Shown here one piece after another: positions 1 to 25,177 of a DNA stretch of 25,177 nucleotides. The stretch lies in IMG/VR virus record IMGVR_UViG_3300032279_000322, positions 1 through 25,177 of that record. The stretch is one strand, 5' to 3'. The notes beneath the pieces were generated by a model. That model did no database searches. It saw only the letters and a program-made list of their open reading frames with translations, and was not told the DNA's origin. The DNA is from a virus (lineage: Duplodnaviria; Caudoviricetes). Made by a program: the position numbers and the translations under genes. Within the stretch, counting starts at the first letter, position 1. Each line of letters begins with the position of its first letter.

Positions 1-1
1 C

Positions 2-412
2 ACATCTGGAACTGCAAAGGGAGACCAACGCAATGGTGGTATGTGCGTAGAGAAGACTCGTGCATATGTTAAGAACAACAAGAAAAAGTTAGTAAATGCT
101 GTAGTTGGTTGGGGTCGTCCAGTTTATTCTGGCGAAGAAAACCTTCCACTACTTTCAAAGGTAGGATCATCTGATGTTCCAGTAAAGGCTTCAGTTCCTG
201 TTGCAAGCGTTGTTAAGAGTGAGTTTAAGCCATTTAAGGTTGGTGCTAAAGGATCTTCAGTAAAGAAGATTCAGCAAGCACTTGGAGTAACTGCAGATGG
301 AGATTTTGGTACAGGAACAGACAAGGCAGTAAAGGATTTCCAAAAGAAGTCTAAGTTGCCTGTTACTGGTATAGTAGACATTACAACATATAAGAAAATT
401 TTGGGGGCATAA
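2..412 (+). CDS. Endolysin, 5'-truncated (end of CHAP-like domain plus C-terminal peptidoglycan-binding domain)
   Basis: Frame is open from the window start (TSGTAKGDQRNGGM...GWGRP, CHAP-like end). The C-terminus GSSVKKIQQALG..ADGDFGTGTDKAVKDFQK..LPVTGIVD is typical of PG_binding_1. Confidence 0.85.
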   Translation, partial: TSGTAKGDQRNGGMCVEKTRAYVKNNKKKLVNAVVGWGRPVYSGEENLPLLSKVGSSDVPVKASVPVASVVKSEFKPFKVGAKGSSVKKIQQALGVTADGDFGTGTDKAVKDFQKKSKLPVTGIVDITTYKKILGA

Positions 413-613
413 ATGGAATCAACAAAAAGAACACTAATGAAGACAGCAAGTTGGGAAACATTTCACCTTGTTGGAGTTGCTGGAGTTATCTATCTTTTTA
501 CTGGTGAATGGGAGTATGCCTCATTAGGTGCACTTCTTTACATTGGATGGGAAGCACTTGGATACTTTATTCATGAAAGAGTATGGGCAAAATTTGGCAA
601 GGGGGTAAAGTAA
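413..613 (+). CDS. DUF2061-family small membrane protein (copy 1)
   Basis: ES.KRTL.KT.SW ... Y.IHERVW.K signature with hydrophobic middle. Confidence 0.8.
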   Translation: MESTKRTLMKTASWETFHLVGVAGVIYLFTGEWEYASLGALLYIGWEALGYFIHERVWAKFGKGVK

Positions 614-717
614 TGCGTATTAGGATTATTAAGTTTGTAGTAAAGGCTCTTGGATATGAATGGGGCGGAGATGCTCTTAAAGCACCAATCTGGACAGTAA
701 AAGCGAAGAAGAAGTAA
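613..717 (+). CDS. Small hypothetical protein (34 aa, MRIRIIKFVVKALGYEWGG...)
   Basis: Not in the ORF track. TAATG overlap with the upstream gene; fills the gap exactly up to the GTG at 718. Confidence 0.65.
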   Translation: MRIRIIKFVVKALGYEWGGDALKAPIWTVKAKKK

Positions 718-1440
718 GTGTTTACCACTACTGATATTGTTTTTAATTCTGTACCAAGATCTGGTAATAACTTTTTAGCACAGTGTATCGATAGTGCACT
801 GACTAAAAATATTAGTCATGAAAAGAATTTAAAAAAATTACCAAATAAAACACTTGTTTTAAGTCACAATAAAGCATTTATTGTTCATCCATTTTTTCAT
901 ATACCATCTATGTTAAAGTTAGAACAGTCTGACCGTCTTATTCAGTTTACAAATGTAAGAACTCCAATGGATGTTATTAAGTCTTATTGCTTTACTGCAC
1001 TCTCTAATGCAGAAAATGAAGAAACAATAGAAAATGTGGTAAACGGAGAACATTATAATTTTAAAGGAATTATCAAAAGCATAATTGACGATTATTTTGC
1101 TTATTTAACTATACAAATACAAAATAAAAATGCTTTTGTAATTGAGTTTGATAAATTAATTAATGATCCCGACAGTATAATTAGTTTTATTTTATCAAAG
1201 ATGGATCTAAAATATGAAAACAAAGTTTCAGCAGAAGAAACATTGAGTGTAATTAAAAATAGAGATCATAACAATTTTGGCAGCCTACCAAATCAGTTAG
1301 TTGCAAAGATGAGGCATCACGGTCCTCACGATATTCAAAAAACAAAACTATATGAAAATCTAACTGAACAAATAGAAAATGAAGAAAATTTTTCAGAATT
1401 AAAAACACTTTATCTTGAGGTATCTAATGCCAGTATATGA
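718..1440 (+). CDS. Sulfotransferase-like P-loop protein (paralog 1)
   Basis: 5'-PSB loop NSVPRSGNNFL, 3'-PB motif VRTPMDVIKS, IEFDKL. Confidence 0.75.
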   Translation: MFTTTDIVFNSVPRSGNNFLAQCIDSALTKNISHEKNLKKLPNKTLVLSHNKAFIVHPFFHIPSMLKLEQSDRLIQFTNVRTPMDVIKSYCFTALSNAENEETIENVVNGEHYNFKGIIKSIIDDYFAYLTIQIQNKNAFVIEFDKLINDPDSIISFILSKMDLKYENKVSAEETLSVIKNRDHNNFGSLPNQLVAKMRHHGPHDIQKTKLYENLTEQIENEENFSELKTLYLEVSNASI

Positions 1441-1612
1441 GTATGATTGCATGCCTTGTGCACAAAGGTATATTAAAGAAAGGTCTATTGAGGATAGTGA
1501 TCCTGGGTACAGTTGTGAAAGTTGCAATTCTCCTTTAGTTCGTGTATACTCTAATGTAGGAACAGTTTTTAACGGTAGTGGATTTTATTCCACAGATAAT
1601 AGAAAGCGGTAG
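1427..1612 (+). CDS. FmdB-family zinc-ribbon protein
   Basis: MPVYEYDCxxC...CxxC...RVYS..G..F.GSGFYSTD; start moved to the MP at 1427. Confidence 0.85.
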   Translation: MPVYEYDCMPCAQRYIKERSIEDSDPGYSCESCNSPLVRVYSNVGTVFNGSGFYSTDNRKR

Positions 1613-1625
1613 TATAATGTTTACA

Positions 1626-1844
1626 ATGATCAAAGATGATGTTAAGCAAGATTGGTTACTATCACCTTTAGATAGATGTGATAGATGTAATGCTGAAGCC
1701 TTGGTTAAGGTTACTGGTATTAGTGGAGAGTTGTTATTTTGTGGTCACCACTATAATAAGATCATGGCTATTCCAGACGGATATAACAGCATGATGTCTT
1801 TTATGATTAGCATTGTTGATGAAAGGTCTAAACTAAGTGAATGA
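1626..1844 (+). CDS. Actinobacterial-type small zinc-binding protein
   Basis: LSPLDRCDRC.AEA.V....GELLFCGHH; TATAAT at 1613-1618 suggests a leaderless start at 1626 (1617 is the alternative). Confidence 0.7.
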   Translation: MIKDDVKQDWLLSPLDRCDRCNAEALVKVTGISGELLFCGHHYNKIMAIPDGYNSMMSFMISIVDERSKLSE

Positions 1845-2481
1845 TTTTTTTATTGAGGATGATTCCTTTTTAACCAACGAAGAGCAAGATGAGTTTTTAA
1901 GAAGAATATTTTCTGATGAAAGTGAGTTGTACGGCAAACTTAATTGGACTCCAGAGAGTATACTGTCTATAATTAATTTAGAAAAAACAAATGACAAGAG
2001 TTGGCCTTGGAAAAAATCACCATTGGCATATATCAATGATACAAAGTCTGAACCATATTTTCAGTTTATATTAAGACCTGATTTTGAATTAGTTGCATAT
2101 GTTTTTGAAAAGTTTTGCATAAAACACAACATAAGATATGATAAAATTTTAAGAGTTAAAATAAACATACTTACAAGAGCACACAAAGATAAAGAAGAGC
2201 GAAACTTTCCACATGTTGACGCAAGTGATAATCATCTAGTATTTCTTTATTATTTTAATGACTCTGATGGAGATACACATATTTATAATACAAACATCGA
2301 TGATGTTGTAGGAACATCTGGTAACTTTGGAGACTTAGAGGTTTTGCATTCCGTATCCCCAGTTGCTGGTAAGGGTGTTGTTTTTAGTGGAAAACAACTA
2401 CATAGTGGCAATCAGCCTAAAGATCATAATTTTAGATTGTTGCTAAATCTTTGCTTTACACTAAAAAAGGACGATAAATAA
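1837..2481 (+). CDS. 2OG-Fe(II) oxygenase-like protein
   Basis: HxD (PHVD), LYYFNDSDGDT, distal His (LHSG) and R..LN; phage-type DSBH oxygenase. Confidence 0.8.
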   Translation: MNDFFIEDDSFLTNEEQDEFLRRIFSDESELYGKLNWTPESILSIINLEKTNDKSWPWKKSPLAYINDTKSEPYFQFILRPDFELVAYVFEKFCIKHNIRYDKILRVKINILTRAHKDKEERNFPHVDASDNHLVFLYYFNDSDGDTHIYNTNIDDVVGTSGNFGDLEVLHSVSPVAGKGVVFSGKQLHSGNQPKDHNFRLLLNLCFTLKKDDK

Positions 2482-2482
2482 T

Positions 2483-2890
2483 ATGTATGAATACTATGTA
2501 AGAAAAGTAGAGAATGTTGTAGATGGAGATACCATTGATGTTCTTATTGATTTAGGTTTTGATATTTTGTTTTCATCCCGTGTAAGACTGGCTGGTATTG
2601 ATACACCTGAGTCTCGCACAAAGGATCTTGCTGAAAAGGCCCTTGGTCTTGAAGCCAAGGAGTACTTAAAGAAGTCTCTAAAAGATGCCAAGTCTGTTGT
2701 TATTAAGACTGAGAAGATGGATTCATCTGAAAAGTATGGTCGCATTTTGGGCTGGGTATATGTAGATGGCAATACTGTATCCCTTAATGACATGATGATC
2801 AATGACGGTTACGCATGGGGATATCTTGGAGATACCAAGGTTAAAGATTTTGGTGCCCTGGCTAAGGCTAGAAAAAAATCTGTTAAGTGA
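2483..2890 (+). CDS. Thermonuclease (SNase-like) family protein
   Basis: VVDGDTIDV..DLGF...RVRLAGIDTPE...KYGRILG...LND.M...GYA. Confidence 0.92.
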   Translation: MYEYYVRKVENVVDGDTIDVLIDLGFDILFSSRVRLAGIDTPESRTKDLAEKALGLEAKEYLKKSLKDAKSVVIKTEKMDSSEKYGRILGWVYVDGNTVSLNDMMINDGYAWGYLGDTKVKDFGALAKARKKSVK

Positions 2891-3108
2891 TTAATCCTAG
2901 AATAGAAGCCATGGTAGAGCACTTGTTGAATCAAGGTGCTATATCAATGCATAGTATTGATGATAATGGTGAGATGCTATACTCTGTTACTGATAAATTA
3001 AAGTTAGTCAATCCAGAACTTTATGAAGATCTAAAAGATCAATATGAAAATCATATGTTTGAGTTAATTGATATGGGACCAAAAACAATGAAATGGAAAA
3101 TAAGATAA
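2887..3108 (+). CDS. Hypothetical protein, paralog of the N-terminus of 3356-3685
   Basis: GTGA overlap; shares E.L...G......ID..GE.LY..TDKLK...PEL with the gene beyond the thioredoxin. Confidence 0.7.
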   Translation: MINPRIEAMVEHLLNQGAISMHSIDDNGEMLYSVTDKLKLVNPELYEDLKDQYENHMFELIDMGPKTMKWKIR

Positions 3109-3353
3109 TGAAGCATATACTTTATTTTACTGCTGATTGGTGCAATCCATGTGCAAGAACAAGGCCATTTGCCGAAGAATTAATTCAAGAGGGGTGTGAC
3201 ATTAAGTTTATTGATGCCGATACTGAAGTAGAACTTGTTAAAAATTTAGAGGTAAAAAGTATTCCAACTTTTATATTATTTCAAAACGGCCAAGAAATTT
3301 CAAGAATGAATGGTGCAAAAACCAAACAACAACTTTTAGATTTTTGGGGTTAA
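3108..3353 (+). CDS. Thioredoxin-family protein
   Basis: FTADWCNPC active site, cis-Pro motif SIPTF, R..GA; TAATG overlap sets the start at 3108. Confidence 0.9.
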   Translation: MKHILYFTADWCNPCARTRPFAEELIQEGCDIKFIDADTEVELVKNLEVKSIPTFILFQNGQEISRMNGAKTKQQLLDFWG

Positions 3354-3355
3354 TT

Positions 3356-3685
3356 TTGAACGAAGATAGGTTTATGGAAGAACTAATCTTAAATGGAAGC
3401 CTAGAGTTTTCTGGAATAGATCAAGAATCTGGAGAGGTTTTATATAGATTTACAGATAAACTTAAAGATTTTTCTCCAGAACTAAATAATGAGTCAAATT
3501 TATATTTTACTCAAGAAATGATGGAGTTATGGGAATATGGGTTTATTGAGATGGACATCACTGAAACAAATCCAATTGTCAGAATTACAGGAAAAGCATT
3601 AAATGATGAAGAAATTCAAAACTTAAAAACAAGCAATAGGCTAACTCTTAAAGAAATTATAAAATTTTTAAAGTCAAAAAAGTAG
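3356..3685 (+). CDS. Hypothetical protein (possibly winged-helix-like)
   Basis: Continuous ORF, start uncertain (3344/3356/3374); MELWEYGFIEM..TGKA. Confidence 0.65.
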   Translation: MNEDRFMEELILNGSLEFSGIDQESGEVLYRFTDKLKDFSPELNNESNLYFTQEMMELWEYGFIEMDITETNPIVRITGKALNDEEIQNLKTSNRLTLKEIIKFLKSKK

Positions 3686-3706
3686 TATAATGTATTTAGG
3701 AGAAAA

Positions 3707-4138
3707 ATGGAATACTTACTTGGATCTTTTACTACTTTTGCCTTGTTAATATTTTTTAGCATGTTATTTAAAAATAGTATAAGCAAAAATAGTATAAACA
3801 AAAATAGCACTAAGTATACCCAAAGTCATATCTTTATGCACATAAAACCGCTTCTACCAGAAGATATGTCAAATATCAAAAAAATAAAAAATACTCAATC
3901 ATTAGATTATGAAAAAAAGATCAATGTTAAGATAATTATACTTGACAACTACGCCTATTGGATTAAAGAAAATCAATTTTACAAGGCAGAGGTAGTAAAC
4001 AATTTAATAGATCCAGGTACTACAACTACAGTTGACACAATAGGTATGGATAGTATACAATTAGATAAGATGTTGTTTATAATGGATAAACTTAGAGAAG
4101 GGTTAGATAATGATAGTGGGAGTACAAGGAACCAGTAG
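3707..4138 (+). CDS. Hypothetical protein with N-terminal TM helix
   Basis: TATAAT at 3686-3691 and AGGAG RBS; hydrophobic N-terminus. Confidence 0.75.
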   Translation: MEYLLGSFTTFALLIFFSMLFKNSISKNSINKNSTKYTQSHIFMHIKPLLPEDMSNIKKIKNTQSLDYEKKINVKIIILDNYAYWIKENQFYKAEVVNNLIDPGTTTTVDTIGMDSIQLDKMLFIMDKLREGLDNDSGSTRNQ

Positions 4139-4460
4139 TTTTGAAGACTACAAGGTTTTCCTTAGAGCAATTGGTGTTGCTCTTTCTAATCTTACAGATC
4201 AAGACGAACACTTTTATATTTATTCTGCTGGGCCAGCAAACATCAATTCAATGGTAAGTGAGTTTGTAAATCTATCTGAACGAAGCATGAAGTCTCGTGG
4301 TAAAAAAATTAAGATGTATAAAGTTGCACCATCTTGGATAAGTAAAAATTTTGAAGAGTTTAACTATTTTGCTTTTTTGTCAAAGCCGAATGAGCCAAGG
4401 ACAAAACTAGTATATGAAGCACAAGAAAAAAATATTGAACTAGGAATATTCAACTACTAA
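4110..4460 (+). CDS. Hypothetical protein, possibly SLOG/YspA-like
   Basis: IVGVQGTSSFEDY resembles the I.GSR.F.DY start of SLOG-family proteins. Confidence 0.55.
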   Translation: MIVGVQGTSSFEDYKVFLRAIGVALSNLTDQDEHFYIYSAGPANINSMVSEFVNLSERSMKSRGKKIKMYKVAPSWISKNFEEFNYFAFLSKPNEPRTKLVYEAQEKNIELGIFNY

Positions 4461-4471
4461 AAGGATAAAAA

Positions 4472-4681
4472 ATGAAGATTACAGAACTAGAAAAAATGGA
4501 AACCATAGTAAAGAATAACAAGTTTCTTACTTGGGATGGTTGGACAGTTGTTAGCATGCACCCTGCAGATAATGCAAGGACTTCTAAAAATGGCAAATAT
4601 TTTAATGGAAAGTGGAACATTTCAAAAAGATTTGAGCCAAGCAGAGATGGCTGGGATATACCAGACAAGTTTGTTAGGTAG
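4472..4681 (+). CDS. Hypothetical phage protein
   Basis: AGGA RBS; WDGWTVV...G.Y.NGKW. Confidence 0.7.
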   Translation: MKITELEKMETIVKNNKFLTWDGWTVVSMHPADNARTSKNGKYFNGKWNISKRFEPSRDGWDIPDKFVR

Positions 4682-4683
4682 AA

Positions 4684-4968
4684 ATGAATAGACATGCATG
4701 GAAAGATGATGGGTCTTGCTTTGAGTATGACACAAATATATTTTTTGAAAAATATGAAGATGAAGTTGATTTAAGGTTAGCAATAGATAAACTATGCTCT
4801 GCTTGCCCTGTTTCAAAAACTTGCTTTGCATATGGAATTTCTGGAAAAGAATGGGGTGTTTGGGGCGGTATATATTTAGAAAATGGTATTATTTCAAAAG
4901 AGTTTAATTCTCATAAAGAGAAACAAGACTGGGCAAATACCTGGCAATATTTAACGATGGATCAATAA
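4684..4968 (+). CDS. whiB: WhiB-family Fe-S transcription factor
   Basis: Four Cys (C...CxxCPVxxxC) and the G[V/I]WGG turn (EWGVWGG). Confidence 0.92.
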   Translation: MNRHAWKDDGSCFEYDTNIFFEKYEDEVDLRLAIDKLCSACPVSKTCFAYGISGKEWGVWGGIYLENGIISKEFNSHKEKQDWANTWQYLTMDQ

Positions 4969-4969
4969 T

Positions 4970-5179
4970 ATGTGGTCATGGATATTAGCAGTAATAGGTA
5001 TTTGTGGAATTTTTTTAGTTGGCCAAAAAACAATATGGGGCTGGCTAATTTTATGCGTTAATGAAGTATTATGGATCGCCTATGGGCTATCTACCAAACA
5101 GTATGGCTTCATCGCCATGGCTATTGCTTATGCTACAATATACATAAGATCTTACATACATTGGAGAAAAGAAGTATGA
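4970..5179 (+). CDS. Small 3-TM membrane protein (PnuC half / SemiSWEET-like)
   Basis: Three hydrophobic segments, K.IWGW...N..LW..YG...QYG...Y..W; ATGA overlap with the kinase gene. Confidence 0.55.
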   Translation: MWSWILAVIGICGIFLVGQKTIWGWLILCVNEVLWIAYGLSTKQYGFIAMAIAYATIYIRSYIHWRKEV

Positions 5180-5943
5180 TTATTCAGTTTATTGGCCTAC
5201 CAGGCTCAGGCAAGACAACAATTGCAGATGCAGTTAGAGAAAGAACAAACGGAATACATGTTAATGCTGATCAAGTAAGGGCTGGCTTAAATAAAGATTT
5301 AGGTTTTAGCCCAGAAGATAGAATTGAACAGGCACGAAGAATGGGAGAACTTGCTAGACTTCTTGAAAAGATTCAAGATAAGCCAGTTATTGTTGATTTT
5401 GTTTGTCCAACAAAAGAAACCCGTGAGGCTTTTGGTGAGGCAGATGTTGTTGTATGGATGGACACCATTCAAGAAGGTCGTTTTGAAGATACAAATAAAT
5501 TGTGGGAAGATCCAGAACACTATGACCATAGGATAGTTAATACTGGTGATGATTATGAAGATTCAATTCCAACAAGAGCAATTACAGTTATTCGTAAATT
5601 TGGAATGTTTGATTGGAAAGAAAATACAGTTCTTTTATTAGGTCGTTATCAACCGTGGCATGAAGGGCATAGAGCGTTGTATGATGAGGCTGCAAAGCGC
5701 AATACGCAAGTTGTAATTGGTGTAAGACATACCGTTGGAATGTCAGAAAAAGACCCTCTTCACTTCGAACAAGTTCGTGACTATATTCATCAAGATATGC
5801 CTGCAGCAAATGTAATCAAAGTTCCTAACATTACTAACATTGTCTATGGTCGTGATGTAGGATACAAGATTGAACAAGTAGATTTGGGAGCAGACATTCA
5901 TGCTATTTCTGCTACGCAAAAACGTAAAGAGATGGGCATATAA
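5176..5943 (+). CDS. cysC: Adenylylsulfate (APS) kinase fused to a C-terminal HxGH nucleotidyltransferase (PAPS-synthase-like)
   Basis: GLPGSGKTT; ADQVRAGLNKDLGFSPEDRIEQARRMGELA (CysC signature); C-domain GRYQPWHEGH, YGRD, ISAT..R; start 5176 by ATGA overlap. Confidence 0.88.
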   Translation: MIIQFIGLPGSGKTTIADAVRERTNGIHVNADQVRAGLNKDLGFSPEDRIEQARRMGELARLLEKIQDKPVIVDFVCPTKETREAFGEADVVVWMDTIQEGRFEDTNKLWEDPEHYDHRIVNTGDDYEDSIPTRAITVIRKFGMFDWKENTVLLLGRYQPWHEGHRALYDEAAKRNTQVVIGVRHTVGMSEKDPLHFEQVRDYIHQDMPAANVIKVPNITNIVYGRDVGYKIEQVDLGADIHAISATQKRKEMGI

Positions 5944-6045
5944 ATGGTAGTAAACATTATCGCTATTGTAGTTTCTTTAATGGTTGCTGGATTTATGGTT
6001 TATTTTATTAGTAAGTATGGTGGCGAAATAGATGAACGTAAGTAA
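5944..6045 (+). CDS. Small single-TM protein (33 aa)
   Basis: MVVNIIAIVVSLMVAGFMVYFISKYGGEIDERK fills the gap after the kinase gene; not in the ORF track. Confidence 0.55.
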   Translation: MVVNIIAIVVSLMVAGFMVYFISKYGGEIDERK

Positions 6046-6235
6046 ACAAAGATCAGCATTAAAATCAATTACTTGGCGTATCATTGGTACAGCAGATACT
6101 TTTGTAATATCTTGGGCAATAACCAAAGAGCCAGTTACGGCTGGTGCAATCGCAAGTTTCGAGGTATTTACAAAGACAATCCTTTATTACTTCCATGAGC
6201 GTGGTTGGAATAAAGTTAAATGGGGTAGAAAGTAA
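6032..6235 (+). CDS. DUF2061-family small membrane protein (copy 2)
   Basis: RS.LKSITWRIIGT.DT....KT.LYYFHER.W. Confidence 0.9.
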   Translation: MNVSKQRSALKSITWRIIGTADTFVISWAITKEPVTAGAIASFEVFTKTILYYFHERGWNKVKWGRK

Positions 6236-6471
6236 TGTATACAGACCAAATGAAAAGAGCCTTTAGATCCATTCATGCACCTAAAAACTTTAACCTTACA
6301 TTGGTAGACAATGATAATTTTATTACTGTAAAAGCCAGTGAGCCACAGTTTATGAGGCTAACAGTTGAGGATCGAGTTGCTGCCGTAGAATACATGATTC
6401 GTGTAAAAAAAGCCTTAGAAGATAATGGTGCAATAGTATTGCTAGTAAGAGAGGGAGGAAAAGAACTATGA
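6235..6471 (+). CDS. Hypothetical phage protein
   Basis: TAATG overlap upstream and ATGA overlap downstream. Confidence 0.75.
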   Translation: MYTDQMKRAFRSIHAPKNFNLTLVDNDNFITVKASEPQFMRLTVEDRVAAVEYMIRVKKALEDNGAIVLLVREGGKEL

Positions 6472-6854
6472 TTTTTGATTATATTGTTTTTACTATGTTT
6501 ATTTCCATTTTTATTTTTTTAATTTTCCAATTGTTTATAACAAGGTTTGCATTAACAAAAACAAGAAGTGAACTTGTTCAATCAAATCTAAACAATACTA
6601 TTGTTCTCGATAAAATTCAAATTGAAAACAGCAAGTCTTTTTTAAACTTTGTTGAAGGTTCAAGACAAGATGCATTTAAATACATCGAAGAGGTTCAAAG
6701 TGGTCTAAACAAGTTTATTAAAGATATTGAGCCAGAAATTAAATATTTTAAAGAATATGGAGACTTGACATCGATGTCGCCAAACTACTACTCTATGAAG
6801 AAAATTACTGATTCCTATGATCAGTTGAAGCAACTACTACCAAAGGAAGACTAA
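6468..6854 (+). CDS. Hypothetical membrane-anchored, coiled-coil-like protein
   Basis: N-terminal TM; GGAGG RBS; overlapping junctions. Confidence 0.7.
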   Translation: MIFDYIVFTMFISIFIFLIFQLFITRFALTKTRSELVQSNLNNTIVLDKIQIENSKSFLNFVEGSRQDAFKYIEEVQSGLNKFIKDIEPEIKYFKEYGDLTSMSPNYYSMKKITDSYDQLKQLLPKED

Positions 6855-7012
6855 TGAAAGAAATTATTTTATCAATACTAACAGGTTTTGGGTGCGGTGT
6901 CGTGTTCGCAGCATTCAAATTGCCAGTGCCAGCACCACCAGTTTTTGCGGGACTCGCAGGAATTATTGGTATTTGGCTTGGGGCAACAATACTAACACAA
7001 ATTATATCCTAG
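6854..7012 (+). CDS. XapX-domain (DUF1427-like) small membrane protein, 52 aa
   Basis: MKEIILSILTGFGCGVVFAAFKLPVPAPPVFAGLAGIIGIWLG: LPxPAPP between two TM helices; not in the ORF track. Confidence 0.8.
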   Translation: MKEIILSILTGFGCGVVFAAFKLPVPAPPVFAGLAGIIGIWLGATILTQIIS

Positions 7013-7020
7013 GAGGAATA

Positions 7021-7296
7021 ATGAATAACATACTAAACGATAAGACAAAAGCAATGCTTGCATCATACGGACGATCAGTATTGGGTGCAGCACTTGCACT
7101 ATACATGTCTGGCGTAACTGATCCAAAGACTCTTGCATACTCATTGGTTGCAGCAATTGCACCAGTAGCATTAAGAGCACTTAATCCAAATGACACAGCA
7201 TTTGGTCGTCTTCCAGAAGTAGCAGAAGTAGATGCTGCAGTTAAGAAGGCAACAGTTAAGAAGGCTCCTGCAAAGAAAGCAGTTGCAAAGAAGTAA
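7021..7296 (+). CDS. Holin-like membrane protein with Lys/Ala-rich tail
   Basis: AGGAGG RBS at 7011-7016; SYGRS.L.A.LA..,A..PV.LR.LNP.D.AFG two-TM pattern; basic tail KKAPAKKAVAKK. Confidence 0.6.
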   Translation: MNNILNDKTKAMLASYGRSVLGAALALYMSGVTDPKTLAYSLVAAIAPVALRALNPNDTAFGRLPEVAEVDAAVKKATVKKAPAKKAVAKK

Positions 7297-7305
7297 TATA
7301 AAAAT

Positions 7306-7345
7306 AAATAGGCTAGGAGAATAAAACCTCTTAGCCTATTTTTTT
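7306..7345. terminator. Bidirectional intrinsic terminator
   Basis: AAATAGGCTAGGAG / CTCTTAGCCTATTT stem flanked by A and T tracts between convergent genes. Confidence 0.8.
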
Positions 7346-8045
7346 ATTTAATCTCAGATATATACTTTAAATCTGTTTTATATGGGCTTGGTAGATCTTT
7401 AAGTCTCAAACTTCTTTCGGTTTGTGTTATGTTTGAAAGGAAAGATACGATTGTATATCTTGGATTGCCAGGACCAATATCAGTAATTCTATGTTCGTAA
7501 ATATATGAAGATGGGAATATTATAAGTTGATTTGCTTTTGGTTTAACCTTTGCACCAAAATGAATAAATTCAAGTTCTCCGCCTTCGTAGTCATCATTTG
7601 GATAATATACCATAGATACTGTTCTTGGAGTTCCATATGAATCGTCAGGGTGCATTCCAAAATAATCTCCATCGGTATACTTACTGATTCTCCACTCTTC
7701 CCTGCTTTTTGGATCTAGATCATAATGCCATAAATAAGAGTCTATAACTTCTTCAAAAGCGTTAGCAATAAGTGCAGCACCTTGAGGATCTTGATGTCTT
7801 TTTACCCATGTACTTACTCCACGCTTTCCAACCTCTTTTGGAATCTTATTGCCTTCAGAGTCAACAATATAATCCTCTCTAACGAAAGATCCCTTGTCTT
7901 CTAGTTGCTTCATAAAATCCATTCCCTGATCCCAAACATTATCATAAATGTGTATTCCAGGGGCAAGCAATGTATATTTAAATTGATTAAACTTTCTGCT
8001 TTCTGTAATGCTATTTTTTTCATTTTCAAGTTTACGTGAATCCAT
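7344..8045 (-). CDS. Prolyl-4-hydroxylase-like 2OG-Fe(II) oxygenase
   Basis: KY..GD.F.MHPD, R.VS.VYY.NDDYEGGELEF, FPS.Y.YEH.I, RY.IV. Confidence 0.9.
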   Translation of the reverse strand: MDSRKLENEKNSITESRKFNQFKYTLLAPGIHIYDNVWDQGMDFMKQLEDKGSFVREDYIVDSEGNKIPKEVGKRGVSTWVKRHQDPQGAALIANAFEEVIDSYLWHYDLDPKSREEWRISKYTDGDYFGMHPDDSYGTPRTVSMVYYPNDDYEGGELEFIHFGAKVKPKANQLIIFPSSYIYEHRITDIGPGNPRYTIVSFLSNITQTERSLRLKDLPSPYKTDLKYISEIK

Positions 8046-8160
8046 ACCTTCTCCTCTGATAGATAGAAACTTAATTCAATTATAGCATATGATATAATAG
8101 TATATAACTTTTCCAAATAGGAAAAATGTCGGGGGAGACAGCGACACTAAATAACTGGTA

Positions 8161-8191
8161 TAGTCCTGAGCATGACTGTAAAAAACTGCTC
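8161..8191 (+). ncRNA. H-type pseudoknot element, copy A
   Basis: TAGTC-CT-GAGCA-T-GACTG-TAAAAAAC-TGCTC; four covarying copies in the window. Confidence 0.65.
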
Positions 8192-8214
8192 ATTTGTTAT
8201 GCTATAATGATTAC

Positions 8215-9204
8215 ATGCTAAAAGAAGGCGACTTTGTTATGGGATCAACCTCTGAGGGGGTTGTGCACGGTGTTATAGAGCACATTATGACAGAAGGCGG
8301 AGTCTATGGAGTTCCTGGAACAGAGTATGCAATTCAATCTATGCCACCAGAAAATCCAGCAATGGCTGTTAGAATTTACAAAGAAGAAAATGGTACATGG
8401 GAGCCAACAGCATATAGTATTGGAATGATGTACAAGGATGCTACTAAAGTAGAAATGGAAAATCACACAATGGATTCAGAAACAGGGATGGCAATGTTTG
8501 ATGCTCAGATGGGCAAAGCAGATGATTCAATAATGCCAACAGATACATATCAAGGCAAGGCGTATGAAGGTTGTGGATGCCCAACATGTAAAGAATTAAA
8601 TGTAAACTGCGATAACTGTCCTGTTTGTCAGGCTGGAGAAATGAAATCAGATTGCTGTGCTAATGTAAATAAGCAAGCACCTTGTTGGGATGGATATGTA
8701 CAAAGAGGAATGAAGCCAGGAGATAATGGTAAGCCAGTTCCTAATTGCGTACCTGCTGCAAAAGCAGATGACCTTTGGGAAGACTCTGATGATGTTGAAT
8801 ACGAAACAGATTCAGTGTCAAAAGCAGAAGGATACTCACCACCAGCAGGAGCAAGATCTGCTGCTCGTAGAGCAATTAAGTTTAAAGAAGATGGAAAGGC
8901 TAATGGCGCAGGAACTGCAGTTGGCTGGACTCGTGCAGGGCAGTTAGCAAGAGGTGAATCATTATCTCTCAGCACTGTTAAGAGAATGTACTCATACTTC
9001 TCACGCCATGAAGTAGACAAGAAAGGTAAGGACTGGGGTAACTCAGCAAACCCATCTAACGGATACATCATGTGGTTAGCATGGGGTGGAGACGCAGGAT
9101 TCTCTTGGTCAAGATCAATAGTTAATCGTGAAAAGGATAAGGCCTTATTTGCTGATTTTGGAAAAGATTACACAAGAGTTAACACAGAAAGACACTCACT
9201 ATAA
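8215..9204 (+). CDS. Multi-domain phage protein (SH3/Tudor-like N-terminus, Cys-rich linker, PCW..Y...G.K...VPNC motif, conserved helical C-domain)
   Basis: TATAAT-6nt-ATG at 8215; C-domain G.GT.VG..RA.QLA.GE.LS..TVKRM.S.F.RH...AWGG.AG.SW of a type I recall from head-associated phage proteins. Confidence 0.7.
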   Translation: MLKEGDFVMGSTSEGVVHGVIEHIMTEGGVYGVPGTEYAIQSMPPENPAMAVRIYKEENGTWEPTAYSIGMMYKDATKVEMENHTMDSETGMAMFDAQMGKADDSIMPTDTYQGKAYEGCGCPTCKELNVNCDNCPVCQAGEMKSDCCANVNKQAPCWDGYVQRGMKPGDNGKPVPNCVPAAKADDLWEDSDDVEYETDSVSKAEGYSPPAGARSAARRAIKFKEDGKANGAGTAVGWTRAGQLARGESLSLSTVKRMYSYFSRHEVDKKGKDWGNSANPSNGYIMWLAWGGDAGFSWSRSIVNREKDKALFADFGKDYTRVNTERHSL

Positions 9205-9350
9205 TGCCTAAGAAAAAAGCAGGAGCATTTAACGATACCCAGATTAAGGATGGTTGGATTGTTAAGATGCGTAAAGATGGAAGAATTAAGGCAAAGATTG
9301 AACGCTACATTGATAGAACCACACAACTAAAACCAAAATCAGAAAGATAA
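9204..9350 (+). CDS. Small basic hypothetical protein (48 aa, MPKKKAGAFNDTQIKDGWIV...)
   Basis: TAATG overlap; not in the ORF track. Confidence 0.7.
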   Translation: MPKKKAGAFNDTQIKDGWIVKMRKDGRIKAKIERYIDRTTQLKPKSER

Positions 9351-9423
9351 TTAATAGATATACTTTTCTTGTTTTTCTATTTGTTTTTTTATTTTTTTAA
9401 ACCTATACCAAATCACTATTTTT

Positions 9424-10314
9424 TTAATTAATTTCAATTCCAAACCTCTTTATTTCTTTTATAAAAGACTGCAACCAATATTCATGAGACAAAACACCAG
9501 CGTGACCATCTCTTCTTTTAATATCATATTTTTCTAAAATTCCATCTGGTCTTTTATTTTTTATCATTTTCATATATTCTTCGTGGTTCATTGCAAAAAA
9601 ATCTTTATGTTGATTAAATAATTCTATATTATGGTTATCTGAGTATTCCCATGTTGACCACAAAACTTTTACATTATTTTGTTTGCAGTATTCTATAAAA
9701 ATTTTCCAACCTAATGAAAAATTTAAGAACTCTTTATAATAATCTTCAATGGTTGCTGGTTGATCATCTACAACGCTTTTTGGTTCTGGCTCATTAACAT
9801 TTCCATCATCTTTGTATCTTTGAATATACAAATAATCATCGTTATGCCAAATAAAATGTCTAGTTATATTAGGCATTAAAACAAAAAGATAGTCTGGAAA
9901 TCCATATTTTTTTGAATATGCCATAAAGTTTGCAATTATTTTTTGCCATCCATAGCCAGACCTAGCAATAGAATAAAACCCATCTGTTAAATTGTTTAGT
10001 TTAAGTTTATCATGAAGCATCTTAGACCAAACAGTATCTAGGGGACTACCAACCCCTTCGGTTTGTGAGCAACCAACAAAAAGGATGTGCTTGCCTGGAG
10101 TATGTTGATCTGTAAAGTCATCTGATCTAAAACCATCTTTATTAAAATCATATTCTATAGTAGAGTCATCTTCTGCTCTTTCTATTGGTAGAAGTGTATA
10201 GTGTCTATTACCTTGATGCTCAGGCATATTCATCCAAGTTATATCAAATTCATAATTAAATATGTCATTTGCATTTGAATAAACTTTATTTTTTAAATTA
10301 TAATCTTCTATCAT
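9424..10314 (-). CDS. SGNH/GDSL-hydrolase-like protein (paralog 1)
   Basis: N.DGFR, ILFVGCSQTEGVG (block I), IARSG (block II), RDGHAG..SH (block V). Confidence 0.7.
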   Translation of the reverse strand: MIEDYNLKNKVYSNANDIFNYEFDITWMNMPEHQGNRHYTLLPIERAEDDSTIEYDFNKDGFRSDDFTDQHTPGKHILFVGCSQTEGVGSPLDTVWSKMLHDKLKLNNLTDGFYSIARSGYGWQKIIANFMAYSKKYGFPDYLFVLMPNITRHFIWHNDDYLYIQRYKDDGNVNEPEPKSVVDDQPATIEDYYKEFLNFSLGWKIFIEYCKQNNVKVLWSTWEYSDNHNIELFNQHKDFFAMNHEEYMKMIKNKRPDGILEKYDIKRRDGHAGVLSHEYWLQSFIKEIKRFGIEIN

Positions 10315-11015
10315 TAAAAATCCCTTGTAATGTATATATCATTAAAACTATAGTTATGCAAAGCCAATGCTTTAACAGACCAATTTTTATTATTATTTAA
10401 AAACCAATTAACAGAAAAATATGTTCCATAAAAAGAATTTTGGTTCATTCCGTCATATATTAAATAATCATTGATACCAATTATACCACCTACCTTTATG
10501 TGTTTTGATATCTCATCAAGCATAAGCATTGTATGCTCTCTTCCATTTTGTGTATCTAAGTATATGTAATCAAAATCTTTGTCTTGATTTATCAAAGTGT
10601 CTTCTGCTTCACCCTTAATAATATGAACATTATTATATTGAGAAAACTCATCTCTAACATATTGTTCATGAGTTTCTGCCGTAAAAAGAATTGTATGCTT
10701 TATTGGCTCACACTGACAGGATCCAGTTCTAACCCAACTCCAGCATTTTGAGTCAATGGAGTATCTGTCTAAAAGCCATATCTCTTTTGGATTACATGCT
10801 TCTGCTATTAGTTTTGAATAATATCCCCAAGAAACACCAATCTCCATATATTTTATATTTTTAGGCAAGTGCTCAACATATTCTTCTCTGGAAGAAAATA
10901 TTTTTGCATTATTTAATTGATCTTGTGATATTAATGGGGTGTGCTCTATCTGATCACCTTGTAATTTTTTAAGACTTCCATCATCATTAAACCCATTTAC
11001 TGGTATTTTTGACAT
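10314..11015 (-). CDS. Class I SAM-dependent methyltransferase (Methyltransf_24-like)
   Basis: MEIGV.WG.YS, FDYIYLD, IK.GG.I..NDY. Confidence 0.85.
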   Translation of the reverse strand: MSKIPVNGFNDDGSLKKLQGDQIEHTPLISQDQLNNAKIFSSREEYVEHLPKNIKYMEIGVSWGYYSKLIAEACNPKEIWLLDRYSIDSKCWSWVRTGSCQCEPIKHTILFTAETHEQYVRDEFSQYNNVHIIKGEAEDTLINQDKDFDYIYLDTQNGREHTMLMLDEISKHIKVGGIIGINDYLIYDGMNQNSFYGTYFSVNWFLNNNKNWSVKALALHNYSFNDIYITRDF

Positions 11016-11044
11016 ATGCCCTCCGTTAAAAGTATATCATGTTG

Positions 11045-11117
11045 TACCCCTGGCAAGAATCGAACTTGCGACGCATGGCTTAGAAGTCCATCGTTCTGTC
11101 CACTGAACTACAGAGGT
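11045..11117 (-). tRNA. tRNA-Arg(TCT)
   Basis: Acceptor ACCTCTG/CAGGGGT, anticodon loop CTTCTAA, GTTCGATTC T-arm. Confidence 0.9.
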
Positions 11118-11128
11118 CTAGTAGGCGG

Positions 11129-11199
11129 CTCCCAGACATGGATTCGAACCACGATTAAGGGCTTCAAAGGCCCCTGTCCTGCCGTTAGACGATCTAGGA
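11129..11199 (-). tRNA. tRNA-Gln(TTG)
   Basis: Acceptor TCCTAGA/TCTGGGA, loop CTTTGAA, GGTTCGAATCC. Confidence 0.92.
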
Positions 11200-11208
11200 A
11201 TGATATTG

Positions 11209-11281
11209 TATCTCCAACGGGATTCGAACCCGTGTTGCCACCGTGAAAGGGTGGAGTCCTAGGCCACTAGACCATGGAGAC
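11209..11281 (-). tRNA. tRNA-Glu(TTC)
   Basis: Acceptor GTCTCCA/TGGAGAT, loop CTTTCAC, GGTTCGAATCC. Confidence 0.93.
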
Positions 11282-11282
11282 T

Positions 11283-11356
11283 TGGAGCGGATGATGAGAA
11301 TCGAACTCACCCCTTCTGCTTGGAAGGCAGAGGCACTACCAATATGCAACATCCGC
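11283..11356 (-). tRNA. tRNA-Gly(TCC), CCA encoded
   Basis: Acceptor GCGGATG/CATCCGC, loop CTTCCAA, 3' TCCA. Confidence 0.93.
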
Positions 11357-11360
11357 ATCG

Positions 11361-11435
11361 TACACCAGGTAGGACTTGAACCTACGAATAGCCGAATTAT
11401 GAGTTCGGTGCCTTAACCAACTTGGCTACTGGTGC
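11361..11435 (-). tRNA. tRNA with CAT anticodon (elongator Met or Ile2)
   Basis: Acceptor GCACCAG/CTGGTGT, CCGAA-CTCATAA-TTCGG; lacks the initiator GGG/CCC anticodon stem. Confidence 0.88.
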
Positions 11436-11441
11436 TTAAAA

Positions 11442-11585
11442 TTAAGATATCAGTATGCCAAGCAAAATGCCAATAACAAAAGAAAAAGATCCAATTGTCC
11501 AGTGATAGTATCTAATTAAATAGTTTTTAATTATTTTATCTTTAATGTTTTCTGGAACATCCTCAATATTAATTGTTTGTACCAT
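11442..11585 (-). CDS. Small C-terminal-TM protein (47 aa) at the head of the tRNA unit
   Basis: AGGGGAG RBS; MVQTINIEDVPENIKDKIIK...FVIGILLGILIS; not in the ORF track. Confidence 0.6.
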   Translation of the reverse strand: MVQTINIEDVPENIKDKIIKNYLIRYYHWTIGSFSFVIGILLGILIS

Positions 11586-11607
11586 TTTCTCCCCTATTCA
11601 TATAACC

Positions 11608-11636
11608 AGTATACATCAAATCAGCGGTTGAGTCAA
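11608..11636 (-). promoter_or_regulatory. Sigma70-type promoter upstream of the tRNA cluster
   Basis: TTGACT-N17-TATACT on the minus strand. Confidence 0.7.
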
Positions 11637-11637
11637 A

Positions 11638-12201
11638 TTAAAGTATAATCTTTTTCTCAATTAGTTCATTATATGTTTTATTAATCTTATATAAATCTAT
11701 ATTATTTAAAAGAATATTTCTTATTTTTTCATAACTTTCAACTTCTCGTGCAGATGCAAAAAAGACATTTGGGATTGGATCAATCTTTACAATATCTATA
11801 TTATTTAATTCAACACTATTATTTTTTGCTAAATAACTAAACAGTTCTTCAGGTTTTAAAATCAAATCGTTAAAATCAAATATGCTTACATAACTATTTT
11901 GACTAATTAAGTTATAAAAATTTTCAAGTAAGTCTATGCGTCTCATTAGCCTATATTCAATTCTATTTGTATTTTTTATATTTTTCATTATTTCTAGTGT
12001 TACTTGAGAAGATATTACATCAACTGGATTTCTAATTATTGAAATATGAAATAAATCTTTATTGTTTAAAAGTTTTTCAATACTGTTATTTATTGCATAT
12101 GAAGTGATAAGTTTATTTGCAAACAATATTCTAGAATTTTTTATAAAAAATGTTGTTCCAGATCTTGGATAACAACTTAGATGAATTTGTTTTGCTGTCA
12201 T
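11638..12201 (-). CDS. Sulfotransferase-like protein (paralog 2)
   Basis: SCYPRSGTTFF, IIRNPVDVISS, FDFNDL. Confidence 0.78.
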   Translation of the reverse strand: MTAKQIHLSCYPRSGTTFFIKNSRILFANKLITSYAINNSIEKLLNNKDLFHISIIRNPVDVISSQVTLEIMKNIKNTNRIEYRLMRRIDLLENFYNLISQNSYVSIFDFNDLILKPEELFSYLAKNNSVELNNIDIVKIDPIPNVFFASAREVESYEKIRNILLNNIDLYKINKTYNELIEKKIIL

Positions 12202-12770
12202 ATTATTTTAAAGTTTCCCCATCGTGACCATCTAATTATTTTCATTTTTTCAGGCCTATCATCTATCTCTTCATGATTCCATTCTGGTAGTGGAATGTTG
12301 TATGCTTTTTGAAGTGCGTCTTCTTCACTATCTGCATAAACATCTATATTGTAGTTATCTTGAAGAGTTGCCCTAATAGTATATTTATTTTTTCCGTCTT
12401 GTTTTTTAATTTTGGGGTAATAATATATTTTATACTGTTTAACTAATTCATTAGTGTTATTTTGATTAGATATCATAAAGCCAATTTCAGAAGGAAAAGT
12501 TAAAAAGTCTCCTTCATCTGCATCATGAGATATCTTAGGGTTAGAGTTAAAATTTACTCTAAAGGCTTTTAATGGCAACAATACATTTACCCAGTTTGGT
12601 AGATCATCAGAACTTTCAAGACTAAAAGTAAAATCTTTATATTTTGCAACTAAAGATCCAGTAATTACCTCTAAAACATTGGACTCGTTTTGTAAATCTT
12701 CTTTTGAAAAACAATTTTTTGCTATAACTATATTTTTAATATCTGTTTTATCAATTTTAATATCATGCAT
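12198..12770 (-). CDS. Hypothetical protein with C-terminal 'V.A.SEEDA' small domain
   Basis: Start probably 12770 (overlaps the nuclease stop); C-terminal YTIRATLQDNYNIDVYADSEEDALQKA. Confidence 0.6.
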   Translation of the reverse strand: MHDIKIDKTDIKNIVIAKNCFSKEDLQNESNVLEVITGSLVAKYKDFTFSLESSDDLPNWVNVLLPLKAFRVNFNSNPKISHDADEGDFLTFPSEIGFMISNQNNTNELVKQYKIYYYPKIKKQDGKNKYTIRATLQDNYNIDVYADSEEDALQKAYNIPLPEWNHEEIDDRPEKMKIIRWSRWGNFKII

Positions 12771-13176
12771 GCTGTATATACCTAACCTCATCAATGATTT
12801 TATGTTTGAGTGCAAGATTAATCATCTCATCAGAATAACTTCCAACTTCTGGTTCTGCAGAAAAATACACAACATAATATATATCGTTAAATGTTTTTAT
12901 TAAAGCACCATTAGCAATTGCCTTTTTTACATTATCTGTTCTTTGTGCCCCAGGCCTTTTGCCTTCCCCCGCTTTTCCACCTTTTGCCTCTATGTATTCA
13001 AAGCGGTTTTCAGAAAATACTTTAAAATCTACCTCGCAGCCAGAACCAGTAAAATAATAATCTCTATCAAGAGTATTAAATCCACGACTAAGTAGGTCTT
13101 GATAAACAAGTTCTTCAAATTCATCTCCGATTTTTTTGGATTCAGACTGAAAGTAATTATTTTTTTCATTAATCAT
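12763..13176 (-). CDS. PD-(D/E)XK restriction-endonuclease-like nuclease
   Basis: GDEFEELV...EVDF...IEAKGG catalytic motifs; TATACT-6nt-ATG. Confidence 0.8.
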   Translation of the reverse strand: MINEKNNYFQSESKKIGDEFEELVYQDLLSRGFNTLDRDYYFTGSGCEVDFKVFSENRFEYIEAKGGKAGEGKRPGAQRTDNVKKAIANGALIKTFNDIYYVVYFSAEPEVGSYSDEMINLALKHKIIDEVRYIQHA

Positions 13177-13190
13177 ATAATCAGTATACC

Positions 13191-13313
13191 CTATTCATCT
13201 GATGGTTTATCGTCTTTAGGAACCCAAACTTTTTTTCCATCTTTCCATACTGGCCAATAGCCTAGGCTACGCCAATCCATTTGAACGATCTTTGGCTCTT
13301 TAATCTTGATCAA
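13191..13313 (-). CDS. Small Trp-rich hypothetical protein (MDWRSLGYWPVWKDGKKVWVP)
   Basis: Open frame filling the gap; start is the TTG at 13313 or the ATG at 13280. Confidence 0.55.
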   Translation of the reverse strand: MIKIKEPKIVQMDWRSLGYWPVWKDGKKVWVPKDDKPSDE

Positions 13314-13389
13314 CCTTATATGTCATAGCAACATAGCATGCAACATATCCCATAATAAAAGCGGGAATTAAAAATAATACATTAATCAT
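13300..13389 (-). CDS. 29-aa TM peptide
   Basis: GGAGG RBS and TTGACT-N17-TATAAT promoter (13409-13437). Confidence 0.55.
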   Translation of the reverse strand: MINVLFLIPAFIMGYVACYVAMTYKVDQD

Positions 13390-13441
13390 AACTTACCTCC
13401 TTGTATCTATTATATACTAAACCCTACAAGAAGTCAATAGG

Positions 13442-13576
13442 CTAGGAAACAAGATAATTTGTCATATGACATTGACAGAAACCAACAACCTCATATTGAC
13501 CATCTGATACTTCATAAATATCATCATATCTAGCAGGCATGTCACAATTATTACATTTTTCTATATTTTTATCCAT
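13442..13576 (-). CDS. Small zinc-finger-like protein (CxxC...CxxH)
   Basis: MDKNIEKCNNCDMPARY...GFCQCHM. Confidence 0.6.
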   Translation of the reverse strand: MDKNIEKCNNCDMPARYDDIYEVSDGQYEVVGFCQCHMTNYLVS

Positions 13577-13578
13577 AA

Positions 13579-14103
13579 TTAAATTATAACATACTTGTAT
13601 TTTAAAGCATCTAAATATGCCTCATTAGCCTCTGTGAATATGTCTGTATTTTGCATGGCATATTGGTGTAGTGGTGTATATGATGGATGATCCTTTACAG
13701 AACTTCTTAAATTAATTGGGTATACAACATCCAGATTTTTGGGGTATACAATATCGCCATCAAAATCTACTATACTACGAAATACCCCTACAGGATTAGA
13801 AATTAGATCATTAAAGTCGTATACAGCAATTTTGGATAGATCGTATTTGTTTATATGATCTACATAAAATTTAGATGCTCCAACTAGGGTAGGATGATAT
13901 TCTTTCTCAACAAGTTGTGTTTTGGTCGTAGCATGATTATGTATTATTCCAGACACTACCGCATCAATTGGATTTCTAAGCACAATGATGCATTTTTCAT
14001 GTGAAAGTCCATATGTTGAATCTTTTTTTATTTCAATATAATCTCTTAGATTTTCTAATAAAAAATTAGATCCAGATCTAGGATGAGACACTACATAGTG
14101 CAC
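13579..14103 (-). CDS. Sulfotransferase-like protein (paralog 3)
   Basis: VSHPRSGSNFL, VLRNPIDAVVS, YDFNDL; GAGGAG RBS before GTG. Confidence 0.78.
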   Translation of the reverse strand: MHYVVSHPRSGSNFLLENLRDYIEIKKDSTYGLSHEKCIIVLRNPIDAVVSGIIHNHATTKTQLVEKEYHPTLVGASKFYVDHINKYDLSKIAVYDFNDLISNPVGVFRSIVDFDGDIVYPKNLDVVYPINLRSSVKDHPSYTPLHQYAMQNTDIFTEANEAYLDALKYKYVII

Positions 14104-14105
14104 TC

Positions 14106-14234
14106 TTACTCCTCAAATGATATTTGAGATTCAAAGATTTTTAATTGGCATTTAGGGCAAGACTTTGTAGGGTTTGGGTTATCATATGTAACCTCAAACA
14201 TTCCACCACAATCAAAGCATAGGACAGCAGGCAT
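14106..14234 (-). CDS. Small zinc-ribbon protein (42 aa)
   Basis: CFDC...CPKC; TATACT-6nt-ATG. Confidence 0.65.
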   Translation of the reverse strand: MPAVLCFDCGGMFEVTYDNPNPTKSCPKCQLKIFESQISFEE

Positions 14235-14346
14235 TTATCCAGTATATCATATATGGCTGATATTGACTAATAGGTGTAGTCTTTTTTCTTTTTATTTTTC
14301 CTCAATAAAGACCGAATAAGTCTTTCTAAATAAAACAGGGTAAATT

Positions 14347-15231
14347 TCATGAATAAATCTTATCATATTCATTAAGAAATAGTTCATAATAGTGAATTTG
14401 TCTGTGTGCACCAATGTGGGGCAAACTTGATAACTCTATATCCATACCATGAAGCCATGCGTACTGCTCTAATTTGTTAGATGGTGTGTGACAATCCTTA
14501 GATCCATTAAACACCTCAACAATACCATCTCTAACCCATAAAGCAGAATCAGACCTAACATACCCACTGTAACTGTTGTTATGTGGTAAGCCATCCATAA
14601 TGAAATCATCTGTTGGATCCCAAAATGCATATTTAAAAATAATATTATTAGATATACAGTATTGCTCAAAATTTAAAATATATTTTAATGATAATAGGGT
14701 TGGCAGTTTTGAGGTTATAACTTCTTCCAACTTATGTGGTTTTTGTGAATATTTTGGTAAATCCCCCTGAGTTGGAACAGCAGTATCTCTTGCAAAATCA
14801 AAACCATGTCTTCCAACAAAAACACTCCTATCTGTCCAAACATTCATTCTTGCTAAACTTGGAAATAAACAAAATAATACTTTTGGCTTACCAAATTTGT
14901 CAAAGTATGCGATTAGATTATCTATGATTGTTGTTATGGCACCATTGCTAATACCAAGGTTTCGTGTCTCGATCTGCTTTGCTTTTGCAATACGGTTGCC
15001 CCAAATCAAAGACTCGTCAATACCCCATCCCCAAGTATGAGAGCATCCAGAAAAAATAAAGTCTGGTGTTCTACCAAACTCTTGTGTGCGAAATCCAAGG
15101 GAATTTGTAATGTACTTTGTATTAGGATCAATCGTGATCTTTGGGCCAAATGGCATACCATATCCATTAAATACTCCAGTGCTATACATCTCTAAGCGAA
15201 GCATATTTAGTATGTTCGAATCTTTTTGCAT
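14347..15231 (-). CDS. SGNH/GDSL-hydrolase-like protein (paralog 2)
   Basis: NSLGFR, IFSGCSHTWGWG, NLGISNG, LPHIG; TATAAT-6nt-ATG. Confidence 0.7.
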   Translation of the reverse strand: MQKDSNILNMLRLEMYSTGVFNGYGMPFGPKITIDPNTKYITNSLGFRTQEFGRTPDFIFSGCSHTWGWGIDESLIWGNRIAKAKQIETRNLGISNGAITTIIDNLIAYFDKFGKPKVLFCLFPSLARMNVWTDRSVFVGRHGFDFARDTAVPTQGDLPKYSQKPHKLEEVITSKLPTLLSLKYILNFEQYCISNNIIFKYAFWDPTDDFIMDGLPHNNSYSGYVRSDSALWVRDGIVEVFNGSKDCHTPSNKLEQYAWLHGMDIELSSLPHIGAHRQIHYYELFLNEYDKIYS

Positions 15232-15285
15232 ATTTTAATTATAGCATTCTTAATTATTTCAAGGTATGTAAAGTATAATAGTGCT

Positions 15286-15603
15286 ATGAATGAAGCAATC
15301 CTATATATCATTTATAGTCCTACACACAAGGCTATTAAGATAGGCATATCAGATATATCAGGTAAGAGGTTTGCCACACATAGGAATAAAGGGTGGAAAT
15401 TGGTTTGTTATTGGCATTTTTTTGAGCGGGATAAGGCAAGAAGAGTAGAATCCCTAGTAATACAAACACTAAGAAAGAAGTATGAGCCATTCCTTAGTAA
15501 GGAAGACATGCCACAAAATGGTTATACTGAAACATTCTCATCCAAGCAAATCAAAAAAAAATCACTGATTCGATTAGTAAATAAAACTATTAAAACTTTA
15601 TAG
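15286..15603 (+). CDS. GIY-YIG-superfamily (T5orf172/MUG113-like) nuclease
   Basis: LYII....AIKIGIS...RF..H...W.L...E..V...L...GYTETF; TATAAT-6nt-ATG at 15286. Confidence 0.75.
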   Translation: MNEAILYIIYSPTHKAIKIGISDISGKRFATHRNKGWKLVCYWHFFERDKARRVESLVIQTLRKKYEPFLSKEDMPQNGYTETFSSKQIKKKSLIRLVNKTIKTL

Positions 15604-16126
15604 TTTTTAAAAGTGCCTCTTCGTATAAAGCGTTTGCTTCATCAAAAATACTAGAGTGTTCTACTGCAAAGTTATAAAGATTTTCGTAATCTTTGTGGTT
15701 TTTTAGAGATCCGTGAAGTGATCCTCCTGAGTCAACCAATGTTTCATTGGTAAGGTGTATGCCTACCATTGCTGATATTACTTGATGAGTCTTAGAGATT
15801 AAATCATTAAAGTCAAACTTAAGAACTTCATCAATAGAGCATGCAGGTACATGTTTTGAATACCTTGCAGCAGATTGTATTAAACCATATTCGTTTATCT
15901 GAAGTTCTTCTTTTCTATTTTCAACCCCATGTATAATTGATGAAACAATAGCATCTATTGGCTTTCTAAGAACTAAGATATATGTATTTTCAAATTTTTT
16001 TTCTAAAAAGTCTTTATTCCAAATATGGGTATATGGATGTTTGTCTATTGTAATATCTGAAAACTTTCTTACATTATCAATTATAAAGTTTGATCCAGAT
16101 CTTGGTTGTGAAATTATTAAATGCAT
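15590..16126 (-). CDS. Sulfotransferase-like protein (paralog 4, closest to paralog 3)
   Basis: ISQPRSGSNFI, VLRKPIDAIVS, FDFNDLIS, IF.EAN..Y..AL; AAGGAG RBS. Confidence 0.78.
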   Translation of the reverse strand: MHLIISQPRSGSNFIIDNVRKFSDITIDKHPYTHIWNKDFLEKKFENTYILVLRKPIDAIVSSIIHGVENRKEELQINEYGLIQSAARYSKHVPACSIDEVLKFDFNDLISKTHQVISAMVGIHLTNETLVDSGGSLHGSLKNHKDYENLYNFAVEHSSIFDEANALYEEALLKTIKF

Positions 16127-16223
16127 GATTGCTCCTTAAATGATTTAACATATTGATACATTGATTCTACTATTGCTACTACAGATATACCTATCATAGC
16201 ATATACCCAATAAACATAAAGAA

Positions 16224-16340
16224 TCATACCTTCGGCATTACCATTTCACACGGGCATATGATTGAGTCAGGTAATTCGTGAACCTTGGTGGTAATAACAA
16301 TACTTGTCTTACACTCTGTACACTTGTATGTTGTCTTCAT
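16224..16340 (-). CDS. Small zinc-ribbon protein (38 aa)
   Basis: YKCTEC...ICPC; AGGAG RBS. Confidence 0.6.
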   Translation of the reverse strand: MKTTYKCTECKTSIVITTKVHELPDSIICPCEMVMPKV

Positions 16341-16442
16341 TTTTCTCCTAATTTGGTGATTACTTTAAGTATATCAGGCTTTTATTATTAGAGTTCGGCG
16401 CAAAATAGGAGTTATAAAACCATCCCATGCCCTACAAGGGCA

Positions 16443-16547
16443 CTATCGGTGAGCATCCTTCATATGCCTAGATAAAGAGTCGTGTCCAAATATACCCCAT
16501 CTTAGGTCCCATTCCTTTTTACAGATTGGGCAGATTAGCATTCTCAT
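16443..16547 (-). CDS. C2H2 zinc-finger microprotein (34 aa)
   Basis: CPICKKEWDLRWGIFGHDSLSRHMKDAH; ATGA overlap; followed by the hairpin TGCCCT-ACA-AGGGCA (16428-16442). Confidence 0.65.
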   Translation of the reverse strand: MRMLICPICKKEWDLRWGIFGHDSLSRHMKDAHR

Positions 16548-16774
16548 CCCATCTCCTTTTCCCAAACAACAAAACATTTATTGCACTGAATGCCAGGTTC
16601 TCTCATATACCATTTATGATCACATTTTGGAGTATATCCCTTACCCATACCTTTACGCTTTAGTTGCTGTCTAAACTTTCCATTTGGGTCATGGATATGA
16701 CAGTACTGTTTAGGATGTGCTACATTTGCAAAACAGGTCTTGCCGTTATTTTTAGTAGCATAACATTTTTTCAT
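16544..16774 (-). CDS. Cys/His-rich zinc-binding protein
   Basis: C.ATK.NG..C.......YC..H and C.H.W.......C.KC. Confidence 0.7.
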   Translation of the reverse strand: MKKCYATKNNGKTCFANVAHPKQYCHIHDPNGKFRQQLKRKGMGKGYTPKCDHKWYMREPGIQCNKCFVVWEKEMG

Positions 16775-16935
16775 TGGCGATGTCTTTTCTTGTTGCCATA
16801 CTTAGCCTTAATATCAGCCTTAGCCTTATCGACCATAGATTTGGTGACACACCAGATATGGCCATCAGGCATGGTTTGATGGGTACACCAGAAGGACTCA
16901 CTGTCTTTATCAATTGTGCAGCAATTAGTATCCAC
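16771..16935 (-). CDS. Small Cys/His-containing hypothetical protein (54 aa)
   Basis: MDTNCCTIDKDSESFWCTHQTMPDGHIWCVTK...; ATGA overlap with 16774, preferred over track ORF 16752-16943. Confidence 0.55.
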   Translation of the reverse strand: MDTNCCTIDKDSESFWCTHQTMPDGHIWCVTKSMVDKAKADIKAKYGNKKRHRQ

Positions 16936-17137
16936 CAAGGCACTCATTTCGTGTATGATATAGCCTGATTTTTGTTAGAATTTTGCGGGATGGACCAGAA
17001 AGATCTTCCTTACAAGTAGAGCAAGTATAAGACCATTCCCCAGTAAACCAATCATGAACATAGCCTTTGGCATTGGCATATTTCTTGGCTACAAAGGTTT
17101 GGAATGGATCAGGGATTTCATATATCTTAGTATTCAA
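16925..17137 (-). CDS. Small zinc-binding hypothetical protein
   Basis: CSTC...H...C; start uncertain. Confidence 0.6.
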   Translation of the reverse strand: MNTKIYEIPDPFQTFVAKKYANAKGYVHDWFTGEWSYTCSTCKEDLSGPSRKILTKIRLYHTRNECLGGY

Positions 17138-17264
17138 GACTAACCCAAAACCATAGGAAATCTATATTTGCGCTATATCGATCAATACGAAAGCCTAGCC
17201 CAAATCCTTTTGAATAGCCCACAGTAAGCCAATATTTATCCTTGATGTAGTAGTTTTTAGTCAT
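17127..17264 (-). CDS. Small aromatic-rich hypothetical protein (45 aa)
   Basis: TTGACT-N17-TATACT-6nt-ATG (17271-17299). Confidence 0.6.
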   Translation of the reverse strand: MTKNYYIKDKYWLTVGYSKGFGLGFRIDRYSANIDFLWFWVSLEY

Positions 17265-17971
17265 GTATCCAGTATATCTAATTTTGGCGGGGAAGTCAAG
17301 AAAGACCCAATAACCCCTAGTATAAGATATAAACCCCTATAGCCAGATATGCTTGATATGGGAGATATCTGCTGTATCGTAATGTTTGTATACCGTGGTT
17401 TTTTATCGTTTACTACATGTCAAACAGACAAAAGGCTCATCAGATGATGATACATATAAAACATTACATTGGTTACAGGCTACCTTGTATGGCTCATATG
17501 ACTTGACAAATTTAGTATATGATGATTCTAACTTGTGCATTGGATTATTGTATCATAGAGTTATACACAGGTTTGATAGCCTAAAAATGTTAGTTATCCA
17601 CAGGTTTATCCACAGAAATATGTTACTGATTATGTTGTTTGACATTCTAGAAGTGGAGTGAAGTGGAGGATAGTGGAGTATAGAGCATTTATAAGAAGGG
17701 CGTCGTAATCCCAGGGGCCCCAAACCCCCTATCCCCAAACCTTCCTATCCCTTATACCACATATCCAAACCTTTGTCAACTCTATATGGGCTATGCATTA
17801 TATACCCAAACCCCCTATTTGTCAAACCTTTATAGCCCAAAAACCATATAAAAAAATATCCAAATTTGGGGAAAAATGTTTGATTATCGTAATATTTTAT
17901 TTAAAAAGATATAAAAAATATCCAAAACATCAGAAAAAATTGTTTGGATAAAAGTGTTTGTATATCAGGTA

Positions 17972-18184
17972 TTAGTTATATAGGGAAGAGTGGTTTATCT
18001 TTTGATCCCCGCCTGCTTCGGGATCTTCGATAGTCTTATTAGACATTGCCACGACGGGATCTGGAGAAAAGTATTTACCCAACCCTATAAGAACAGTAAA
18101 GGAAGTAAAGACTTGTTCCAAACCTTTATCTTCTTGTCTTGCCATATTTGGATATAGCATTCTTGACATATGTCTTGGACTCAT
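17972..18184 (-). CDS. Possible small hypothetical protein inside the control region
   Basis: TATAAT(18191-96)-6nt-ATG at 18184. Confidence 0.45.
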   Translation of the reverse strand: MSPRHMSRMLYPNMARQEDKGLEQVFTSFTVLIGLGKYFSPDPVVAMSNKTIEDPEAGGDQKINHSSLYN

Positions 18185-18455
18185 ATTGTTATTATACACC
18201 TATTTGACAAAGAAATGTTTGTATGATATGAGGTTTGGATATATTGTTTGGATACTTGACAAATAAAGGTTTGTCTGGTATAAGGTTTGGTACGGGGAAA
18301 AATTTTTCTTCTTCGTAATCTTTATTTTAAAAAATGAAAGATCCTGGTTTGGGGAAAAGAATTTGATCTTCGTAATCTTTATATAAGAAAATGTGGTTTG
18401 GGTAATATGTCCGATTTGATATGATTTGACGTCCCGTCCAGGCAGCACAAAGCAA

Positions 18456-18470
18456 GGGGCGCAAGGCCCC
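18456..18470 (-). terminator. GC hairpin after the 18484 gene
   Basis: GGGGC-GCAAG-GCCCC followed on the minus strand by TTGCTTTG. Confidence 0.45.
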
Positions 18471-18483
18471 TCGCAATGTTTAA

Positions 18484-18786
18484 TTATTCTGGTTTGTTCT
18501 TCTTTTTATTATAAGCAAACATTAAAACCGAACCAAGGTTAATTTCATCAAGAGCGTCAAAATCCTCTTCTTTGATTTCTAGCAATTCACAAAACATATT
18601 AAATGTTTCATCAACTAATGTTTCGCCTGTTGCTGTAAGTTCTTTAACCAAACCCTCTGCAACCATATATGCCATTGGTAATCCAAGGTCATTGTATTCA
18701 ATAAAATCTGTGAAATCTTGATCTGCTCTGAACTCGATCCAGAGTGTTCCTAAGATACCTGTCTTATCTGCAAATGCTACCGCCAT
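18484..18786 (-). CDS. Hypothetical acidic phage protein
   Basis: AGGAGG RBS; F.EYNDLGLP.AY. Confidence 0.75.
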   Translation of the reverse strand: MAVAFADKTGILGTLWIEFRADQDFTDFIEYNDLGLPMAYMVAEGLVKELTATGETLVDETFNMFCELLEIKEEDFDALDEINLGSVLMFAYNKKKNKPE

Positions 18787-19019
18787 CGTGGGCCTCCTGT
18801 TTTCATCTCTTCCATAAGTTTATCATACTCTTCCATTGCCGTCAAGGCAACGACATCAAACCTATGAAAAACAATCATAGGTAGATTTCTAACCAAATAA
18901 TAGCCAACTCTCTCTAGGTCAATTGAGAAGTCTTCCGTGAGTAATTTGGCTATCTGCTCCGCTTTTCTTGATTCTTTATTATGCGAGGGCTTAGCATATA
19001 TACTACTTCGTCTAGACAT
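18777..19019 (-). CDS. Hypothetical phage protein
   Basis: GAGGAG RBS; overlaps the next gene. Confidence 0.75.
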   Translation of the reverse strand: MSRRSSIYAKPSHNKESRKAEQIAKLLTEDFSIDLERVGYYLVRNLPMIVFHRFDVVALTAMEEYDKLMEEMKTGGPRWR

Positions 19020-19112
19020 AGAACTCCTCTCTTATTCATTATACCGCAAAAGAAGGGGAGGGGCAAATATGCAGGACTCACCCCATCCCCCTTAGTCTAA
19101 GGGACCCACTCC

Positions 19113-19460
19113 TTAGACAGTAAGTGGCGAGTAAGCAGCCACAAATTTATCAAAGTCTACCGATACATTATCAGTGACAGTATTAGTAGTGAAGTCGATA
19201 AGTACGGTTTGTTCTCCTAGGTCATAGCCATAATTACTAATAGCATAGATACCAAACCCTGTCTCATCCAAAATGCTATCTTGCATAAGATAACTAATCA
19301 TCATACGGGTTGCATACGATGAATCTTGCCAGCGGGGCCTAGCGTGTTCCAGGGCTGCAGCAATGTCTGTCTCCCAGTTGTCTTGACCCCAGTGGCTATA
19401 GAGTACAACCATAGGCCCTGACTCACTATCTTTAAATACAAAATTAATTCGTGCTCCCAT
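19113..19460 (-). CDS. Hypothetical actinophage-type protein (MGARINF...LYSHWG)
   Basis: TAATG overlap; LY.HW motif. Confidence 0.75.
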   Translation of the reverse strand: MGARINFVFKDSESGPMVVLYSHWGQDNWETDIAAALEHARPRWQDSSYATRMMISYLMQDSILDETGFGIYAISNYGYDLGEQTVLIDFTTNTVTDNVSVDFDKFVAAYSPLTV

Positions 19461-19618
19461 TACTCTTCCTCATTCTTCTCAATTAGAAACGGTACGATTG
19501 ATAGTTGGTTTTCTATCTCATTAAAGATGCTGTCTTCATCTTCATTGTCAGTCTCATACTCAAAGTTCATATAATCGCCTGTTGGTTCAAAGATTACTTC
19601 GATTTCCCATCTTGCCAT
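19460..19618 (-). CDS. Small acidic hypothetical protein (52 aa, MARWEIEVIFEPTGDY...)
   Basis: TAATG overlaps at both ends; not in the ORF track. Confidence 0.7.
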   Translation of the reverse strand: MARWEIEVIFEPTGDYMNFEYETDNEDEDSIFNEIENQLSIVPFLIEKNEEE

Positions 19619-19809
19619 TATTCTTGCTCCTCTTCCTCTTCCTCTTCAACAGATTCTATCTCTAAAGGATACCAGTCATAGGCATATGTTTCAATGTCGT
19701 CTTCGATTTCTAATTGTCTTACTTGATCTTCGGCAGCCATTTCATCCTCTGCCTCAATCTCAAACTCATAGTAAGTCTCTCGTGTTGCTGTTACTGTGTA
19801 CTTAGGCAT
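19618..19809 (-). CDS. Small acidic protein with 'IEAEDE..A' domain (DpnD/PcfM-like)
   Basis: KYTVTATRETYYEFEIEAEDEMAAE; poly-Glu tail. Confidence 0.7.
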   Translation of the reverse strand: MPKYTVTATRETYYEFEIEAEDEMAAEDQVRQLEIEDDIETYAYDWYPLEIESVEEEEEEEQE

Positions 19810-20318
19810 TAGATTTGTACCGTCCGTTCTGTGAATGAGTGAAATACAATCTCATCCTCGTTTTCAATTTCTGTGTTATCTGTCATTTGGGTCTCCAGTC
19901 CTACTAGTTTCATTTCTTCAAGTGTAGCGCATTGTGGACATTTTTGCAAGTCTGCCTCATCAAAGGCATCTCTAATAGTATTATCAGGGTCTTCCAATTC
20001 TTCGTTACAGTTCTCACAGAAAAACCAAGGTAGTGAGACTTGAACTTGAATAGTAGTATTATCAGGGAAAGGAACCTCAGTGATAAAATATCCTATTCGA
20101 TTAACAAATCCCCAGCCAGACCATATGTAAGACCCACCGTCGTCTCCGTCTCCATACATCCAGATACGGTTCTCATCAGTTGCCTTGACAAAATCTACCT
20201 CATCACCATAGGTCTCAAACATCATACCGTCAAAGGAGGCATTTGTATCTATATGATTAAGGATAGGCTTATAGGTCTCAATCCAAGTATCGTAATCCAT
20301 TTCAATAAAGTTACCCAT
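19809..20318 (-). CDS. Hypothetical protein with C-terminal zinc ribbon
   Basis: FETYG.E..FV...IW...DGD.G..I.SG..FVNRIGY.ITE.P, then CENC...CPQC. Confidence 0.75.
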   Translation of the reverse strand: MGNFIEMDYDTWIETYKPILNHIDTNASFDGMMFETYGDEVDFVKATDENRIWMYGDGDDGGSYIWSGWGFVNRIGYFITEVPFPDNTTIQVQVSLPWFFCENCNEELEDPDNTIRDAFDEADLQKCPQCATLEEMKLVGLETQMTDNTEIENEDEIVFHSFTERTVQI

Positions 20319-20589
20319 TGTTCTTTATCCTTTCACTAATAGCAAATGCTAGTTGGTATGTAAGGGCATAGACTTCTACAAGAGCGTCCATTCTTCCTTC
20401 TGCTCGTGTGCGGTCCATAGAAAGCATTGCGTCAGAGTATCCACCCTCACGCTCCTCTTTCTCAATTTCAATGTAGTCATTCTCGGCTTCCAACATTAGG
20501 TTTTTAAGTTCACCGTGTAGGATGTCAGTTCCTGATTCTCCCATATCAATCAGTTTCTGTAGTCTTGGTTCTAGGGTTGTATTCATCAT
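20311..20589 (-). CDS. Hypothetical helical protein
   Basis: Leaderless start behind TGTCAG-N10-TAGAAT. Confidence 0.7.
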   Translation of the reverse strand: MMNTTLEPRLQKLIDMGESGTDILHGELKNLMLEAENDYIEIEKEEREGGYSDAMLSMDRTRAEGRMDALVEVYALTYQLAFAISERIKNNG

Positions 20590-20591
20590 AG

Positions 20592-20747
20592 TTATATTCT
20601 ACCCTCTGCCACTGACAAAAGATGTTTAGTAGCATAGATTTGTCCCTCGATATCTACCACATGGATAGAGGCAGGGTTTTCTTCAAGGTCTTGTTCAAGA
20701 CTAATCAGATGTAGTTTGATGTATTCGATAAATGTGTTTAGGTCCAT
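20592..20747 (-). CDS. Small hypothetical protein (51 aa, MDLNTFIEYIKLHL...)
   Basis: TTGTCA-N17-TATAAT-6nt-ATG; not in the ORF track. Confidence 0.65.
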   Translation of the reverse strand: MDLNTFIEYIKLHLISLEQDLEENPASIHVVDIEGQIYATKHLLSVAEGRI

Positions 20748-20750
20748 ATA

Positions 20751-20972
20751 TTAATTATAAGGGTTGGTGTTGATTTTGACAAGTCTTTGATGTGTGATGT
20801 TCGTCACAGGCTCTTCATGGCGGGAAGCATCAATCCAGCCAATGTTAATTAAATTAGGGGATCCACAAGAGCACCACCCTCTCCAGTCTTTAATATCAAC
20901 TAGAGTAGTGATCTCCATAAGGGCATCACAATCATTGCATAGATAATCATACTTAATCCAGTTATTATCCAT
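20751..20972 (-). CDS. Small zinc-ribbon protein
   Basis: YLCNDC...WCSCGS; start likely the ATG at 20972. Confidence 0.65.
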   Translation of the reverse strand: MDNNWIKYDYLCNDCDALMEITTLVDIKDWRGWCSCGSPNLINIGWIDASRHEEPVTNITHQRLVKINTNPYN

Positions 20973-21141
20973 AGTATGTGTTTTCATCAATATACCCTTC
21001 TGCTAGTAGTCCCTCAAAGAAGTCCCATACTATTAGTAATTGTTTATAGTTTTGCTCATCCCCCTGAGATTTGGCGGTATCAATAGCCCAAGTTAAACTA
21101 TTACCAAAGGCCTGTATATCTTTATAGGTATAGCCTAACAT
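20965..21141 (-). CDS. Small hypothetical protein (58 aa, MLGYTYKDI...DFFEGLLAEGY)
   Basis: TAATG overlap; not in the ORF track. Confidence 0.65.
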   Translation of the reverse strand: MLGYTYKDIQAFGNSLTWAIDTAKSQGDEQNYKQLLIVWDFFEGLLAEGYIDENTYYG

Positions 21142-21293
21142 TATCCTACCTCAATTCCTGCATACTTAGCAATAGTGTTTAGTGTAATGTGTATATGGCA
21201 GTCACAATCAATACCGCCCATATTTTCCTCAAACTCTAGGTGTGAGAAGTTGTCATCGTAGATTTCATTTATTAGGTCATTAATGGTGTTCAT
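21141..21293 (-). CDS. Small hypothetical protein (50 aa, CDCHIH motif)
   Basis: ATGA and TAATG overlaps; not in the ORF track. Confidence 0.65.
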   Translation of the reverse strand: MNTINDLINEIYDDNFSHLEFEENMGGIDCDCHIHITLNTIAKYAGIEVG

Positions 21294-21520
21294 TTTGTGT
21301 GCCACTCTCCTAGTTCAGGTAGGAATACATTTTCCTCTATATCCCATTGAGCGTCATCCCAACTAAGTTCATCAGTCATTATCTTGCCAATCTCATCTAT
21401 GAAGGTTTGCATAACTGCTTCTGCGTGGTGTCTATTCTTAGCCTTGATATTTGTAATAGAGATAGCAAGGTCGCAAGAGTAGTAGTCTTGTAGCATTGGG
21501 TCTGATATTGTTTGTGTCAT
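21290..21520 (-). CDS. Hypothetical protein
   Basis: TTGATT-N17-TACAAT-6nt-ATG. Confidence 0.7.
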   Translation of the reverse strand: MTQTISDPMLQDYYSCDLAISITNIKAKNRHHAEAVMQTFIDEIGKIMTDELSWDDAQWDIEENVFLPELGEWHTK

Positions 21521-21587
21521 AAAATAATTGTAGCAAATCCTGGGAAAAAAATCAAGTCTTCGTAATCAAAAAAGATCAAAAATCTCT

Positions 21588-21603
21588 TGTGATTTGCATC
21601 ACA
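21588..21603. promoter_or_regulatory. CRP/GlxR-type box (further copies at 20793-20808, 22878-22893, 24610-24625)
   Basis: TGTGA-TTTGCA-TCACA, an exact TGTGA-N6-TCACA. Confidence 0.7.
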
Positions 21604-21650
21604 GCCGACGTCCCGAATTTTTATGCATTTGATTGCATATTTATTTATTG

Positions 21651-21724
21651 CGATTCCAACGGGACTTGAACCCGTAGCCTCTACCGTGACAGGGTAGCGA
21701 TCTAACCAATTGATCTATGGAACC
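21651..21724 (-). tRNA. tRNA-Asp(GTC)
   Basis: Acceptor GGTTCCA/TGGAATC, CTACC-CTGTCAC-GGTAG, GGTTCAAGTCC. Confidence 0.93.
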
Positions 21725-21728
21725 AAAT

Positions 21729-21756
21729 GAGCAGTTTTAAATCTTACTCAGGATTT
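21729..21756 (-). ncRNA. H-type pseudoknot element, copy B
   Basis: AAATC-CT-GAGTA-A-GATTT-AAAAC-TGCTC. Confidence 0.65.
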
Positions 21757-21760
21757 TTTG

Positions 21761-22783
21761 TTATGCGAGTTGCATTACATTTTGCACAACTTTTAGCAAA
21801 CGATTTTTTTCTGCATTGATAGCAGGGTCAAAACCACTTGCAGATGCAAGGATTGATTCGTTAGAACCACCACGAGCAGAGCGATACCAGTCAAGGCGTT
21901 CAGTTAGCGCATTGAAAGCACCCCACGCATTACCAGCAATCATACCATTAAATTCACCTGTGTAGATGTCATTGATGATATCAATTTTATTTTCCCACTT
22001 CTTCATTGCACCCTTAGCATCTTTTTCAGGCTTTGGATAAGCAGCGAGAACAATATCATTGAAAGACTTAGCATTGACTTCTTTTTCAATCATAGCCTTA
22101 GCCATAATATCGAATTCGTCCATATAAGCATTAGCAAGACCAAGAGTCTCACGAGCAATTTGGATTTTGCCTTCTGCGGTCTGCGTGTGGCGAATCTTGA
22201 ATGATTGCTTGATATTCTTATTCTTCTTACGACCTACGCCACCAAGAGCAAGGTTAAGAGTGTTAGCACATACAACACGAACGGGTGTAATTGATGCTTG
22301 AATAGCGATTGAGCCATCGTGTGATGTGTTGATGAGCAAATAAGTTTTTACCTTATCTGCAACGCCATTAGGGTCAAGAATTGTCTCACGCTCAAGAGCA
22401 AGAGAGCCAAATACTACACGACCACCCTTGATTGAGCCAGCGGTCTCCCATCGACCACCACCATCAAGAATGTTATCACCGAATGAGAATAAATCTTCAT
22501 TCTGCAATGGGACATAACGCTCACCAACAATTCCAAGAATGTCGGTTTGTGTGTTGTCTGTTGGATTAGTTCGCAAAACATATTGATATGATTTGTCGCT
22601 TGTTAAATGTGTTGGGGTTTCCAAATCTTCAAGGCGAACATTCCACCCATTAAGATTTGCAGCCTCTAACATTTCTGCAGTTGTTTTTTCCTCTGTGAAT
22701 ACGGTTCCAAGACCGTGCCAAGCAGGTTCACGGAATGATGCAAAAGATGCAACGCCGTTTTGTGTTTCTAAATCGTGAGCCAC
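21761..22783 (-). CDS. DUF932 / phage-plasmid TIGR03299-like protein
   Basis: MAH......WHGLGT...L.W.V...LG.VG.RY.PLQN...ETAGS..GGR.V...SHDGS......TPVRVVCANTL...IRHT...W...NA.TE.LD. Confidence 0.9.
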   Translation of the reverse strand: MAHDLETQNGVASFASFREPAWHGLGTVFTEEKTTAEMLEAANLNGWNVRLEDLETPTHLTSDKSYQYVLRTNPTDNTQTDILGIVGERYVPLQNEDLFSFGDNILDGGGRWETAGSIKGGRVVFGSLALERETILDPNGVADKVKTYLLINTSHDGSIAIQASITPVRVVCANTLNLALGGVGRKKNKNIKQSFKIRHTQTAEGKIQIARETLGLANAYMDEFDIMAKAMIEKEVNAKSFNDIVLAAYPKPEKDAKGAMKKWENKIDIINDIYTGEFNGMIAGNAWGAFNALTERLDWYRSARGGSNESILASASGFDPAINAEKNRLLKVVQNVMQLA

Positions 22784-22815
22784 GATATTCCTTCTTTCTG
22801 TTGTGTTGAAATTTA

Positions 22816-22844
22816 AGTATAGCAGGACTGACTGACATATGCAA
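22816..22844 (-). promoter_or_regulatory. Promoter with TGTCAG-N10-TANNNT (five copies in 20596-24486)
   Basis: TTGCAT-a-TGTCAG-N10-TATACT. Confidence 0.7.
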
Positions 22845-22967
22845 ATCGGGATAGTTAGATATGGATAAATTGGACATTGTGGTAAAGATCACACTATCGT
22901 AAAGGCGTGTCGATTTGACAAAGTTATCCACAGGCGGGACGTCAAAATTTTGCAGGGATTTTATAGT

Positions 22968-22998
22968 GAGCAGTTTACGTACAGACATGCTCAGGTCT
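22968..22998 (-). ncRNA. H-type pseudoknot element, copy C
   Basis: AGAC-CT-GAGCA-T-GTCT-GTACGTAAAC-TGCTC. Confidence 0.65.
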
Positions 22999-23016
22999 TT
23001 TATTAGTAGCCCCCTA

Positions 23017-23451
23017 CTAAATATCTACACGGTCAATGCTAGATGATAACCAAGAAATATTATCTGAGTTATATTGCACAGTATCGAAATCAATATCGTG
23101 AATTGCATTCTGTGCGTCTTCTTCTGTACGAGCATTAACAGTCACTGAGTACAGAACTGTAACTTCAACTTCGAATTCTTTCGTTAACTCAAAGCCCATA
23201 ATTTCTGCAATTGCTTCTGCTTGCTCTTCTGTGATATCTTGATTTTCTAATTCACCAAGGGTCCACTCTTGCATTGCCTCAACCATACGATTCTTATCTG
23301 CAGAATCTGCATATGAGCGCTGAGTTACTTTAGAGATGTGCTCCTCTAGTTGAGCAATGCGCTCTTTGTTTTGTGCAAGAGTAGTCTCTAAGAAATCTCT
23401 TGTCATATAGTGATTGTCTGCTGGTATTACTGTTGGATATTGCTGGTCCAC
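23017..23451 (-). CDS. Hypothetical coiled-coil protein with C-terminal 'V.A.TEEDA' domain
   Basis: GTG start with AGAGG RBS and upstream TTGACA/TGTCAG/TACAAT promoter. Confidence 0.75.
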   Translation of the reverse strand: MDQQYPTVIPADNHYMTRDFLETTLAQNKERIAQLEEHISKVTQRSYADSADKNRMVEAMQEWTLGELENQDITEEQAEAIAEIMGFELTKEFEVEVTVLYSVTVNARTEEDAQNAIHDIDFDTVQYNSDNISWLSSSIDRVDI

Positions 23452-23526
23452 GGGGGCCTCTTTCTGTTAGTTGGTTTAAATTAATTGTACTAGGTACCAC
23501 TGACAATTGTCAAGGGCCCTTGCGGG

Positions 23527-23552
23527 GAGCCTTTTTGGATCTTGCTCAGGAT
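23527..23552 (-). ncRNA. H-type pseudoknot element, copy D
   Basis: ATC-CT-GAGCA-A-GAT-CCAAAAA-GGCTC. Confidence 0.55.
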
Positions 23553-23707
23553 GTCTGCTTCTTTAGGCCTGCAGGAGCCTTGCTCTATAGTATTTCTATG
23601 ATCGCCCTAATCAGCCTGGCGAAGGATCCCTAGGGGACGCTTGCTACAAGTAGCGTGGAACACAAGGGATAATGAGTGGGGCTTTTACACCCCACCCAAT
23701 TATCTAG

Positions 23708-24130
23708 TTAGAGATAACGAGCAATAGCGTTGTAAGTGCTTGTGCTTACTGTTTCCTCATCTGTCATTTTGAGAATACGAATTGCGTTAGCAATTTCCTC
23801 TCTCTGCTCACGATAAGTGTGCTGATGGATTTGCTCAAACTCTCTCGTTGGTTCAGTAGGGAAGTTGCCTTCCTTTGTGATAATGTCAAAATCAACATTG
23901 AGAGTGTTGTTCCAGTTGCGATAGTTTGTGCGAAGGTTCTCAGCCTTTGAGAAATTAGCGATAGCCCACTCACCGATTTGCTTTTTCCACGCTTCGTGTG
24001 CCTTGTTATACTTTGCTTCGTTTGCTTCTTGTGATGTGTAGTCAAGTTCTAGTTTAGCGAGTGCGCCCTCTAGTGCCTTGATTACCTTTTCTGTTGCTAT
24101 CTTTACTGAGATTGCTTTCTGTCGTGCCAT
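23708..24130 (-). CDS. Hypothetical helical phage protein
   Basis: AAGGA RBS; TGTCAG-N10-TATACT promoter at 24165-24186. Confidence 0.8.
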   Translation of the reverse strand: MARQKAISVKIATEKVIKALEGALAKLELDYTSQEANEAKYNKAHEAWKKQIGEWAIANFSKAENLRTNYRNWNNTLNVDFDIITKEGNFPTEPTREFEQIHQHTYREQREEIANAIRILKMTDEETVSTSTYNAIARYL

Positions 24131-24268
24131 TTGGGTCTGTTTCCTTTTCTTTTAGGTTATTTATAGTATAGGGGGTGGGGCTGACATTTCCCCCGAAGGG
24201 GGGAGAGTTCTTACTTACGACATTGGACTAGATACTCTCCTAAACTGTCCCTGTTTCGTTATTTTATT

Positions 24269-24433
24269 TTACTTGGCTGTCCAAGTTGTGTAGCGAGGTG
24301 TGCCATTTACATCTAACTTAACACGCACATTACCATTTGCTTGTGGTGTGATTTCTTGGATAACGCCTGTTACCTTTGACTTCTGTGTTGTGTAGAGGTC
24401 GCCTACCTTGTATGTTGCTGTTGCTACTGCCAT
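24269..24433 (-). CDS. Small SH3-like beta protein (MAVATATYKVGDLY...)
   Basis: AAGGAG RBS; promoter 24465-24493; an in-frame upstream ATG exists at 24544. Confidence 0.75.
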   Translation of the reverse strand: MAVATATYKVGDLYTTQKSKVTGVIQEITPQANGNVRVKLDVNGTPRYTTWTAK

Positions 24434-24764
24434 TTTGTTTCTCCTTTGTTTGGTTGGTAGATTAAGTATAACATTTCCTACTGACATTTTCAAGTCAAGG
24501 AATAGGTCTGCTATAACTTCTTTTAATCGGCTTGTTTGCTTCATACTATAATAATAGCAAAAAAATGCCATAAATACAAATCGAAAATGTCATAAATCGG
24601 ACATTAAATTGTGATAAACCTCACAAAAATTGTGCGTGTCGTAACTTGACAAATGGGGGTGGGCGGGACGTCCCAAAATTCCAGGGGATCCGCTAGAACC
24701 CACTAGAACCAAGGAGTGCACACATTACTAGTGTTATCATTAATAAATAAAATAAACTTATCAT

Positions 24765-25175
24765 TTATTTTTTACTCGCACTGAATACAATATCACTCTT
24801 AGAGTATACACATAACTTACAAGAAACGCAAGCAGAGCCATTAGTTGAAATTAAAGGAATGCGCTTTGCATTCTCAGGACATTTAGCACCAGGCTTTGAA
24901 GTTAGTGCTTTCATATCTGCTTGACCGTCTGCAAAATTCTTAGCAAGATAGGCTAACTTAATTCCATGTACAGTCTTAAGGCTAATTCCAGTTTCTTTAT
25001 TCTCGCTATCTGTAGAATAATATAAAGATAGATTAGGAATGTTTTTAAGGATGAGTGCTGCAGACTTTACTCGTGTATATACCCAGAATTGAATATCAGT
25101 ATTGTTAAGGATGACAGTCTTCCAGGCATTGGTATAGGTATCATTAAAGAAGTCACCGTCCCAGTGGATACGGAA
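24765..25175 (-). CDS. GP88-like (actinophage gene product 88, radical-SAM-related) protein, 5'-truncated
   Basis: Absent from the track because its start lies outside the window: FRIHWDGDFF...QFWVYTR...NLSLYYSTD...CPE...ACVSCKLC. Confidence 0.75.
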   Translation of the reverse strand, partial: FRIHWDGDFFNDTYTNAWKTVILNNTDIQFWVYTRVKSAALILKNIPNLSLYYSTDSENKETGISLKTVHGIKLAYLAKNFADGQADMKALTSKPGAKCPENAKRIPLISTNGSACVSCKLCVYSKSDIVFSASKK

Positions 25176-25177
25176 TA

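Follow-up and report, generated by a model that had tools for sequence, protein, structure and literature searches.

Two families of ATP sulfurylase, Sat and CysD, serve to score sulfur pathways in genomes. Proteins that join an APS kinase to a HUP-fold nucleotidyltransferase with an HxxH motif include human PAPSS1 (1x6v) and the Sat-CysC fusions of Aquifex (2gks) and Penicillium (1i2d), and the requirement for HxxH has been confirmed in PAPSS (PMC11697783). The phage protein described here likewise pairs these two kinds of domain; it has the domain order of human PAPSS1, its kinase aligns to 1x6v at Z 16.7, and the same product is predicted. However, it is 255 aa long compared with 546–630 aa for PAPSS and Sat-CysC, its kinase lid is shortened, and its second domain of about 110 aa (hereafter the mini-HUP) is NadM-like and lacks both a PUA domain and the QXRN motif. 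Sat itself (PF01747) has the HUP fold in common with the mini-HUP (T. thermophilus 1v47: Z 8.0, rmsd 3.5, 111 residues aligned), with the HxxH, GR(D) and S-x-T-x-x-R motifs in corresponding positions, and the A. vinosum gene holds a slot upstream of aprMBA as mini-HUP genes do; the mini-HUP differs in having no Sat profile match, GRxQ for QXRN, about one-third of the length and a predicted strand-swapped dimer. The NMN adenylyltransferases of the NadM type (M. jannaschii 1f9a; Francisella 2qjt) share the GRxQPxHxGH and (N/D)PF motifs, whereas the mini-HUP has lost a helix between strands 3 and 4, carries an invariant Arg after strand 2 and is found in a sulfur rather than an NAD context.

In viruses the family is catalogued as PHROG 10255 ('kinase') and probably corresponds to the auxiliary metabolic gene known as cysC. 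Freshwater phage cysC genes have been reported and are transcribed, and in the accounts of them the product figures as a single-domain kinase that contributes to assimilatory sulfate reduction by the host, with no second domain mentioned in the relevant passages (PMC10914622; 10.1101/2021.01.05.425418). A description of the phage fusion or of a NadM-like sulfurylase was not found in searches of open-access text. We propose, with a probability of roughly 0.7, that the 255-aa gene product is a minimal PAPS synthase whose sulfurylase half represents a third family of ATP sulfurylases.

The window analysed, 25,177 nucleotides in length, is the whole of a 25-kb virus record of a lake phage, and its relevant features are collected in Table 1. 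The preliminary description had placed a 255-aa frame there, with a CysC-type N-terminal domain and a small motif-bearing C-terminal domain. All of the motifs it named are present in that frame (GRYQPWHEGH, residues 156–165; IVYGRD, 222–227; ISATQKR, 244–250), as is a Walker A motif (GLPGSGKT, 7–14), and limits drawn from structure assign residues 1–144 to the kinase and approximately 148–255 to the HUP domain. The fusion's ATG and the stop codon of the preceding 69-aa ORF share a 4-nt overlap (ATGA). A longer start at 5071 was considered and ruled out; most full-length relatives are 250–259 aa and align from residue 1, so 5176 is taken as the true start. In a profile search, residues 1–254 match positions 2–229 of the 230 in PHROG 10255 (E 4e-60), and because this family, PF01583 and thousands of relatives all match, the frame is not a chance one.

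Table 1. Features of the 25,177-nt window that bear on the fusion gene and its surroundings.
Feature	Position	Strand	Basis
Fusion gene, 255 aa: lid-shortened APS kinase and mini HUP nucleotidyltransferase; candidate minimal PAPS synthase	5176..5943	+	PHROG 10255
APS-kinase-type domain, residues 1–144; K13, D32, R35, F44, R49 kept; short lid	5176..5607	+	structure, alignment
Mini HUP domain, residues 148–255; GRxQPxHxGH, R184, PN, YGR, SATxxR; NadM-like; candidate ATP sulfurylase	5617..5940	+	structure, alignment
DUF2061 small membrane protein, conserved partner	6032..6235	+	profile match
Second DUF2061 gene	413..613	+	profile match
Sulfotransferase, likely PAPS consumer	13579..14103	-	PF00685 over cut-off
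Sulfotransferase-like	15590..16126	-	PF13469 E 1e-3, under cut-off; PRSGS motif
Sulfotransferase-like	11638..12201	-	PF00685 E 0.013, weak; PRSGT and RNP motifs
Sulfotransferase-like	718..1440	+	motif and alignment, without a Pfam sulfotransferase match
PnuC-like membrane ORF, 69 aa, variable neighbour	4970..5179	+	PF04973 E 7e-5, under cut-off; overlaps fusion start

The fusion family is large: 6992 of 8000 scored candidates are relatives at E≤1e-10, and at this threshold there are 823 clusters at 50% identity. Twelve of the 19 matching records from cultured phages cover at least 80% of the fusion, namely eleven of 55–57 kb phages (e.g. Sano, Salvo) and DLP6. Among the best 150 representatives, many of which are fragments, 87 have the N-C architecture, 53 the kinase only, 7 the HUP only and 3 the reversed C-N order (e.g. 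P0153), although one of these three rows resembles an assembly artefact. In P0155 the partner of the mini-HUP is a canonical CysC of full length, which scores above the NCBIfam apsK equivalog cut-off (233.6 versus 138.7 bits). The association of the mini-HUP with APS kinases thus takes several forms (N-C, C-N, canonical CysC fusion and, in cells, split gene pairs).

The kinase half scores 59.8 bits against PF01583 (APS_kinase), above the family cut-off of 21.1, and the AlphaFold model, made from 67 rows with the kinase half included, reached a pLDDT of 95.6. Among the matches listed by Foldseek for the whole-protein model, all were APS kinase structures. A wide fold search placed APS kinases in all top five positions (Z 16.2–18.5, rmsd 1.6–2.2), versus Z 10.3 for an NR kinase. 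In M. tuberculosis CysC, Lys456 of the P-loop, Asp480, Arg483, Phe492 and Arg497 are described as binding ATP, ribose, adenine and phosphosulfate (PMC4373884). Judged by motif position their counterparts are K13, D32, R35, F44 and R49, conserved in 54/54, 51/54, 54/54, 52/54 and 53/54 diverse rows, respectively; the P-loop, the DGD-type Asp and the APS-binding Arg/Phe/Arg are all present. The fusion falls below the apsK equivalog cut-off (60.8 versus 138.7 bits). Its lid is approximately 19 residues shorter than that of the canonical CysC in P0155 and is not the full lid of about 30 residues (RDxKGLY...FTG); the best structural match, 4rfv, has a disordered lid. We regard the N-terminal domain as a lid-shortened APS kinase that is predicted to be active.

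The shortened lid could also mean that the C-terminal domain is an ATP sulfurylase with APS as its sole product, the N-terminal domain being inactive and serving, through binding of APS or PAPS, in regulation or channelling. In fungal Sat the APS-kinase-like domain is non-catalytic, and Penicillium 1i2d is among the kinase matches. Lid closure is described as essential in M. tuberculosis CysC (PMC4373884), and the equivalents of its Arg559, Lys562 and Phe576 are uncertain here because two alignments disagree on the register of the lid. However, the Walker A Lys is invariant, and D32, R35, F44 and R49 are nearly so. Moreover, a short kinase without the mini-HUP is clustered with a sulfotransferase in RSL1, short kinases lie beside cysQ (PAP/PAPS phosphatase) in 18 loci, and sulfotransferases require PAPS, not APS. 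We consider an inactive kinase unlikely.

Because the kinase dominated the whole-protein fold searches, the C-terminal domain was folded and searched alone. Its only sequence matches are NadM-type NMN adenylyltransferases (best E 6e-10), in agreement with the suggestion in the preliminary description that GRYQPWHxGH is closer to NadM, and the ESM Atlas contained only 'cytidyltransferase' clusters for it. The NadM profiles cover just its first 75–80 residues, and it scores far under the family cut-offs (24.1 versus 127 and 27.7 versus 397 bits). The domain folded with a pLDDT of 91.6, and this monomer model, in which the swapped strand discussed below is missing, matched NadM at Z 9.5, PPAT at 9.4, Sat 1v47 at 8.0 and other Sat structures at 5.4–6.3. 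Phosphonate and choline-phosphate enzymes were also matched, and together with the NMN and phosphopantetheine enzymes they span Z 7–9.5. Comparison of a structure model with Sat and NadM had been put forward as a way to choose between them, but fold alone did not separate the two.

The preliminary description had also pointed to Sat-type motifs and to a stripped-down bifunctional enzyme; descent of the domain from a stripped-down Sat was rejected. PF01747 is absent among the Pfam matches at E≤0.01, NCBIfam Sat-CysC fusions match only through residues 2–86 (best 25 of 27), and the 255 residues contain no PF14306 PUA-like domain and have no room for one, whereas a true Sat control shows PF14306. 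The Gln and Arg of the Sat motif QXRNxxHxxH are reported to bind sulfate (PMC3779200). QXRN is absent here; GRYQPWHEGH stands in its place, with G156, R157 and Q159 invariant in 61/61 family rows, and of that Sat motif HxxH alone is shared. The GRD motif, which in Sat follows the fourth strand, is present in this protein, but its last residue is not fixed across the family (D in 34/61 rows, G in 23/61) and the invariant core of the loop is Y-G-R. The SGTxxR-type motif appears as SATQKR (245–250), with S245 and R250 invariant in 61/61; since NadM carries a like motif, the match does not discriminate. With QXRN absent and the D of GRD variable, the motif argument for Sat is therefore weaker than it had appeared.

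Two further properties set the mini-HUP apart. R184, after strand 2, is invariant in 61/61 rows, and no helix is seen between residues 216 and 239 in either model, corresponding to deletion of the NadM helix between strands 3 and 4 (102 residues align with 1f9a over 134). In NadM this helix holds the Trp that stacks on nicotinamide. Residues 217–238 are left without a partner in the monomer model, and two copies of the domain model as a strand-swapped dimer in which strand 217–224 of one pairs with strand 151–154 of the other. The dimer scored 0.78 compared with 0.00 for the best of three controls, with runs agreeing in at least 97% of contacts and a pLDDT of at least 87; the mark is reached by 20 of 30 proteins solved as one-chain pairs and by 1 of 23 single chains, a rough guide here as our own alignment was used. 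The modelling supports a strand-swapped homodimer of the mini-HUP, which would be expected to form in solution. The missing NMN-side helix together with R184 would suit a small oxyanion acceptor, and the predicted sulfate site would comprise R184, R226 and the space of the missing helix.

The substrate of the mini-HUP is best judged from the place of its relatives in bacterial sulfur pathways. Across 201 sampled SAR11-family genomes we found the mini-HUP in 135 (a 136th match, E 5e-4, was dropped as weak), aprA in 119, Sat in 8, cysD in 8 and nadD in 181. The mini-HUP accompanies aprA, being present in 114 of the 119 aprA-positive genomes versus 21 of the 82 aprA-negative ones; 5 genomes have aprA only and 61 have neither. 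Split by assembly size, the counts for both, aprA only, HUP only and neither are 79/5/4/19 above 1.0 Mb and 35/0/17/42 for smaller assemblies. The tallies include two unpublished genomes, G155 and G055, and without G155 the first count becomes 113/118. Because the genomes are incomplete and related, the counts are not independent events and p-values are overstated. In 37 of the 114 genomes the mini-HUP lies no more than 7 kb upstream of aprA, always on the same strand, and in 32 of these 37 it sits at the spacing expected for aprM-aprB-aprA, the usual slot of sat; the order HUP-aprM-aprB-aprA, with no kinase, was read in three loci. In Allochromatium (A. vinosum) it is sat that occupies the place upstream of aprMBA (PMC3779200). 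Sat is found in just 5 of the 119 aprA-positive SAR11-family genomes; of the 8 Sat-positive genomes 7 also carry the mini-HUP, which occurs in none of the 8 genomes that bear cysD. P. ubique has been described as lacking cysDNCHIJ and sat, though aprBA is present (PMC5069961), and in a survey from 2026 that covers 135 Pelagibacter genomes, aprA-aprB are placed under sulfite oxidation and the passages concerned do not mention a sulfurylase (10.64898/2026.04.03.716430).

Among the five genomes with aprA but no mini-HUP, G194 also has cysD, and in its slot upstream of aprM there is a HIT-family gene (L211:4269-4664, minus strand; PF01230, E 2e-18). HIT enzymes include APS-cleaving members, and the slot upstream of aprM may be kept for APS turnover.

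The mini-HUP also occurs in an assimilatory setting. In a separate alphaproteobacterial order (that of genome G002), the mini-HUP and cysI are present in 8/8 genomes, and in 7/8 they share one contig and strand, about 1.5 kb apart. The order cysG-cysI-cysH-DUF2061-kinase-HUP was read in three loci (L089, L096, L210). CysD was found in 0/8 of these genomes and Sat in 0/6 tested; because an assimilatory operon needs a sulfurylase, the mini-HUP is a candidate for that role. The strongest argument for the sulfurylase reading is that two pathways, one oxidative and one assimilatory, lack the same step and in each the mini-HUP stands at that point. Since the mini-HUP holds the sulfurylase slot where sat and cysD were not found, it is probably a previously unrecognised kind of ATP sulfurylase. 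In this respect the minimal bifunctional PAPS synthase of the preliminary description is the best-supported reading, carried by gene context, but the route from Sat by which it was reached is not.

The observations that count against a minimal PAPS synthase include the missing sulfate ligands of Sat, the short lid, the co-occurrence with Sat and the 21 genomes with a mini-HUP but no aprA. Some of these would fit a true APS kinase acting on host APS, joined to a HUP domain that adenylylates or cytidylylates another small sulfur-linked phospho- or sulfo-compound rather than sulfate. HUP folds act on many acceptors, as the NMN, phosphopantetheine, phosphonate and choline-phosphate enzymes among the matches illustrate; Sat's QXRN is absent, and Sat can co-occur with the mini-HUP. 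Yet in both the oxidative (aprMBA) and the assimilatory (cysIH) setting, in which neither sat nor cysD was found, the mini-HUP fills the sulfurylase position, and its presence excludes cysD; no other activity known to us would suit the two settings alike. A different acceptor seems quite unlikely to us.

Sulfur genes were also met in a wider sample of cellular loci. The best 80 loci from at least 600 matches in bacterial genomes comprise 35 fused genes, 38 split kinase and HUP genes, 5 with the HUP only and 2 that are ambiguous. Flanking neighbours include aprAB in 5, cysI-cysH in 2, cysQ in 18 and a sulfotransferase in 11; any of the four occurs in 36/80 and none in 44/80, as raw counts. These counts rest on cluster representatives, 189 further ORFs and a local sulfotransferase search of all ORFs, and the 18 loci with cysQ, most of which also have xsc, belong to a single clade. 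A quick tree distributes the sulfur contexts over several separate subclades, but its support is weak, with values of ≥95 on 15 of 81 branches. Three contigs in bacterial MAGs (L085, L086, L094) have a phage-type fusion, DUF2061 and phage-like neighbours, and the tree places L085 and L086 among the phage copies; all three are probably phage contigs that were binned with cells.

The likeness to NadM and the ORF that overlaps the fusion start could be combined into a scheme of NAD salvage with NadR-like logic, as the preliminary description had allowed: a PnuC-like importer of nicotinamide riboside (NR), phosphorylation of NR by the N-terminal domain and NMN adenylylation by the C-terminal domain, whose best profile and structure matches are indeed NadM. 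One cellular locus fits this scheme (L100, with the fusion directly after nadB-nadC), the only one of the 80 with NAD genes alongside. The overlap and the PnuC likeness of the upstream gene were both confirmed, although the likeness is below the family cut-off and extends over the first 68 of 175 PnuC positions only; the best PHROG match is 2421 (unknown function), and the ORF could be a stand-alone three-helix half-transporter. It is not, however, a conserved partner: a PnuC-like gene immediately precedes the fusion in 6 of 76 viral loci with sufficient flank and in none of the 80 cellular loci, and it occurs at any position in 16 of 80 viral loci. The kinase half fits APS kinases far better than an NR kinase, and the NadM profiles stop at residue 75–80 of the C-terminal domain, with the segment after strand 3 deleted. 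Presence of nadD is independent of the mini-HUP in the SAR11 family (120/135 with it versus 61/66 without, p 0.62). Ten of the 32 genomes with the mini-HUP upstream of aprM had no nadD match; 29 of these 32 are assemblies of ≤1.0 Mb, and missing nadD tracks small assemblies (17/94 versus 3/107). Phage DLP6 has the fusion and, elsewhere, its own NadM-Nudix gene beside NAMPT. In the closest relative at 90% completeness, a scan of 73 of its 105 ORFs found no NAMPT. With its transporter variable and its NadM role provided separately in DLP6, NAD salvage is very improbable.

If the fusion is a PAPS synthase, its product should meet a demand within the phage. The window carries WhiB (PF02467), pointing to an actinobacterial host; whiB is used as a marker of freshwater actinophages (PMC10914622). 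The closest relative, with 98% identity in the fusion protein, is a 99.6-kb record estimated to be 90% complete, with portal, capsid and tape-measure genes. In addition to the four sulfotransferase-like genes of the window, one of them over the Pfam cut-off (Table 1), such genes were found in 7/7 relatives that are at least 90% complete using our own profiles, and in 4/7 at Pfam E≤1e-3. Local profiles were used because PF03567, with 6 found over 26 phage records, is too insensitive for divergent sulfotransferases; they were partly built from the loci of related phages. When profiles of the window-type sulfotransferases were compared with that of one bacterial sulfotransferase, the alignment was confined to the PAPS loop, 19 columns long (57%). 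One complete relative chosen by its portal gene has a sulfotransferase-like gene (E 1e-10). Five long records were picked by the portal gene and the fusion was present in two; of the three negatives two were read, and both are without the whole syntenic region. The sulfotransferase-like gene of Sano, two genes upstream of the fusion, matches 13 records of which 11 bear the fusion (one clade); the local order in Sano is sulfotransferase-like, NADAR, fusion (L001:6957-8726). DLP6 likewise has both fusion and sulfotransferase.

In the proposed mechanism, the C-terminal HUP domain would have arisen from the NadM-type nucleotidyltransferase lineage and would act as a strand-swapped dimer, catalysing ATP + sulfate → APS + PPi as a third family beside Sat and CysD. 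The N-terminal domain would then phosphorylate APS to PAPS, thereby pulling the unfavourable first step, and the PAPS would feed the phage's own sulfotransferases rather than host sulfur assimilation. Because the mini-HUP is probably an ATP sulfurylase and is fused to an APS kinase, the phage likely makes PAPS itself. Isolates of the Nanopelagicales are described as being without complete assimilatory sulfate reduction (PMC12817590), and should such a cell be the host, which is hypothetical, the phage would need both sulfate-activation steps. 2OG-Fe(II) oxygenases are encoded near the fusion in the window; where bacterial operons encode PAPS synthetases, it has been proposed that collagen-like or tail-collar proteins are first hydroxylated and then sulfated (PMC2938197). 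Four lake RNA runs contained just 6–10% of the sampled words.

Taken jointly, we think it rather likely that a mini-HUP of 110–130 residues, derived from NadM by helix loss and strand swapping, is a third, non-orthologous ATP sulfurylase: that it is the enzyme thought to be missing after AprBA in SAR11, that it completes assimilatory reduction in a streamlined alphaproteobacterial order, and that, fused to a short kinase, it gives thousands of phages a PAPS supply of their own for sulfation. If so, a third family now hidden under 'cytidyltransferase' labels would change sulfur-pathway calls for the most abundant marine bacteria, and SAR11 cells could finish the oxidation of sulfite to sulfate with a gain of ATP. 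The common viral 'cysC' would then count as an entire PAPS synthase that supplies the sulfotransferases of the phage, and a 255-aa PAPS synthase would be on offer for enzymatic sulfation.

Several neighbouring genes deserve mention. DUF2061 follows the fusion within 1.7 kb in 78/80 viral loci and, in the cys operons of bacteria, separates cysH from the gene for the kinase. In P0133, P0258 and P0269 a DUF4118 membrane domain precedes the short kinase, with or without the mini-HUP, possibly in parallel to the DUF2061 partner. A 33-aa single-helix membrane ORF (5944–6045) lies between the fusion and DUF2061 in the window and overlaps the DUF2061 start. The lid-short APS kinase of RSL1 (L003:7989-16348) is found among DNA-modification genes, being followed by a TET-associated glycosyltransferase (Pfam), two similarly annotated genes, the sulfotransferase, a 5-hmdU DNA kinase helical domain and thymidylate synthase; the region resembles a cluster for DNA hypermodification, in which sulfate may be among the groups added. 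Elsewhere in the window there are a small XapX-domain membrane protein at 6854–7012 (TIGR03510, over cut-off) and, on the minus strand, five consecutive tRNA genes (Arg, Gln, Glu, Gly, Met) at 11044–11435 and a tRNA-Asp at 21650–21724.
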